Program-made: the position numbers and the translations under genes | Part shown: piece after piece, positions 1 to 64,000 of the stretch | Layout of the letters: every line of letters begins with the position of its first letter | Numbering within the stretch: the stretch's first letter is position 1 | The notes under the pieces: model-generated | Database searches by the model: none | Told to the model about the DNA's origin: nothing | What the model saw: only the letters and a program-made list of their open reading frames with translations | DNA from: an uncultured delta proteobacterium | GTDB taxonomy: Bacteria; Desulfobacterota; Desulfobacteria; Desulfobacterales; JAFDCJ01 | Direction: 5' to 3' | Assembly (NCBI GenBank): GCA_963769935.1 | Contig: CAVYNY010000013.1 | Location: 288,001-352,000 of the forward strand | DNA: 64,000 nt

Positions 1-350
1 AGCGGAATCTGCAGCAGTTGTTTTATCAGGCAGCCGGCCAGGTGGGTGTACCAGGTATGGCAATGAACCACGTCGGCGTATTCGACCGCACCGGCCATGA
101 TGATGTTGCGATAGAGGGTATCTGCAATCTTCGGTTGCTTGAGATCCATTGCCGCCATGGCTTTCGATGCGCCGAAGCCGGTTACCATTCTATTGGGCCG
201 CACCTCCCGCTGTTCGCCAAAGCACAGGACCTGTATGCGGTGGCGACCACCGTCGCAGCGTTCCATTTCGCGGACCAGATGATCGACATGTACACCGGCG
301 CCTCCGTAAATATGGGGCGGATATTCATTGGTAAGGATAAGGATATTCAT
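1..350 (-). CDS. glgA: Glycogen synthase / alpha-maltose-1-phosphate synthase (GT4, actinobacterial GlgA/GlgM type), N-terminal part, runs off window
   Basis: Manual translation from ATG at 350: MNILILTNEYPPHIYGGAGVHVDHLVRE...ADVVHCHTWYTHLAG; EYPP..YGGAGVHV and H.HTWY motifs. Confidence 0.85.
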   Translation of the reverse strand, partial: MNILILTNEYPPHIYGGAGVHVDHLVREMERCDGGRHRIQVLCFGEQREVRPNRMVTGFGASKAMAAMDLKQPKIADTLYRNIIMAGAVEYADVVHCHTWYTHLAGCLIKQLLQIP

Positions 351-430
351 AGATAACAGAAAAAAGCCGCCGCTATTTGTTATTGGCTATTGGTTTGAGG
401 TTTCCCGTTTTGCCTTTCCCTTCTTCTGAG

Positions 431-526
431 CTCTCTTGCACTCTGCTCTATGCGCTTTGCCCTATACCCATCCCCCGCAACCCGCAACTCGTACCCCGCC
501 CCCGCAACTCGCAACCCGCAACTCGT
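431..526. repeat. Degenerate heptamer tandem array (CCCGCAA/CTCGCAA; CTCTATG-type) directly after the yihY stop
   Basis: cccgcaa cccgcaa ctcgtac...cccgcaa ctcgcaa cccgcaa ctcg; ctctatg cgctttg ccctata. Confidence 0.8.
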
Positions 527-1885
527 CTATATATCCTTAAGCAGTCTATTTGCCGGCGAAGCTTCCATCTCATCTCGGAATTCTTCAATTGCATTGGAAA
601 GGGCTTTAAATTCCTCAGTTCTTGCGATGGGGATGCTGTCGGTGCCGTTCTGCTCGACGGCATCAACCACATATTTTATGGTGAGCGCGCTGATGTCGCG
701 CGCCGGCTGGTAGCCGTATTTTTGATCCTCGCTGGTCCTGGTTTCGCTGATCACCCGGCTTTGAACGAGATCATATAAAATACTGTGCACCAGGCGAATC
801 GGCATTTTAAGCCGGCCGGAAATCTCGGCGTCGGTCAGCGGCCGCTCCCCTCCGGCAAAATTTTTAACCAGCAGGTGCGCGATTTGCAAGGTGAGCAATT
901 TTTTAAAGGCCGGGCTGACATTTTTGGCATCAGGCTCATATTCATACGTGTTGACGTTCTGGTTGGCAAAAGACAGTTCCGCACCAAAAAGAACCACCCA
1001 CCAGCTGATCTGGACCCACATCAAAAACAGCGGCAGGGCGGCAAAACTGCCATAGATGGCATTATATTTGGCAGCGCCGATCTGAAAACTGATATAGGCC
1101 CATTGGACAACCTGGAAAATGGTTCCGGCAATAATGCCGCCTATCAAACCGGCTTTCAGATTCACCTGGGTATTGGGCATCAGGATGTAGATAATCGTAA
1201 AAAGGATCCAGATGAGCACATAGGGGATGAGCTTAATGCTCAGGAAAATGAGCGGACTGATGATTCCCAGCAGTGCAATTTTGTTGGTCAACAGGGTTAA
1301 TTGGGTGGTCACAAACACCGTCGTGCTGCTGGACACTATGAAAAGCAAAGGGCTTAAAAGCATTAATGCGAGATAATCGCTGAATTTTCGGCCCCAGGAT
1401 CGGTGCGTCTTGATTTCCCAGATGTCATTCAATGAAACTTCGATATGGCTGAGAACATTGATCACCGACCATAAGAGGATGATCACGCCGATGCCGGCGA
1501 TGACCCCGCCTTTGGCGGTTTCAAGCATCGATTGGGCAAAGTCGAACACTTTCGTCAGTACTTCCTGCTGCGCCTGGCCGGGAAATTTTTCAAGAATCTG
1601 TTGCCGCAGCACCGCTTCAAACCCGAAGCCTTTGGCAACGCCGAACAGGATCGCCACCACGGGAACAATGGAAAGCAGGGTATTGAACGTCAGCGAGGAC
1701 GCCCGGAAAAAACACTTGTCTTCACTAAAACCGCGCAGCGTTAAAAGAATGATTCTGGCCTGCCTTATTAGAAATGATTTGCCGAAGGGCAGATCTTCCA
1801 GTCGAAGGCGCCAGATATCGACGGTGACAAAATCGATCATCTTATTCAGCCACGCGTCAAAATCCTTCAATGAGAATTTTCTCAC
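527..1885 (-). CDS. YihY/BrkB family inner membrane protein with C-terminal winged-helix (Rrf2-like) domain
   Basis: RASSLTFNTLLSIVP, YNAIYGSFAALPLFLMW motifs; multiple TM helices; C-terminal HTH-like region. Confidence 0.9.
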   Translation of the reverse strand: MRKFSLKDFDAWLNKMIDFVTVDIWRLRLEDLPFGKSFLIRQARIILLTLRGFSEDKCFFRASSLTFNTLLSIVPVVAILFGVAKGFGFEAVLRQQILEKFPGQAQQEVLTKVFDFAQSMLETAKGGVIAGIGVIILLWSVINVLSHIEVSLNDIWEIKTHRSWGRKFSDYLALMLLSPLLFIVSSSTTVFVTTQLTLLTNKIALLGIISPLIFLSIKLIPYVLIWILFTIIYILMPNTQVNLKAGLIGGIIAGTIFQVVQWAYISFQIGAAKYNAIYGSFAALPLFLMWVQISWWVVLFGAELSFANQNVNTYEYEPDAKNVSPAFKKLLTLQIAHLLVKNFAGGERPLTDAEISGRLKMPIRLVHSILYDLVQSRVISETRTSEDQKYGYQPARDISALTIKYVVDAVEQNGTDSIPIARTEEFKALSNAIEEFRDEMEASPANRLLKDI

Positions 1886-1900
1886 TTTGCTCTCCGGTGA

Positions 1901-2046
1901 TTAGTTGATTGGGTTGATTGAGTTGACTGGTTTAGTCGGATAAAGTCAATTCAGCCTTATCAACCACCCGATCTATCAACTCCATTCTTCTACCAACCAG
2001 CCTATTCATCCATTCAACCTAATCAACTAATCAACCATTTAACCTA
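1901..2046. repeat. Inverted arms of 8/9-mer repeats (GTTGATTG(G)...(T)AATCAAC)
   Basis: gttgattgg gttgattga gttgactgg on the left; caacctaatcaactaatcaac on the right; includes the stop of the CMD gene. Confidence 0.7.
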
Positions 2047-2355
2047 ATCAACCATATTATCCAGTACGGCGTAGGCCTTCATAAACACCGGAAAGCCGGC
2101 GGTTGATATCAACAGCAGCAGGGCATGCTTGATTTCCTCAACGGCGACGCCGGCATCCCTGGCCCTTTGGATATGGGTCGCCAGAGCGCGTTTGTGATTG
2201 CAGGCCGCCGATATGGCAATTTTAATCAACCAGCGGGATTTATCATCCAGCGGCCCGGCATTTTCATGGATTTCCTTGCCCAGAGCTTCGTGCCTGGCGT
2301 ACACCTCGGGAAACTCTAGTTTGAACCGGGTAAAGCTTTCATGCATATCTTTCAT
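2044..2355 (-). CDS. Carboxymuconolactone decarboxylase (CMD/AhpD-like) family protein
   Basis: GPLDDKSRWLIKIAISAA, HIQRARDAG..EEIKHALLL..TAGFP. Confidence 0.85.
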   Translation of the reverse strand: MKDMHESFTRFKLEFPEVYARHEALGKEIHENAGPLDDKSRWLIKIAISAACNHKRALATHIQRARDAGVAVEEIKHALLLLISTAGFPVFMKAYAVLDNMVD

Positions 2356-2384
2356 GGTATTGTTCTCCTGAAAAATTTTAAGGA

Positions 2385-3221
2385 CTATTCATCCTTTATG
2401 GTGCCGGCATTTTCGTCGACAGTGCCTCTCTCCCCGGGTGCTTCATTATTTACTTCATCCTTGTGAGCGCCCTTGGGCCCTGCGGCAAACAGATTGGTTC
2501 GCGGTGTCAGGTAGAACTCGGCCATCATGGCAGCAGCATCTTCCCGGGAAACACTCTCTACCGTGTTTGAAGCCAATTTTTCCCCGATCACCGTCCGTTG
2601 AAAATCGGACAGAAGGAGGGCCTCCTCCGGCGCCGCCCTACCGGTCACTTCCAGCCGGCTTTTATCAAAGGCGATGATTTCGGTTGCCTGCGGGTTTGCC
2701 TTGACAACAAAGTCGGCATTATTTGTCACCGCAGTGGCCGTTTGCGTCTGGACCTTGAATTCATAGGAAGACAAATCAGACGGTCGCATCAATTTAAAGC
2801 GGGCGATGCCCTGAATTAAATGCAAAAACGATGTGCTGGTTTTACGGGCGGAATTATAGTTGCTTTGCAGGATCGCAAGGGTTGATTGCGACATCAGTCC
2901 GATCCGGCTGCCGTCCATGAGCCGGCATAATATCCAGCCGGTTGCCCCGGTGCGGATGATATCGCCCTGATAGAGCGGCAGTCCGGTCCGGGTCTGGTAT
3001 CCCACAGCGGGATCGCGATGAAAAACAATCGCTTCGCCCCGCACGGCGAGAATCTTGCCTACCGGCAAACCGCTGCCGGGTTGATACATCTCCTTGATAA
3101 CGGTATCGGAGGACAGCGTTTTCTCCGAAATTGAGGTTTCAGAAAAAGATGAGCGACCCAAAAGCATAAATGAGGCTATTAAGCAAAACAAAAAGATTGA
3201 TTGTTTTCTCAATACTGACAT
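2385..3221 (-). CDS. Exported FecR-domain protein
   Basis: Start MSVLRKQ at 3221 with AGGAG RBS; signal peptide; LYQGDIIRTG..DGSRIGL, FKVQTQTATAV motifs. Confidence 0.75.
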   Translation of the reverse strand: MSVLRKQSIFLFCLIASFMLLGRSSFSETSISEKTLSSDTVIKEMYQPGSGLPVGKILAVRGEAIVFHRDPAVGYQTRTGLPLYQGDIIRTGATGWILCRLMDGSRIGLMSQSTLAILQSNYNSARKTSTSFLHLIQGIARFKLMRPSDLSSYEFKVQTQTATAVTNNADFVVKANPQATEIIAFDKSRLEVTGRAAPEEALLLSDFQRTVIGEKLASNTVESVSREDAAAMMAEFYLTPRTNLFAAGPKGAHKDEVNNEAPGERGTVDENAGTIKDE

Positions 3222-3312
3222 CGGGAACTCCTGTTGAAAGTGGTTGCATCGGCCGGAGATGGATCCCAAAAAAGTCGCGTAGTATAGATACCGCAGTTTA
3301 TCAATCAAATTT

Positions 3313-4167
3313 TTATTCTTCAAGAAATTTTCGGATTGCCTGATCCCTGGCCGCATGCGGCTTCATTAAAATGCCATAGTGATTGGTATCCACCACATCG
3401 AACCTTCTGACATGCGGGATTTCATCGGTCATTTTCTGGATGACATTTTCCGGCAGCAGAAGATCGTCCTGACTCAACAGGCCGTTGGGTGCCCGCAATA
3501 CCAGTACTTTGCATTGCACGCGGGGGTAAAAGGATGCGCAATTAACTTTTCGGATGTTGGCAGCCTCTTCCTGGATATGGGCCGGATCGATATTGGTGCG
3601 GACGCCCCCTTCTACCGCTTCAATTTCATAGCGGCAGTAGGTCTCCACCGCCGGCGTCCAGGGATGCAGATAAGGCGCCTGCTTCATTTTATCCAGGTAG
3701 GCATCGGCGGAGGGAAAGATCTGGCCCAGTCGATCCAGTGCCGGTTTGATGCCGACAAAGACTTTGTCCATCTGTTCGGCCGAAAGATCACCGCCCCCAT
3801 CGACCAGAATGAGCCGATCGGTTCGATCCGGATACTGGGCTGCAAATGCCAGACCGATGAAGGCGCCCAGGGAATGTCCCATAATGACGGCCCGCTCAAG
3901 CTGCAGATCATCCAGCAGGCAGTTGATATCGCGCAGATGATGGTCCAGCGAATAGCCGGCGGCAGGCTTTGCGGATTGTCCTCTGCCGCGCAGATCCATG
4001 GCCATGACACGAAAATCCGGCGCCAGCGTCGCGGCCAGCACGTCCCAGCAGCGGCAGTTGGCGGTTATACCGTGAACACATAAAATGGGTCCTGCCTTGC
4101 CCTCCCACATCGCCAGATTGATTTCCACCCCGTCGCCCTTTGCCTTTTTCATAATCGGTTCGGTCAT
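3313..4167 (-). CDS. Alpha/beta fold hydrolase
   Basis: HGIT oxyanion region, DLRGRG, GHSLG nucleophile elbow, C-terminal NHYG His. Confidence 0.9.
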   Translation of the reverse strand: MTEPIMKKAKGDGVEINLAMWEGKAGPILCVHGITANCRCWDVLAATLAPDFRVMAMDLRGRGQSAKPAAGYSLDHHLRDINCLLDDLQLERAVIMGHSLGAFIGLAFAAQYPDRTDRLILVDGGGDLSAEQMDKVFVGIKPALDRLGQIFPSADAYLDKMKQAPYLHPWTPAVETYCRYEIEAVEGGVRTNIDPAHIQEEAANIRKVNCASFYPRVQCKVLVLRAPNGLLSQDDLLLPENVIQKMTDEIPHVRRFDVVDTNHYGILMKPHAARDQAIRKFLEE

Positions 4168-4235
4168 GATCCCTCCTTTGTAATTTAACCTCTCGATGTG
4201 CCTTTAAAACTAATAATATTATTATTTAAACTTGG

Positions 4236-4299
4236 ATTCACCGCCCGCTGCGCTCGAGCCGCAAAGACCGCAGAGGAACATTGCGACTCGGCGGTGAAT
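4236..4299. repeat. REP-like palindromic element (ATTCACCGC...GCGGTGAAT)
   Basis: 9-bp perfect terminal inverted repeat; internal cgcaaagaccgcagag; related copies at 18151 and 60635. Confidence 0.75.
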
Positions 4300-4351
4300 A
4301 TTAAATCTCAACAAATCGTGCTGAAGGCCGGATGATTGAACCCGGCTAAGT

Positions 4352-5445
4352 TCATGCTGCTTTTCTGCGCGAAAGGTAATCCTGCATGGACCCGATGACT
4401 CCCTTGGGGAAAAAGATGACGACCAGGATGAACAGCACGCCAAAAAGCAGCAACCATCTTTCAAGCAGATTATGCAGCAGGATTGCCCGGGGCAGCAGAT
4501 CTCCGGCCAAGTGCTGCAGGTCAGGCAAAAATGTCTGGGTGATCAGCAAAAAGGCAGCGCCCACAATTCCGCCATAAAGCGTGCCCATGCCGCCGATGAT
4601 GACCATTAGAAGCACATTGAGCATAATCGCCATAACTTCCAGGCTCGACTCCGGATTCACGAATCCCACCCACCTGGCATAAAGTCCTCCGATCAGAGCT
4701 GCCAGTATGCAGCCGAAGGTAATGGAAAGGGTCTGGAAAATAAAGGTCCTGTAGCCGAGCGCCTCGGCCCGCTGCGCATTGTCTCGTATGGCCTGCAGTG
4801 CCCGCCCCAGCGGCGAACGGGTGAAGCGGAGCATCATTAGAAAAAGCGCCAGACAGCTAAATAGAATGAGGTAATAGGTCAACACTCTGCCCGATATATC
4901 GGTGCCCATAAATTTCCCCAGATTAAATGCCAGCTGAAAAAATGCCGGGCATACTGATGCTGATTCCGTCTTCACCACCCGTGAAATTGCTGAGTTTGTT
5001 CGCTAAAACAAACGCCAACTCGGCCAGCGCCAGGGTAACCATCGCGAAGTAAATGGCTTTGACGCGCAGGGAAATAAAACTGATGATCAGTGCCAGAACG
5101 GTGGCGACAACCGTGGCCAGAAGCAGCCCCAGAATCAGGTTGAGGTAGGTGGGGCTGCCGTATTTTTCCAGCAAAAAAGCCACACAATAGGCGCCGATGC
5201 CGAAAAACATGCCGTGCCCGAATGACAGAATTCCGGTATACCCCAGCAAAATGTCGAAACTGGCGACCAGCGACGCAAAAATGACAATCTTCATCGCCAG
5301 ATCAACTGTTTTAAACGATGGGAATAATAAACGGAACCAGCAGGAAAAGGATCAAAATCCCGATCTGCAGAAAAAAACTGCCGCGGGTATACCGTTGCCT
5401 TTTTTCCTGATAGCGAAAAATCTGAACCGGGGTTTGTGCCGCCAT
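4352..5445 (-). CDS. livM: Branched-chain amino acid-type ABC permease (LivM), frameshifted (probable sequencing errors)
   Basis: Pieces from ATG 5445, 4923..5294 (GYTGILSFGHGMFFG) and 4352..4978 (GRALQAIRDN, IIGGMGTLYG). Confidence 0.8.
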
Positions 5446-5568
5446 AGCTCAGTCCTTAGAAGCTGAAGTCAAAAAATTGAAGATTGTAAGATTCCTATTT
5501 CTGAATATCAGATGACAGAGTCCATCAACTTTACTAATTTAATCCATGGAAAGGCATCGTCACCTGTG

Positions 5569-5658
5569 CCCCGCAACCCGTAACCCGCACCATCAGCCCT
5601 GCACCGTGCGCCTAATGCCTTATACCTTATACCTTTCACCTTTTGCCTTTCACCTTAT
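5569..5658. repeat. Concatenated heptamer arrays (CCCGCAA, CCTTATA, CCTTTCA) downstream of the livH stop
   Basis: cccgcaa cccgtaa cccgcac; ccttata ccttata cctttca ccttttg cctttca cctta. Confidence 0.8.
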
Positions 5659-5664
5659 TTTCAT

Positions 5665-6654
5665 TCATTTCCCCGCCGCAAACAATCCTGTCGGTCGAAT
5701 GAGAAGGATTACTACCATAATTAGGATATTGACGCCGGCGGCGGCCCAGGGGACCAGATAGGCCACGTAGTTATAGGAGAGCCCCACGATAAGCGCACCT
5801 ACCAGGGAGCCCGTAACACTTCCCAGACCGCCGATGATAACCACGATAAATGCAAATAGCAGATAGGTCGAGCCCATGTCGGGATAGACCTCCAGGCTGA
5901 ATATACTCATTGACAGTCCGCCCAGCGCTGCCAAAGCGGCGCCGACTGCAAACACGCCGGTAAACAGCAGGAAAATATTATGGCCCATGGCCTGGACCAT
6001 CTCGCGGTTTTCGACACCCGCCCTTACAATTGTGCCGATTTTGGTTTTTTTGAGAATAAGCTGGATCACACCGTACACGAGAATTCCGATTAAAATGCAG
6101 ACTATCCGGTATTTGGCTATGATGATATCGAAGACATCCCAATTTCCCCTGAAGGTCATGGGTACCGCCATGACTTCATCATTCGGCCCCCAGAAGACGC
6201 GAATCAACTCCACCAGGACGATCGTTGCGCCGAAGGTGATCAGGATCTGAAACAAATGATTGCCGTACACCCGACGTACGATGAATCTTTCCAGCATGAT
6301 ACCCAGCAGGGCTACTGCCGCCATCGCCGTAAAAATGGCTGCCAGAAACACGCCGAAATTCAGACCGACCGAATCGGCCTCGACCCAATTGCTCAAAAAA
6401 TTAAAAACACTGAAACCAAAATACGCGCCCCAGGCAAACAAGGCGCCGTGGGCAAAGTTCAGGACATCCATCAGCCCGAATATAATGCTGAGACCGGAGG
6501 CAATCAGAAAAAGCAGCATGCCCATGGCCAGCCCCGCGATGGTCAGGGTCAGATAAGTTTTCGCAGGTATGCCCACCAGCGGGAGCATGAATAGCAAAAG
6601 AACTCCCGCAATCGTGAATTGATTATGCCGGCGTACTGATACGGTCAGGGACAT
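5665..6654 (-). CDS. livH: ABC permease (LivH type)
   Basis: GLSIIFGLMDVLNFAHG, VVIIGGLGS, RPTGLF. Confidence 0.9.
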   Translation of the reverse strand: MSLTVSVRRHNQFTIAGVLLLFMLPLVGIPAKTYLTLTIAGLAMGMLLFLIASGLSIIFGLMDVLNFAHGALFAWGAYFGFSVFNFLSNWVEADSVGLNFGVFLAAIFTAMAAVALLGIMLERFIVRRVYGNHLFQILITFGATIVLVELIRVFWGPNDEVMAVPMTFRGNWDVFDIIIAKYRIVCILIGILVYGVIQLILKKTKIGTIVRAGVENREMVQAMGHNIFLLFTGVFAVGAALAALGGLSMSIFSLEVYPDMGSTYLLFAFIVVIIGGLGSVTGSLVGALIVGLSYNYVAYLVPWAAAGVNILIMVVILLIRPTGLFAAGK

Positions 6655-6748
6655 ATTAAAGATGCTTTCTCATGGAATGTGCTTGGCATCATCAACAAAA
6701 ATTGTCGACACCGCGCCGCCAAACGCGCAGTTATTATGCTCCTAACTT

Positions 6749-7472
6749 CTATTGCTTCGCCCTGGAAATACCCAGATACCTGCTCTTCAACTCATCATTG
6801 TCGATAAGGTCGGCCATTTTGCCGCTTTGGACGGCCTTGCCGTCATCCATAATATAGAAGCGGTCGCCTACACGGCTGGCCATATAAAAATTTTGCTCCA
6901 CCAGGACGACAACGCTGTGTTCCTTGATTTGATTGATGGCTTCGATGAGGGCCTCCACGATAATCGGTGCCAGTCCTTTGGAGGGTTCATCAATAAGAAG
7001 CAGTGAAGTTTCATTGACAATCGCCCGCGCGATGGCAAGCATCTGTTTCTGCCCGCCGCTCAGAATTCCGGCCTGGGCCCTCCAGAAGTTCTTAAGATCC
7101 CGGAACATTTCCAGGGTCCATTCCAGCCGGCGGCCCGTCGCTTCGTCTTCCGCCAGCATGGCCACCCGCATGTTTTCCTCCACGGTCAGGTTGGCAAAAA
7201 TGCCCATGTCCTCCGGAACAAAGCCGATCCCCAGTCGGGCGATTTCATAGGGTTTCTTTTTCTGAATTTCCTGCCCGTTGTATTTGACTATACCCTGCGA
7301 CGGCGGCCAGAAGGCCCATCACCGTCCGCAGGGTCGTGCTCTTGCCGGCGCCGTTGCGGCCGATAAGCACGGTGACTGCGTCGGCCCGGGCTTCAAACGA
7401 CAGACCCTGCAGAATATGGTGGTGGCCGATAAAGGTATGGACGTCTTCAACGTTTAAAATCGTTTCATTCAA
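6749..7472 (-). CDS. livF: ABC ATP-binding protein (LivF type), frameshifted near 7.28 kb
   Basis: TTG start at 7472; GRNGAGKST Walker A in 7245..7529; LSGGQKQ and DEPSKGLAP in 6749..7207. Confidence 0.85.
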
Positions 7473-8243
7473 GTTTGGCTCCTCCGCCGAGATAGGCTTC
7501 CTGGACCTCCTTGCTGCGATAAATGGCATCCGGATCGCCGTCGGCGATCAGCCTGCCGTTCTGAAGCACGCAGATGGAATCCGAAAGGGCCATGATCATG
7601 TCCATCTTGTGTTCGACCAGCAGAAGGGTCCGGTCCCGTGATGATTTGATTTGCTCAAGTATCGCCAGAATTGCCGGCACTTCTTCCTGCGACATTCCGG
7701 CCGTCGGTTCATCCAGAAAGAGAATCTTCGGCTTCAATGCCATCAATATGGCCAACTCAAGCTTGCGCTGTTCGCCATGGGTCAGGGAACTGGCCGGCGC
7801 GGACCACCTGTCCTCCAACAGCAGATCTTTGAGAATAGCATAGGCTTCATCTTCGGTTTCTGAGAAGTGAAGGTAGTTGCGCCAGAAATTCAAACCGAAT
7901 CCCCGGCGTGACTGTATCGCAATCCTGACATTCTCCAGAACACTCAACAGAGGAAAAATATTGGTCAGCTGGAAGGATCGGCCGATCCCCAGACGTGTCC
8001 GCAGGGCGGGCCCCAGCTCGGTGATATCCTGTCCTTTGAAGAATAACTTGGCCCCCGGTCGGCTTTATACTGGCCGGTCAGCAGGTTGAAGAATGTGGTT
8101 TTACCGGCACCGTTGGGACCGATAATGGATTTCAAGGTAAATGCTTCTACCTGCAGATTCACATGGTCAACCGCCACATGTCCGCCAAAGCGGATGGTCA
8201 GGTCCTTGGTCTCAATTATCGGTTCTGCCTTGTTGGTGCTCAT
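7465..8243 (-). CDS. livG: ABC ATP-binding protein (LivG type), frameshifted near 8.05 kb
   Basis: GPNGAGKTT in 7965..8243; LDEPTAGMS, VEHKMD, AYLG in 7465..7947. Confidence 0.85.
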
Positions 8244-9439
8244 CTCTTATTCATAATCGGTGGTGCCGTCTCCTCCATGGTCAAGGTCTTGATGAGAACC
8301 GGAATGGCCCACTCGACATCGGGTTTTACTTCAAGCTTGAAGGCAAACATGGCCTGCAGCGCCTGATGGTCTTCCTTTCTAAACTTCATCATTCCCTTGG
8401 GTGTCATGAACTCCATGCCCTCCATGGTTGCGATAAGCTTTTCGGTGTCCGTGCCGCCCGCTTTGGTTATGGCTTCCACCACGGCACTGGCGGCTGCAAA
8501 ACCTCCGCAGGTGAAGAAATCCGGCGGTTCGTTAAACCGTTTGAGGTGTTCTTTCACCAGCCAGTCATTGACCGGGTTTTTAGGATTCTCGTAGTAGTAG
8601 TAAGTGGCACCAATCATTCCTTTGAGGGGTTTCATCGTCTTGAGGACAGCAAATACATTACCACCGGTGGTGATCTCGATACCGTACTTGTCAAGGCCGG
8701 CATCGATCAGCTGGGTTATAGGACTATTTTTTCCGGCCCAGATGACCCAGACATACTTGGGTGAAGGTTTGTCCTTAAGGGCCTCGATAATCCTTTGGAT
8801 CGGAGCCGTAAAATCCGTACCTTTAGGATCACAATATTCCTCGTGCACCACCTTGGCGCCGAGTTTTTCGGCGGCCTGCTTGTAGGCCGCGATGCCGTCC
8901 CGGCCGAAGGCATAGTCCTGGCCGATGCACGCGATGCTGACCCCCGGCTTGGCCACGGCAACGGCGTTGGAAATGGCATCCTGGCTGGAGTTGCGGCCGG
9001 TCCGGAAAATATAACGATTCCAGTTTGCGCCGGTAATGGAATCGGCCACGGCGGGTTCGACAATCAGGATCTTCTTGAATTCCTCGGCCACCGGCAGCAC
9101 CGCCAGCGCCACCCCGCTGCTGGTCGGTCCGATGGCAAGATCCACCTTGTCGTCGCTGTAAAGCTTGGTAAGGAGCATCTTGGCTCTTGCCGCTTTAAGC
9201 TGGGTATCTTCGACGTAAAGCTTTACATCCCGCCCGAGGATCTTATTGGTTCCCTTGGTAAAGTACTCCAGCCCCATTTTAAAACCGGTGACCTCCGCTT
9301 TGCCGTATATCTCGTAGGCTCCGCTGATTCCCTGGATAATTCCAATTTTAATCGGTTCAGCCGCCAAAGCCTGTGAGGAGATCAAAAAAATGGCCAGACA
9401 GAAAAAAAGAAAATAGTTTGCAACCTGCTTTGCTTTCAT
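8240..9439 (-). CDS. ABC substrate-binding protein (Leu/Ile/Val-binding family)
   Basis: Signal peptide; IKIGII, WNRYIFRTGRNSSQDA, DYAFGRDG. Confidence 0.9.
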   Translation of the reverse strand: MKAKQVANYFLFFCLAIFLISSQALAAEPIKIGIIQGISGAYEIYGKAEVTGFKMGLEYFTKGTNKILGRDVKLYVEDTQLKAARAKMLLTKLYSDDKVDLAIGPTSSGVALAVLPVAEEFKKILIVEPAVADSITGANWNRYIFRTGRNSSQDAISNAVAVAKPGVSIACIGQDYAFGRDGIAAYKQAAEKLGAKVVHEEYCDPKGTDFTAPIQRIIEALKDKPSPKYVWVIWAGKNSPITQLIDAGLDKYGIEITTGGNVFAVLKTMKPLKGMIGATYYYYENPKNPVNDWLVKEHLKRFNEPPDFFTCGGFAAASAVVEAITKAGGTDTEKLIATMEGMEFMTPKGMMKFRKEDHQALQAMFAFKLEVKPDVEWAIPVLIKTLTMEETAPPIMNKR

Positions 9440-9957
9440 GGGCTTACCTCCTTTTTCGGTTCTTCTTTGACTCTATTCAGCTCTTCTTCAAACTTTTTGA
9501 AAAAGTCATCTTTTTCTTTCCAGTCGGCCCCAAATTGCCGTTCAAAGTACTCGCTTAATTTATCGAGCTGGTTTTTCCAGACCATTTTTTTACTTCGGGT
9601 AATAACATCGACCAGATAAGTATCAAGTTCGGCCATCATTTCCTTGGGCAAAAACGACACCGCACCTAATTTAATGGATTCTTTCAAAGCTTTCGGCGTC
9701 AGGGCATGCGCGGTTAGCATTACGGTAGGAAACCCTTTTGAAACTGATTTTTTCAGCAGTTCGAATCCCCTGACGCCCATAATGTCCAGGATGACGATGT
9801 CAAACTTAAAGCCGGCCAGCAACTGCATCGCAATTTCATAATCCTTGGCCCGGTAGATCCGGCACATATCGAGTTGCTCGGCAATGGCATCCAGAATATC
9901 AGGCTCGTCATCGACCACGAGGATGACTTTATTTTTCAAAAGGCGATCCGAAGTCAT
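9436..9957 (-). CDS. Response regulator (receiver domain plus short C-terminal extension)
   Basis: ILVVDDE, VILDIMG (phospho-Asp), MLTAH, FLPK. Confidence 0.9.
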   Translation of the reverse strand: MTSDRLLKNKVILVVDDEPDILDAIAEQLDMCRIYRAKDYEIAMQLLAGFKFDIVILDIMGVRGFELLKKSVSKGFPTVMLTAHALTPKALKESIKLGAVSFLPKEMMAELDTYLVDVITRSKKMVWKNQLDKLSEYFERQFGADWKEKDDFFKKFEEELNRVKEEPKKEVSP

Positions 9958-10092
9958 TTCACGTTTGTCTCCTTTTTCGAATCATATTTGTTTGAATTGT
10001 TACCCTAACTGCAGCAACAGGAATTTCGAGCGCCGAAAGTTTCGCGCCGACCTGACCTTATCGTTGCATTAATATGTATACCTAATTTAGGA

Positions 10093-10800
10093 TTATATCA
10101 TCAGGTACTTTTCCCTGACCTCCTGATTGGTGCGCAGCTCCTCTATACTGCCCTGATATCGAATTCTCCCCTTGTCGATCACATACGCCCGTTTTGCAGT
10201 CATGGTGGCAAACTTGACATTTTGCTCGGAAAAAAGAATCGTTTGCCCCAGCTCCTTCAACTTCAAGATCTGTTGGCCCAGATCTTTCACTACCAGAGGC
10301 GCCAAACCCTCAACCGGCTCATCCAGTAAAAGCAGTTCGGGATTTCCCATCAGCGTTCTTCCCAATGTGAGCATCTGCTGCTCACCGCCGCTTAAGGTTC
10401 CGCCATGCTGCCTCTGTCTATCAGCGAGAATGGGAAACAGTTGATAGATCCGGTCAAGCGTCCAGGGATCGCCGGCGAAATCTTTAGGCACCTTATAGGC
10501 AAGTTCCAGATTTTCGCGCACGGTCAGATCGGGGAAGATCAACCGATTATCCGGCACATATCCCATCCCTTTGCGGGCGATGTAGTGCGGCGGCCGGGAG
10601 CGCAGATCCTCACCGTGAAATCGAACGCTTCCCGATTTGGCCGGGGTCAGGCCCATAATGCTTCGCATCGTAGTGGTCTTGCCGGCTCCGTTCCGACCCA
10701 GCAGGCAAACGACCTCGCCGCGGTCCACCGTCAGGGAAACATCGAACAGGATATGGCTCGTCCCGTAAAACGTATTGATCTCCTTGACCTCAAGTATCAT
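10093..10800 (-). CDS. livF: ABC ATP-binding protein (LivF type)
   Basis: GRNGAGKTT, LSGGEQQ, LLLDEPVEGLAP. Confidence 0.92.
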   Translation of the reverse strand: MILEVKEINTFYGTSHILFDVSLTVDRGEVVCLLGRNGAGKTTTMRSIMGLTPAKSGSVRFHGEDLRSRPPHYIARKGMGYVPDNRLIFPDLTVRENLELAYKVPKDFAGDPWTLDRIYQLFPILADRQRQHGGTLSGGEQQMLTLGRTLMGNPELLLLDEPVEGLAPLVVKDLGQQILKLKELGQTILFSEQNVKFATMTAKRAYVIDKGRIRYQGSIEELRTNQEVREKYLMI

Positions 10801-11540
10801 TCTTCCTCTCCGAGGTATATTTTTTGCGCCATCTCGTTGGCCCGGACCTCTTCCGGGCGGCCTTCCGCAATAATTGACCCCTGGTGCAAAACCGTGAGCC
10901 GCCTTGCATAGCCGAAGACAACCGACATGTCATGCTCGGTAAAAAGAATTGTCAGCTCCATCTCCTGATTCAGGCGTTTTACCAGTTTCATCGTTTCCTG
11001 GGTTTCTTCGCTGGACATCCCGGCCGTCGGCTCATCGAGGAAGAGCAATTCCGGCCTGCTTCCCAGCGCAATGGCCAGTTCCAAACGCTTTTTATCTCCC
11101 TGGGAAAGATTGCCGGCGATACGGTCGGCATGCTGCGCCAGCCCGGTAACCTCCAGCAGTTCCAGGGTTTCCGGTTTGGCCAGTCGATGCGCCGGTGTAA
11201 AAAAATTGAGCGTTTTCCTTTGCTGGGCCAGAATTGCCTGCCGAACATTCTCATAGGTTGTCAGGGCCAGATAAATATTGCTGACCTGGAAGGCCCGCGC
11301 AATGCCTAACCGGGCAATTCGATGGGGGGGCTGGTTGGTAATATCTTGGCCCTGAAAGAACACCCGGCCGGAATCCGCTTTATGGTAGCCGGTCAGCAGG
11401 TTAAAAAAGGTACTTTTGCCGGCCCCGTTGGGACCGATGATAGCGGAAATCTCCCCGGTCTGCATCTCGTAGTTCACATCGCACGTTGCCTGCAGACCGC
11501 CGAAGGCTTTGTTGAGATGTTCCACTTTCAAAATTACCAT
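10797..11540 (-). CDS. livG: ABC ATP-binding protein (LivG type)
   Basis: Start MVILKVEHL at 11540; GPNGAGKST, LDEPTAGMS, TEHDM. Confidence 0.92.
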   Translation of the reverse strand: MVILKVEHLNKAFGGLQATCDVNYEMQTGEISAIIGPNGAGKSTFFNLLTGYHKADSGRVFFQGQDITNQPPHRIARLGIARAFQVSNIYLALTTYENVRQAILAQQRKTLNFFTPAHRLAKPETLELLEVTGLAQHADRIAGNLSQGDKKRLELAIALGSRPELLFLDEPTAGMSSEETQETMKLVKRLNQEMELTILFTEHDMSVVFGYARRLTVLHQGSIIAEGRPEEVRANEMAQKIYLGEEE

Positions 11541-11565
11541 AGCACGATGTCTCCCTATCCAGCGA

Positions 11566-12507
11566 TTATTTCGCCTCGACGATATGATCCTTGCTCTCCA
11601 TGGTTTTAAACTTTGCCTTGGCCAGCCCCAGGACACCGCCCGGCAGGTATAGAACAACGAAGATAATCACCAATCCGATGGTCAGCGGCCAGTATTGGGT
11701 AAAACCCGTAACGAAGGCAAACAGAAAGGTGTAAATCAGGGAGCCGATGATGGGGCCCAAAAAGCCCATCGGCCCGCCGATGACGGTCATGAAAACCGGG
11801 ATGCCCGACTGTTGCCAGTTGCACAGGTCCGGGGCAATGCTGCGGTTGAACGGTCCCAACAGGCCGCCCGCCAATCCGGCGAACATACCCGCCAACGCAA
11901 AGTTGATGAGCATGTATTTGCGAACATTGATACCGATAAACCGGGTGCGGTCGGCATTCTCCCGAATCGTTCGCATGGTAAATCCAAAAGGCGATTCACT
12001 GATAAACCACATAACAATCAGGCCCGCAATAACTATAAAAAGGGTGAAGTAGTAATAGGCCGTCGCACTGTCGAGCCAGTCCGGGGGGACGATTCCCTGC
12101 AAACCATTGTCCCCGCCGGTAAATGCGTACCACTGAAATATGATATAATACAGCAGCTGCCCGAATGCCATGGTCAGAATGGCAAAATAGATCCCGGTCA
12201 GGCGCACACAAAAATAACCGATTACCAGCGCCAGCAACCCTGCCGTGACCATCGAAACCGCCAGGCAAATAGGAAGCGGAACCGACGCCTTGACCATCAG
12301 CAGGCCGGTGGCATAGGCGCCCGCTCCGAAATAGGCGGCATGGCCGAAGCTAAGCTGGCCCATGTAGCCGAAAATCATATTGAAGCTGACCGCAAACAAC
12401 CCTAAAATCAGGATCTCGATCGCGACGTGGACCCAGAACTCCCCGATAAACAAAGGCAATATAAGACTTACAACGAAGATTACCCCCAGCCACCAGTATC
12501 TAATCAT
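11566..12507 (-). CDS. livM: ABC permease (LivM type)
   Basis: Start MIRYWW at 12507; GQLSFGHAAYFG, TGGDNG, IRENADR. Confidence 0.9.
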   Translation of the reverse strand: MIRYWWLGVIFVVSLILPLFIGEFWVHVAIEILILGLFAVSFNMIFGYMGQLSFGHAAYFGAGAYATGLLMVKASVPLPICLAVSMVTAGLLALVIGYFCVRLTGIYFAILTMAFGQLLYYIIFQWYAFTGGDNGLQGIVPPDWLDSATAYYYFTLFIVIAGLIVMWFISESPFGFTMRTIRENADRTRFIGINVRKYMLINFALAGMFAGLAGGLLGPFNRSIAPDLCNWQQSGIPVFMTVIGGPMGFLGPIIGSLIYTFLFAFVTGFTQYWPLTIGLVIIFVVLYLPGGVLGLAKAKFKTMESKDHIVEAK

Positions 12508-12538
12508 GGGATTACACCCTTTTTTTGCACTTTTTGCT

Positions 12539-13423
12539 TTACGCCCTGGCAGGCGTCCCAAACAATCCCCACGGCCGAATGATCAATATAAAGGCGGTGA
12601 TGACAAATATCAGTACAAGGGCACCCTGGGGCCAGAAGAGGATCGAAAACGCGTACACTTCGCCGACAATGATCGCTGCCACAAAGGTTCCCAGCAGGCT
12701 CCCGAAACCGCCGATGACCACCACGCAAAACGCCTGGATAACGACCGCCATATCCATTCCCAGCGTAATCGATCCCACCGGCGCTTGGACCGCCCCGGCC
12801 AGCCCGGCAATGAAGATCCCCAGCGCAAAGACCCCGGTATAAATCCGGGGAATAGGGATGCCTAAAGCGCCCACCATCTCCCGGCTGAAGACCGCCGCCC
12901 TGACGATATGGCCGTAGCGGGTCTTCTTCAGGAACCACCACAGGCCGAAGGCCACGGCAAAACCGATACATATGACGAAGATAAAATAGGAGTCGAAAGG
13001 CACCCCGAAAATAAAAACAGGACCCGCCACCAGCGGCGGCCGGACAATCAATTTGTCTTCCACCCCCCAGAAAATTTTAATCAAATCGCCTAGAACCAGG
13101 ACCAGCGCATAGGTGAGCAGAAGCTGCTCGGGAAGCTCCCTTTTGTAAACGCGGCGGATTAACACCACCTCGATAACCCCGCCGATAGCGGCCAGGGCCA
13201 GGGCTGCCAGGATAATACTGAGCCACAGCCCAAAACCGTAGTCCTGCAGCAGATACCAGAAAGAGTAGCAGAGGTAGGCCCCCATCAGCCAAAAGGTCGC
13301 ATGGGCAAAATTCAGAATGTTCATCACGCCGAAAATAAGCGACAGTCCCGAGGCGATGAGGAACAGCATCATGCCCCGGGAAAGTCCGCTCATAAACTGC
13401 GCAAATATCATAGATGTATCCAT
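12539..13423 (-). CDS. livH: ABC permease (LivH type)
   Basis: GLSLIFGVMNILNFAH, VVIGGFGS, RPWGLFG. Confidence 0.9.
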   Translation of the reverse strand: MDTSMIFAQFMSGLSRGMMLFLIASGLSLIFGVMNILNFAHATFWLMGAYLCYSFWYLLQDYGFGLWLSIILAALALAAIGGVIEVVLIRRVYKRELPEQLLLTYALVLVLGDLIKIFWGVEDKLIVRPPLVAGPVFIFGVPFDSYFIFVICIGFAVAFGLWWFLKKTRYGHIVRAAVFSREMVGALGIPIPRIYTGVFALGIFIAGLAGAVQAPVGSITLGMDMAVVIQAFCVVVIGGFGSLLGTFVAAIIVGEVYAFSILFWPQGALVLIFVITAFILIIRPWGLFGTPARA

Positions 13424-13436
13424 GAGTCCGCCTCAA

Positions 13437-14673
13437 TTATTCAGACTTCCCGGCTCTGGCCGCCTCAATCTCCGCTTCGGGACGCCAGGAATCCGGGCCT
13501 TTGACCTCGACCAGATCATGGTAGATGGGGAAAGGATACCTGGGGTCATCGGCCACCACACCGAGGTAGGAAGAGCAGCTCAGCTGGTTGTCAATCTCAC
13601 GAAAATAGAGCCGGCCGCGGGTCGTATCGACGGTTGCCCCCTTGAGCGCATCCTTGACTTTATCGCTGTCGATGCTGCCTGCCTTTTCAATGCCCTGTTT
13701 CAGGACATACACCGCGTCATATTCCATTACGGCCCAGTCACTCGGATAGCGGTTGTAAACCTTTCTGAAGTTCGCTACAAAATTCGCCATCATGGGTACA
13801 TCCAGGTGGGCAAAAAAGGGCGCCCGGCACAATCCGACCAGACCGCGGGTAAGCGTTTTGGCTTCAATGATCAGCTCGGAGACACTGATCAACGATCCGG
13901 GATAAGGTATTTTGTCGAAGAATCCGTAGGCCGTCGCCTGCTGATTGAAGGCCACGTTGTCTTTTGAAGCCAGGGAACCGATTACAAAATCCGGCTTCTG
14001 GCTCATGATCGCCGTAATATAAGAGGTAAACTGCGTCTCGCCCAGGGCCGGCCAGTACTCTTTTTGCAGTGTCAATTCGGGTGCGTATTGTTTCAAGAGG
14101 GCCACCGTATTATTTTGGGTCGATCGGCCCCACTCATAATCCGAGGCAATGGTTATGTAATTTTTCCAGCCTTTCTTTTTGGCCAGCTGCAGCAACGCCT
14201 AAAACGACGGCCTTGGCCTGCATATAGCTGTTGGGAACCACCGAGTAGGTGTAAGGGCTGAAATTGACTTTGGTGATATTCTCCGAATTGCTGATGGCCG
14301 GAATATGAAGCACCTTGTGCTCCTGGGCCACCGGTTTTATGGCCACGGCACAGGCGCTGGAATAGGTCCCCAGAATGGTACGAACTTTATCCCGCAGGAT
14401 CAGGTCCCTGGCCTCGCGTACCGCAATGTCCGGTTTCGTATGGGTGTCGCGGATAAAGAGCTTGATGGGGTACTTGCCCAGGAATCCGCCCTGGGCGTTA
14501 ATCTCCTTCACGGCGAGTGAGATGGCGTCGATGCCGTCCTTGCAGTATAAAGCGCCGGTGCCGGTAATCGCCAGGTCGACTCCCAGATTATAAGTCTCCG
14601 CAGCCGGCGCCATGGCGGCGACCGCAATCACCATAAAAACACCAAGAAAAATTATAAAGCATTTACTTTTCAT
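13437..14673 (-). CDS. ABC substrate-binding protein (LIV-binding family), one frameshift near 14190
   Basis: 14134..14673 has signal peptide and EINAQGG..G; 13437..14195 has DYEWG, DFVIG; removing one base joins them. Confidence 0.85.
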
Positions 14674-14727
14674 TTCCTCCTCCTTGATTTGAATGTTGGC
14701 GGTTGGTTGGTTTAAGTTCCCATAATT

Positions 14728-14781
14728 TATAGGACTAATAGGACTAGATTATAGGGCCTATAGGACTTATAGGACCTATAG
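14728..14781. repeat. Nonamer tandem repeat TATAGGACY
   Basis: tataggact aataggact...tatagggcc tataggact tataggacc tatag. Confidence 0.85.
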
Positions 14782-14832
14782 AAAATAAGTAATTTGTCTA
14801 ACTGTTGTTGTCTATGGGCTCTGCTCTATGCC

Positions 14833-16371
14833 CTATAGCTTTGTTTGCCGGCCTTTCCAGTAGACTTCCCGCATCACCCGTTTGAGGGTTTTGCCCGCCA
14901 CGTTCCGGGGGAATTCATCCATGAAGACCACATCATGCACGCGCTGGAATTTGGCCGCCACCCGCTCATTGATCCAACAGCGCAGTTCGTCCGGCGAAAT
15001 CTCGCCGGGGCTGCGCAGCACAACCGCCGCCAGCGGAGTTTCCCCCCATTTATCATGGGGAATGCCGAAGACGGCGGCTTCCTGCACGGCCGGATGCTGC
15101 ACGACAATTTCCTCGATGTCTCTGGGATACACATTCACTCCGCCGGAGATGATCATGTCTTTAATGCGGTCCACCAGATACAGAAAGCCGTCTTCATCGA
15201 CATACCCCATATCCCCCGAGTGCAGCCAGCCGTCTTTGACGGCCGCGGTCGTCAAATCAGGCCGTTTGTAATATCCGGACATCAGAAGCGGCCCGCGGCC
15301 GCAGATTTCGCCGACGCCGCCGGCCGGGACCTCATTGCCGCTTTCATCCAAAATTTTCATATCGGAAAACGGCGTCGGCACGCCCACCGAGTCCGGCTTG
15401 GCGGCATAATCGAATTTATCCAAAACAGTTATGAAGCCCTCGGTTAACCCGTAGAGTTCGTAAAACCTTCCGGGCAATCGTTTATTGAGCGCTTCTTTAT
15501 GCTCCTTATGCAGGGGTGCTCCTAAAGAGAGTATCATCTCCAGGGATTTCAAGGCATCGAAGGAGAAATTGGGCGCATTCAAGATTGCAATAATCTGGGC
15601 CGGCACCAAAATGACATGGGTGACCTGTTCTCTTTGAATGGTTTCGATATAGGAGACCGGTTCAAACCCGCTCAGCAATATATAGGCTGCGCCCACATAC
15701 ACGGTGGGCATCAGATCGACAAAAGCGCCGTTAAATACGATGGCACCGGCGTGCATCGTAATGCTTTCCGGCGTCATTCGATACAAAGCAGCAAAGGTGG
15801 CTGCATACATTGCCCGAATGTAGTGGGTGTGGATAATTCCTTTGGGCAGGCCGGTGGTGCCACTGCTGTACATGATGTTAAAAGGGTCGGCATCCGTGAT
15901 GGTGCTGCCTTCCGGCTCCTGATCGCCGGCGGCGGCCTTGAGGGCATGATAGTCCTGAAAGCCGGTAATGCCGGAGGCATCCGTGAGAAGGTAGCGATCT
16001 TCGGCAATGGCCGGCAGTCCGGAGCGGATAGGGTTTATCTTTTCGACAAAACCGGCATTTGTAACCAGCAGCACCGAATCTGAATCCTGCAGCAGGGTTT
16101 GCATGGCTTTTTCAAGCAGCAGCGTGCTGAGCGGCACCACTACAGCGCCGGTTTTGGCAGCCGCCCAGTATACTTCAAGCAGTTCCAGGCAATTCGGCAA
16201 AATGGTCGCGACCTTGTCGCCTTTGCGAATACCAAGGCTTGACAGCGCATTGGCCAGCCGGTTGATGCTCCGGTTAAATTCAAGCCAGGTCAACCGCTGA
16301 TCGCCGAAAACGACGGCTAATTGGTTGGATCGATAGCGCGCATGCCGCGCAAAAAGCGAACCAATGTTCAT
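14833..16371 (-). CDS. Acyl-CoA synthetase / AMP-dependent ligase (class I adenylate-forming)
   Basis: YSSGTTGLPKG, YGLTE, GWLHSGDMG, DRIKDMIISGG, PRNVAGK. Confidence 0.93.
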   Translation of the reverse strand: MNIGSLFARHARYRSNQLAVVFGDQRLTWLEFNRSINRLANALSSLGIRKGDKVATILPNCLELLEVYWAAAKTGAVVVPLSTLLLEKAMQTLLQDSDSVLLVTNAGFVEKINPIRSGLPAIAEDRYLLTDASGITGFQDYHALKAAAGDQEPEGSTITDADPFNIMYSSGTTGLPKGIIHTHYIRAMYAATFAALYRMTPESITMHAGAIVFNGAFVDLMPTVYVGAAYILLSGFEPVSYIETIQREQVTHVILVPAQIIAILNAPNFSFDALKSLEMILSLGAPLHKEHKEALNKRLPGRFYELYGLTEGFITVLDKFDYAAKPDSVGVPTPFSDMKILDESGNEVPAGGVGEICGRGPLLMSGYYKRPDLTTAAVKDGWLHSGDMGYVDEDGFLYLVDRIKDMIISGGVNVYPRDIEEIVVQHPAVQEAAVFGIPHDKWGETPLAAVVLRSPGEISPDELRCWINERVAAKFQRVHDVVFMDEFPRNVAGKTLKRVMREVYWKGRQTKL

Positions 16372-16440
16372 TGTTTCCTCCGACGAAATTTCTCAAGCCG
16401 CACACATAAGGTGATCTAATACGGATGGCATCTTGCCGAT

Positions 16441-16491
16441 CTAAATGCCTAAATTGCCTAAAATGCTCTAAAATGCCTAAAATTTAGGCAT
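16441..16491. repeat. Nonamer repeat TGCCTAAAW ending in an inverted copy
   Basis: tgcctaaat tgcctaaaa tgctctaaaa tgcctaaaa tttaggca. Confidence 0.8.
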
Positions 16492-16560
16492 CCTATCATT
16501 CTCAATCCAACGACAATAACTACAGTTTTTTTCTTTATTTGATGTTTGTCCCCGTTTTGT

Positions 16561-16680
16561 CTCACCTTCTCAGCTTCTGACCTTCTCACCTTCTTTCTGC
16601 CCCCTGTCTTTACGATAGGCCCTATGCTCTATGCCCTCTGTCTTCTGACTTCTGTCTTCTGTCTTCTGTCCTTCCTGACT
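16561..16680. repeat. Three concatenated short-repeat arrays (8-mer CTCACCTT, 7-mer CYCTATG, 7-mer TCTGTCT) directly after the bdhA stop
   Basis: ctcacctt ctcagctt ctgacctt ctcacctt; ccctatg ctctatg ccctctg; tctgact tctgtct tctgtct tctgtcc. Confidence 0.85.
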
Positions 16681-17538
16681 TCAATACGTCAACACAACCC
16701 CGCCATCAAACAGCAAATCGCCGCCGACCAGATACCTGGCGTGTTTCGAAAAGCCGAAAATAAAAAGATTGGCCGCTTCGATCGGCGACATCATTTCCTT
16801 GATGCGCGAGGGGCCCATCATGACATCCCGCACGACGGCCTCCTGGGTAATTCCGCGCTGCTCGGCCTGGGCCGGGATCTGGTTCAGCGCCAGAGGGGTT
16901 TTGACAAATCCAGTGCTGATCGTAAAAGAGCGGATCCGGCCTTCTCCTTCCGCCGATATGGATTGGCTCAGGGCCCTTAAACCGAATTTGGTAATGTTGT
17001 AAACCGGTTTGTTTTTGGTACATATGTGGGCGTGGATGGAAGCCATATGGCCGATAACCCCGATACCATCGCTGCTTTGCTTCATGTGGCCGATGGCTAA
17101 TTTGGAAAGATAAAACGGTGCCCGCAGCATCAGGCGCTGCATCAGGTCGTATTTTTCCATGGGGAAATTTTCCACCGAATCAATGTGCTGGATGCCGGCG
17201 ATGTTGGCCACGTACCTGATGGATCCCAGTTTGGCGGCCTCGGATACGGCGCTTTCAATATCCGCATCCTGGGTCAGGTCGGTTTGGATAAAAATCATCT
17301 GTCCGCCCAGTTCACGGGCCAGATTCCGGGTCTTTTTACCCTCCTCTTTATTGATGTCCAGGCCCACGGTCATCAGGTTATTGGCGGCGGCGGCAATGGC
17401 CGTGGCCCTGCCGATTCCGGTGCCCGCACCGGTCACTACGCACACGTTGTCATGATTAAAACTTTGGTCTTCGAGAAAAAGAATTTCTTCCCGCTGAATA
17501 TGCGGTTCTCTTGTATCTGCAGGCTTTTGGGTCGGCAT
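16681..17538 (-). CDS. bdhA: D-3-hydroxybutyrate dehydrogenase-like SDR
   Basis: TGAGTGIG, AGIQHIDSVENFP, YNITKFG (YxxxK), GFVKTPL..NQIP; PHA-locus context. Confidence 0.75.
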   Translation of the reverse strand: MPTQKPADTREPHIQREEILFLEDQSFNHDNVCVVTGAGTGIGRATAIAAAANNLMTVGLDINKEEGKKTRNLARELGGQMIFIQTDLTQDADIESAVSEAAKLGSIRYVANIAGIQHIDSVENFPMEKYDLMQRLMLRAPFYLSKLAIGHMKQSSDGIGVIGHMASIHAHICTKNKPVYNITKFGLRALSQSISAEGEGRIRSFTISTGFVKTPLALNQIPAQAEQRGITQEAVVRDVMMGPSRIKEMMSPIEAANLFIFGFSKHARYLVGGDLLFDGGVVLTY

Positions 17539-17834
17539 GGCAGAACCCCTTAAAAATGGCTTAAGTTTTTAGACGATGACAGGAATTTTTTTGGATTTGC
17601 GGAGATAGAAACAGTCTGGTGCAAACTTGTGCAAATATCAGACCATGACCTATGGAATGATTGGATTTACCCGATCGTCATAGGCGAAGTGCAGGTAACT
17701 AATGAATACAATTCATAATTTTATTTGTTTTATAAATTTTAATTTGATTTTACTTGGCAGTAAAAACAAAAAATTGTATAAAAAATCGTCTCAAAAGAGA
17801 TACATGTCACTTAATGGAGACAGATAATGCCAAT

Positions 17835-18010
17835 TTCGGACCGGCCCGTCACGGCACGATGTTGCTGGATGAAGTGGGTGATCTGCTGCTCGAAATGCAG
17901 CTCAAGCTGCTGCGGGTTATCGAAGAGAAAGAACTTGAGCGGATCGGCGATAGCCGGTCGATCCGCTCGGATTTTCGGCTGATTCCCGCCGGCAACCGGA
18001 ATCTTGAAAA
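17835..18010 (+). pseudogene. Remnant of a sigma-54 enhancer-binding protein AAA+ domain
   Basis: HGTMLLDEVGDLLLEMQLKLLRVIEEKELERIG...SDFRLI..GNRNLE; no Walker A/GAFTGA, no HTH. Confidence 0.8.
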
Positions 18011-18150
18011 AACAGCGCGGCCTAAAATCGGCCTGGAACCGGAATCCTTCCCCCCCTCTGAGAAAGTAGAAATTTTGATACACTTTGTAGGTATCCGCCC
18101 CGCCGCCGGCCAGAAAAGCGGCCAATCTGATCGAAAAAGAAACATAATAG

Positions 18151-18260
18151 TTCACCGCAGAGCCCGCCGCCTCTGGCCCATAGGGCCTACGCCCCGGTGG
18201 GAGACCGCCGAGAAAGAAAATTTTTATTAATCTCCGCGCTCTCTGCGCTCTCAGCGGTGA
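18151..18260. repeat. REP-like palindromic element (TTCACCGCAGAG...CTCTGCG...GCGGTGA) carrying a 32-bp insertion
   Basis: Alignment with the copy at 60635. Confidence 0.75.
18169..18200. mobile_element. 32-bp GTAG-hairpin micro-element, copy 1
   Basis: gcctctggcccatagggcctacgccccggtgg interrupts cgcc|gagaccgc, which is uninterrupted in the copy at 60635. Confidence 0.7.
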
Positions 18261-18381
18261 GACACTTCGTAAAAATGGCATCAAATTTAAGGAAGTTTCA
18301 TATGAGCACCGCCTCTGGCCGCCAGCGTCCAGTCTGATCGGGAAAGAAACTATTATAGTGTCGTTTAATATAAGGCTGGAC

Positions 18382-18822
18382 TCATTTCGACTGCTTCTTT
18401 GGTGCCCGGGGCGGGCTCACCAGGGCTTCACCATCCACCACGGTGATATTCTCCTGATTGATGCAGTAAGTTTTGAGACGAACTTGTTTCTTGTCGGCTA
18501 TGATTTCAGCCACCTCGACGATGGCGGTGACGGTATCCCCGAATTTGACCGGTGCCCGGAAACTGACCTCCTGGCGCATGTAGACCGTTCCGGGCCCCGG
18601 CAGCATCGTACCGATGACGGTGGATATGAAGCTGGCCGACAGCATTCCGTGAACGATGCGGGTTTTAAAAAAAGTATCTTTGGCATACGCCTCATTGACA
18701 TGCGCCGGATTGAGGTCGCCGGTTACCCCGGCAAATAAATAGACATCGGACTCGGAAACCGTTTTGGAAAATTTGGCCGTGTCGCCCACCTGCAGTTCTT
18801 CAATTGTTTTTCCATTCATCAT
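18382..18822 (-). CDS. phaJ: MaoC-family (R)-specific enoyl-CoA hydratase
   Basis: FAGVTGDLNPAHVN hydratase motif, RIVHGML, LPGPG; PHA-locus context. Confidence 0.85.
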   Translation of the reverse strand: MMNGKTIEELQVGDTAKFSKTVSESDVYLFAGVTGDLNPAHVNEAYAKDTFFKTRIVHGMLSASFISTVIGTMLPGPGTVYMRQEVSFRAPVKFGDTVTAIVEVAEIIADKKQVRLKTYCINQENITVVDGEALVSPPRAPKKQSK

Positions 18823-18849
18823 CGATCCTCCTTGTCGAAAACCATAGCT

Positions 18850-18896
18850 TGAGTAAAGAATCCTGGCCCACAGAACCAGGTTTTCAATGTTGGAAT
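18850..18896. repeat. 47-bp dispersed repeat, copy 1
   Basis: tgagtaaagaatcctggcccacagaaccaggttttcaatgttggaat; homologous to 40389 and 60956. Confidence 0.75.
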
Positions 18897-19072
18897 GAAA
18901 TTGCGTTTTAAATGCCCACCGCGGCTGAGAACCTTCACCGTCAAAAATTCATACAGTCTTTTGCCGTCCTTTGTCAAATACCTGAATCGGGTCGGTTGAT
19001 TATTTCCGCGGCATTTAATTTTTTGATTTGATTTCATAACGTTAAATTAGTCATCCCTTATTTAATGCGGCA

Positions 19073-19088
19073 TGGCATCTTTCTTGCT
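19073..19088 (+). promoter_or_regulatory. Sigma-54 (-24/-12) promoter upstream of phaZ
   Basis: TGGCAT-CTTTC-TTGCT, GG-N10-GC spacing. Confidence 0.65.
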
Positions 19089-19198
19089 ATTTCTTACCGT
19101 CCAATGGAGATGCTTTTTTCGGCCGGATAGTTGACAGGCCGACTTTTCGTTTCATTGAACTTAACCATTCAATAAAGCAAGGAGTATGAATTAAAGAC

Positions 19199-20641
19199 AT
19201 GCCGGATTCCTTAATGACATTGTTTCCCTTTGTGCTCAACAGTCTTGAAGCCATGAAGATGCCGCTTCAGGCCTCCCTGGCATTCAATCAGGCCCAAATG
19301 CAATCGCTGGCCGCAAGCGTCGACATGTATAAAAACACCCAGGACCTGACTCTGAACTGGGCGCGCCGATATTCGCGCCTTTTGCCCACCGGATACCTTC
19401 AAAACGGCGACAAACTGCTGAAGCTTTATCAGGAGGGGGAGGCATCGCTGCTGGATTTGTGTAAAGAAAATATATTAAACCACCTGAGCCGATTTCAACA
19501 AAAACGTGCGGGCGAGCTGGAGTTTCTCAAGTTGTTCACCGATCAATGCAGCCGTCAGGAATGGCACGTCGAATACGACCCTTCGAAAATTCTGCTCGAC
19601 TTGCCCGGTCTGCGGGTGATCGACATTTCGGCGGATGTGCGGCATCGCATCTTAAACTATGGGGTTGTTTTTGCCCCGCGCGCCGGCCACCACTCCAACA
19701 TAGCCGAGCGGGTCGCTCTTTTCCTGCGTGATCAGGGACTGACCCGCATGGTGGTGGTGGAACAAAAATGCGCCGCCGACATCCCGCTTTATGTCGATGG
19801 TCAACGCCATCGGGAGGATTTTGAGGGTCAGGTCGACCAGTATCGGCAGGTGCTGGAACTCCTGAAACAGCGCACCGGACATTCACCCCATTTGATCGCC
19901 ATCTGTCAACCCGGACCCCTGCTGCTGAGCACCCTGATTTTATATCCGGAACTGGGCCGCACCTTCGGATCGGCCGGCTCCCCCATGCATACCGAAGCCG
20001 AAAAAGGATTCTTGACAGAATTTGCCCGTGCGGCCGGTGAAGCCTATATTGACCGGATGATTGCCCTTTTCGGCCACACCATCGGCGAGGATTATCCCGG
20101 TGCCGGACGGTTGACATACGATGGCCGGCTGCAGGTGCTGGGTTTTTATTTGATGGGCTGGGATCAACATTTCAAGAACTTCAAAGATCTTCTGAATGAC
20201 ATGAAAAAGGGAGACAGGGAAGCCGCCCGGCGTCAAAAAGCATTTTATCAGTGGTACAACACGGTGCATCACTTTCCGGCGGGCTTTATCCGCGACACTT
20301 ACAAAAAAATATTTGTCCAAAACGCCCTGATCCGCGGTCACCTCGAAATCGGCGGCCAAAAAGTGGATATTGCCGATTATCCGGTTCAGACTCCCATCTG
20401 GGCCTTGGGCGGCACGACGGACCCTATTGCTCCGCCCCTGCAGGCGGTCGGCCACATGGATTTGATGCCGGCCATGGCTCAGCAAAACCGCCTGCGTCTT
20501 TTATGCGACGCCGGCCACATGGGACTCTTCCGCTCCCAACGCATTTTAAAACAGTACTACCGCCGGATAGCAGATTTTCTCATTGACTCACAGCGACTAT
20601 GCCAACCGGGAGTTTATGTACTAAAAGGCACGAAGCATTGA
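19199..20641 (+). CDS. phaZ: Intracellular PHA depolymerase (PhaZa-type, Cys nucleophile) with N-terminal extension
   Basis: VFAPRAGHH, HLIAICQP (Cys), GGTTDPI (Asp), GHMGLF (His), matching the VCQP/GHYG motifs. Confidence 0.75.
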   Translation: MPDSLMTLFPFVLNSLEAMKMPLQASLAFNQAQMQSLAASVDMYKNTQDLTLNWARRYSRLLPTGYLQNGDKLLKLYQEGEASLLDLCKENILNHLSRFQQKRAGELEFLKLFTDQCSRQEWHVEYDPSKILLDLPGLRVIDISADVRHRILNYGVVFAPRAGHHSNIAERVALFLRDQGLTRMVVVEQKCAADIPLYVDGQRHREDFEGQVDQYRQVLELLKQRTGHSPHLIAICQPGPLLLSTLILYPELGRTFGSAGSPMHTEAEKGFLTEFARAAGEAYIDRMIALFGHTIGEDYPGAGRLTYDGRLQVLGFYLMGWDQHFKNFKDLLNDMKKGDREAARRQKAFYQWYNTVHHFPAGFIRDTYKKIFVQNALIRGHLEIGGQKVDIADYPVQTPIWALGGTTDPIAPPLQAVGHMDLMPAMAQQNRLRLLCDAGHMGLFRSQRILKQYYRRIADFLIDSQRLCQPGVYVLKGTKH

Positions 20642-20818
20642 ATATTGAAAATTGAAGATTGAATATTTATGGATTTCAGTCGGTTTAAATTTGAATATTC
20701 TAAATTCTTATCCGCCCTCCTTATTGGTGCATTAGGATTTATTACTCTGGTTTTTTTTGCTTAGCATGCAAAATTAAATCGATAGGATACCGCAAATATT
20801 CAATTTCAATATTCAATC
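20637..20818. repeat. Element with inverted heptamer arms (ATTGAAN) whose outer units contain the stop codons of convergent phaZ and phaR
   Basis: attgaat attgaaa attgaag attgaat at 20637; attcaat ttcaat attcaat at 20798-20817. Confidence 0.8.
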
Positions 20819-21280
20819 TTCATTCTCCTTAGTTGGCGGTTTCGATTCGCCGAATTGATCGAAAAACGCCTGAAAGGGATTGAGTCGGGTCAATGACTGC
20901 TGCGCCATTCCCGAAAGATCCATCCCCACTTCCAGCCATTTTTTAAATTGCTCATCAGCCTTGCTTTTATACGACACGTAGGATTTGATGGTCTGTTCGA
21001 GGTAATTCTCAAAAAATTCATGCAGCACATTCTCGCCGTATCAAATAATCATGTGCAGTAGGGGCACTGGCAACAAGGCATTATTATTTTTAGCCTCTTC
21101 CAAAATGATCTGCGTCAGGACAAAGGCCGTCACATCCTCTTTGGTCTTGGCGTCAATCGCTTGGATCGTTTTACCCTGCCGGATGATGTCGGCCACTTCG
21201 CTCAGGGTCACATAGGCGCTTTTTTGGGTGTCATACAGGCGCCGGTTGGCATATTTTTTCAGCACGATCCTGTCATTCAT
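20813..21280 (-). pseudogene. phaR: PHA synthesis repressor PhaR interrupted by a single in-frame TGA (21041-21043)
   Basis: KKYANRRLYDT..S.YVTL, DAKTKEDVTAFVLTQII; reads LLHMII*YGENVLHEFFENYLE in one frame. Confidence 0.85.
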
Positions 21281-21451
21281 ATCAATCCCCGGAATCCTTT
21301 CATTTTATGGTCCAACTGCAACAAAAACAATATTTTCAAATTATCAAATAAAAATTTTCGGATTGCTATATATAAAATTTATATTAATTATAGTGTATTA
21401 TAACTATCCTCTATTTGAAAAGCAACACATAACCATGAAAATATTATTTTG

Positions 21452-21497
21452 TGCAATGCAAAAATTTTATTGACAAGGTTTAAAAACCGTTTATATT
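21452..21497 (+). promoter_or_regulatory. Sigma-70-like promoter of the phasin-like gene with adjacent TGC-N3-GCA candidate PhaR operator
   Basis: TGCAATGCA 21452-21460; TTGACA 21470-21475, 16 bp, TATATT 21492-21497. Confidence 0.55.
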
Positions 21498-21592
21498 AAT
21501 CGCAAGGTCGGATGCAACAAAATTCGATTGGGAGGAAGTACTCATAACATGTTCGCAGAAACAATTGCAAAACAAATGATGGGAGGTAAAAA

Positions 21593-21865
21593 ATGATGGA
21601 ACCGAATGTATTGCTAAAACAAATGTTGGATTTTAACAAAACCGCCTTCGACAACAGCTTTAGTGCGATGTTGATGATTCAGGAGCAAAATGCCAAAATG
21701 GTAAACACCTTTCTGGAGCAGGCCGCCTGGATGCCCGAAGAAGGCAAAAAACTCATCCGGAACTGGGTTGATGTTTACAAAAAGGGATGTGAAGACTTCA
21801 AGAAAGCCGCCAATGAAAATTATAAAAAGGTGGATGAATTTTTCGCAGGCCAAAAGTCCGAATAA
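21593..21865 (+). CDS. Phasin-like small amphipathic helical protein
   Basis: 90 aa, helical amphipathic pattern, GGGAGG RBS, divergent from phaR. Confidence 0.6.
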   Translation: MMEPNVLLKQMLDFNKTAFDNSFSAMLMIQEQNAKMVNTFLEQAAWMPEEGKKLIRNWVDVYKKGCEDFKKAANENYKKVDEFFAGQKSE

Positions 21866-21906
21866 TCCATGATGACGGCACACGGGATGACGAAAGGGAA
21901 TGGGAT

Positions 21907-23525
21907 ATGAATGCACATATTGACGATACGACCGGTAAAATTTTGGCGCGATCTTCCGGAATACCAGCGCCAGATGCTTCAACTCGCCGCAGCACAAATG
22001 CGAACCGGTGTGGTCATACGGCAGCGCTCTTGTCAAGTATCACCATGAATTCATGCAGCCCTTCTGGATCGCACTGGACGCGTTCTTAACCACGGAAAAA
22101 GAAAAACTCCTGCGTCATCCTCCTGCCGATAGTATGCGGGACTATTTTGAGCTTTTGCAGTTCAACCTTCAGGTGGCCGAGAAGGGATTCCATAGCGGTC
22201 TGAACGCCATGCTGGACTACCACGGCGCCAGGACCAATAAAGCCATGCAGGCATGGCTGAATACCATCTTCAAGCGTGAAGGAGAGACGATTGTCGATTT
22301 TACCGAAAATGAGGCCCGGTTGCTGGAGACCCTCCTTTACGACTATCCTGAAAGCCATTCGCGCCATAAAACCCGAATACGGCTTCCACTTCGATAACGG
22401 CGGCTACGTCAAAGCCGGCGAAACGGACCGCTTTCTGGTATATCAGGTGTTGCCGACCAACCACGAGGGTGTCAGAGAGAACGGCAAACCGGTTCTCATC
22501 GTGCCGCCTTATGTTCTGGGGGCCAACATCCTGGCATTTTTACCCGGGGAAAACAAAAGCTATGTGCATGCCTATGCCAATCAGGGGATCCCCACCTACA
22601 TTCGCATTCTCAAAGATATCGCTGCGACGCCGGCCGTGCAAACCCTCACCGGAGAACAGGATGCGCTGGATACCCGCACATTTTGTGAGATCATTAAAAA
22701 AAGGCACGGGCAACCCGTCACCCTGAACGGCTTCTGCCAGGGGGGATTTGTAGCTATGACCGGCCTGCTGTCCGGCGAACTGGACGACCTGGTGGATGCC
22801 TTGATTACCTGCGTGGCGCCCATGGACGGCACCCGCAGCAAAGCCCTGGTGGAGTACATGCAGCACCTTCCGCCGCGTTTCAAAGACCTGGGCTATGCCG
22901 TCAAACCATTGCCCAACGGCAACCGCGTCGTGGACGGCAAGGTTATGAGCTGGGTTTACAAGCTGAAAAGCATGGAAAATGAAGCGCCGTTGTATACCCT
23001 GTATCGAGACTTGAAAATGTTTCGACAACGCGGTACCGCGGACCGGCCAAAATCAGCAAAACGGCGGCCGCCATCAACAATTGGTTAATTTATGACCGCA
23101 ATGACCTGCCCGAAGCGATAACCAAAATGAGTTTCGATTCCTATACCATCCCGGTGGATCGCCAAGGCAACCTGCCCTTCAAGCTGTTCGACCGCAGCCT
23201 GAATTTCAAGCGTCTGCAGGAAAAAAACATCCCGTTTCTCATTTGCTATGGTGAAAAAGACGACCTGGTGGATAAGGAAGCCGCCTTGGCGCCGCTGGAT
23301 TACATCCCGGCCGAAGTTACCTGTTTTCCCAAAGGCCACGGCGCAATTGCCACCTCCTGGTCGCAGCCTGATTCCGCCTGTGCCCTGCACACCCGATTCG
23401 GCGACAACTACCGCGGTCCGGTCCGCTTTCATTTGGACCTTGAGAACGGTATCAGCGCGAAACCGATCCAGGATGACATATCTTTGATTTCACACCAAAG
23501 TGAGTGGTGTTTGCCGATCGGATAG
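21907..23525 (+). CDS. Divergent PHA-synthase-like alpha/beta hydrolase (second PhaC-like), several frameshifts
   Basis: Pieces from 21907, 22008..22397, 22276..23088, 23127..23525; PVLIVPPYVL, NGFCQGG (Cys), YGEKDDLV (Asp), KGHGAI (His). Confidence 0.7.
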
Positions 23526-23563
23526 ACCCCATGGAATAATGGAATGTTGGGAATCAAAAGCCG

Positions 23564-24040
23564 ATGGACAGACAATTCTTAGAATTCTGGGGCAATTACC
23601 TGCTGGCGGCTGCCAGAGGACAAAAGCAGCTGGAGGATCTGAATCAATGGATTCGGCCAGGGATTCAGCGGATTTGAAGAATTGACCGCCATGTTCAAAA
23701 AGTTTTACGGCCTCGAGCAGCCCCGCACTGAAGACTCGGATACAACGCAAGGCGTGGCAGAATGCGGCGGCCGACTTTCGCAACTCCTTCAATGCCTATT
23801 TGAATCTGATGGGTCTGGTCCCAAAAGACAAATACCGGGCGCTGGAACAAAAGTGTACCACGCTGCAAAAAAAAGTCGCTGAACAGGAGGATACCATCAA
23901 GGTCGCTGAGAAAACTGCTGGCCGAGGAGGGCACCTATCAGGGCGAGACCGTCAAGGTTTTTCAGGATCTGGTGAAAAAGCAGGCGGACGCATTTGAGGC
24001 GTTAATGAAAAGTATAGCGCCAGCGGCTAAAGAAGAATAG
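23564..24040 (+). CDS. Small PhaE-like coiled-coil protein, frameshifted
   Basis: Reconstructed MDRQFLEFWGNYLLAAARGQKQLEDLNQWIR...FKKFYGL...YLNLMGLVPKDKYRALEQKCTTLQKKVAEQE...SIAPAAKEE*. Confidence 0.5.
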
Positions 24041-24062
24041 TGAACTTTTCTCCCCCGTCCAA

Positions 24063-25109
24063 TCAAAACCACGAGCGATGGCTCCAGATATCGTCTTTTA
24101 GCTCTTTCATGTCATCCTGCAGCGCCAGATACATTGAAGCATTCTGGATCGCCAGGCCGCCGGTTTGGGCCAAGGCGTTGACCAGCAGGATGATATCTTC
24201 AGGATAGCTGCGTTTGACGGCACTGCAAAGCCGCATGATTCCGATGACCTCCTCCTTGACCTTGATGGGAACCACCAGCATGGAAGCAATACCCTCCCGC
24301 ATGACCTCATCCCGGTATTGGATTCGCTCATCATTGGCGACATCATCGATGATGACCGTCTCGCCTTGCATGGCCTTGGTGACGGACTTTTCGGCCGACA
24401 GCGGGCCCTTGTTTAAAAATTCTTCGCTCAAGCCGTGGCTGGCCACCAGCTGCAGATTGCCGGTCTCCTTATTCAGGAGACGGATGACGACCCCTTGCAT
24501 GCCCAAGGCTTCGCTGAGGTCCACTGTCAGGTTGTGAAAGATCTTCTTAACATCCAGGGAAGAGTTGATGTTGGAGGCCAGGTCCAAAAAGAGCATGGAG
24601 TTTTTCTGAATACGCTCCAGCAGACGGGCCCTTTGGATGGCCATACCGCCTTGTTCGGCCAGGGCGGTTAAAAATTCGATTTCATCGGTGGAAAAATCTC
24701 GTACGTCGGCAGTGTATAACGCCAGCACGCCGATCACCTTGTCTCTGACCATCACCGGCACATCCAATATGGAGGCAATGCCATCGGCTTTCTTGGCTGC
24801 ATGGTTTTCAACGCGCGGATCAGAGGTTGCATCACGAATGGCAAGATAGCCGCCTTTTAAGACGGCCAGTACGATGGCTTTGGCCCGCAGGGGTTTGGCG
24901 TGCAGGTAGTCGTCCGAAAGTCCCTTTTGCGCCGTCGGAACGAAAACATCTCGTTTTTCATCAGCCAGAAACAGGCAGGCTGCTTTGGCATTCATCGTTT
25001 CAATGGCGCTTTCTACAATCAGATCCAGAATCTTTTCCTTGGAAAGTGTTGATCCGAAGGCTTTGCTCACCTTGCAGAATGTTCTGAAATAATCCTTCTC
25101 TTTTGTCAT
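24063..25109 (-). CDS. Tandem GAF-GAF protein without output domain
   Basis: Two GAF repeats (GLSDDYL/GLSEEFL; SILDVPV/SMLVVPI); ATGA overlap with the phaC stop. Confidence 0.85.
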   Translation of the reverse strand: MTKEKDYFRTFCKVSKAFGSTLSKEKILDLIVESAIETMNAKAACLFLADEKRDVFVPTAQKGLSDDYLHAKPLRAKAIVLAVLKGGYLAIRDATSDPRVENHAAKKADGIASILDVPVMVRDKVIGVLALYTADVRDFSTDEIEFLTALAEQGGMAIQRARLLERIQKNSMLFLDLASNINSSLDVKKIFHNLTVDLSEALGMQGVVIRLLNKETGNLQLVASHGLSEEFLNKGPLSAEKSVTKAMQGETVIIDDVANDERIQYRDEVMREGIASMLVVPIKVKEEVIGIMRLCSAVKRSYPEDIILLVNALAQTGGLAIQNASMYLALQDDMKELKDDIWSHRSWF

Positions 25110-26318
25110 ACAATATCTCCTCGCAGTTGGGATCGTGAGCTGCTCTTTCTTGGCCGGGTTGAAGGCTTATTTTTTGCTGCAGCCTTGCGGGAATCTCCTT
25201 TGGCAGAGGCTGGTTTCTTTTTCCGGCGCCCGTCATCTTCCGTATCCCGATCCATAAGCCATGCGGCTATCTTCGGTGCAAATTCCTTCTGGCACTTCGA
25301 ACTCACATAGATGCCGATGTGACCGGTATCCAGGCACACATCTTCGGTATCGCGGCTGCCGACTTTGCGAGGTCAGCAGCTCGCAGGCCGCGGGTGGCAC
25401 CAGATGATCAAACTTGCCGTAGAAATTCAACAGCGGCATCGTGATATTTTTCAAGTCGACCCGGCGTCCCCCGACCTCCATCTGGTTTTGAATCAACAGG
25501 TTCTTTTGATAGCAATCTTTGACAAACTGGCGAAATGTTTCGCCGGGTACGTCCGGACTGTCAAATATCCATTTTTCCATGCGAATGAAATTTTCGACAA
25601 ATGTTTTGTCGTCCATGCCCTCCAAAAAGCCGACGTATTTATCGATCATCAATCGCGCCGGGTTCAGCAGCAAAAACCCGAAGTTTAAAAAGTCGCCCGG
25701 CATATTGCCGAAGGTATCCACCATCCGGTCCGCATCCACATTTTTCATCCAGATGTGCAGCAATCCCTGATCGGTGTCAAAATTGGTGGGGGTGACGGTG
25801 GTCACCAGATTTTTTAATTTTTCGGGATGCAGCGCAGCATAAATGACGCTGAAGGTGCCGCCCATACAGATTCCCATCAGGTTGATTTTGTCCACCTTAT
25901 GCCGGGCACGAATGAAATCAACCATATTGTCCATATAGCCGTTGACGTGGTCGTCAATGGTCAGAAACTTATCTTTGCGGGTCGGATAGCCCCAATCAAC
26001 CATATACAGATCGATGCCGAAATCCTGAAAGATTTTCACGACGCTGCGCCCCGGCTGCAGATCGAGCATGGTTTCCCGGTTGATCAGGGCGTAAACCACC
26101 AGCAGCGGCCGCCTTAGTTTTGGCGCCTGATTTGGCTGATAATATTTCAGTTTGACACGATCTTCTTCATAGACAATATCGTAGGGCGTCTTAGCGATGC
26201 CGGTGTCCAACTCCTGGAGTAAAACATCGGAAGCTTTCTGAACACGGGTGCGGGCCTTCTCGGCGTCTTCGGCCAGTCTGGTGAGAATTAAGTCAACGGG
26301 GATTTTGGGTTTTTCCAT
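25106..26318 (-). CDS. phaC: Class III PHA synthase subunit PhaC, one frameshift near 25370
   Basis: PLLVVYALINR..MLDLQPGRS, LMGICMGG, RMEKWIFDSPDVPGE, DHLVPP, then TGHIGIYVS in the next frame. Confidence 0.93.
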
Positions 26319-26347
26319 TATATTCCCCCCTTGCCTGTCAACCTGTT

Positions 26348-27268
26348 TTAGGCTGTGGGTAACTGCTGTTTCTGAGAATCTGATTGCAACGTATATTTTT
26401 CTTTTTCCAGGATTTTAATCCTTTTTTTCAGCTGATACATTTCTTTGTAAAGTTCATCGAGTTCATTTTGAGTCGGCACCGCCATGGCCTTTAAAATATC
26501 CTGGCCAATGGCATTGCGCGCTTCAACAAAATCTTCAAGGGCACCCAGGGTGTTTCCCATGATCTTTACATAGTCGGGGGATTTGAACAGGGACATGTAA
26601 TGTCCTTCCAGAATTTTTATATATACCTTATAAAAGTCGTTCGAATTTTCGGGCAATTTCCCTTCCCGCGCCATGTCGGATAGTTGCTCCTGAAAAACCT
26701 TGAAAGATTTTTCGACCGGCAGCAGGATCAGATGCATAAACTCCGCATACTGGGACTGAAAGCGGTTGTGTTTGTCCAGCGTCGCGTTGATTTTTTCCTG
26801 ATAGAATCGGGTGAGCCCAAGCTGGGGGATATGAAAAAATTGCCGGAACTCCTTTTCGTAAATTTCCGTCCAGGCCTTGAAGACCTCTTCATCGAGATTG
26901 TCAAAGTTAAAGGCGCGGGTCGATTCACCGATTCGGCCGGCCTTTTCCAGCCACTGCTGCTGAAGATAAAAATAGCTTCTCCACCCGGCCTCGACGATTT
27001 GCAGCAAAAATTGCGGCATCGCCCGGCCCAGATTGGAAAACGCTTCCATGGCGCCGGAATCCCCGGCGACCGATGAAAGCGTCTGCCAGGAGCTAAACAC
27101 CGTTTCAAAGGATTCCTGTGTACGGCTTTTCTCACCCTTTGCGGAATCGTCACCGGCCGCATCCTTTTTCGCCCAGTTCTGAAGCATGGAACCCCAGAAA
27201 TCCGCCGCGGATTTGATCCAGGCCGACAGCAAGGTATCGGCGGCTTGATTACCTTTTTGATTATCCAT
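26348..27268 (-). CDS. phaE: Class III PHA synthase subunit PhaE
   Basis: Start MDNQK at 27268; IPQLGLTRFYQE, VPTQNELDELYKEMYQLKKRIK; directly upstream of phaC. Confidence 0.9.
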   Translation of the reverse strand: MDNQKGNQAADTLLSAWIKSAADFWGSMLQNWAKKDAAGDDSAKGEKSRTQESFETVFSSWQTLSSVAGDSGAMEAFSNLGRAMPQFLLQIVEAGWRSYFYLQQQWLEKAGRIGESTRAFNFDNLDEEVFKAWTEIYEKEFRQFFHIPQLGLTRFYQEKINATLDKHNRFQSQYAEFMHLILLPVEKSFKVFQEQLSDMAREGKLPENSNDFYKVYIKILEGHYMSLFKSPDYVKIMGNTLGALEDFVEARNAIGQDILKAMAVPTQNELDELYKEMYQLKKRIKILEKEKYTLQSDSQKQQLPTA

Positions 27269-27495
27269 GAGATATAGCCTTAGTGCAAAGCGGTTGATAA
27301 TTTTGCCCGGGTGTCGCGGCGGTGGGTCGCTGAAAGGCGCCGCAACATTTCCCAATGGAACTCAGACGCCTGCCACGCAGCAATTGGCCAGAATTAGCCA
27401 AAATAAGGACCGGATAAATTGAAATGTTGAATTGGATTCCGATATCAATTACCCCCCGCTATCAGGACCCAATTTGAAAATATAAGATAATATAG

Positions 27496-27523
27496 AAGTT
27501 AACAAAGTCTACGGGATTGTCAA
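27496..27523 (-). promoter_or_regulatory. Candidate sigma-70 promoter for phaEC-GAF
   Basis: TTGACA, 16 bp, TAACTT on the minus strand. Confidence 0.45.
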
Positions 27524-27628
27524 CTGTGATTTTTAGTGCAGGTTCTGAAGTTTTTAGTAGCATCTCGATCCAATGAATGATAATTTTCATTAGATCAGGT
27601 GAAGTTTTATCGCTTCGAGGTTCGATAA

Positions 27629-29185
27629 ATGAAAACAGCCAGTATATTCAATGATGTCATCGGCCCGGTGATGCGAGGGCCGTCGAGTTCCCACAGCGCC
27701 GCCGCGGTCAGAATCGGCCTCATCGCCCGGGCATTGATGGACGGCATGATCGAGGACGTGCTGGCCGAATTTGATGAGACCGGCTCTTTGGCCACCACCC
27801 ACGAATCCCAGGGTTCCGATATGGGCCTTGGCGGCGGCCTTCTCGGCTGCGAGACTTCCGATCCAAGGCTGTTGGATTATCAGAACGAGTTGGACAAAGC
27901 CGGCATTAAGATCCGGTACGTGTACGGATCCTATGGCGACTCCCATCCCAATACCTACCGGCTGACCCTTAAAAGTTTCAGCGAAACGCACTGTCTGATA
28001 GCCGTCTCCACCGGCGGGGGCATGATCGAGGTGCAGGAAATCGACGGCCACCCGGTTTCAATCGGCGGCGACCTGCACGAAACCCTGGTTTATTATAAAA
28101 ACAAAGGGCAGCCCGTCATCGCGCAGCTTCAAAATTTAATGCCGCATGCCGTTCTGAGCTTAAAAAAGGGCGGCGTCCAAAATTTCATCCACTGCCGGGC
28201 GCATGCGCCGATAAGCGCCGACGCGCTGGCGGCGGTTCAGGCCGAGCAGAATGTTATCGCCGTAAAACGCATTGCGCCGGTCCTGCCGGTTCCCTCTCCC
28301 GGCAAGCCGATCATTCCGTTTTCAACCTGCCGGGAGATGCTGTCATACAACCGGCACCGAAAAATGAGCCTGGCCGACCTGGCCGTTCAATATGAATGCG
28401 GCCGAGGGGCCATGAACCGGGATGATGTTACCGGCAAGATGACCGAGATTGTCGCAATTATCAGCGCGTCGATTCAGCAGGGCTTAAAGGGCACCATTTA
28501 TCCGGACCGCATCCTGGGCTGCCAATCCGGCCGGTTCAGGCAGAGTCTTGAATCGAATCGCTTGTTGGAGGCCGGCATTCTGAACCGTGCCATCCTGTAT
28601 GTGACCTGCCTGATGGAAGTTAAAAGTTCGCTGGGGGTCATCGTTGCAGCGCCCACCGCGGGTTCCTGCGGCGCACTGCCCGGAACTATTCTGGCGGCAG
28701 CCGAAGCTATGAATTGCAGTGCAAAGGACACGGCCGCGGCTTTGCTGGCGGCCGGGTTGATCGGAATCTTCATAACCGGCGCGGCGACCTTCGCTGCCGA
28801 GGTGGGCGGCTGCCAGGCCGAATGCGGCGCCGGTTCAGGCATGGCTGCGGCCGCTCTGGTTCAGCTTATGGGCGGATCCGTGGAAACAGCCGTCGCGGCG
28901 GCTTCCATGGCGCTGCAGAATATTTTCGGCATGGTTTGCGATCCGGTTGCCAATCGGGTCGAAGTCCCCTGCCTGGGTAAAAACGTAATGGCGGCCGGCA
29001 ATGCCATTGCGTGCGCCAATATGGCAATGGCGGGATTTGATCCGGTCATACCGCTGGACGAAGTCATTGCCGCCATGAATACTGTCGGTCGAAGCATCCC
29101 CTCTGAACTCAGATGCACCGGTCGCGGCGGGTTGTCCGTCACCCGAACCTCCATAGCAATAAAAAAACGGTTTGCGGAAAACTGA
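27629..29185 (+). CDS. sdaA: L-serine ammonia-lyase, iron-sulfur dependent, fused beta+alpha chains
   Basis: IGPVMRGPSSSH, HPNT, STGGG, IVAAPTAGSCG, GGCQAECG, CDPV..VEVPC. Confidence 0.9.
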   Translation: MKTASIFNDVIGPVMRGPSSSHSAAAVRIGLIARALMDGMIEDVLAEFDETGSLATTHESQGSDMGLGGGLLGCETSDPRLLDYQNELDKAGIKIRYVYGSYGDSHPNTYRLTLKSFSETHCLIAVSTGGGMIEVQEIDGHPVSIGGDLHETLVYYKNKGQPVIAQLQNLMPHAVLSLKKGGVQNFIHCRAHAPISADALAAVQAEQNVIAVKRIAPVLPVPSPGKPIIPFSTCREMLSYNRHRKMSLADLAVQYECGRGAMNRDDVTGKMTEIVAIISASIQQGLKGTIYPDRILGCQSGRFRQSLESNRLLEAGILNRAILYVTCLMEVKSSLGVIVAAPTAGSCGALPGTILAAAEAMNCSAKDTAAALLAAGLIGIFITGAATFAAEVGGCQAECGAGSGMAAAALVQLMGGSVETAVAAASMALQNIFGMVCDPVANRVEVPCLGKNVMAAGNAIACANMAMAGFDPVIPLDEVIAAMNTVGRSIPSELRCTGRGGLSVTRTSIAIKKRFAEN

Positions 29186-29530
29186 TCCCGACCAGGTCAG
29201 GACAGGCGGTGATATCTTCCTTCAGGCCGGCCGGAACAGTTCACTCACCCGGCCGGAGAAGATTCATTTGACAATGCCGCCTGCTTTTGCCACTATAAAG
29301 ACGCCAGGCACGCTGAATCCTGCCTGCAGGGGTCCTGAAATTTCTGCGCGACTCGATCTCTCTGCTGCACCGCTTCCCGTCGATTGACCGACTGCTGTTT
29401 AAGCTGGATCTCATTTCCAATTATTTTATTGGACTAATCACCAATTGACCCATCAGTTTATTGGTTTTATTTTAATGGAAGCGAATTCGATTCCTGAAAT
29501 ACGTCAAACCGGTAAAACAAGGAGGATGAA

Positions 29531-30082
29531 ATGAGAAATTTACAGCTCAATTATGAGACGCTCATCAAGATAACCAAATCCCTGTCCAAATCGAAAAACC
29601 CGGAAGAAATCATCAAAATGACGGTTGAAAGCATTAAATCATCTTTAGGCATCAAAGGTTGCGCACTGTTTTTGATCAATGGTCAGACAAAGGATCTGGA
29701 AATAGCGGCATCCGCAGGACTCAGCGAGGAGTATTTGAACAAGGGCACGGTCAGCGCCCTGCGATCCATTGCCGATTCGCTGAAAGAAGGACCCGTTGCG
29801 GTCTATGACGTCAGCGATGATCCCCGCATCCAATATCCCGAAGCCGCCAAAAAGGAAGGCATTGCTTCCATTCTTTCCGTACCGATTCTGCTGGGCGATG
29901 ATGCCATCGGGGCCATCCGGGCCTATACGGCCGATAAATGGGAATTTACCCTGGATGATGTGAATTTCGTGCAAGCCTTAGCCCAGATCGCCGGCATCCT
30001 GATCGAGATGACCCGGCTCCACCAAGGCCAGAATGAACACATTGAAGCCTTGGCGACGATGTGTTCATCGCCGAATCTGTAG
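29531..30082 (+). CDS. Stand-alone GAF domain protein
   Basis: GLSEEYLNKG, DVSDDPRIQYP..AKKEGIASILSVPI; paralogous to the GAF repeats of 24063..25109. Confidence 0.85.
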   Translation: MRNLQLNYETLIKITKSLSKSKNPEEIIKMTVESIKSSLGIKGCALFLINGQTKDLEIAASAGLSEEYLNKGTVSALRSIADSLKEGPVAVYDVSDDPRIQYPEAAKKEGIASILSVPILLGDDAIGAIRAYTADKWEFTLDDVNFVQALAQIAGILIEMTRLHQGQNEHIEALATMCSSPNL

Positions 30083-30151
30083 CCAAAAGCGATGCAGCGC
30101 TTCTAACGTTCATTCGTCCCTCGGAAGGACTGAATCCAACCCTAAGTATAC

Positions 30152-30302
30152 GGAGTAATGGAGTGTTGGAGTGCTGCTGACCCTGGTTTTTGATCGAATT
30201 TCCAGGTATAACGATAGCCGCATCGAATCGGCCGATCACAACCTATAGTTGGAATAAAGGATCTCTGCCAATACTCCAAGACTCCGATACTCCAAGACTC
30301 CA
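30152..30302. repeat. Element with inverted octamer arms (GGAGTRNT...CAAKACTC)
   Basis: ggagtaat ggagtgtt ggagtgct; caatactc caagactc cgatactc caagactc. Confidence 0.8.
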
Positions 30303-30340
30303 TACAATTTTTATAGGTTCAACCAATCCAGGAGGCCGCT

Positions 30341-32212
30341 ACGGATAAAATATCTCCTACCAATTGGCAGTCGGCGGTCGTTAAACCGGAAACGGTGATC
30401 GAGAAAATCAAGCCCGGCATGAGTATTTTTCTGGGCACGGCGGTGGCCGAACCGCGCACCATGGTCCGGCATCTGATGACGTCGGCCGCCGGAAACCTGG
30501 AAGATCTCGAATTGATCCAACTGGTCAGCGTCGGCGAGGCCGTTTCACTGCAGAGCCTCCAATCCCAGAATTTTCGCCTGAAAACATTCTTTGCCGGTTG
30601 GGTGGCCGATGAAGCCATCGAACAGGGGCGGGTGGATCTGATCCCCAGTCGATTTGTAAAAATCCGCCAGTTGTTTGAATCGCTCTTGAGGCCGGTTGAC
30701 GTAGCCGTCGTTCAGATTACTCCGCCGAATGAGGCCGGGTTCTGCAGTTTTGGGATAGCGGTCGATGTCGCCCGGGAAGCCTTGGAGCAGGCCGCCATCC
30801 GGGTCGGTGAAATCAACACCCAAATCCCCAGAACGCTGGGCGACACGTTTGTGAAGGCCAGCGTATTTGATTTTCTGGTGCAGTCCACCGAGCCGCCGAT
30901 TTATTTCGAACGCTGGGAAGTGGACGAAGTCTGGGATCAGGTCGCGGGGCATGTGGCCTCGCTGATAGAGGACGGAAGCTGCTTGGCATTTTCAATCGGC
31001 CCGCTCTACGAAGCCCTCGCCCGCCGCCTGACGGACAAGCGCCATCTTGGCATCCACTCGCCCATTTTCACCGACTCTTTAATGGATTTGATGGAAATCG
31101 GTGCGGTCACCAACCGCCGCAAGGAAAACTTTCGCGGCAAAGCGTTGACTTCCTATGCCTTTGGAACCGAAAAACTGATGCAGTGGTTGGACAACAATCC
31201 CCTGGTTGAATTTCAGCGGGTCAGCCGCGTGTTCAACCCGGTCATCATCGGCAGCAATCCGCGCTTTGTCACGGTGGTGGCAGCCCGAAAAGTGGATTTG
31301 CGCGGCCGCATCGGACTTTACACCGGCAAGGGCAACGTGGCCTCCGGACCGGCTGAAGTAATGGATTTCCTAAACGGGGCCGAACTTTCGGAAGGCGGAC
31401 GTTCCATCTTTGCCCTGACCAGCCGGGACCCCGCCGGAAACCCTAATATTCTGCTGTCGATCGCCGATTGGCCCAACCAGTTCGGTGCTTTCGAATCCGT
31501 GGGGGCGGTCGTTACCGAATACGGCATCGCTTATCTTGAAGGACGTACACTCCGCGAACGGGCCCAGGCCCTCATCGACATCGCCCATCCGGAGGACCGG
31601 GCCGCTCTGGTTCAGGCCGCCAAAGACAAAAAGATTTTGTACCACGATCAAATCTTTATCGCCGCAAGCGCCAGCCTTTACCCGGCCGACATCAAAGCGA
31701 CCCAAACCGTCAAAGAAGATCTCAACATCAGGTACAGAGCCATCCGCCCCTCGGATGAAGAGGGCATGCGCACCCTCTTTTATCGGCTGCCGGATGAAGC
31801 CGTTTACTCCCGCTATCTCCAGTCCATCAGAAGCATGCCGCATCTAAAAACGCAGCAATACGTCAATGTGGACTGGAACCAGATCGTGTCCATTGTCGGC
31901 CTGGTCGGCGAAGAAGGCCGGGGCCGCATTATTGCCGAGGCGCGCTTTATCCGGATACCGGGCCACCCGCTGGCCGAGGTGGGTTTCGTAGTCGACGAGC
32001 AGTATCAACGCCTCGGTATTGCCTCGTTTATGTACAAAATGCTGATCCGGCTGGCCAAAGAGCGTGGAATCAGGGGATTTACGGCGGATGTTTTATTTTC
32101 CAACACCGGCATGATGAAGGTTTTCCGCAAAGGCGATCTGGCGGTCGAGGCGCATCTGGAGAGCGGCGTCTATCATCTGGAGATCCCTTTTGACAAGCTG
32201 AATAAAGTGTGA
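30341..32212 (+). CDS. Acetyl-CoA hydrolase/CoA-transferase domain fused to a C-terminal GNAT acetyltransferase
   Basis: GRVDLIPSR, LGIHS, GGRSIFAL, VVTEYGIAYL, ERAQALI.IAHP; GNAT AEVGFVVDEQYQRLGIA; GGAGG precedes in-frame ACG at 30341, first standard start at 30395. Confidence 0.88.
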   Translation, partial: TDKISPTNWQSAVVKPETVIEKIKPGMSIFLGTAVAEPRTMVRHLMTSAAGNLEDLELIQLVSVGEAVSLQSLQSQNFRLKTFFAGWVADEAIEQGRVDLIPSRFVKIRQLFESLLRPVDVAVVQITPPNEAGFCSFGIAVDVAREALEQAAIRVGEINTQIPRTLGDTFVKASVFDFLVQSTEPPIYFERWEVDEVWDQVAGHVASLIEDGSCLAFSIGPLYEALARRLTDKRHLGIHSPIFTDSLMDLMEIGAVTNRRKENFRGKALTSYAFGTEKLMQWLDNNPLVEFQRVSRVFNPVIIGSNPRFVTVVAARKVDLRGRIGLYTGKGNVASGPAEVMDFLNGAELSEGGRSIFALTSRDPAGNPNILLSIADWPNQFGAFESVGAVVTEYGIAYLEGRTLRERAQALIDIAHPEDRAALVQAAKDKKILYHDQIFIAASASLYPADIKATQTVKEDLNIRYRAIRPSDEEGMRTLFYRLPDEAVYSRYLQSIRSMPHLKTQQYVNVDWNQIVSIVGLVGEEGRGRIIAEARFIRIPGHPLAEVGFVVDEQYQRLGIASFMYKMLIRLAKERGIRGFTADVLFSNTGMMKVFRKGDLAVEAHLESGVYHLEIPFDKLNKV

Positions 32213-32300
32213 CAGAAATTATGGATATGTTACCGGTTCAGGCTACGCTTAAGTACTACGCACGTTTTGAGCATATCAAGGATGAGCGGCAACGAATCTA

Positions 32301-32489
32301 TACTGGCTTTTCGATCTTGCCGTGGATATCGGCGAAAAGACCAACCTTGCCGATCTAAATATGGAAGTCTGCCAAAGGTTAAAAAATGAACATGATCAAT
32401 GGAATGCTAAAATGATGCCACCGCTGTGGGAGCCCCGCGGTAGCATTCCTTTTAAACTCGATGGAGTTAATTTGAAATGGCATTATTAG
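32301..32489 (+). pseudogene. C-terminal remnant of a sulfatase
   Basis: YWLFDLAVDIGEKTNLAD...RLKNEHDQWNAKMMPPLW*. Confidence 0.65.
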
Positions 32490-32541
32490 CAACTGCCTGT
32501 TTTGATTTAGACACATTATCGGCGATGTGGCAAATAGCTAT

Positions 32542-32874
32542 TTATCTCAATCCGCGAATAAAATCTCCCACTGCTTCAATCCCATTTTCTTCCATTACCC
32601 GGATGGTCTGTGAGCCGATGATCTCGGCTCCGGCATCCTCATAGATTCTGCCGATTGCAATCGGATCGCTCTTTGGGCGAATGCGGCCCGCCGAGGGAGA
32701 AGCAAACTTGATCTCGGCTATCAGATTGATCTGGTCGGGTGCCGATACGGCCGCCTTGAAATCACGACGCCCCGGCAAGCTATGCTCGCTAAAATCGGGC
32801 ATCGCTTTTTTCAGCCGCGCAACTTCCTTTTTCTTCTCTGCGATTATTTCCGCCAATTTCTGGTGCATCGCCAA
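32542..32874 (-). pseudogene. trpC: trpC N-terminus fused in frame to a TrpA-like C-terminal tail (deletion product)
   Basis: LAEIIAEKKKEV, LIAEIKFASPSAG, YEDAGA then IIGSQTIRVMEENGIEAVGDFIRGLR*. Confidence 0.8.
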
Positions 32875-32941
32875 TGTCCCTTGACCGTAGTCGAATCATT
32901 AAATTTATATTTTCATTCACATTGGTGCCAATTTGGGATCC

Positions 32942-33046
32942 ATACTGGATGCTGGATACTCGATACTTGATATTCGGTAATGCACCTAGAATGAAATCCA
33001 GAAACCTCCATCATCCAGCATCCAATATTCAGTATCCAGTATCCAA
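32942..33046. repeat. Element with inverted heptamer arms (ATACTGG...TATCCAG)
   Basis: atactgg atgctgg atactcg atacttg atattcg; catccag catccaa tattcag tatccag tatccaa. Confidence 0.85.
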
Positions 33047-33055
33047 TAACTACCG

Positions 33056-33823
33056 TCACAGCACCTTCCTGATATAGGGCGTACACTGCTGGGTGAATTC
33101 AATCAGGTTATCAAGTTTTTTTCGCGCTTTCCCGGAATCTATGGCATCCACGGCGATCTCGATGCCGTCGCTGAAATTATCGCACACACCGGAGGCCACA
33201 AAGGCGGCCGACGCATTCAGCAGGACCATGTTGCGCTTGGGGCCCTTTTCGCCGTTCAAAATGCTGCGAATGCCGATTTCCCGGCGCGGTCCGGCGGCGA
33301 ATTTCATGGCACCGTGAAACAGAGGGGCGTAAAGAAACCCGATGCCGATTTCGTTGATGCAATTCTGCACATCGGAAGTGGTAAGGTCCAATTTTACATC
33401 CAGGCTTTCAAGTACGTCGGCGCTGCCGCATAGACTGGAAACGGCCCGGGTGCCGTGCTTGGCCACCTTGATACCGCCGCCGGCCGCCACAAATGCCGTC
33501 GTCGTGGAAACGTTAAAAGTCCGGGTGCCGTCGCCGCCGGTTCCCACAATATCGAAGATGGTCTCCGCTTCGATATTGATTTCGTCCCGGTCGATGTTGA
33601 CCGCATGATTGTTAATATTGATTTTGTTGGCTCGGGCGCGCATGGTCCGGGCCGCGCCGGCAATCTCATCCACGGTTTCGCCCTTAAGCCTCAAGGCCGT
33701 AATGAAGGCCCCGATCTGACCGGCTGTGGCGGTTCCGGTCATAATCTCATCCATGGCGGCTGCCATTTCTTTTTCGGTAAGATTTTCACCTCGGACGACT
33801 TTTGCAATCAGTTGCTTAATCAT
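33056..33823 (-). pseudogene. trpD: Anthranilate phosphoribosyltransferase with an in-frame internal deletion
   Basis: GTGGDG..TFNVST; KHGTR (normally KHGNR); REIGIRSI joins LNGEKGP directly, and the FN.LGPL.NP and DG.DE segments are missing. Confidence 0.88.
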
Positions 33824-33849
33824 TTTGCTTCCCTCCTTGTAAGGAAAAA

Positions 33850-33990
33850 TTATGAATAAGAATCGTCTCTCAGTTTCAAATAGGCGGAGACCGGCGTTTC
33901 CGTATCCGCCAGGAACTCCCGGTAGACGGGTATCAGGTTGCCCTGGCGGGCCATTTTCTTAAATTCTGCCAATGAGGGTTTTATTTTCAA
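33850..33990 (-). pseudogene. trpE: N-terminal 46-codon stub of anthranilate synthase component I
   Basis: [46 protein letters not shown]. Confidence 0.85.
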
Positions 33991-34006
33991 TTTTCCGCTC
34001 CCCAAG

Positions 34007-34090
34007 AAAAAGGCCGTGAAACTCAGGGTCCCACGGCCTTAGAAATTGCGATAAAAAAACCGCGGGACCTTTGGAGGTGCCCACGGTTTA
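34007..34090 (-). terminator. Two tandem intrinsic-terminator hairpins of the trp attenuator
   Basis: AAACCGTGGG-loop-CCCGCGGTTTTTTT and AAGGCCGTGGGAC-CCTGA-GTTTCACGGCCTTTTT on the minus strand. Confidence 0.8.
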
Positions 34091-34113
34091 AAAGTTTTTT
34101 AAGTCATATGCGT

Positions 34114-34203
34114 CTATCTTGACAGGCTCACCTCCAGGTAGAAGTTGAGCCACCACCAGTTGCATAGACAATTTTTAAAGGTATTTTTGTTTCCGTAATT
34201 CAG
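34114..34203 (-). CDS. trpL: trp leader peptide with three tandem Trp codons (start uncertain, CTG)
   Basis: LNYGNKNTFKNCLCNWWWLNFYLEVSLSR*; TGG TGG TGG at 34150-34158, between promoter and hairpins. Confidence 0.7.
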   Translation of the reverse strand: MNYGNKNTFKNCLCNWWWLNFYLEVSLSR

Positions 34204-34210
34204 GGCCGAC

Positions 34211-34239
34211 ACTTTAGTGACCGTGAAACTCTCTGTCAA
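34211..34239 (-). promoter_or_regulatory. Sigma-70 promoter of the trp operon
   Basis: TTGACA, 17 bp, TAAAGT. Confidence 0.7.
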
Positions 34240-34509
34240 GGAAAAAATTATCCGGTAAAGCTTATCTGGTAAATCATTTATTATTTTCGCCTGCCCTTGT
34301 TTCCCGGATCCTAATTCATCCGCGCTAAAAAATATTCTACTAAGGGAATTTGCTTTTATTTTTTGACGATTTGCGCTATTGAAAAAATTTTTGAACAAAA
34401 TACCCAGATTTTAAGGATAACATCTCTGGGCAAAAAATAGTTGAGCCATCAACTTTTAATCATCTTGTCAGCCCGTCAACGGGTCAACCACGCCCAATAG
34501 AGGGAGACC

Positions 34510-35259
34510 ATGCGCAACTATCCTGAGAAACTCGAAAAAGTCTATTATTTCGGCACCTGCCTGGCAGATATGTTTTATCCGCAAGCCGGCCTGGCAGGCA
34601 TCAAGCTGATCCAGCGGCAGGGAGTCAAGGTTATTTTTCCGCCCCAACAAACCTGCTGCGGGCAGCCGGCCTACAACTCCGGATTTCCGGCTGAAGCCAG
34701 GGCTGTGGCCCGCAAACAGATCGATCTGTTTTATAAAGACTATCCGATCGTGGTTCCTTCCGGATCCTGCGCGGGTATGATGCGGCACCACTACCCCAAA
34801 TTGTTTGAAAACGATCCCGCCATCGATCAGGTTAAAGATTTTTCAGCCAGAATCTTTGAACTGTCGGAATTTCTGGTCAAGGCGTTGAACATCAAACTGG
34901 AAGACCGCGGCGAACCCATCAAGGTAACCTGGCATTCGTCCTGCCATGCCATGCGCGAAATGAAGGTCACCGAAGATTCCAAGGCATTGATCCGTCAATT
35001 GAAAAATGTGGAACTGGTTGATCTGGAAAACGAATACGAATGCTGCGGTTTCGGAGGGACTTTTGCCGTAAAGCAGCCGCAGCTGTCAGACGTTATGGTC
35101 AATGATAAAGTGGATTATATCCGGCAAACCGGTGCCGCACGGGTTTTATCAGGGGACTGCGGCTGTCTGATGAATATCACCGGCGCCATGAATTACCGGA
35201 ACATACCGATTACCGGTCAGCATCTGGCCGAATTTATATGGGAGAGAATTAATGGCTAA
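34510..35259 (+). CDS. lutA: Lactate utilization protein A (CCG-domain Fe-S protein)
   Basis: QTCCGQPAYNSG, PSGSCAGM, HSSCH, ECCGFGGTF, DCGCLMNI. Confidence 0.92.
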   Translation: MRNYPEKLEKVYYFGTCLADMFYPQAGLAGIKLIQRQGVKVIFPPQQTCCGQPAYNSGFPAEARAVARKQIDLFYKDYPIVVPSGSCAGMMRHHYPKLFENDPAIDQVKDFSARIFELSEFLVKALNIKLEDRGEPIKVTWHSSCHAMREMKVTEDSKALIRQLKNVELVDLENEYECCGFGGTFAVKQPQLSDVMVNDKVDYIRQTGAARVLSGDCGCLMNITGAMNYRNIPITGQHLAEFIWERING

Positions 35260-36682
35260 CCATCAACCGCTTGATTTCGAAAAGAATGTTGCCCAGGCAT
35301 TAAATGACCCGCAGTTAAGGCAAAATTTCAAATTCGCCATGGGTAACTTTATTCTGAAACGCAAAGCTATTTTCCCGGATGAGGCTGAAACCGAACAGCT
35401 AAGAACCCTGGGAAACGCTATCAAACAGCGCGCTCTGAGCAGGCTGCCGGAGCTGCTGCAACAGCTTGAAGAAAAATGCACCCGCAACGGCATCCAGGTC
35501 CATTGGGCCGAAACCACGGCCGAAGCCAACCAGTACGTGCTGGAGATTATGCAGGCCCACCAGGCCACCCTGCTGGTAAAGGGCAAATCCATGGTTTCCG
35601 AAGAAATGCACCTGAATAAGTTTTTGCAAGGCCACGGCATCGAGGCCCTGGAAACCGATCTGGGCGAATTCATCGTTCAGCTGAACAACGAAACGCCGTC
35701 GCACATCATTGTCCCTGCAATTCATAAAAACAAGGATCAAATTGCCCGAATTATGCATGAAAATATTCCGGACACGCCCTACACGGAAGATGTGCAGGAG
35801 CTCAATGCCATCGCCCGCCGGACCTTGCGGCAGAAGTTTTTCAAAGCCGGCGTGGGCTTAAGCGGCGTCAATCTGGCCGTGGCCGAAACCGGGACCCTGT
35901 GCCTGGTCGAAAATGAGGGCAACGGCCGCATGTGCACCACCGTACCTCCGGTGCATATTGCCCTCATGGGCCTGGAAAAGGTCATCGAAAAGCTGGTGGA
36001 AGTGCCCCCCATGCTGCGTCTGCTGATCGGGTCCGCCACCGGCCAGCTGATCACCACCTATGTCAACATGATCACATCACCGCGCAAAGCAGGTGAAAAA
36101 GACGGCCCCCGGGAGGTGCATTTGATCATCCTGGACAACGGCCGTTCGAAAATTTATGCCGACGTCCAGCGGCGCCAGACCCTGCAGTGCATCCGCTGCG
36201 GCACCTGTCTCAACCACTGTCCGGTGTACACCCGCATCGGCGGCCATGCCTACGGCTATATTTATCCCGGTCCTATCGGCAAAATTCTAAACCCCCAGGT
36301 AGAAGGGCTGAAAATCGCCGGAGTGCTGGCCACCGCCTCCAGCCTGTGCAATGCCTGCGAGGAGGTCTGTCCCGTAAAAATCCCCATCCCGGATCTGTTG
36401 CGCCGGATACGCAACGAAATTTATTCCCGTGATTCCAGCGCCACGATAGAAGGACACGGATATAAAAGCAAAGGTGTCGAGCGTCTGATCTGGAAGGCAT
36501 GGGCCGTCATGAACACCCATCCGCAGATCAATGCCGCCGGTCAAAAGGTAATGGGAACGTTAAAGGCGAAACTGCCGAGAATCGGCCCTCTCAAGCAGTG
36601 GAGCCGTCACCGCGCGCCCCTTGAATTAGCCCCCAAAAGTCTGCATGAATTGGTTAAAGAAAACGGAGTCGATGATGAGTGA
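35252..36682 (+). CDS. lutB: Lactate utilization protein B (Fe-S)
   Basis: KGKSMVSEE, ETDLGEFIVQL, ENEGNGR, CIRCGTCLNHCP, CNACEEVCP. Confidence 0.93.
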   Translation: MANHQPLDFEKNVAQALNDPQLRQNFKFAMGNFILKRKAIFPDEAETEQLRTLGNAIKQRALSRLPELLQQLEEKCTRNGIQVHWAETTAEANQYVLEIMQAHQATLLVKGKSMVSEEMHLNKFLQGHGIEALETDLGEFIVQLNNETPSHIIVPAIHKNKDQIARIMHENIPDTPYTEDVQELNAIARRTLRQKFFKAGVGLSGVNLAVAETGTLCLVENEGNGRMCTTVPPVHIALMGLEKVIEKLVEVPPMLRLLIGSATGQLITTYVNMITSPRKAGEKDGPREVHLIILDNGRSKIYADVQRRQTLQCIRCGTCLNHCPVYTRIGGHAYGYIYPGPIGKILNPQVEGLKIAGVLATASSLCNACEEVCPVKIPIPDLLRRIRNEIYSRDSSATIEGHGYKSKGVERLIWKAWAVMNTHPQINAAGQKVMGTLKAKLPRIGPLKQWSRHRAPLELAPKSLHELVKENGVDDE

Positions 36683-37343
36683 GAAAGCACGTGAACGAAT
36701 TTTTGCCAGGCTGTCTGCCGCCAACCGGCAGCCCTTGGAAGACGGACCGCAGGCGGCCGACTTGCCTGTCAAAATTTACAGCCGGCAGGAAAAAATTGAA
36801 AACCTGAAAAGGTTGATGGAGGCCATGCGGACCGAAGTCCACGTCACGGATGCCGCCCATTGGATTGACAAACTCGAAGAAGTATTGAAGATCCGCAACG
36901 TAAAAACGCTGCTTTACGGGCCCCGCAGTGAAATCGGGGCTTCCCTGCAGCAACGCTTCCAGGCGGCCGGCGACGGCCGGCCGGAACTTATTCCCTACGA
37001 CCGGGAAATCGAGCATCTAAAGAAGACGGTTTTCAACGTCGATGCCGGTATCACCTCCACCTACGGCGCCATCGCCGAAATCGGTGCGTTGATTTTGTGG
37101 TCTTCCCCCGATGAACCGCGCCAGATGTCATTGGTCCCGCCCATTCATGTTGCCGTGCTTAAGGCCGACAATATCTATAATACGTTTATGGAAGTCATGC
37201 AGAAAGAAAATTGGGCCGGCGGTATGCCCACCAATGCATTTTTGATATCCGGCCCCTCAAAAACCGCGGACATCGAATTGACCCTGGCCTTCGGCGTGCA
37301 TGGACCCAAGGAGTTGATTGTATTGATTGTGGACGGCGAATAA
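36672..37343 (+). CDS. lutC: Lactate utilization protein C
   Basis: SLVPPIHVA, ISGPSKTADIELTLAFGVHGP. Confidence 0.92.
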   Translation: MMSEKARERIFARLSAANRQPLEDGPQAADLPVKIYSRQEKIENLKRLMEAMRTEVHVTDAAHWIDKLEEVLKIRNVKTLLYGPRSEIGASLQQRFQAAGDGRPELIPYDREIEHLKKTVFNVDAGITSTYGAIAEIGALILWSSPDEPRQMSLVPPIHVAVLKADNIYNTFMEVMQKENWAGGMPTNAFLISGPSKTADIELTLAFGVHGPKELIVLIVDGE

Positions 37344-37363
37344 GCATAGGGCATGGAGAAGGA

Positions 37364-38065
37364 ATGACCGAAGATTCCATCAATTTGGTACTCATCGCAA
37401 AAGATGAAAAGGACCAGGCATTTTATCAAAGCCATCTCTCCCCCTATGAAGACATCGAGTTGGAAGTTTATCCAAGTGTAATGGAATTCAGGAATCAAAG
37501 CCATGGGAAACTATACTCGGGATTTCTGGTGGATATCCGCACGCTCATCAAATCCGCGGGCGGAGAAAAACTGTTTTTTTCACACCTGTTGCAATATTTT
37601 CCGGTAATGCGGGTAACAAAAAAGCCGGGTTCAGACTCGTTCTCCGGTCTGGTGGAAAGTAGAAATTTAGGCCGTCTAAAGGGCAGTGCCCTGCTGGATG
37701 CTTTCGTAACTGATCTCTGTCGCAAAAACCCCCCGCGCGAAGTCCCTTCCGGGAGACAGCAAGGCATTTTCCGCAGTGTTTACGTTTACTATTCGAATAA
37801 TTTTACGAGGGAAAAACCGGAAAGAGGCGTTATTGAAAGTCTTACCGCCAAAAGCTGCTTTTTGGTGACAAATGATGAGATCGCAAAGGGAGCCGGTATC
37901 TGGCTGGTATTTGCCGACATGAGCGATCAAACGCCCATGTGCTGCGAGGTAAAATGGACGAAACACTGGAGGCCCGGCAGCCTGTATCTCCCGGGGCTGA
38001 GCCTGGCATTTGTTGGAATGACGGATGAGCAGGTTGGAGAGCTCGCTAAGTTGTCTAAAACGTGA
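37364..38065 (+). CDS. Hypothetical protein with C-terminal PilZ-like domain
   Basis: CEVKWTKHW..GLSLAF..M C-terminal pattern; RxxxR and DxSxxG motifs degenerate. Confidence 0.55.
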   Translation: MTEDSINLVLIAKDEKDQAFYQSHLSPYEDIELEVYPSVMEFRNQSHGKLYSGFLVDIRTLIKSAGGEKLFFSHLLQYFPVMRVTKKPGSDSFSGLVESRNLGRLKGSALLDAFVTDLCRKNPPREVPSGRQQGIFRSVYVYYSNNFTREKPERGVIESLTAKSCFLVTNDEIAKGAGIWLVFADMSDQTPMCCEVKWTKHWRPGSLYLPGLSLAFVGMTDEQVGELAKLSKT

Positions 38066-38085
38066 CCGGGTTTGAATCGGAAGCG

Positions 38086-39159
38086 TTAAATATCCTGAAA
38101 ATCTTCCGCGATTTTTTCGACTGATTCCATCACATCGACCAGCAAGGCATCCAGCTCTTCCTCCTGGAAACCCAGCGATTCGACGGCATCTTCCTCCATT
38201 TGATACTGCAGATCATCCGGGCCGGTGCCCATGCCGCTCATTTTCGCGAAATAATCTGCCACGTGAAGGAACAGGGCCAATTCGCTGCCGCCCGAACGCG
38301 ATGGACGGTGATGCCATCGGATGGGATGATGAATTGCATCGGGCAGGATCCATTTTTTACATATGTCGGCCGCTATCTCACAGTGGTCGATTCCCAACAG
38401 GTCTTTTTCGGCCTCGAGATAGGTTTGGTCCCCGTCCGCCAGATAGGTATCGAATTCCTCTTTTCTCTGAAGCACATATTCATCCAGGATGATTTTACCC
38501 CCATCATGGATGAGGCCCGCCACAAAGGCGTCATTGGAAAGTTGTGGATTAATCCGATCGGCCAATAACTGGGCGCCAAATCCAACAGCCAGGGAATGCC
38601 GCCACAAATCACCGGAATCCATGCCGTAGCCGGACAGCTCTTGGCCCATTAAACCTGAAACGCCGGCCATGGTAATGACCTCACTCAGGGTTTTCTGGCC
38701 CAACAACACCGCGGCATGCTGGACGGTCGAGATTTTGCCGCTCAAACCATAATAGGCCGAATTGCTGAGCCGCAGCACCTTTGTGACAATGGACTGATCG
38801 TTTTGCAGCAAATTGACCAGGTCGCTGATTCCCGCAGTCTGATCCGCCATGATCTTGCGGGCTTGCAGCACAATTTGCGGCATCGGCGGCAGGTCTTGCA
38901 GCCTCTCCAATACCATTCTCTTCAAGGCCATCCCGCTCGCCGGCTGCTTGGAATCTCTTGATGGCTTAAGCGGCGGGCTCTTGGGCTTAACCTTGCGTGT
39001 TGGCCCTGATGGTTCCCGATCCGGTGTTGAATCCAATTCGATTCTGATCCGGCCTTTCTGGCAGGACGGGCAGGGAAATGCGATTTGCTTGTCATATTTT
39101 TTCAGCCGCTCGCGGGGGATTTCAAAGACTTTGTGGCATTCGGGGCACTTTACTTTCAT
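38086..39159 (-). CDS. Zinc-ribbon + HDOD domain protein
   Basis: CPEC..CPSC; LPPMP, VLRLSNSAYYG, LWRHSL, GLIHDGGK, DHCEI, WHHRP. Confidence 0.9.
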   Translation of the reverse strand: MKVKCPECHKVFEIPRERLKKYDKQIAFPCPSCQKGRIRIELDSTPDREPSGPTRKVKPKSPPLKPSRDSKQPASGMALKRMVLERLQDLPPMPQIVLQARKIMADQTAGISDLVNLLQNDQSIVTKVLRLSNSAYYGLSGKISTVQHAAVLLGQKTLSEVITMAGVSGLMGQELSGYGMDSGDLWRHSLAVGFGAQLLADRINPQLSNDAFVAGLIHDGGKIILDEYVLQRKEEFDTYLADGDQTYLEAEKDLLGIDHCEIAADICKKWILPDAIHHPIRWHHRPSRSGGSELALFLHVADYFAKMSGMGTGPDDLQYQMEEDAVESLGFQEEELDALLVDVMESVEKIAEDFQDI

Positions 39160-39506
39160 GGATTTTCCTTTTTGCCGATTTTTAAAAATGCTAAATTCCC
39201 TTTGATATGGGCCGGCTGGGGAATCTTGCAACCCCGAGCCCCGCCCGGGGCTTGAAACCCGGAATCGTTCAACATATATTATATAAAGACTACCCCGACC
39301 TGCAAAAAACATCAAGCAGTTTGTACAACCGTTTGTAATCAGGCGTATTTTTATCATTCAAAGTTTCGATCCGGTTGACAATCTCTGCGGCATCAAGTAG
39401 TAAAGGACCCCTCCCCCCGGGACCCGGCCTTGATTTTGTCCTCGTGGGGTGCCGCTTTTTTTTAAAGATTAAACTGAACACGGAATTTGATTTTTATCGG
39501 GAAAAA

Positions 39507-40391
39507 ATGCTGATGCCTGAACGGGATTGCACGTTTCACGGACCTGAAGGAGATTTTCATTACATTGATTGGGGTGGGACCGGGCCCTCGGCCCATTTTT
39601 CTCATGCAACCGGATTTTGCGCCGGAGCGTACTCGCCGTTGATCAAACTGCTCGGAGCACAGCTTGATATTGTCGGCCTGGATGACCGGGGACACGGAAA
39701 AACCGCGGTTCCGGCAGACCCGGCCGGACTTAAAAACTGGGATGTGTTCGCAAATGATCTGGCAGTTTTTTGCGAGAGCTTAAGCGAGCCGGTGATTGCC
39801 ATAGGGCACTCCCGGGGTGCGACGGTCAGCCTGTTATTGGCAGTCAAAAGACCCGAATTGATCCGGGCCCTGGTGCTGATTGACCCGACCATTCTGCCGT
39901 TTTCATGGATGTGGTGGTGGTATCTGGCTAAAAAAACGGGGAATGCCAAACGGGTACCCATCGCGGCGAGGGCAGCCAGGCGGAGGTACGTCTGGCCGGA
40001 CCGCCGGTCCATTCTGGATTCATATCGGGGCAAAACCGTTTTCCGCAGATGGCAAAAAGGATTTCTGGAGGCCTATATCGAGGCGGGGACCGAAATGACG
40101 GCCGACGGTAAAATCAGGCTTTGCTGTGCCCCGGCCTGGGAATCCCGCTGCTTTGCTGTTTGCCCCCACGACGTATGGCGCTACATCCCCCGCCTGAAGC
40201 AGCCAACCCTTGTCCTTTACGGCGCCAAATCCGATACCTTTCTGGCGCCTGCCGCCAGGCGTTTTGCAGCCAAAGTACCGGCGGCCGTCATGGTGAGCCT
40301 GGAAGAAACCGGTCACTTTGTGCCCATGGAACGCCCCGCTGAGACCGCCGAAACGATCATGACCTTTCTTAAAGAAAAAGCTATTATCTGA
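39507..40391 (+). CDS. Alpha/beta fold hydrolase
   Basis: HATGF, DDRGHG, GHSRG, GHFVPME. Confidence 0.88.
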   Translation: MLMPERDCTFHGPEGDFHYIDWGGTGPSAHFSHATGFCAGAYSPLIKLLGAQLDIVGLDDRGHGKTAVPADPAGLKNWDVFANDLAVFCESLSEPVIAIGHSRGATVSLLLAVKRPELIRALVLIDPTILPFSWMWWWYLAKKTGNAKRVPIAARAARRRYVWPDRRSILDSYRGKTVFRRWQKGFLEAYIEAGTEMTADGKIRLCCAPAWESRCFAVCPHDVWRYIPRLKQPTLVLYGAKSDTFLAPAARRFAAKVPAAVMVSLEETGHFVPMERPAETAETIMTFLKEKAII

Positions 40392-40435
40392 GTAAAAAAT
40401 CCTGACCCAGAGGACTATGTTTTCAATGTTAGAAT
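40389..40435. repeat. 47-bp dispersed repeat, copy 2 (empty site), starting at the hydrolase TGA
   Basis: tgagtaaaaaatcctgacccagaggactatgttttcaatgttagaat. Confidence 0.75.
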
Positions 40436-40613
40436 TATTCAATGCCCTCCGGTCTGGGAATAATTCCCAAATATGGAAATTTTCCCAGGCAAAATAAACC
40501 CTTTCCCCTATAGACAATTTCAGCAAAATTAGAGATAATATTAAAGGTCTATTCACGTTATAGGTGGGATTGTCCAATAACCTTTAACCTGAAAAGGGTC
40601 CTTAATACTTGAA

Positions 40614-40943
40614 ATGGACGACCATTCAGATAAAAGAGCTTCCGAACGCCGCATCTGCAACGCCTTGATGTCATTTTCATTTTTCAACCAAACCCACTGC
40701 TATGAAGCAAAGGCACTGAATTGCAGCGCCGGCGGCATGTGTTTTCAGTCCAACCATTTTTTGCAGCCCGGCGCAACCGTTTGCATTCGCGTGAAAGAAT
40801 TCAAGTCCTTAGGCTTGTTGCAAGATTGCGAGGTCGGTTTGCGCTGCATGAGCCTCGCGGAGGTAAAATGGTGCAATGAAGTGTTTGGTGCCGATTCCGC
40901 CACCTATGGTGTCGGCGTCAAATATCAGCCGCCGGACTATTAG
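40614..40943 (+). CDS. PilZ domain protein
   Basis: KRASERR (RxxxR), NCSAGGM (NxSxxG), AEVKWC, GVGVKY. Confidence 0.8.
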   Translation: MDDHSDKRASERRICNALMSFSFFNQTHCYEAKALNCSAGGMCFQSNHFLQPGATVCIRVKEFKSLGLLQDCEVGLRCMSLAEVKWCNEVFGADSATYGVGVKYQPPDY

Positions 40944-40968
40944 CCGCCGGACAAACGCCGTTAACTTT

Positions 40969-42552
40969 TTATGATTCTTTGGGATCCTTTTCCGTTCTTG
41001 ATGCGGTGGAAGCCTGGTTATTTACCTCTTTTTTTTCAGATTGTACTTCACCCAGGTACTTGGGAAGTTCGAGTCCTGAAAGTTCAGCGATATCGTGCAG
41101 CGGCGGAAGACTCTTTATCAATCCCGACAGGAAATTGGCGGTGGTGTTTCCAGCTTTATCTCCATTTCCCGAATCCCAGACTGTAATCTTGTCTATCTTA
41201 AGGTTTCTTATGGCCTCCACCTGCAGGGTGACCAATTCTTCGATTTTTTCAATCATGAGAAGCGTCGCAGCTGATTTAGCATCACCGTTGCAGCTTTTAA
41301 CAAGTTCGTTATAGCCTGATGCCTTGCTTTCCAAAACTTGCTTGATACCCCGCGCTTCCGCTTCATATCTCATAAGGATTCCATCTGCATTTCCCTTGGC
41401 TTCCCTGCGAATCTTCTCTGCTTCGGCTTCGGCGGCAATTTCCACTTTTCGTTTTTCAATTTCCTGTCTGACTACCTCTTCGGCATTGAGCCGCTGTTGC
41501 TCCGCCAGGTACTGGGCCTTCTGAATTTCAACCTCCGCATTCCGTTTAGCCACTTCCCCCAGCTTCAGGGCATTGGCCTGTTTAATGGCAAGCTCTGCCT
41601 CGGCATCGGCAATATCGGCCTTGGCCTTATTTTCGCCGCCCACGGCTTGGGCCTCTTGTTCCTGAATATAGATGCGCTTATCGGCCTCGGCTTTCTTCTT
41701 GCCTTTCTCAGCCTGGGCCAGATTCTCGGCGACCTTGATCTCTTTTTCTCTTTCTGCTTCGGTTTCGCCGATGGTCGCCATTGTTTCCTGCTGCTGTACA
41801 AAGATACGTCTGTCAGCCTCGGCCTTCTTCTTGCCCTTTTCAGCCTGGGCCAGATTCTCGGCGACCTTGATCTCCTTTTCCCGTCCGGCTTCGGCCTCAC
41901 CGATGGCCCCATGTTTTTCCTGCTCGGCAACATCAATCTTGGCCTGATTGATGGCCTCCGCCGCTGCCTTTTTGCCAATGCTTCCGATGTAATCCGATTC
42001 ATCAGTAATGTCGGTGATGTTCACGTTGATTAAGTAAAGACCGATCTTGTTGAGTTCGGGGGCCACATTTTTGCGGATGGAATCCAAAAAACTTTCACGA
42101 TCCTGATTGATCTGCTCAATTGTCAGGGATGCCACCGTGAGTCTGAGTTGCCCGAAGATAATTTCTTTGGCCATTTCCTCAATATCCTGCTGGCCAAGTT
42201 TCAGAAGCCTTTCCGCAGCGTTGTTCATGACCCCCGGCTCTGTGCTGATACCTACAGTGAACGTACTAGGGACATTGATGCGTATATTCTGCATGGAAAG
42301 AGCCTTCTGCAGCGGGATGTTGATTGTCATCGGTGTCAGATTCATATAGGCATAGTCCTGGATAAGCGGCCAGACCAGGGTACCACCCCCGTGGATACAA
42401 TTTGCGGATTGACCGGTTCCCACTCTTCCGTATATCACCAGGATCTTATCGGAGGGGCATCTTTTGTAGCGCGAAGCCAGAAAGGCAAGAGTCGAAATAA
42501 CCAGAACGACAAATGCGACAATGGGTAAAACCCAGAAACCGAGGTCTTGCAT
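40969..42552 (-). CDS. Flotillin family (SPFH domain) protein with a 44-aa internal duplication
   Basis: RYKRCPSDKILVIYG, IFGQLRLTVA, AEA-rich coiled coil, KIDKITVWD. Confidence 0.92.
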   Translation of the reverse strand: MQDLGFWVLPIVAFVVLVISTLAFLASRYKRCPSDKILVIYGRVGTGQSANCIHGGGTLVWPLIQDYAYMNLTPMTINIPLQKALSMQNIRINVPSTFTVGISTEPGVMNNAAERLLKLGQQDIEEMAKEIIFGQLRLTVASLTIEQINQDRESFLDSIRKNVAPELNKIGLYLINVNITDITDESDYIGSIGKKAAAEAINQAKIDVAEQEKHGAIGEAEAGREKEIKVAENLAQAEKGKKKAEADRRIFVQQQETMATIGETEAEREKEIKVAENLAQAEKGKKKAEADKRIYIQEQEAQAVGGENKAKADIADAEAELAIKQANALKLGEVAKRNAEVEIQKAQYLAEQQRLNAEEVVRQEIEKRKVEIAAEAEAEKIRREAKGNADGILMRYEAEARGIKQVLESKASGYNELVKSCNGDAKSAATLLMIEKIEELVTLQVEAIRNLKIDKITVWDSGNGDKAGNTTANFLSGLIKSLPPLHDIAELSGLELPKYLGEVQSEKKEVNNQASTASRTEKDPKES

Positions 42553-42574
42553 AATACCTCCTTATTTTTTGTGA

Positions 42575-43156
42575 TTAGATTCTTTCAACGACCAGAACGT
42601 TGCCGTCTACCCAAATAACACGAATGGGTGTATCGGTACTTATTTCCTTTTCATCGCTTGACGCTGCCTCGTACTCACGGAGGCTGTTGTTGACACTGAC
42701 CAGCACTCGGCCCGTCCCTTTTTCCGGAATTTTCAGATAAACCCTTCCCTGGGAACCCACCGTACTGTCTATTGAAATAGTCCCACTCGATTGTAATTTC
42801 AGGATTAAAGAGAATAATTTTTTTATGATCCAGACCGAAACCAGTCCTGCGGCAACTGCACCGACGATGGAAATAAAAGTTCCCATCCTGCTCTGCCTGG
42901 ACAGCGCTAAACCGACGAGACCAAACATCATTAGAAAGGAGGTTAGTCCATGCAAGGAGAGAATCTTGAAACCAATATCCGAATCCGCATGGTGAGCGTC
43001 AAAATCATGTCCTCCTGTATCAAAGTCACCGCCGCCATCATGGCCAATCCCGACTAACTGCATAACGAGCCGGATAGAAACAAAGGCGCCTCCAATAATG
43101 GCACAAATCAGAAAAAACATCTCTAATCCATTGAATTGTGCAAATAGGGACTTCAT
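42575..43156 (-). CDS. NfeD-like membrane protein (C-terminal OB fold), flotillin partner
   Basis: TM helices, G+VYLKIP..GTG+V, LVVERI; upstream of flotillin. Confidence 0.8.
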   Translation of the reverse strand: MKSLFAQFNGLEMFFLICAIIGGAFVSIRLVMQLVGIGHDGGGDFDTGGHDFDAHHADSDIGFKILSLHGLTSFLMMFGLVGLALSRQSRMGTFISIVGAVAAGLVSVWIIKKLFSLILKLQSSGTISIDSTVGSQGRVYLKIPEKGTGRVLVSVNNSLREYEAASSDEKEISTDTPIRVIWVDGNVLVVERI

Positions 43157-44097
43157 GAAGCACTCCTTTTTCTGTAAACATCTGTACTAAGGTATTTTAA
43201 ACCGGAATCCACCATCAGCGTAACGATTTTAGCATCCGGATCGAATCGCTCTGCTACCCGAATTGCTGCCACGACATTTGCCCCTGATGAAGTGCCCGCA
43301 AAAAGGCCTTCCTCAAGGGCCAGACGCCTGGTCATGGCCTTCGCGTCCTCCGTCTTAACCGCAATTATTTCATCCACCAGACCGGGATCCCATAGCGGCG
43401 GAGTATAGCCAATCCCGACCCCCTCGATTTTATGGGGTCCGGGTTGACCGCCGGACAATACTGGGGACTCGGCCGGCTCGACCACTATCACCTTAATCTT
43501 GGGGCTGCGACGCCTTAACCCGGTCGCTACACCTCGCGACGAAGCCGCAGTCCCAACACAGTGAACAAATGCATCGATTGCTCCGTCCGTTTGGTTCCAG
43601 ATTTCCTCAGCCAACGGATAGTAGCCCGCAATGCTGTCGAGATTGTTGAGCTGGTCGGTCCAGTATGTGTGAGGTCTTTGACTAAATTCCCTGGCAGCTT
43701 CAATCATATCTAGAATCAACTTTTTTGAAGTGAGGCCGCCCTCGCTCGGTATCAATGTGAGCTCGGCACCAAAAGCCGCCATCTGATTCAGCTTATCCTG
43801 ACTAAAGGCGTCGGAAGTAATGATGTGAAGGCGGTACCCCTTGGCAACACAAATCAGCGCCAGTGATATGCCTGTGCTGCCTCCCGTGTACTCAACAATG
43901 ACATCCCCGGGCCTTAAGCGGCCTTCTTCCTCAGCCCTTGAAACCATAGCCTGTGCCATGCGATCTTTCATGCTGCCGGTCGGATTTTCCCATTCGAGTT
44001 TCGCAAAAACCTGTGCACATCCGGGAGGAACGACATTGCACAGCTGAACTATCGACGTATTTCCAATCGCCCGCAGAATGCTGCGATCAATACTCAT
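43153..44097 (-). CDS. cysK: Cysteine synthase family PLP enzyme
   Basis: IGNT, KLEWENPTGSMKDR, PHKIEGVG, GTSSGAN, DSGLKYLST. Confidence 0.88.
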   Translation of the reverse strand: MSIDRSILRAIGNTSIVQLCNVVPPGCAQVFAKLEWENPTGSMKDRMAQAMVSRAEEEGRLRPGDVIVEYTGGSTGISLALICVAKGYRLHIITSDAFSQDKLNQMAAFGAELTLIPSEGGLTSKKLILDMIEAAREFSQRPHTYWTDQLNNLDSIAGYYPLAEEIWNQTDGAIDAFVHCVGTAASSRGVATGLRRRSPKIKVIVVEPAESPVLSGGQPGPHKIEGVGIGYTPPLWDPGLVDEIIAVKTEDAKAMTRRLALEEGLFAGTSSGANVVAAIRVAERFDPDAKIVTLMVDSGLKYLSTDVYRKRSAS

Positions 44098-44165
44098 GCT
44101 GTCCTTCTCCTTTGCGGTTGAATCCATCTTTTTTTGTAACATCTATCTTGGCACTTAGAGATATA

Positions 44166-44857
44166 ACGTTGCTGACCTGGCTGCTTTATTAACCCGCCCG
44201 TTTTATGGTTTTTGATATGGCCGATGTCGAAACACCTACCCGCCTGGCAACTTCGGCCAACGCAACCCCATGCCCCTTTACCAGTTCAATCGCTATCCGG
44301 CTTCGAACCCCGCTTACCTCCTTGCGGCGGCTGCCCCCCTTTAATTCGTCAAGGGATACTTTTCCATTTTTACATATTTTAGTTATATATTCATTAATTT
44401 TCTGATGACTCCGGCTGACCGGCAATTGAAATTTAATTTTGGCTTCAGCTTCTTTGATGATCCGCTCGACGAATTCACCACGGCCTAATATCCGATCATC
44501 ACTCAATTCACGTTCCCCCGAGCGGCGGTGACGGCGATTATACGAGACAGCATAACCGGTCAGCAGTCGACGCATGAAATCGGAAAGACCCCTTTCAGAG
44601 CTGCGCAAAAGGATGTGCGCATGATTGGTCATAATGGTCCAGGCATAAATGCCGGTTTTAGCATCGACGGCAAGCTTTCCGAGACGCTTTACGAAATTTT
44701 TACGGTCGGCAACATCGTTGACAATCCGCCGTCCTTCGATTCCTCGCACAATCACATGATGCAGGGTCCCCGGGACATCCAATCGAGCTCGTCGCGGCAT
44801 CGCATCCCTCCTCCATGGCGTTTTCTCAATTCACATAGCACAATTAGTCAACAACGT
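44166..44857 (-). mobile_element. Internally deleted RAYT (Y1 HUH) transposase element; ORF 44189..44800
   Basis: MPRRARLD..HHVIVRG, MTNHAHILL (HUH), YNRRHRRSG joined to ERELSDDRILG and a C-terminal HTH; catalytic-Tyr region missing; 11-bp inverted ends. Confidence 0.85.
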
Positions 44858-45213
44858 CCCCTATTTTCCCCCAGAACTTCACGCAAAAGCACCATCAAGC
44901 TCAAGGTTTTGTTGCTGGTTCATCTTTCTTACATTTCCGGTATCCTTTCCCGCAGGCAGTCTTTTATACTCCTGGTGGAGGCTGAGGAATCCGGCCGCAA
45001 GGGATGGCTTCGCGAGAGGGCCGGTCAAGCGGATTTCAGATGGGCGGTCGGAGTGGAAGCTTCGTCCCGTAAGTTTTGGGTGGTGTCTTAGGGCTATTGA
45101 CGGAAATGGTAACGACCTGAGTAGCCGGCAGAATTTGGAGCGCAGCGAAAAACCGGTCTGAACCGGCGCATTTGTCGGTGGATGAATGACCATGCGGCTA
45201 TCTGCAGGGTCAT

Positions 45214-46764
45214 TTATTTTGAATCTATTTTCTCTATTTCATTAACTGCGTCATAATAGTCGGAGTAGAAAGGGGACTCGAACTGGCACTCAGGATTGTC
45301 AGTCAGCTCTTTCGCCAGGACATCCAGGTAGTATTTCAATTGCTCGCCATAGGCATGATAGTCCATCTCCGCCGATAACTTCGCTTTTTCCCGCCTTTGA
45401 CTATCGTTGGTAATCATAAACAGGGCGTCACAGAAATACTTTTTAACCAGCATGTTGCTTTGGGCATCCATCTGGTGAGTTTGCTCATGTATATCCAGCC
45501 CGTTGAGATACCACTCGCACAGCGGTCGAGGAGTGCAGTCATTGCAGAACTCGGGCAGGATGATTTCACCGCTTTGAAAGTCATAGCCTCCGCTTTCCTC
45601 CTTATATTTTTTCCGCCAGTCCTTATCCGGGTACATTCTGGTCATCTCGCGAATAACCAGTTCCATGAGATCATCTTCATCTTTCGCGCGGTCGGCCATT
45701 GCTTTAAAGGTATTTCTCAACCTGATAAGAGCCTTCATGTCGGCCAGCAGGGATTCCATCTGTTTGCATCTGTCCTTTTCAGCATAGCTTCTTGGATCGC
45801 AAAGGCTCATTCTCAATTCAATTGCTGAACCAATATCGCAGCGCGGGGAACCGCTGGACTTGCGCCCTACGTCTTTCGAAGCATAAAATTCGTCGATCTT
45901 CTGCAGATCCCTCTCAAAGTAGGGTTTGGGTATTTCAAATTTGGTTCCATAGCAGCCGAGGGCCCTTCCTGCACGATTATCCGCTGACCTGAAATAAATG
46001 CTCGGCGATTCGACTTCGATGCTCATGTCGTTCCCTTCCGAGCTTCCCTTAATAACCCAAGCATGGATATTAGGATAAGCATCCTCATCGTTGGCATCAT
46101 AGCCGGTATATTCTTCCCACCCTGTGCAGTCCCTCGGTATATACGAAGTGAAGGCCACACACTGTTTGCCGGTCTCAATTATCTTTCCAATGCCTGTGGA
46201 TAGGGAGTGAATGGCATAATCTTTCTGATCCATAAACCGTCCTGTTTTGGGATCATAGTACTCGGTGACAATCAGATATCCGACAAACTTCTCTTCGACC
46301 TTGTAATTCAAGTCAACCCACGCCCAGCCCCGCTCCGACAACTCTGAATCTTTGCCGCTGACAACGATGCTCCCGCTGGACCTCGAAGCATAAGAAAGGG
46401 GAACGAGCGGTTTTGTTTCATCTCTCAGCTGGTGAATCGATTTGGCGGCCTCACGGTAGTTGCGGTTGATTGCTTCAATCCTATGGTCGACTTCTTCTTC
46501 AGGGGTCTTGCTTGGAATCTCAGGCAAGCCGAGGCCCACCTTCGGAAGCTGGCTGAGCATTTGAGTCGTAAGTTCCGTCAACTCTTGCTGGATCTCGGCC
46601 AATTCGGCTGGATCGCTGGTCTCTCCAGCTTTCCTGGCCAGTTCCTCCATCTTCTTCTGCATGGCCTCAAAATCATCTTCACCTGAGGCGAAAGAAGCGC
46701 CGGTGAGACAAAATAGCAGCGCAAGAAAAACCAGGAATAGGTGAGGGAAATTTGATGCCTTCAT
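45214..46764 (-). CDS. Secreted hypothetical protein with C-terminal HExxH motif
   Basis: Signal peptide MKASNF...GASFA; IHEQTHQ and downstream AEMDYHAY; many Cys. Confidence 0.7.
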   Translation of the reverse strand: MKASNFPHLFLVFLALLFCLTGASFASGEDDFEAMQKKMEELARKAGETSDPAELAEIQQELTELTTQMLSQLPKVGLGLPEIPSKTPEEEVDHRIEAINRNYREAAKSIHQLRDETKPLVPLSYASRSSGSIVVSGKDSELSERGWAWVDLNYKVEEKFVGYLIVTEYYDPKTGRFMDQKDYAIHSLSTGIGKIIETGKQCVAFTSYIPRDCTGWEEYTGYDANDEDAYPNIHAWVIKGSSEGNDMSIEVESPSIYFRSADNRAGRALGCYGTKFEIPKPYFERDLQKIDEFYASKDVGRKSSGSPRCDIGSAIELRMSLCDPRSYAEKDRCKQMESLLADMKALIRLRNTFKAMADRAKDEDDLMELVIREMTRMYPDKDWRKKYKEESGGYDFQSGEIILPEFCNDCTPRPLCEWYLNGLDIHEQTHQMDAQSNMLVKKYFCDALFMITNDSQRREKAKLSAEMDYHAYGEQLKYYLDVLAKELTDNPECQFESPFYSDYYDAVNEIEKIDSK

Positions 46765-47005
46765 CCTATGAGCAAAACCTTTGCTGCATGAATGTCCGTC
46801 TCAAAGATAGAATTCTCCGGGAGCCTGTCCGGCAACCTAAGATCCCTCGCTCCCGCGGGGGGAAACGGCTGGGTGAGGGGGCGTATGTGATGTGATCGTT
46901 GTGATGCGAACTCTTTTCGTGTAAAAAAATATAGGCTACTGATCGCTGTGTGTCAAGGACGAATTCAGCCACGGTATTGTGGGGCGCTCGTTTTCGATCC
47001 CTTGC

Positions 47006-47080
47006 CTATCTTCGATCCATAATTGCCAGGCGAAGTCCCAAGACAATTAGCACTCCTCCGGTGAACCAACGAATTTTGTC
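47006..47080 (-). pseudogene. C-terminal remnant of a LysE/RhtB exporter
   Basis: DKIRWFTGGVLIVLGLRLAIMDRR*. Confidence 0.55.
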
Positions 47081-47649
47081 TGCAAAATCAAGTGAATCTT
47101 GATCTTCCTGCGAATGCAGCACCGCACTTCAGTCTTCGCACAATCAGCAAGTCGTTTCATGAATATGCGGGTTCTGTATCCTGAGGCCGATGGGACCATC
47201 GCCGGGGCGAACCTCAGCTCATTGAGACACGACGTTTGAAATCGTTGCATTCGTTTTTCGTCAGCTCATTGATCTGCCGGAGAAGGCAATTCCTGCGTAA
47301 GTTGCCGGGCAAGCCAGCCAGAAACTATAAAAAATTTTTATAATTTTTTTTATTAATACTGATAATTTCATACCTTTTTTAAAAAGTCATAAATAAAGTA
47401 ACGGCTTGATAATATAAAACATATGATATAGTTTTTGCTTATGGGGTATGTTTTTTGCATTCAGATTTATAGCGGCAAAGAAATTTCTCATTTACATGCG
47501 GAACGGGTATAGCGGATCTCACGGAAAATGCAAAAAACAAATTTAAAGACAAGCAAACCTGCCGAAATCGAGTTGAATCCACCCCAACTTCACCGGGTTC
47601 CTGGGAACAGATAATTTAACATGAGCCTGCACGCGAGAACAGCCAATTC

Positions 47650-47722
47650 TTTGCGTTATAATCCACGAATAGTGGAATGTTTCAGGACTCCGGCGGGCAT
47701 CCAATCGAGCTCGACGCGGCAT
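47650..47722 (-). pseudogene. Second, heavily decayed RAYT 5' remnant
   Basis: catccaatcgagctcgacgcggcat matches 44776-44800 at 24/25 nt; MPRRARLDA. Confidence 0.7.
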
Positions 47723-47859
47723 TGTATCCTTCCTGCTACGGAGCGAATGCGGCTGCCTCACGTCGCCTCAAGCGGGCTCAGACGGCGGGAGCGGCCACCG
47801 GGCTTTCTGCATATTCTCCGATCCGGATCATGCGGAACCGAAAGTCGGCGTCGTATTTT

Positions 47860-48006
47860 TAAGGTTAGAGCGATGACGAGGAGGAGCAGTCCCCGACCGT
47901 ACCAGCGGTCCTCGGAGAACCAGTAAGGCTTGATCAGCGCCCACAACCTGGTCAGATAGCCGAGTTGTCGCAAGGCATACTGAAGGGACGGGACATCCGT
48001 ACGCAC
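47860..48006 (-). pseudogene. N-terminal remnant of a YddA/SbmA-BacA-like ABC transporter
   Basis: RLWALIKPYWFSEDRWYGRGLLLLVIALTL, then similarity is lost. Confidence 0.7.
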
Positions 48007-48080
48007 TTTTCATGGAATTCACCCCTGATTTCGAATTGCGCAAGATGGCGAGAGTTGAATGGCTCGAATTCTGAGCCCTG

Positions 48081-48659
48081 TCATTGCTCCACCTTTTTTT
48101 TCAGAATCTCCAGCATCTGCTCGGGCGTACTCCTTTCCAGGATGGCCCTGAACTGACTGCGATAATTCAGGACAAGACTCACATGTTCGACGACAACGTC
48201 ATATGCTTTCCAGATGCCGTCGACGCGGATCATCTCGTAGTTGATGGGGGTTTCAGCCGAAGGGGTGATGATTTTCGTCAGAACCTCGGCTCTCGTGTTC
48301 GAAAACACGATTTGCCGGATATAAACAATTTTCTGGTTGTTATAAGCAAGGACTTTGTCCATATAATCGCGTTCCAGCAGGCGTCCATAGAGACGAATGA
48401 ATTCCTGCTGCTGGGTGGGATTCAATTCCCTCCAGCTCGCTCCCAGGCTCTGCCGGGCGAGTTCTTCGGTATCGAACATCTGCTGATAGTAGTACCGGAG
48501 CTTCTCTCTTTTGGCATCGGTGCCGAGATTTTGATCGCGCACCACAGCCAGAACCCGGCCAACGTCGGTCTTAACCGTGGCGAGCGGATCCGCTGCGTAA
48601 ACGCAAAACGTGGTAAAAATAACCACCGGAATAATCAAACCCGAATAATATTTTATCAT
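48081..48659 (-). CDS. mlaC: MlaC/Ttg2D family periplasmic lipid-binding protein
   Basis: LARQSLG..W, WKAYDVVVEHVSLVLNYRSQF. Confidence 0.88.
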   Translation of the reverse strand: MIKYYSGLIIPVVIFTTFCVYAADPLATVKTDVGRVLAVVRDQNLGTDAKREKLRYYYQQMFDTEELARQSLGASWRELNPTQQQEFIRLYGRLLERDYMDKVLAYNNQKIVYIRQIVFSNTRAEVLTKIITPSAETPINYEMIRVDGIWKAYDVVVEHVSLVLNYRSQFRAILERSTPEQMLEILKKKVEQ

Positions 48660-48817
48660 ATCTCATCTTTCTGATCGGGCTGCGCGGCAACTTTCCCCGA
48701 TCGATCATCTCGGTTGATCGCGTCGATCAACACGGGTGCGGCCAATTTAAAAAAGGCCGCACCGGATTGTACCGTTGACATCCTCAAAAACGCCATGGTG
48801 TCTATTTCAAACCTTGG

Positions 48818-49447
48818 TCAAAACCGGCAGCTCAACTGGCCGCTGATGATATTGACGCTGGCGTCGTAATCTCCCTTGAGGGCGCCGCAGGTGTAATCTT
48901 CGGATTCCAGCCCGGATTTGTTGATCTTGGAATCATTCACAAAAAAGTGGGCGTGCGCCAGATCTAAACCGAAGTTCCTGGAGAAACTCCAAGTCAGACC
49001 TAGGCTGGTCCAAAACCGGTTGGCATCCGGAATGCGCGGGGTTCGGAGCCTCGAGTTGGGGACCGGCGTGAATACGGGGTGTGATTTCCTGGCAGTATAG
49101 AAATTGGGCCCAACGCCCGCTTTGCCGGCGTCGCCGCCGTCGCCACCGGTCAGAGGTGCACCGCCGGGCAGCGGCGAGGTCGTGGATCCCCGGTTGTCGA
49201 ATTTGGCTGAGGGAATCACGACGTTTGCGCCCAGTTCGAACTGGCTGCCGGGCAGTTGCGTGATGCCGGCAGGGTTGTAAAAAATTGTGCCGGCATCTTC
49301 CGCCGAAGACTCCGCCCCGGCATAGGCGTTGCCGAGGCTTTTGACGCTTTGCTCATACAAAAAAAAGCCGCCTCCCACCGCAGGACCGGCATTCAGCCAA
49401 ACCAGGCCCAGCAGCACCCCCACCCATACGCATACGGATCGTTTCAT
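48818..49447 (-). pseudogene. fadL: FadL/OmpP1 outer-membrane transporter with a large in-frame internal deletion
   Basis: GFFLYEQS..LGNAYAG, IFYNPAG, PNFY then TPVP..RTPRIPDANRFW..C-terminal F; about 209 aa only. Confidence 0.8.
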
Positions 49448-50178
49448 GTTTACCTCCCCCGAAAGTAAAGATAAAAGATAAGAAGCTGCCCTTTTAAAGC
49501 GGATGGATCGAACGATATATTTTCGGCCTGAAATTACTTTTTTACAGTCACTTGGATGGATTGAATGCCTCGGGCGCCATCGGGAAAGGTTCTGCCGAAC
49601 ACCCCGGCCCAGAAGCGAAGCCGATTCCTGCACCTTTCCGGAACGGTCGTAGGCGCGCACCCGAATTGAAAAATCCCCTTACCGAGTTGGTGTCCAGTCG
49701 TATCGCCACAACGTCCAGGCCCATCTGGAGAGGGACTTTTTGAAGCCATTTTTTATTTGGCGAACTAATAGACTTAATTTTGGCAGCCGTAAATAGGGTG
49801 CATGCTGTATTTTGCGGCTGATGAGGATGTATTTGGGGGGGGGCGTAGCAGAGCTTTCCGTGGGGCGTCAGCTTTCCGGATTTCATCGACAGTGTTGTGC
49901 CAATGGTTCCGTTCGCCGGAAGTTCGGTCTGGACGGCTGGAGAAATATAGGATGTCCCCTATTTCATATGGCTTTGTGCGAACTTTGAATTGAGAAATAG
50001 AAAATACTCTGCTTCACTTAAGCTGGGAGAAGTAATCTAATTCATTAATTTTGAATTAGTTAACCTGGTCCGACAAGCATTCACTACTTAACAAAACTCA
50101 GATAGACACGGCGACTCTTAATCGCTATCAATATTTGAAACCCGACTTCCCATGGCAAAATTAGTCAGCTCAGTACTT

Positions 50179-50484
50179 TCAGACTTTGGATAGGGCGGCA
50201 ACCAACTCGCTCGTCGTGAGGATCGCATGAGCGAAGGTCGGACCATTGATCTCATGGGCTGAATGCATCGCCTCTCGGCTGAAGGCTGCCGTCGCATCCA
50301 TCACGAGGGTAACGTGGCAGCCGAGTTCCATGCCGAAACGGCCGGTCGATTCGATGCCGGTATTCGCTACCATGCCAATGATTATGATCTTTTCGATCCC
50401 ATGCTCTTTCAGCTGGTGGTCGAAATCTGTGTCCGCAAAACCGCTCTGCCCCCAGTGCTCTTTAATATTGGTGTCAATAACAAT
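50179..50484 (-). pseudogene. C-terminal fragment of an isochorismatase/cysteine hydrolase
   Basis: KEHWGQSGFADTDFDHQLKEHGIEKIIIIGMVANTGIESTGR; N-terminus absent; catalytic Cys position reads Gly. Confidence 0.8.
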
Positions 50485-51375
50485 TTACCTGTCCTTTATT
50501 CCTTTAAACTCAAAGCACGGGATGCCTTTGGTTATGAGTTTCAGGCGGAACAGTCCACCCGATTGGGGATAGGCCTTAAGATCCTCGGCAGTCATCAAAA
50601 ATTGGGCCGTAGTCACATACAATTCATCGAGGTTTTCGCCACCGAACGCGCAGGAGGTCACGTTTTTGGCCGGGATTGGATACGAGTCGATTAAACGGCC
50701 ACCATCCGGGTCCCAGCGAGAGACGGCGGCGCCTTCAAACATGGCTATCCAGAGTTTGCCCTCGGCGTCGATGGTCATGCCGTCGGGATAGCCCATGGAC
50801 CCCGGTATATCGATAACGGGTCTGCGGTTTTCAATGTTGCCACTGGCAAGATCATAGTCGAAGGAAACAACCCGACGCGTGGGTGTATCGATGTAGTAAA
50901 GCTTGGTGTGATCAAGACTCCAGACGATTCCATTCGAATTGGTGACGCCTGCAAGCATCTTTTTGACCGAATAATCGGAATCGATCCGATACAAAGCGGC
51001 ACGCGGTTCCGACATGTCCTCCACCACCGTACCGACCCAGAAGCGCCCGGCCGGATCGCATTTGCCATCATTGAATCGGTTGCCGGGGACATCTGTTTCG
51101 ATTTCAGCTGCAGTTTCCAGGCTTCCGGTTGCGGGATCCAGCACGACCACACTTTTTTCCAGCGCGACCAGCAGCTTGCCATCCTGCGTTGGAACCACAG
51201 TTCCAAGGCGTTGTCCTACATCGATCTTTCTGAGATCTTTTGTTTCAGGATGATAGATGTATAGCATGCACTTTTCGATGTCGACAAACAGCAGGCGTTG
51301 GCGATTATAATCCCAGATGCATCCCTCTCCCAACATCGACGACGTATCGATGATCAATTCGGCTGGCTGTCCCAT
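50485..51375 (-). CDS. SMP-30/gluconolactonase/LRE family sugar lactonase
   Basis: LGEG..WD, RFNDGKCDPAGRFW, SNGIVWS, PDGMTID.EG.LW, TSCAFGG. Confidence 0.92.
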   Translation of the reverse strand: MGQPAELIIDTSSMLGEGCIWDYNRQRLLFVDIEKCMLYIYHPETKDLRKIDVGQRLGTVVPTQDGKLLVALEKSVVVLDPATGSLETAAEIETDVPGNRFNDGKCDPAGRFWVGTVVEDMSEPRAALYRIDSDYSVKKMLAGVTNSNGIVWSLDHTKLYYIDTPTRRVVSFDYDLASGNIENRRPVIDIPGSMGYPDGMTIDAEGKLWIAMFEGAAVSRWDPDGGRLIDSYPIPAKNVTSCAFGGENLDELYVTTAQFLMTAEDLKAYPQSGGLFRLKLITKGIPCFEFKGIKDR

Positions 51376-51403
51376 GGCTTTTTTCTCCCCAATTGTTGTA
51401 CAT

Positions 51404-51640
51404 TCACTGCGCAAGGTATCCGCCGGCGACCAGCATGTGACGGCCGACCGCCCGGCAGCAAAGGAAGCACCCTTTGAGGTTGACTGCCGAACCTGGGTTC
51501 CCGCCAGACTCAATGAAATCTTCAGGAAGACCGCGCCGGGTGATTCCCGAAGCGATGACTGCCTTCTGAAGCGGCCCCTTTGCGGAGACGATGGCATCGC
51601 TCAAATCGGCAACCTCGACGTGGATGACCTTGGAAGAATA
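51404..51640 (-). pseudogene. Remnant of an SDR (KduD/gluconate 5-dehydrogenase-like)
   Basis: GITRRG.PEDF...VNLKGCFLCCRAVGRHML. Confidence 0.6.
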
Positions 51641-51737
51641 TGAGTAAACAGCGAGAACGACTATCCGACCCAACAGACGGACAGGGCGGGCTCCTTTCCC
51701 CGGCGAGCGCCGGATCGGAGGAACCGCAACCGGCCCA

Positions 51738-51772
51738 CCACCCATCAGGGGAGCATGCCCCCTGATGGGTGG
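51738..51772 (-). terminator. Perfect 14-bp stem-loop downstream of the sugar-binding protein gene
   Basis: CCACCCATCAGGGG-agcatgc-CCCCTGATGGGTGG; no U-tract, may be an mRNA stabiliser. Confidence 0.65.
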
Positions 51773-51787
51773 AGTTGTATCTCCGTC

Positions 51788-52840
51788 CTATTTCTGGTGG
51801 AAGAAGTACTTCACGTTTTCCTTCGTTACGACCGTCACACCCGTGTCCGTGAGCCACGGACATTGCGGTGCGTTGGCGGCCCGCCAGTCCTTGAAAGCGG
51901 GGATTGTGTTGTGTTTGAGCCAGTAGAGATAGTACAGGGCAACCCACTCTTCCATAACACTGTTCTGGGCCAAAGTATACGCGATCGTCCCATCCTGGAT
52001 GTAGGGCAGCATGTCGTCATCGCGATCCATCGCACCGGCCATGATTTTCCCCGCCTTCCCGGTCTCTTTCAGGGCGCGGGCGGTGGCAGCTCCGGCCGTG
52101 GCGTCGATGCCGATGATCATATCCAGGTCCGGATGCGCCTGAATCAACTGGGTCGCGACGGTGAGTCCGTAGGCCGGGTCTGACTTCTCATCGACCTCGG
52201 CAACAATCTTGATATCCGGATAATCGGCGAACGCGTCTTTGTACCCGGCAACTCGGATCCCGTGGGCCGGGGCAGTTGTGGTCATGAAGGCGACCTTGCC
52301 CTTGCCGTTCAGCATCTTGGCCGCGATTTTGCCGCCCATCCTTCCGACCCCCCGGTTATCGGGCCCCACGAATCCATAGCGCGCACTCGGATCGTCGACG
52401 TCATGGTTGACGACCACGACGGGGATGCCTGCTTTCATGGCCCGCTTCATGGGTTCGTTCAGCGACCGGTCGTCGGCCGGAAAGATCATGATCCCGGCAG
52501 GCTTCCTCGCGATCAGCTCCTCCAGGATTTTCAACTGCGCGACAGCGTCGTATTCGACCGGTCCCAGGTAGTCGGTCTTCACTCCGAGCGCCTTGCCGGC
52601 CGCTTTGAACCCATGCAGTCCATCGAGCCAGAAGGCAATGGCTGTGACCGCTCCCAGCCAGACGTAAGTCTCCTCACTCTGGGCCCTGGCTGGGGTTGTT
52701 GCCGACAACGATAGCCCGGCCGCACCCAGCGCCATTGCCGACCCCGCGATGAACTGCCGCCGCGAGACTCCGCTGCCCGACTGATTTTCCACTTTAGACG
52801 CAGTAGCACTTTTCTCATTTTTGTTGCGGATTTCAGACAT
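51788..52840 (-). CDS. Sugar ABC substrate-binding protein (RbsB/LacI-fold) with twin-arginine signal
   Basis: Start MSEIRNK at 52840 with AGGAG; SRRQFIAG Tat motif; AGIPVVVVN.D, FVGPDN. Confidence 0.88.
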   Translation of the reverse strand: MSEIRNKNEKSATASKVENQSGSGVSRRQFIAGSAMALGAAGLSLSATTPARAQSEETYVWLGAVTAIAFWLDGLHGFKAAGKALGVKTDYLGPVEYDAVAQLKILEELIARKPAGIMIFPADDRSLNEPMKRAMKAGIPVVVVNHDVDDPSARYGFVGPDNRGVGRMGGKIAAKMLNGKGKVAFMTTTAPAHGIRVAGYKDAFADYPDIKIVAEVDEKSDPAYGLTVATQLIQAHPDLDMIIGIDATAGAATARALKETGKAGKIMAGAMDRDDDMLPYIQDGTIAYTLAQNSVMEEWVALYYLYWLKHNTIPAFKDWRAANAPQCPWLTDTGVTVVTKENVKYFFHQK

Positions 52841-52999
52841 AGTAGATCTCCTTTCGTTTTGGTTAAACGTATCTGGGCCAACCCAGACCTCTGTCGGTCC
52901 GACCCATACCTCCCACACGCCAAAGGACCCGCCTGAGAGTCCTTCACTCTTGTTTTTCTCACTTACGCCAACCCATAAGCCATAAGGCTAACGCCCAGA

Positions 53000-54049
53000 C
53001 TAACTCCTTCGCAGTCGGCGGCGCGATATCATATCTAGACTAACGGCGGTCGTAAGAATGGTCCCCGTGACCACCCCTTCCCAATAAATGGATACGCCGA
53101 ACAGGGTTAAGGCGTTGGTTACCAGCGCCATGAAGATCAGCCCCAGCAGCGCCCCGGCTACGGTTCCCTCCCCTCCCGACAAACTGCACCCGCCGATAAC
53201 GCAGGCGGCAATGATCCGCAACTCCACTCCCGCGAAGGCCGTCGGGACGCCGCTTGTGAGACGCGCCATCGAGATGATCCCGGCCATCGCCGAGAAGACC
53301 CCCGATGCTACGAAGGCGAAAAACACAACCCGGTTAACGTTGATGCCGGATAGTTTAGCTGCTTTTGGACTTCCGCCCACGTAGTAAAGTTGGCGCAGCG
53401 CCCTTCCCCGGCGCAGCAAAACGTCGGCTATCAGGACCACCACCACCATTATAAGGATGGGAATCGGCACCCCTGCCAGGCTGCCTTGTCCGATCCAGGC
53501 AAAACCGATGGGAACGTTGATTACGGGGTGCCCCGAGGTGAAGCCGAGCGCGCAGCCGCGAGCGATGGCCATCATCCCGAGAGTGGCGATCAGCGGGTTG
53601 ACCCCGATGCGCGTTACCACCACGCCATTGATCCCCCCGGCAGCTGCTCCGATTGCCAGACCTCCCAAGACCGCTGCAGGCGGAGGCATGCCGCCTTTGA
53701 CCATGAACCACGCCGTGACGATCCCGGAGAGGGCCATTACAGAACCCACCGACAGGTCAAAGTTGCCGGAGATGAGCAGCAATGTCATGCCCACCACGAC
53801 GATGCCCTCCATCGAGAAGCCGCGCGCGATGGCAATGAAGTTCGCAAGACTCAGGAAATAGGGAGAGAAGATCGACATGATGACACATGTCAACAGGATC
53901 AGGACCACCATGGCCATTTCCCGTATGCGAAGGATGTTGACGATTCTCTCTCCTACCCGGCTTCCGATCGACCTTTGAACGCTGCCAGCGTCCGTCGACG
54001 ATGCAGGCGCGTCGGGTCCCTGTACCGCGGCAGAGGTTTCTCTAACCAT
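53000..54049 (-). CDS. Sugar ABC permease (RbsC type)
   Basis: GNFDLSVGS, NPLIATLG, AAKLSGI, ELRIIAACVIGGCSLSGGEG. Confidence 0.92.
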   Translation of the reverse strand: MVRETSAAVQGPDAPASSTDAGSVQRSIGSRVGERIVNILRIREMAMVVLILLTCVIMSIFSPYFLSLANFIAIARGFSMEGIVVVGMTLLLISGNFDLSVGSVMALSGIVTAWFMVKGGMPPPAAVLGGLAIGAAAGGINGVVVTRIGVNPLIATLGMMAIARGCALGFTSGHPVINVPIGFAWIGQGSLAGVPIPILIMVVVVLIADVLLRRGRALRQLYYVGGSPKAAKLSGINVNRVVFFAFVASGVFSAMAGIISMARLTSGVPTAFAGVELRIIAACVIGGCSLSGGEGTVAGALLGLIFMALVTNALTLFGVSIYWEGVVTGTILTTAVSLDMISRRRLRRS

Positions 54050-54068
54050 TGTCGGCCCTCCCAGTTTT

Positions 54069-55592
54069 CTATTCATTATCGATCCTCTCATATGCAGCTT
54101 CACCGTCGACGCTCGCACCCAAGGCATAGGCCGCAACGCGCTCTTCGGTCGCTTGATTGCGGTCCAGCAGGGCCACGAGCCGACCCTCCCGCATGACCGC
54201 CACGCGATCACTCATTCCCAACACCTCCGGCAACTCGGAGCTGATCATGACCACCGCCGCTCCCTCTTTCGCCAGCTTGCGCAGAAGGGTGTGAATCTCC
54301 GCTTTGGCCCCCACGTCGGTGCCGCGCGTCGGTTCGTCAGCAATCAGCACCTTGGGATTACGGGCCAGCCATTTGGCAAACAGCACCTTTTGCTGGTTGC
54401 CTCCGCTCAGGCTTGAAACACGCTGTGCGACACCCCGCGCCTTGATCATTAACTTGCCGATTGCATCCCGCGCAAGCGCATCTGCCTTAGAGCCATGCAT
54501 GAAGACCGGGCCGCTCAAGGCACGCAGGCAGGCGGCCGCCACATTGTCCAAGAGCGACATCTCCAGGAAGAGACCGTCCTGCTTACGATCTTCCGGGATG
54601 TAAGCGATGCCCTCATTCATTGCCTTGCGAGGATCCGTGATTTTGACGGGTCGCCCAAAAATCAGAATATCGCCTCCGGTTATGGCCTCGATGCCGAAGA
54701 TGCCGCGTGCCAGCTCGGTCCGCCCGGCACCGGTTAGGCCGAACAGGCCCAGCACTTTTCCCGAGCGAATGTCCAGGCTCACGTTGGTGTAGCCGGGCCC
54801 GCAGAGATTCCGTACCTCCAGCACCGTATCTTCCCGGCCCCCGTCGCGTGGGGGAAACAGCTGATCCAACTCGCGCCCTACCATCATGTGCACCACGGCC
54901 TCTGGAGATGTGTCGGCCGTTCGGACAGTTCCCACCAGCTTCCCGTCTTTTAGCACGGTAATGCGGTCGGAGATGGCGAAGACTTCATCCAGCTTGTGGC
55001 TGACGTAGATAATACCGACGCCGCGGTCACGCAGCATCCGCAGAACCTGCGAGAGCCGTTCGCTCTCACGCTCGCCGATTGCCGATGTCGGCTCGTCGAG
55101 GATCAGTACGCGGGCTTGTCGCTGGGTCGCGCGAGCGATTTCAACGATCTGCTGGACCGCCACACTGTACCTTCTTAAGGGAGCCCGCGGGTTGACTTTA
55201 ATTCCGAAGACTTCCAGTGCGCGTTCGGTCGCCGAGAACATTTCCTCGAAGCGAACCAGCCCTGCGCCGTTGACCGGCTGGGCATGAGTAAACACGTTCT
55301 CGGCGACACTCATGTTGGGCGCCAGCGCAAGCTCCTGAAACACCGTGCTGATGCCCAATCGTTGCGCATGGTTAGGATCGCGAAGCTTGACCAGCTGGCC
55401 TTCCACGACAAGCTCCCCCCCATCCGGCTGGTACACACCCGCCATGATGAGCATCAGGGTCGACTTGCCCGCTCCGTTTTCCCCCACCAGCGCATGGATC
55501 TCCCCCGGAAGCAGCTCGAATTCGACCTGATCCAGCGCCATGGTGCCAGGGAACGCCTTGGTGATATTGTGAGCTTTAATCAATGCCGTCAT
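54069..55592 (-). CDS. Sugar ABC ATP-binding protein (RbsA type)
   Basis: GENGAGKST, YVSHKLDE, PEDRK, LSGGNQQK, DEPTRG.DVGAK, SSELPE. Confidence 0.95.
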   Translation of the reverse strand: MTALIKAHNITKAFPGTMALDQVEFELLPGEIHALVGENGAGKSTLMLIMAGVYQPDGGELVVEGQLVKLRDPNHAQRLGISTVFQELALAPNMSVAENVFTHAQPVNGAGLVRFEEMFSATERALEVFGIKVNPRAPLRRYSVAVQQIVEIARATQRQARVLILDEPTSAIGERESERLSQVLRMLRDRGVGIIYVSHKLDEVFAISDRITVLKDGKLVGTVRTADTSPEAVVHMMVGRELDQLFPPRDGGREDTVLEVRNLCGPGYTNVSLDIRSGKVLGLFGLTGAGRTELARGIFGIEAITGGDILIFGRPVKITDPRKAMNEGIAYIPEDRKQDGLFLEMSLLDNVAAACLRALSGPVFMHGSKADALARDAIGKLMIKARGVAQRVSSLSGGNQQKVLFAKWLARNPKVLIADEPTRGTDVGAKAEIHTLLRKLAKEGAAVVMISSELPEVLGMSDRVAVMREGRLVALLDRNQATEERVAAYALGASVDGEAAYERIDNE

Positions 55593-55692
55593 GATTCTCC
55601 ACAGGTCAAGTTTCTTTAATGAATAGCTAGTGGTTGCACGAAAACCCGTCTAAATGATCTGTTGGGTTTCGCCCTTGGAAATCACCATTATG

Positions 55693-56490
55693 TCAAAGTT
55701 TGGCAACATGACTGTCGGATTTGCTCATCCCGTATCCGAGACGGTGCGACAAGTCTTCCGCGCCGCGCCGCACCAGCGTTGCCAGCTCATCTTGCCGCCT
55801 TGCGTTCATGCGCATAATCGGTACGGATATGCTCATGGCGGCGACCATTTTGCCCTTGTGGCTGTAGACGGGGGCAGCGACGCAGCGGACATCCAGATTC
55901 GATTCGCAATCGTCGTAAGCAAAGCCGCGCGCCCGGATTCCCGCCATTTCATGCCGCAGACGTTTCAAAGAGGTAATGCTTTTGGCGGTCATCCCCGGCA
56001 ACCGTTCGGTGTTCTCGTAGAGCGCCGTCAATTCATCATCCGAGAGCGCCGAGAGCAGCATTTTGCCCACGGCGGTGCAATGGGCCGGCAATCGGGAACC
56101 CACAGTCGACACCAGCCGTACGGTCTGAGAACTCTCCATCTTGGCGATGAACACCGCTTCCGTGCCATCGCGAATGGCCATCTGAACCGTCTCGTCGCAG
56201 GCTTCGGCAACCTTCAGCGCCACCTTTTGGCCTTCGGCTGCAAGGTCGAGCTGCACGGCGTAGGCACTCCCCAACTCGAAGACACGAATGCCTAAGGTGA
56301 ACCGGTAAGGCCGGTCCTCTATTTGCGTGAGGTAGGCGCTCGCCAGAAGTGTTCGCACCAGTTCGTGCGCGGTGGTACGCGGCAGCCCGAGACGAGCGAC
56401 AATCTCCGGCACGGAAAGTGACCGGGTGCCATCCAGGAACAACTCTAAGACTTCCAGCGCCCGCCTCACCGACGCCCTGGTTTTCGTCAT
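55693..56490 (-). CDS. IclR family transcriptional regulator
   Basis: SVRRALEVLE, HTH, PAHCTAVGK, CVAAPV. Confidence 0.93.
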   Translation of the reverse strand: MTKTRASVRRALEVLELFLDGTRSLSVPEIVARLGLPRTTAHELVRTLLASAYLTQIEDRPYRFTLGIRVFELGSAYAVQLDLAAEGQKVALKVAEACDETVQMAIRDGTEAVFIAKMESSQTVRLVSTVGSRLPAHCTAVGKMLLSALSDDELTALYENTERLPGMTAKSITSLKRLRHEMAGIRARGFAYDDCESNLDVRCVAAPVYSHKGKMVAAMSISVPIMRMNARRQDELATLVRRGAEDLSHRLGYGMSKSDSHVAKL

Positions 56491-56579
56491 ATTGATCCTT
56501 AGTCACTGTTACAAACACGGTTGACAATACAAGGCAGAACCGTTTCAAACCACGATTTCTGCCGTCCTGTCGCGAGTCC

Positions 56580-57650
56580 CTATTGATCGCGCAGGTCTTC
56601 GTTGCAGTTCACGATAACCTTCACGTTGGCACGTTTATTGAGGACACACTCCTCAAAGCCCTTGCTTACCACTTCTTCCAACGAAATCCGGTTGCTGATC
56701 ATCGGGGTCGGGTCAACGCGGCCATCGGCCAGCATTTGGATCGCCTGAGGAAACTCTCCGCCATTGTTCAGGATGCCTATGAGCTCCCTTTCATGGAAGA
56801 CCAAATCGTTTAGATCGAAGGTGGCTGGTTTCTCGAAAATGCCAACTTCAACGATACGTCCCAGCTTACGGGTTGACTGCAGCGCCATGGTGACCGTTTC
56901 CGGTTGGCCGGCCGTCTCGATTGTCAGATCGACACCATCACCGCCCGTGCGCTTTTTGACTTCGGCGACGACATCGATTTCTGTGGGATCAAGCACTTCT
57001 GCTCCCAGTTGCCTGGCCAAGGCGGCCCTCATACCCTTACGAGCAGCCACGAAAACCTTGTGGGCGCCGGAGTGCCTGAGGATCTGCCAGGTTAGCAACC
57101 CCTGATTGCCGGCACCAATCACCAAGACGCTCTCACCGGGGGTCATGCGCCCGCGGCGCAAAGCATGGATGGCAACAGCCGTCGGCTCGCAGAATGAGGC
57201 TTTCTCCAGCGATAGCTCCGGCGGTATGTGAAAGACCCCGTCGGCCGGCATCGTCACATACTCCGCGAACACACCATCCCGTCCTAAACCGAGAAAGGCG
57301 CACTTGTCGCACAAGCTGTACTCACGACGCTGGCACGCCCAACAGGTGCCGCACCAGGTTGCTGAATCGGCCGTTACGCGGTCACCGGCTTTGAATCGAT
57401 CGACACCCGAACCAACCTCCGTGACTAGGCCGCTGAATTCATGTCCCTGGATGAGCGGTGCCGATTTGCCCGTCAGCGGATGTGGCGTAATAGGCATGAA
57501 GATGGGACCCGCTGAATATTCGTGGAGATCTGTTCCGCACACCCCGACCCAGGCAACCTTGATCTTGACTTCACCGGCACCGGGGCTCGGGGCATCGGGG
57601 ACATCTACCACCCGTGTATCCTTTCTTCCGTACCATACAGCTGCTCGCAT
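56580..57650 (-). CDS. Zn-dependent medium-chain alcohol/polyol dehydrogenase (butanediol/sorbitol DH-like)
   Basis: GVCGTDLHEY, GHEFSG, CGTCWAC..C, EP.AVA.HA, GAG. Confidence 0.9.
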   Translation of the reverse strand: MRAAVWYGRKDTRVVDVPDAPSPGAGEVKIKVAWVGVCGTDLHEYSAGPIFMPITPHPLTGKSAPLIQGHEFSGLVTEVGSGVDRFKAGDRVTADSATWCGTCWACQRREYSLCDKCAFLGLGRDGVFAEYVTMPADGVFHIPPELSLEKASFCEPTAVAIHALRRGRMTPGESVLVIGAGNQGLLTWQILRHSGAHKVFVAARKGMRAALARQLGAEVLDPTEIDVVAEVKKRTGGDGVDLTIETAGQPETVTMALQSTRKLGRIVEVGIFEKPATFDLNDLVFHERELIGILNNGGEFPQAIQMLADGRVDPTPMISNRISLEEVVSKGFEECVLNKRANVKVIVNCNEDLRDQ

Positions 57651-57893
57651 GAGTTTTTCCTCCTTATTTTTTATTTTGATACTAATATTCCGGCATCAGG
57701 ACCGGGAATCGCTTTCGGAAATTCGCCAAAACCCGGCAACGGCGGTCTTGATCCACGCCTCAACAACAGGCTCAAATGTACCCGACTAGGCTATCGCGAT
57801 GGGATGAATTTGCGAACCGGTCGCGCCCCGAATACGAAGCGGCAGCGCAATGAACAGAAACTCATACCCGCCGTCGAATTCCCACTATCGGAT

Positions 57894-57960
57894 GTCCGAT
57901 ATTTCGAACGGTGTCCGAAGTACCGAATAGATTCCTATCTGCTTTCGCACCCCCTGTCAA
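57894..57960 (-). promoter_or_regulatory. Candidate promoter with two tandem imperfect palindromes (possible IclR operators)
   Basis: gtccgatatttcgaac (57894) and gtccgaagtaccgaat (57913); TTGACA on the minus strand at 57955-57960. Confidence 0.45.
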
Positions 57961-58103
57961 GTTTTAAATTGGATTTACAGAGGCTGTAACCCCAACATAG
58001 CCAAGGATCAGTTGGGGTTGTAAGCGATGCCCAGAAGGAGCACGGGGGAATTCGGATTATCGGTTCCAATACGTCTGGGATAGAAGCACTAAAGATAACT
58101 TGA

Positions 58104-58424
58104 ATGCGCTACACAGGTCCCATATACCGGCCTCCCAGCGAGGCGGACTCTTTGTTGATCCAGGCAACGGTCGGCTGTCCGCACAATCGCTGCACCTTCT
58201 GCACGGTGTACAAAAACGGTCCCACGTATCGCGTCCGCTCCGTGGATGAAATCAAGGAGGATCTGGCAGCGGCGCGTGACGCCTACGGGCTGAACATCCG
58301 CACGCTCTTTTTCCCGGCCGGCAACACGATTGCCATGCAAACCGACGATCTCTGCGAAATCTGCCGCTATGCCGGACAAATGTTTCCGGATTTGGGTTGC
58401 AGGGCGCAGCATGGTCTTCACTAA
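58104..58424 (+). pseudogene. Truncated radical SAM protein
   Basis: MRYTGPIYRPPSEA.SLLIQATVGCPHNRCTFC (CxxxCxxC); similarity ends after about 97 aa. Confidence 0.8.
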
Positions 58425-58744
58425 GAGTGAAAGGTATCTTGCCACTTTTCATCGGTTTGCTTTTTTTGAAGGGAAACTGCATCTTGCCAAACTCGCAGTT
58501 TTTTGAACCCTCTGTTAATGTTTATTCGTTCCATGGTTTTTTATCGCATTAACCGTATTATTTTTCAACCAGATGGATCAACAATATTCCATTGTTCCAT
58601 TTATCTCCACCTTCGGCGGATGAGCGAAGCGAACTAAGTTCAAAAAAACATCCCACGGACTCAACTTTTCCTGCAACATTGCCGATATATCAAATGACCT
58701 TTAATTTAAACCGGCAACGGTTCATCAGATTGTAGGGGAAAAAG

Positions 58745-60064
58745 ATGAGGATTTTAATCGTGGATGATGAAATGGTCAGCCGCACCAAGCTGGAGCTGAT
58801 CATGGAATACTTCGGCGACTGCCGGACGGCAGATCACGGCGACGATGCCCTGGCGGCGTTTCACGAAGCCCATCGGGAAGAGAACCCATTTGATTTGATC
58901 ATGCTCGATATCAATCTGCCGGGCATGGACGGCATCCAGCTGCTTTCCGCCATCAGGAATGCCGAAAAGGATCTCACCATCGAAAAATCGCACCGGGCCA
59001 AGATCCTGATGACCACCTCTTACCGGGACAAAGACCGTATTGTCGCCAGCGTCCAGTCCGGTTGTGACGACTATATCGGCAAACCCTTCGATCTGAACCT
59101 GATCCGCCATAAGCTCAGCAAACTGGGCATAAAGGAACGCAGCCCTTCAGCTGGAGCAAACGCAGCCGGCCGTGCGTCTCCGACAACCACCGACCAGCTT
59201 TACGGTGAGATCGTAGACCAGATCAATAAAAATCAAACCGATTTGCCGTCGCTACCCAAAATATACCTGCGCTTTCGCGAACTGATGGCCCGCAAGGCGA
59301 CTTTCAATGAAATTGTCGGCCTGCTTAAAAAAGATATCGCGATTGCGGCGGAAATCATCCGGCGGTCAAACTCAGCCTACTATAAAGGGTTTGCAAACAA
59401 CACCACTCTGGAGCAAGCCGTCGCCCGCATGGGATACGACGCGGTCGTGCAGGTGGTTACGGAGCTGTCTTTCCGCAAATTTTTCACCATGAAGATGGAA
59501 AAATACCGCTCCCTGATCGAAAATTTATGGAAGCACTCGATCTCAAGCGCCTATGCCGCCGAATTCATAGCGAAACTGCTGAAGTTTGATTTGAAAGTCG
59601 ACCCGTTCCTCACGGCCCTGCTGCATGACATCGGAAAATTGGCGCTCCTGCAGATCATAGCCGGCATGGAGCGCAAGGGCAAATTCCACGACGGCATTCA
59701 CCCCATTATGCTGGTCACCATACTTGAGGATTACCACTGCCAGCTGGGGGCGCGCTTGCTGGAAAAGTGGAAATTCGCCGAGGGTTATATTTACACCACC
59801 CTGCACCATAACAGCCCGCATCCAACAACTGAGGACGGCGCCCAGGCCGAGAAAGAATCGGCGTATTGGCAGGAATTGATGGTTGTAAAATTGGCCAGCC
59901 AACTCGCCAACTGGATGGGCTATGATATTGTTGCCAGCGGACCGGCCGACATCGATCTGAACGACGTCCGGCCGCTTGAGCACTTCAACCTGAAACCGGA
60001 TCGTATCGCGGATACAAGGGAGCAGGTAACCGAACGCATGCAGGAAGTTCAGGTCCTGTTTTGA
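58745..60064 (+). CDS. Response regulator with HDOD output domain
   Basis: ILIVDDE, LDINLP, YIGKP; LPSLP, SNSAYY, LWKHS, LLHDIGK. Confidence 0.92.
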   Translation: MRILIVDDEMVSRTKLELIMEYFGDCRTADHGDDALAAFHEAHREENPFDLIMLDINLPGMDGIQLLSAIRNAEKDLTIEKSHRAKILMTTSYRDKDRIVASVQSGCDDYIGKPFDLNLIRHKLSKLGIKERSPSAGANAAGRASPTTTDQLYGEIVDQINKNQTDLPSLPKIYLRFRELMARKATFNEIVGLLKKDIAIAAEIIRRSNSAYYKGFANNTTLEQAVARMGYDAVVQVVTELSFRKFFTMKMEKYRSLIENLWKHSISSAYAAEFIAKLLKFDLKVDPFLTALLHDIGKLALLQIIAGMERKGKFHDGIHPIMLVTILEDYHCQLGARLLEKWKFAEGYIYTTLHHNSPHPTTEDGAQAEKESAYWQELMVVKLASQLANWMGYDIVASGPADIDLNDVRPLEHFNLKPDRIADTREQVTERMQEVQVLF

Positions 60065-60092
60065 CCGTGCACCCCCGGCTCCTACCTGGAAT

Positions 60093-60515
60093 TTAAAGCA
60101 ATCGCGCAATTAATTTCACATCATGGCCCATGGCTTTAAACCGGCAGACGGCGGCGCCGGTTTGATTCTTTTCTTTTGCCAACCGGACGGCAAAGGTCTG
60201 TTCCGGAGGCGCAAATAATTTATTCCATAGATTATTGTTCGCCTGTTCAAATTCAAAGGTTGCCATTTCAAGCGGTCGGCAGAAAAACTGCTCTTCTTCC
60301 GCTTTTAACGGTTCGCGAAAACTTAATATTGAAGCGAGGAATCCGGGGGAAAAAAAACTTTGAAAACAGAAAATGGATTCACTAAAAAAAATAAGACCCG
60401 ACAGGGGACCGGCGATATGCGGATACCCGCCTAAATATTTGCAATTGAATTTGGCGATAATCTTTTCTCCCAGCGCTGCTTCCTTGTTGCGCCAATATTG
60501 CTCGACATCAATCAA
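60093..60515 (-). CDS. Hypothetical protein
   Basis: 140-aa ORF with AGGAGG RBS before TTG. Confidence 0.55.
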   Translation of the reverse strand: MIDVEQYWRNKEAALGEKIIAKFNCKYLGGYPHIAGPLSGLIFFSESIFCFQSFFSPGFLASILSFREPLKAEEEQFFCRPLEMATFEFEQANNNLWNKLFAPPEQTFAVRLAKEKNQTGAAVCRFKAMGHDVKLIARLL

Positions 60516-60634
60516 TTGACCCTCCTTTTACACGGTGATCCGAAGTTTTAAAATTAGCCATAGTTAGGTTAATATTGATATACTAATACGGCAATAATAA
60601 TATGGACTTGCATTGCAAAAATTTAAAAAAAGTA

Positions 60635-60741
60635 TTCACCGCAGAGCTCGCCGAGACCGCAGAGAATAAACAGATCTTTATTTTGCCCTTGCGGATTTTA
60701 CCTCGGCGTGCCCTGCTATCTCCAGCGCAGCGGTCGGTGAA
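60635..60741. repeat. REP-like palindromic element (empty-site version of the 18151 copy)
   Basis: ttcaccgcagagctcgccgagaccgcagag...cctcggcg...cggtgaa. Confidence 0.75.
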
Positions 60742-60955
60742 CTATTGTCTAAACAATAGATTTTTACATTTCACTTATTAGAGCGCTATAAACTACGCCC
60801 TATTTATAAATAACCACCCTAATTTCAGAACAACAGACAACCCCCATCCCATTTTGTTTACGCTCATTTAGGGTTGCATTTTGACCCGTAACAGCGGTAA
60901 TGGAAACATCTTTTCATGATTCGGCCGCTTACCCGTCAGTTATTATCCGGCCTCA

Positions 60956-61065
60956 TAGTATAGAATTCTGGCCCAGCTTCCGGCCCGCAGGGCCTACAGC
61001 CCGGCTTCCGGCTCGTAGAGCCTACAGCTCGGAGAGAGGGAGGACCAGGTTTTCAATCTTAGAAT
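60956..61065. repeat. 47-bp dispersed repeat, copy 3, interrupted by two nested 32-bp elements
   Basis: tagtatagaattctggccca|...|gaggaccaggttttcaatcttagaat. Confidence 0.75.
60976..61039. mobile_element. Two nested 32-bp GTAG-hairpin micro-elements (copies 2 and 3)
   Basis: Outer 60976-61003 + 61036-61039 (gcttccggcccgcagggcctacagcccg+gagg); inner 61004-61035 (gcttccggctcgtagagcctacagctcggaga). Confidence 0.75.
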
Positions 61066-61076
61066 AGTCGAGGATA

Positions 61077-62369
61077 ATGAAAAATAGCAAATCATCGCCG
61101 CTTCACCTGGCCTGGACCATCTGGGGATTCGGCGCCCTGTTCTACCTGATGGGGTTTTTCCAGCGGGTCGCACCCGCCGTCATGACCGCCGAGCTCATGC
61201 ATGATTTCCACCTCAGCGCCGCCGCCCTGGGCAATCTGTCGGCCTACTATTACTACAGTTATGTGGCCATGCAAATACCTACCGGAATTCTGGCGGATAA
61301 TTGGGGACCGCGGCGTCTCCTGACGACCGGAGCCTTCGTGGCGGCAACCGGTATTTTGCTGTTTGCCATGGCGCCCGACATTTTCTGGGCCAATCTGGGC
61401 CGATTTTTAATCGGCGGTTCCGTGGCCGTTGCCTGGGTGAGTACGCTAAAATTGGCCGGCGCGTGGTTTCCGCCAAAATATTTTGCCGTGCTTTCAGGCA
61501 TCGCTCTGTTTTTCGGTATTGTCGGGGCGGTATTTGCCGGGCCGCCGTTGCGGCTTGTGGTCGTTGCCTTTGGCTGGCGCGCCGTCATGCTGGCCTCAGC
61601 CGGCGTCACCTTTGCCGTCTGTGCCGGCGTTGCCTTAATCGTCAGAGATCACCCTGCTGAAAAAGGCTATGCCGGTTTTAGCGAGCCCGCCCCGGCCGCC
61701 GGCAGCGGTTCGCGCCGTCAGATTATCTCAGGCATTATCGAGGTGCTGCGTTATCCGAATGTCCGGCTGCTGTTTGTAATTGGCGGCGGAATCGTCGGTT
61801 GCGTGCTGACCTTTGGCGGTCTGTGGGGCGTTCCCTTTTTAAGTACCCACCACGGCCTCACCACCACCCAGGCCGCCGCGTTGAATTCGACCCTGCTCGT
61901 GGCCTGGGGCGTCGGCGGACCCGTTTTCGGCGGACTCTCGGATCGAATCGGCCGCCGCAAGCCGCTTTTTGTCGCCGGATGTTTGCTGACGGCCATCGGC
62001 TGGTCGCTGGTATTATTTTTACCACACTTAACGGCACCTGTCCTGGCCGGCCTGTTGTTGATCACCGGTTTCACTTCGGGATGCGTCGTCATCAGTTTTG
62101 CTTTCGCCAGGGAATCCGTGCCGGCCCACCTGGCCGGAACGGTTATCGGCCTGACCAACATGGGATTTATGCTGGGACCCACCCTGCTGCAGCCCGCCGT
62201 AGGCTGGGTGCTGGACCGAAATTGGATCGGTGATTGGTCGAACGGCGTCAAAATTTACAGTCTGCATGCCTACCGCGCCGGCTTTACCCTGCTGATCGTG
62301 TGGGCCCTGCTGTCTTTTGGATTGCTGTTTTTTACCCGGGAAACCTATTGCCGGCCAAAATCAGGTTAG
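61077..62369 (+). CDS. Major facilitator superfamily transporter
   Basis: About 12 TM helices; GILADNWGPRR and GLSDRIGRRK motif A. Confidence 0.92.
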   Translation: MKNSKSSPLHLAWTIWGFGALFYLMGFFQRVAPAVMTAELMHDFHLSAAALGNLSAYYYYSYVAMQIPTGILADNWGPRRLLTTGAFVAATGILLFAMAPDIFWANLGRFLIGGSVAVAWVSTLKLAGAWFPPKYFAVLSGIALFFGIVGAVFAGPPLRLVVVAFGWRAVMLASAGVTFAVCAGVALIVRDHPAEKGYAGFSEPAPAAGSGSRRQIISGIIEVLRYPNVRLLFVIGGGIVGCVLTFGGLWGVPFLSTHHGLTTTQAAALNSTLLVAWGVGGPVFGGLSDRIGRRKPLFVAGCLLTAIGWSLVLFLPHLTAPVLAGLLLITGFTSGCVVISFAFARESVPAHLAGTVIGLTNMGFMLGPTLLQPAVGWVLDRNWIGDWSNGVKIYSLHAYRAGFTLLIVWALLSFGLLFFTRETYCRPKSG

Positions 62370-62642
62370 CCTGGAAAGCTTTAAGTCGTTTCCAACCGGA
62401 ATCTGCAACTGTATCGTGGATGTCGCTTCAGACGAGGCCATTGTATGGATATCCTCTACGTTCGGTATCCGGGAATAGAAAACTTAAAAGTAGCAAGCCG
62501 CCGCGGTTGACAATCCTACCCCGAGTCCATAGCTTATCTTTAATTTTACGGGGAAAATATTCACACCTTCCAAGCAGTACATATCCGACTGTCGTCCCCT
62601 TATAAGCGCCAACGAAACATTTTCATATGAAAGAATAAGCGT

Positions 62643-64000
62643 ATGTCGAAAAGTGACACCCGTGCGGGTGAAATAGACAAGGAAGTTGAATACGAAAACA
62701 GGGAATGGCTCGAATCGCTGGACTACGTCCACGAGAATCAGGGGCCGGACCGCGTCCGGCAGCTGCTGCGCCGCCTGCAGACGCATGCCCAGGAGCGCGG
62801 CATCCAGTTTCATTACACGGCCAACACGCCGTATATCAACACCATCGCCGTTGACCGGGAACAGGTCATGCCCGGCAGCCGTGAAATCGAGCGCCGCATA
62901 AAAAGCATTATTCGCTGGAATGCAATGGCCATGGTGGTGCGGGCCAACCGCCGGCACTCCGGGATCGGCGGCCACATCTCAACCTACGCTTCCTGTGCGA
63001 CCCTGTACGAAATCGGTTTCAATCATTTTTTTCACGCCAAAACCGCCAATCATTACGGTGACATCGTCTATTTTCAGGGGCATGCGGCACCCGGCATCTA
63101 TGCGCGGGCGTTTCTGGAAGGCCGCATCACCGAGAAGCATTTGGAGAATTTTCGCCGGGAACTGCAGGCAGAAGAAGGCCTGTCTTCTTATCCGCACCCC
63201 TACCTCATGCCGCAATTCTGGCAGTTTCCGACGGTTTCCATGGGGCTGTCGCCCATCATGGCCATCTATCAGGCGCGCTTCAACCGCTATCTGGAGGATC
63301 GCGGCCTGGTGAAAACCGGCGATGTAAGGGTCTGGGCATTTCTGGGCGACGGCGAACTGGACGAGCCGGAATCCCTCGGTGCCATTACCCTGGCGTCCCG
63401 CGAAAAACTGGACAACCTGATCTTTGTGATCAACTGCAATCTGCAGCGTCTCGACGGGCCGGTGCGCGGCAACGGCAAAATCATCCAGGAGCTGGAAGCC
63501 GCCTTTCGTGGTGCCGGCTGGAACGTCATCAAGGTTATCTGGGGCAGCGATTGGGATCCGCTGCTGGCGCAGGACGAGTACGGTCTGCTCGTCAGGCGCA
63601 TGGAAGAGGTCCCCGACGGCCAATACCAGATGTATTCGGTCGCCGGGGGCGATTACATTCGCCAAGATTTTTTCGGCAAATACCCTGAACTGGAGCGGAT
63701 GGTTCACAACTACACTGATGAGCAGCTGCAGAAGCTGCGGCGCGGGGGTCACGATCCCCAGAAGGTTTACGCGGCCTACAAGGCGGCTGTGGAGCACAAA
63801 GGCGCCCCGACCGTGATTCTGGCCAAGACCATCAAGGGCTATGGCCTGGGCGAGGCCGGCGAAGGCCGCAACGTGACCCACCAGCAAAAGGCTCTCAACG
63901 AACAGGAACTGCGGCATTTTCGCAGCCGGTTCGGTATTCCCGTTCCCGACTCGGCCATCAATGAAATGCCATTCTACCGGCCGGCGCCCGACAGCGAGGA
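62643..64000 (+). CDS. aceE: Pyruvate dehydrogenase E1, homodimeric type, runs off window
   Basis: Manual translation: REWLESL, TPYINTI, RWNAMAMVVRAN..GGHISTYAS, YPHP.LMP.FWQFPTVSMGL, GDGELDEPES. Confidence 0.93.
   Translation, partial: MSKSDTRAGEIDKEVEYENREWLESLDYVHENQGPDRVRQLLRRLQTHAQERGIQFHYTANTPYINTIAVDREQVMPGSREIERRIKSIIRWNAMAMVVRANRRHSGIGGHISTYASCATLYEIGFNHFFHAKTANHYGDIVYFQGHAAPGIYARAFLEGRITEKHLENFRRELQAEEGLSSYPHPYLMPQFWQFPTVSMGLSPIMAIYQARFNRYLEDRGLVKTGDVRVWAFLGDGELDEPESLGAITLASREKLDNLIFVINCNLQRLDGPVRGNGKIIQELEAAFRGAGWNVIKVIWGSDWDPLLAQDEYGLLVRRMEEVPDGQYQMYSVAGGDYIRQDFFGKYPELERMVHNYTDEQLQKLRRGGHDPQKVYAAYKAAVEHKGAPTVILAKTIKGYGLGEAGEGRNVTHQQKALNEQELRHFRSRFGIPVPDSAINEMPFYRPAPDSE

Follow-up and report, generated by a model that had tools for sequence, protein, structure and literature searches.

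A divergent PhaC-fold protein of the PhaR-phasin gene module in Desulfobacterota is a candidate polyhydroxyalkanoate synthase outside the recognised classes

The window analysed here, a 64,000-nucleotide stretch of an uncultured deltaproteobacterial genome (contig CAVYNY010000013.1), carries a polyhydroxyalkanoate (PHA) gene cluster in which a phasin-led unit on the plus strand coexists with ordinary class III PhaEC genes. That unit consists of a phasin-like gene (21593-21865, 90 aa), a gene that we call X (21907-23525) for a PhaC-fold Cys-Asp-His protein, and a gene that we call Y (23564-24040) for an all-helical protein, in keeping with an earlier note on this DNA that had placed X downstream of a phasin-like gene. 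The phasin-like product has no phasin Pfam match itself, and one of its relatives matches Phasin_2 (E = 0.005). Tail to tail with X and Y runs a minus-strand unit, the phaEC that the note had described the pair as facing: a tandem-GAF gene (24063-25109) that travels with phaEC, a canonical class III phaC (25233-26318; TIGR01836 389 bits, cut-off 365; one insertion near 25370) and phaE (26348-27268; PF09712 above cut-off). Beyond the phasin gene lie a divergent phaR-type repressor gene (PF07879; 20813-21280, minus strand), a candidate PhaZ-like intracellular depolymerase gene (19199-20641, plus strand; PF06850 above cut-off, TIGR01849 121 bits and below cut-off), a neighbouring MaoC/PhaJ-like enoyl-CoA hydratase gene (18382-18822, minus strand) and a 3-hydroxybutyrate-dehydrogenase-like SDR gene (16681-17538, minus strand) that falls below cut-off and is linked in 1 of 80 loci of relatives. 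In this assembly phaR has an in-frame stop at 21041-21043 (minus strand), with no indel relative to two relatives. At two short intergenic stretches (18850-18896 and 20637-20673) many unrelated contigs pile up with loose ends, which suggests dispersed repeats.

Between phaR and the phasin gene, a TGC-N3-GCA palindrome (21452-21460) forms a predicted PhaR operator, and just downstream of it sits a sigma-70-like promoter match (11/12; 21470-21497, plus strand), which is a consensus match only. The palindrome recurs in 75 of 78 phaR-phasin spacers, against 2.4 expected from shuffles, and is the motif given for PhbF/PhaR in a published study (PMC3206438). Because the intergenic gaps are short (41 bases between the phasin gene and X, 38 between X and Y) and one strong promoter match lies upstream, we infer that the three genes are co-transcribed. 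RNA-library contigs from one study span all three, with a contig depth that cannot rank genes or prove transcription.

X is broken in the assembly as it stands: in a three-frame translation its motifs are scattered across shifting frames. Alignment with relatives places one-base insertions near 21935, 22015, 22350, 23021 and 23032, and reading through these five gives 537 aa with no internal stop, 477 of them identical to an intact 528-aa relative (P0001). The frameshifted frame with ordered PhaC-like motifs that had been described there is thus recovered, all four motifs lying in the expected order: PVLIVPPYVL (22489-22518), GFCQGG (22729-22746), GEKDDLV (23250-23270) and KGHGAI (23331-23348). 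Likewise, after three breaks near 23653, 23748 and 23905, Y reads as the roughly 157-aa protein that had been proposed (157 aa), with LMGLVPKDKYRALEQK at 23806, 118 residues identical to a 158-aa relative and no internal stop. These frameshifts are likely assembly errors, an assignment that stops short of proof because the short-read populations compared are not the same strain. That the window's copy is instead a real pseudogene of a functional family, a matter separate from what the family does, is highly improbable: the insertions are denser here (eight in 2.1 kb, where phaC and the PhaZ-like gene have a single one apiece and the GAF gene, phaE and maoC have none), phaR carries its in-frame stop and no sequencing run is the same strain (best share of words 0.37), but all eight changes are one-base insertions, the read-throughs hold no nonsense codons, aligned relatives have none of the eight, and in the rows shown seven of them are also missing from short-read contigs of close populations (four runs). 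We also considered programmed frameshifting and rejected it, the relatives of X being open frames of 507-594 codons.

The structure model of P0001 (pLDDT 82, pTM 0.82) has helices over residues 2-153 followed by an alpha/beta core, as expected from the helical N-terminal extension of about 150 aa that had been noticed, and places Cys276 at a strand-helix elbow of that core. In a Foldseek search, class I PhaC structures took ranks 1-13 (E = 3e-11 to 2e-9; next family 3e-7). VIA gave two class I PhaC matches at Z 23.6 (304 residues aligned, rmsd 4.0) and Z 22.5 (376 aligned, rmsd 5.8), the latter covering model residues 17-517, with the next fold at 19.7. By this model X belongs with the PhaC/PhaZ superfamily, having an alpha/beta-hydrolase fold, an elbow Cys and a later Asp and His. 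No Cys-type intracellular depolymerase was among the structure matches listed, so this fold ranking cannot tell synthase from depolymerase. A sequence search of solved structures with X returned 0 matches at E 1.

On alignment, the predicted nucleophile Cys276 (codon 22735-22737, plus strand; in GFCQGG), the predicted catalytic Asp450 (23259-23261, plus strand) and His476 (23337-23339, plus strand; in KGHGAI), together with Asp306 after the nucleophile helix and Trp391, fall on the corresponding PhaC residues and do not vary across 44 rows, Cys276 being invariant in a 42-row alignment as well. The GEKDDLV motif named earlier as the Asp motif is present, its catalytic residue being by alignment the first Asp of the DD pair; Asp therefore follows Asp450 where known synthases have His. 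Tallies anchored on columns of the aligned rows set X apart on both sides. Asp-His occurs at the catalytic Asp in 20 of 20 reference synthases (sampled from classes I, III and IV) versus 0 of 19 X rows, whereas Asp-Asp or Asp-Asn occurs in 14 of the 19 and in all 13 PhaZ-like and DUF3141 rows. The IN[KR]-type loop of all 20 synthases and the [AS]G[HN] loop of all 13 PhaZ-like and DUF3141 rows are both absent from 19 of 19 X rows, and the SW/DW motif of synthases is missing as well. The GxCQGG elbow is common to class III, depolymerase-like and DUF3141 proteins, and so is not diagnostic.

Profile searches tell a similar story of distance. The best NCBIfam match in all seven intact members examined is class III PhaC TIGR01836, at 20-38 bits against a cut-off of 365; TIGR01838 (class I) reaches at most 13 bits, TIGR01839 (class II) is not listed for any of these 7 at E up to 1, and neither PF07167 (PhaC_N) nor the PhaZa-type PF06850 and TIGR01849 match, an [AS]G-H-H loop being absent too. 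Among 29 members scanned, no PHA-related Pfam cut-off was reached; the matches above cut-off were to TIR and NB-ARC, both in a single fusion protein, and, marginally, one to a methyltransferase. The fusion (P0134, 938 aa) carries the X catalytic domain behind TIR and NB-ARC and is either real or a chimera.

The family is nonetheless large. Searching longer proteins with the central 238 aa of X gave at least 1,989 clusters (E 0.001), and a profile search gave 327 representatives at 50% clustering, the most distant at 21% identity and still with the triad. The homologues listed are mostly 490-540 aa long and named hypothetical, hydrolase or 'metal transporter'; we rejected the last label, since X has a hydrolase fold and none of 4 members examined shows more than a single marginal hydrophobic window (1.6-1.8), which falls mostly on a core strand. 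Named relatives come mostly from Desulfobacterales, Syntrophales and other deltaproteobacteria, and X occurs in 16 of 41 relatives, in 56 of 151 genomes of the window's order and in 15 of 251 of the phylum. A plasmid search returned one weak DUF3141-type match, and a metagenome scan for the gene context of the most distant members gave nothing. Literature searches that covered few subscription papers gave no published description. X belongs to an unnamed family that is widespread in Desulfobacterota.

In a 54-row quick tree, X groups as a single clade (SH-aLRT 100) whose long branch lies between the synthases on one side and PhaZ-like groups on the other. Approximately unbiased (AU) tests on 27 of these rows (LG+G4, quick tree; trees without class II sequence) rejected a grouping of X inside ordinary class III PhaC (p = 0.009), which the earlier note had named as a check on its claim; the low similarity it had reported to the neighbouring PhaC also holds (22% over 354 columns, E = 0.001). 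The best tree places X outside the class I clade, but the tests do not reject its joining class I (p = 0.08), one PhaZ-like group (p = 0.07) or PhaZa and its relatives (p = 0.15). Class III/IV was the nearest profile in 11 of 15 balanced rounds and PhaZa the lowest, with scores of 112 for class III/IV and 101 for a PhaZ-like subfamily. X is, by the tests run, a new branch of the known PhaC/PhaZ superfamily outside classes I-III, with class IV membership unsupported. Sequence alone excludes ordinary class III and fits either direction of reaction, since the PhaZ-like groupings are not rejected and a PhaZ-like profile scores close behind.

The surroundings of X are those of PHA storage. The note had also named, as evidence against its claim, homologues unlinked to PHA genes; surveys by locus and by genome found X linked to them. 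Across 80 X loci, many ended early by contig ends, we counted a phasin-like gene in 76, Y in 68, phaR in 62, the GAF gene in 52, phaE in 51, maoC in 45 and a PhaZ-like gene in 24, with a second PhaZ-like type in eight further loci; 49 ORFs were classed as canonical PhaC. Y lies within 700 bases 3' of X in 78 of the 91 loci long enough to show it. In several Syntrophales loci X-Y-phaE-phaC-GAF-maoC all point the same way, and the convergence seen in the window is therefore a variable arrangement. No PHA gene was detected close to some X copies, a tandem pair among them (L111, L113-L115, L166-L168, L170).

The deciding comparison comes from the 64 genomes of the class to which G267 belongs. Of these, 23 hold X, 24 phaR and 21 Y, and 27 give a TIGR01836 match. 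Every one of the 23 with X also carries phaR, and 20 of them carry Y, whereas neither phaR nor Y occurs in any of the 13 genomes that have class III PhaC without X. A single genome (G305) has phaR with no X or PhaC match. Nine of the 23 X genomes (G181, G267, G321, G322, G323, G325, G326, G335 and G339; drafts, 90-99% complete) gave no match to TIGR01836 at E 1e-8, a threshold at which class I is picked up too, against about 1.1 expected from incompleteness; with genomes treated as independent, nine would be unlikely even at three times that rate (0.002). Further searches found no class I PhaC in the 7 of these 9 genomes searched for it, no PhaE in the 7 searched for that, and no DUF3141 in the 5 searched; one of these follow-up searches ran without a positive control. 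Eight of the nine share one X clade, with 3 state changes on the tree, 2 of them forced by supported branches, so that the state has changed independently about two or three times. Binning could also have dropped a phaEC module that lies elsewhere in the genome.

In the loci of these genomes, phasin, X, Y and a FabG/PhaB-like reductase (130 bits against a PhaB cut-off of 302) are present in 9 of 9 and a thiolase in 7, two contigs ending early, in the order thiolase, phaR, phasins, X, Y, reductase. Among the nine genomes X has dN/dS of 0.07-0.27 at dS 0.7-1.9, indicating purifying selection; in one, GYCQCG replaces GYCQGG. PHA granules require a synthase, and phasins with a granule-titrated repressor imply granules; on this established biology, such genomes would need a synthase. 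Within the window's order, class III PhaC is matched as well in 53 of the 56 genomes with X, and of the 3 without a match one has its locus at a contig end, with phaE adjacent. G198, from the phylum sample, has X and no PhaC match, at a locus that ends at a contig edge. Patatin and permease genes, presumably candidates for polymer breakdown and 3-hydroxybutyrate transport, accompany four of the nine loci and are inserted at differing places in the module (L109, L149, L151, L155).

The partner gene is harder to place. The structure model of Y is all-helical (pLDDT 74, pTM 0.43) and its sequence is conserved. Its proposed likeness to PhaE stands in part: Y matches a PhaE C-terminus profile at E = 7e-4 over 62 coiled-coil columns, and an atlas lead (0.83) runs from Y to a small PhaE-domain cluster. 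The resemblance is weak, however, and other families match more often: of 35 members, 7 match the phasin family, 7 BMFP and 2 PhaE (PF09712, best E = 8e-5). No match was found between Y and haloarchaeal PhaE (E = 0.17), between the X N-domain and PhaE (E = 0.4), or between the Y profile and the ORFs of two Bacillus-type loci (L098, L124). In three genomes that gave no match to X, distant homologues of Y (E = 1e-8 to 1e-12) stand 5' of an ordinary phaEC (L162:2-346, L163:5021-5485, L164:5161-5604). A complex prediction for X and Y scored 0.00, with no bearing either way. Y is possibly a subunit of X, and a role as a general granule protein is about as likely. Split or fused forms were considered and rejected: long X members end in Lys/Ala/Pro-rich tails, not Y.

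Taken together, we favour X as a divergent PHA synthase outside classes I-IV, with a probability of about 0.6, because X stays with the storage genes in some relatives whose genomes yielded no standard PHA synthase. The earlier proposal, an uncharacterised synthase subclass or else a Cys-type depolymerase or transacylase, keeps both its alternatives, with the gene content of relatives pointing towards the first. As a synthase, X would take an acyl group from 3-hydroxyacyl-CoA onto Cys276, activated by His476, and Asp450 would help to add it to the growing polyester chain, the monomer coming from the linked PhaJ-like hydratase or from thiolase and reductase. The 150-residue helical N-terminus may cap the catalytic domain and mediate dimerisation, as the class I PhaC N-domain does; we infer a similar role from the A. 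caviae enzyme, in which the helical N-domain serves dimerisation and gives the product tunnel its shape (PMC12184317). Acting at the TGC-N3-GCA box, PhaR would keep the phasin-X-Y unit repressed until it is titrated off by granules, and Y would serve as a granule-bound accessory or activating subunit. Against the synthase reading stand the missing Asp-His, IN[KR] and SW/DW motifs and a tree that, on sequence, cannot separate synthase from depolymerase, as do the small number of independent events behind the nine PhaC-less draft genomes and the class III PhaC match in most X genomes of the window's order.

Those same residues lend weight to a different role, in which X, as a Cys-type depolymerase or thiolytic transacylase bound to the granule, would mobilise the PHA that PhaEC makes and set free monomer, oligomers or 3-hydroxyacyl-CoA, with thiolase and reductase running degradatively. 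The Asp-Asp/Asn pair and the Gln after Cys are those of PhaZ-like groups, the AU tests do not reject such groupings, PhaC is also present in nearly all X genomes of the window's order, and in 48 of 80 loci the flank retrieved holds no other PhaZ-like gene; PMC7147478 describes a PhaZa1-dependent thiolysis to 3HB-CoA. Yet a PhaZ-like gene already adjoins X in the window and is present in 32 of 80 loci, X has neither the [AS]G[HN] loop nor a PF06850 or TIGR01849 match, and PhaZa is its most distant profile. Above all, this reading leaves an enzyme with no polymer in the nine genomes that keep X, phasins and phaR under purifying selection and in which no synthase was found, and we consider it unlikely.

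X might also be an accessory acyltransferase, acting in priming, chain transfer or termination, or might make another polyester, a polythioester or a short oligomer in phasin-coated bodies. The absence of both loop motifs, the long branch, the retention of X beside a full class III synthase in most genomes and the extra copies with no PHA neighbours would all suit such roles. The linked thiolase, reductase, hydratase, phasins and PhaR box nevertheless indicate 3-hydroxyacyl-CoA and PHA granules, and an accessory role alone leaves the PhaC-less genomes unexplained, making this a very unlikely account.

Set against characterised systems, X resembles each in part. It shares with class III PhaC/PhaE the alpha/beta-hydrolase core, the GxCxGG elbow, the Cys-Asp-His order, the conserved Trp, the best family and profile match and a small helical partner gene. 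It differs in length (510-540 aa versus about 360), in its bit score far under the cut-off, in the missing Asp-His, IN[KR] and DW motifs and in the rejected joint clade, while Y is half the size of the window's PhaE and barely matches it. For class III the comparison is Desulfococcus multivorans PhaEC, which we take to be a class III PHA synthase; it is reportedly the subject of a 2004 paper that could describe neighbouring ORFs. The best structural matches of the model are class I enzymes (Cupriavidus necator 5t6o, Chromobacterium 5xav and Aeromonas caviae 9knj-9knl), which X would resemble in combining an N-terminal helical domain with a catalytic domain, the build that PMC12184317 gives for the A. 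caviae enzyme. The match to the N-domain is loose (rmsd 5.8, for the whole-model alignment and not the N-domain alone), and X differs from class I in its 13-18% identity, its lack of PF07167, its TIGR01838 score and its motifs. As in class IV PhaC/PhaR of Bacillus, a small coiled-coil partner gene of similar size accompanies X and the class III/IV profile is the best, but X is about 160 aa longer and lies outside the class III/IV branch. With the Cys-type depolymerases (PhaZa, TIGR01849/PF06850) and DUF3141 proteins it shares Cys-Gln, Asp-Asp/Asn and a PHA-cluster location; unlike them it has no family match or [AS]G[HN] loop, scores lowest with PhaZa and persists where no synthase is found.

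Four PHA synthase classes are recognised (PMC12455824). We put at even odds the fuller proposal that X is a fifth: a deep, separate PhaC/PhaZ branch with its own motifs and partner Y, forming the core synthase of a PhaR-phasin granule module in anaerobic Desulfobacterota, the sole synthase in some lineages, and missed by all PhaC profiles tried. If X polymerises, it would be a fifth synthase lineage without a motif present in all 20 aligned synthases, would bear on what divides polymerase from depolymerase on the PhaC fold and would give bioplastic work a new catalyst. The carbon stored by sulfate-reducing and syntrophic anaerobes would then be under-counted, since 56 of 151 genomes in the window's order carry X under a wrong label. 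Should X be a depolymerase instead, it would be a new granule-mobilising family.

The tandem-GAF protein has no output domain detected, lies beside phaEC in 52 of 80 loci and remains next to phaEC in loci that have no X, phaR or phasins (L143, L144); it is possibly a regulator of class III PhaEC. In a group of loci (L107, L109, L112, L149, L151, L152, L154-L158, L161), stand-alone GNAT acetyltransferase genes lie on either side of the X-module thiolase gene. Syntrophales loci also encode a further PhaC-like protein of about 600 aa (L068, L069, L075, L079, L086, L089, L092, L094, L095, at about 14000-17000), with AYCMAG at the elbow and Asp-Pro replacing Asp-His, on its own long branch among the synthases.

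Follow-up and report, generated by a model that had tools for sequence, protein, structure and literature searches.

A 32-base mobile unit inserted without target duplication, with RAYT transposases as candidate movers

The locus and its three units

The stretch of DNA analysed here, called the window in what follows, comprises 64 kb from an uncultured delta proteobacterium (positions 288001-352000 of contig C13 in an 8.0-Mb assembly of 41 contigs, G000). It holds three units of 32 bp, two of them placed one within the other upstream of an MFS gene, together with filled and empty copies of the repeats that host them and two damaged genes of the RAYT family (Table 1). The inner unit of the nested pair reads, on the minus strand, TCTCCGAGCTGTAGGCTCTACGAGCCGGAAGC. 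An initial annotation of the window had described three exact units, one of them nested in its own kind, each with an uninterrupted form of its host nearby; re-reading of the coordinates confirmed all of this, and added a second empty copy of one host. No base is duplicated at any of the three insertions, in agreement with that annotation. The further statement that each unit stands immediately 5′ of GAG is correct for all three on the plus strand of the window, but it does not hold in general: GAG/CTC flanks only 148 of the 446 non-redundant copies considered below.

Table 1. Features of the window, numbered from the first letter of the 64-kb stretch
Feature	Position	Strand	Remark
32-nt unit, C-allele, CCACC variant, within host repeat H2	18169..18200	-	slot filled in 26, empty in 15 host copies
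Host repeat H2, ~200 bp, heptamer-like CGCAGAG motifs, filled copy	18126..18290, ends approximate	+
Second empty copy of host H1b	18858..18887	+	not in the initial annotation
Empty copy of host H1b	40397..40426	+
RAYT gene of subclass-2.1 type with internal deletion of 119 aa including the catalytic Tyr motif YIHLNP	44189..44800	-	member of the candidate mover family, inactive
N-terminal remnant of the same RAYT family, ~9 codons	47696..47722	-
Empty H2-type site	60635..60660	+
Host repeat H1b, hairpin ending TTTTCAA (IS200/IS605-end-like), nested unit pair in the loop	60963..61056	+	inserted upstream of the MFS gene; the orthologous site of G018 and G022 lacks both host and units
Outer 32-nt unit (C-allele), bases 5-32	60976..61003	-
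Inner 32-nt unit (T-allele), inserted into the outer unit behind its base 4	61004..61035	-	fits the family pattern exactly; precisely these 32 bases are missing from an X1 contig
Outer 32-nt unit, bases 1-4	61036..61039	-

A nested copy might be suspected of being an assembly artefact. This is contradicted by contigs of two runs, X1 and X2, which belong to one study and may derive from the source sample: the former covers 60639-61023, that is 20 letters beyond the junction between outer and inner unit, the latter 61004-61208 without a difference. Nested stacks of units also recur at other loci of the genome and in other genomes. RNA depth over the unit in run X6 was left out of consideration, as it sums many repeat copies. 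We also noted, at 41613-41917, direct repeats of 132 bases within an open reading frame of 527 aa (40969-42552).

Anatomy and fold

By its sequence, the unit consists of two 16-mers joined head to tail, bases 1-16 and 17-32 forming a direct repeat whose halves differ at 2 of 16 bases in a common variant. Forms of 16, 48 and 64 bases, which are also seen, represent slippage between the halves. Lone 16-base monomers occur as clean insertions on contig C10 of this genome and in P0117, one of them at the RAYT site discussed below; they are probably slippage products as well, mobility of the monomer being a possibility.

Three blocks of positions covary (1/7/17/23, 10-30 and 14-26), of which the first may be one old allele that was split; at pair 10-30 we counted CG in 130 and TA in 65 of 211 combinations of site and variant. 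The bases can be arranged as a dumbbell of two 5-bp stems separated by 3-base linkers, with an inner hairpin (14-18/22-26) and a second stem in which bases 30-32 and 1-2 lie against 6-10 (pairs 1-7, 2-6, 8-32, 9-31 and 10-30). As this second stem is continuous only if the ends of the unit are joined, the dumbbell is the fold that a circle would need, while pair 10-30 can form in the linear unit too. Scored over 24 variants, the dumbbell has 94.6% of cells paired and two-sided change at 6 of its 10 pairs, with 0 of 500 shuffles as high, figures to be read with the understanding that the variants were chosen by hand, that the structure was derived from the same set and that relatedness inflates such values. 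A rival fold, a long hairpin uniting both ends, is the lowest-energy fold of most variants, but its covariation is weaker (2 of 10 pairs, 13 of 500 shuffles). Circularly permuted units were absent from the loci, and the six hits to a permuted pattern in the genome proved to be ordinary units or slippage arrays. The corresponding bond at the centre of the unit is not used for opening.

The sequence GTAG at the foot of the inner hairpin had been taken as an essential tag of the REP kind. This could not be maintained. Positions 11-14 read GTAG in 346, GTAA in 60, ATAG in 18 and GCAG in 11 of the 446 copies, the GTAA variants occupy several target sites, and both strands carry GTAG. Base 14 covaries with base 26, and is therefore part of the stem.

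A target defined by a single base

For the target counts we left out L102 (the class label in its title was not trusted), L111 (a duplicate), L150 and L239 (composites) and the slippage arrays, which gave 446 non-redundant copies. These form 122 target clusters, which are mostly singletons and share identical unit sequences. The insertion follows a C at 122 of 122 target sites. After the cut comes C at 77, T at 20, A at 17 and G at 8; position -2 is T at 65 and position -3 is C at 56 of the 122, so that a fixed base is found at -1 only. The fixed GAG/CT target and the cut at C|T proposed by the initial annotation thus gave way to a rule in which C before the cut is the sole invariant and C|C the main target. 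The alleles differ: of 88 sites taken by units that begin with T, 68 are C|C, as against 9 of 34 for units that begin with C (p 5e-7). A guide rule of REP type for the +1 base is contradicted by these numbers, as the targets of the two alleles are the reverse of what pairing with base 7 would give. Of 22 cases of a 33-base variant, 20 are placed within another unit's TAC loop, and this variant is also found again inside itself. Targeting of hairpin loops in general was considered and dropped (23 of 98 junctions, compared with 92 of 580 C positions taken as controls, p 0.08). Of 67 copies, 49 are inserted in the strand that is locally richer in G, a bias that empty hosts partly share. A preference for the locally G-rich strand is equated with one for the lagging-strand template. 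The latter is the expected target of chemistry of the TnpA-REP type, as described in the text available of PMC3333891.

These counts bear on whether the unit could be an ordinary GTAG REP singlet whose REP-flanked RAYT gene happens to be missing from the assemblies. GTAG does stand directly 5′ of a 4-bp hairpin in 346 of 446 copies, and for the GTGG REP doublets of this genome no corresponding REP-flanked RAYT turns up among the hits, which indicates that such enzymes can be lost. We nevertheless hold this explanation to be very unlikely: GTAA variants are established at several sites, C|T accounts for only 20 of 122 targets, none of 349 unit-bearing loci contains a flanked gene, and the unit is near-identical across phyla, unlike vertically inherited REPINs, while REP singlets are described as immobile in the accessible part of PMC3116915. 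The GTGG doublets of this genome (~60-70 REP copies, for example at C10:514597 and C22:141242) are themselves an observation worth recording, no REP-flanked RAYT having been found for them in the assembly.

Host repeats and copy number

A degenerate pattern allowing at most 4 mismatches finds 123 copies in the 8.0-Mb genome and 0 in the reversed genome, and 120 of the 123 lie outside long ORFs; when inner copies are removed stepwise, the same genome yields 127 units at 107 loci. The hosts are a few larger intergenic repeats, which include heptamer arrays, GTGG REP doublets and a hairpin resembling IS200/IS605 ends. Their slots are either empty or longer by one unit, with precise 32-bp presence or absence at seven slots (empty/filled on contigs of at least 100 kb: 54/18, 9/20, 23/6, 61/10, 15/26, 51/17 and 13/2). 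Units also interrupt the coding frames of RAYT, IS91-like and IS5-like genes, where the empty site is unambiguous and duplication absent. In L114 (1500-1531), a unit breaks a reading frame which, judged by eye, resembles a DNA methyltransferase.

No orthologous site empty for the unit alone was found, the orthologues of the MFS locus in G018 and G022 lacking the entire host. As host and units are missing together, the H1b host must itself be an insertion, and most of the copy number is therefore hitch-hiking. The hairpin of H1b presumably resembles the ends of IS608, and the repeat resembles a hairpin adjoining an IS200 TnpA in locus L192. With ~70 copies genome-wide it has the look of an orphan IS200/IS605 end; strand bias is strong among its empty copies (37 against 5), though the Y1 hits of the genome include no IS200-type TnpA. 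H2, present at 18126-18290 and 26 other loci, comes in near-identical filled copies and looks recently amplified.

It could then be argued that the unit is immobile now, and that a few ancient insertions were spread by host repeats and recombination, since pairs of variant and host persist across genomes and host amplification accounts for most copies here. Against this stand the 122 target clusters, mostly singletons, that share identical unit sequences, the presence of different variants in homologous host slots, and the 33-base variant nested in itself, so that we find the argument barely credible. We consider it almost certain that the 32-base piece is a real mobile unit, and the initial description of a very small, precisely bounded, non-autonomous element that makes no target duplication can be retained.

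A route that dispenses with HUH enzymes, whether through an RNA intermediate and reverse transcription or through template switching or slippage at replication, appears quite unlikely to us. Slippage between halves is indeed observed in the 16-, 48- and 64-base forms, and the folds would form in RNA too. Slippage, however, cannot account for one 32-base sequence at 122 sites that are unrelated and spread over many phyla; no recurrent neighbour like a reverse transcriptase was recognised, by eye, in the 30 largest clusters of ORFs near units; and no Rfam family matches at threshold, the five weak matches all remaining below the gathering score.

RAYT genes as recurrent targets and candidate movers

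The RAYT family represented at 44.2 and 47.7 kb had been proposed as a possible mover. For the two window copies this fails, as genes deprived of the catalytic Tyr or reduced to nine codons are not movers themselves; what survives of the proposal is the family, which recurrent insertion of the unit at one base of its genes makes the best candidate. Intact relatives are present in the same genome on contigs C9 (369937-370971) and C15 (144366-145367). The genome also contains ~60 short remnants of RAYT genes of subclass-2.1/2.3 type, many of them internally deleted.

Long RAYT genes of subclass-2.1 type carry the unit at a single base, between Phe and Gln, within the Gln codon that follows the GHLF motif and between the HUH and Tyr motifs, where it truncates the protein four residues later. 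We found seven such loci in DNA (G000:C11:108323, L122, L401, L419, L461, L515 and L517), of which the first five show a likeness of 43-66% in the region of the site; a single clade for them is rejected (p-AU 0.004, 135 columns). Among the best 120 short database homologues of a first RAYT type, 7 end in the unit's translation at this Phe (query with the 4-residue tail), and among 120 of a second type 8 end in it at the same Phe (query without the tail), while the unit's peptide occurs nowhere else in the 240 fragments. Several database fragments of RAYT also break just before the GHLF motif. On the tree of the first type, the 8 unit-bearing rows need 8 changes, at least 4 of them forced; on that of the second, 6 changes are needed and only 1 origin is forced. 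Part of the count consists of co-amplified genes that were already plugged (the P0133 cluster). A link to the QNRY-type RAYT alone was rejected, as the other RAYT type has the same site. The site is not an obvious one: it scores poorly on the general target matrix, with 17-85 positions per 330 bases scoring as well, and no conserved fold was found at it in 29 intact genes.

Across genomes, the co-occurrence that the initial annotation had suggested checking is modest: RAYT 2.1 was found in 9 of the 11 genomes with the unit and in 13 of the 33 without it (p 0.03, kin not being independent). The nearest copy lies more than 5 kb from all 11 Y1 hits of this genome, units are found at 0 of 28 Y1 loci of the genus, in five distant genomes units accompany 2 of 30 loci and on one side only, and no unit-flanked gene appears in 349 unit-bearing loci. 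A RAYT of subclass-2.1 type is most probably to be regarded as the lead candidate mover; that it would prove to be the mover on assay is a prospect we rate below even.

It may also be asked whether the unit is moved by a different HUH enzyme (a Y2 transposase of IS91-like type, or the TnpA of an IS200/IS605 element), RAYT genes being only a favoured target. Two unrelated IS91-like elements carry several units each, among 120 IS91 fragments 4 stop in the unit and do so at one site, and the genome has an open IS91-like frame of 405 aa; for the IS200 side, host H1b is like the hairpin beside the TnpA of L192, and units lie near IS200-type genes in L306 and L312. Yet 27 of 30 IS91 loci of the genus are without a unit and the remaining three are one element, the four fragments share 88-91% identity with the query and so may record one event, a class-1 TnpA is absent among the 11 Y1 hits of the genome, and the target is a single C, not a word of 4-5 bases. 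We therefore judge a mover of this kind unlikely, and return to the RAYT family as the one to be preferred.

The idea that the unit is the end of an IS91-like element, raised by shared flanks that stop at the unit, was discarded when nine regions of genome G007 showed units inside the transposase gene. In the same genome (L217-L223) an IS91-like element with a four-helix-bundle gene (PF05635) exists in 7 near-identical copies with four units, one of them split by an IS110 element, and 5 of the 7 copies of the IS91-like element have undergone deletion between two units. An IS110 donor or a MITE, which are of a different size from the unit, are argued against by that size and by the absent duplication.

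A proposed route through a single-stranded circle

We propose, with a probability of about 0.55, that the unit is non-coding and travels as a dumbbell circle along an HUH (Y1) single-strand route, served in trans with RAYT 2.1 as the lead candidate. On exposed single-stranded DNA, the HUH enzyme would cut after the target C and after the last C of the unit. The ends would then be joined to a circle of 32 nt, in which bases 30-32 and 1-2 would pair with 6-10 and so mirror the inner hairpin. The circle would open again at the same C|Y bond and no other, before being joined into a further C|N site. Most of the copy number would come from later amplification of host repeats that carry a unit, and action of the enzyme on or near its own gene would explain why the RAYT gene is hit at a single base.

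The proposal of a circle rests on the chemistry of TnpA-REP and on a precedent in subclass 2.4. The former cuts after C and joins strands, excision of a single-stranded circle having been proposed (PMC3333891), and a change of guide yields cuts at C|T, C|A or C|C (PMC8266576); in the latter, insertions of REPs between HUH and Tyr of the RAYT gene to which they belong are described (PMC6006769). Subclass 2.1, for its part, is reported without REP-like flanks in the same source; all three papers are taken here from the parts of their text available. A more ambitious reading is the more doubtful one, and we offer it as tentative: the unit might be a minimal transposon moving as a 32-nt single-stranded dumbbell circle, the first substrate of the large RAYT subclass 2.1, and it would parasitise other single-strand elements across phyla, repeatedly plug the gene of its mover between HUH and Tyr as an off-switch which an intact enzyme could take out scarlessly, and exist in variants with their own target preference, such as the 33-base variant directed to the loops of other units.

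The present family offers a defined substrate of 32 nt, hundreds of natural junctions, a circular fold backed by covariation and a named candidate enzyme that is intact in the same genome, and the question of how very small bacterial repeats such as REP singlets, SDRs and SMRs move can therefore be reduced to a direct oligonucleotide assay. Two features in particular make the mechanism testable, the fold that closes the circle and the fixed insertion point in the candidate transposase. If the proposal is true, it would give a first substrate to RAYT subclass 2.1, which is present in 14.9% of strains and has no known partner according to the available text of PMC6006769, and it would set a lower size limit for scarless transposition through single strands.

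Relation to known small elements

With GTAG REPs and REPINs and their RAYTs, as the text available of four papers presents them (PMC3333891, PMC8266576, PMC3116915, PMC3733652), the unit has in common a hairpin after GTAG in most copies, a cut after C, the absence of duplication and an extragenic position (120 of 123). It is unlike them in that its GTAG is not invariant, C|C is the main target, no RAYT gene is flanked by it and it crosses phyla. A REPIN consists of two inverted REPs and a spacer, whereas the unit is single or nested and its internal repeat is direct. PATEs, including IS605-type forms of 52 bp reduced to their termini (PMC3119063, in the part consulted), are likewise tiny, bear palindromes, make no duplication and have two similar halves; they use, however, a target word of 4-6 bases where the unit uses one base, and no parent transposon with the ends of the unit was found. 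Indeed, no IS200/IS605 parent sharing these ends turned up in this genome or in the fetched loci, the lone halves of this genome being damaged or nested units, none of which flanks a transposase. A MITE is defined by terminal inverted repeats and a target-site duplication, and the unit has no duplication.

Elhai and co-workers are said to have reported in 2008 that SDRs insert cleanly, also into other repeats. SDR1-8 of Nostoc and relatives are very small mobile repeats whose mover is given as unknown (PMC3116915, PMC2884548, as far as the accessible text goes). Set apart by description and not by sequence, the unit differs from SDRs in its taxa, in being a dimer of 2 x 16 bases, in the stem that spans its junction, in its C-only target and in its link to a candidate enzyme. 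SMR-A of Haloquadratum, again compared by description and from the available portion of PMC3119063, also makes no target duplication and inserts into palindromes of IS605 type and into PATEs by a mechanism called enigmatic, but it is archaeal, ~110 bp long and bounded by terminal inverted repeats, as against 32 bp and many host classes. The unit shows the traits of these repeats in being very short and dispersed, in inserting cleanly and in nesting in other repeats. As to the enzymes, the genes hit by the unit encode long Y1 proteins of the type of subclass 2.1, or TIRYT (PMC6006769, PMC3733652), for which the text at hand describes no REP-like partner; and where REP insertions in subclass 2.4 keep the frame (PMC6006769, same restriction), the unit truncates its RAYT four residues on. 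The unit works like a non-autonomous single-strand element of REP or PATE type, yet departs from both in the features that define them; its place is with the very small mobile repeats, SMR-A and the SDRs among them. We found no description of this family in the open-access literature; supplements of the papers cited could list related sequences.

Distribution of the unit

Near-identical units are present in 18 of 22 relatives within the genus and in 0 of 18 genomes of other families in the same sample, and a wider survey found the unit in 11 of 300 other genomes of the phylum. At least 115 unit-bearing stretches were recovered from genome contigs, mostly titled Desulfobacterota, other titles among the listed stretches being Fermentibacteria, Verrucomicrobia, Planctomycetota, Acidobacteriota, Lentisphaerae and Nitrospinaceae; at least 123 stretches came from metagenome contigs. 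The carriers are sediment and soil bacteria of several phyla, with the proviso that these labels are record titles and not checked taxonomy, L102 having been dropped. Single copies on short contigs titled Bacteroidota and Chloroflexota may be misbinned. One genome titled Fermentibacteria (G045) holds 59 copies, in a different set of hosts. Finally, two contigs of a viral collection, L042 and L043, carry units as exact matches, a possible route between hosts.
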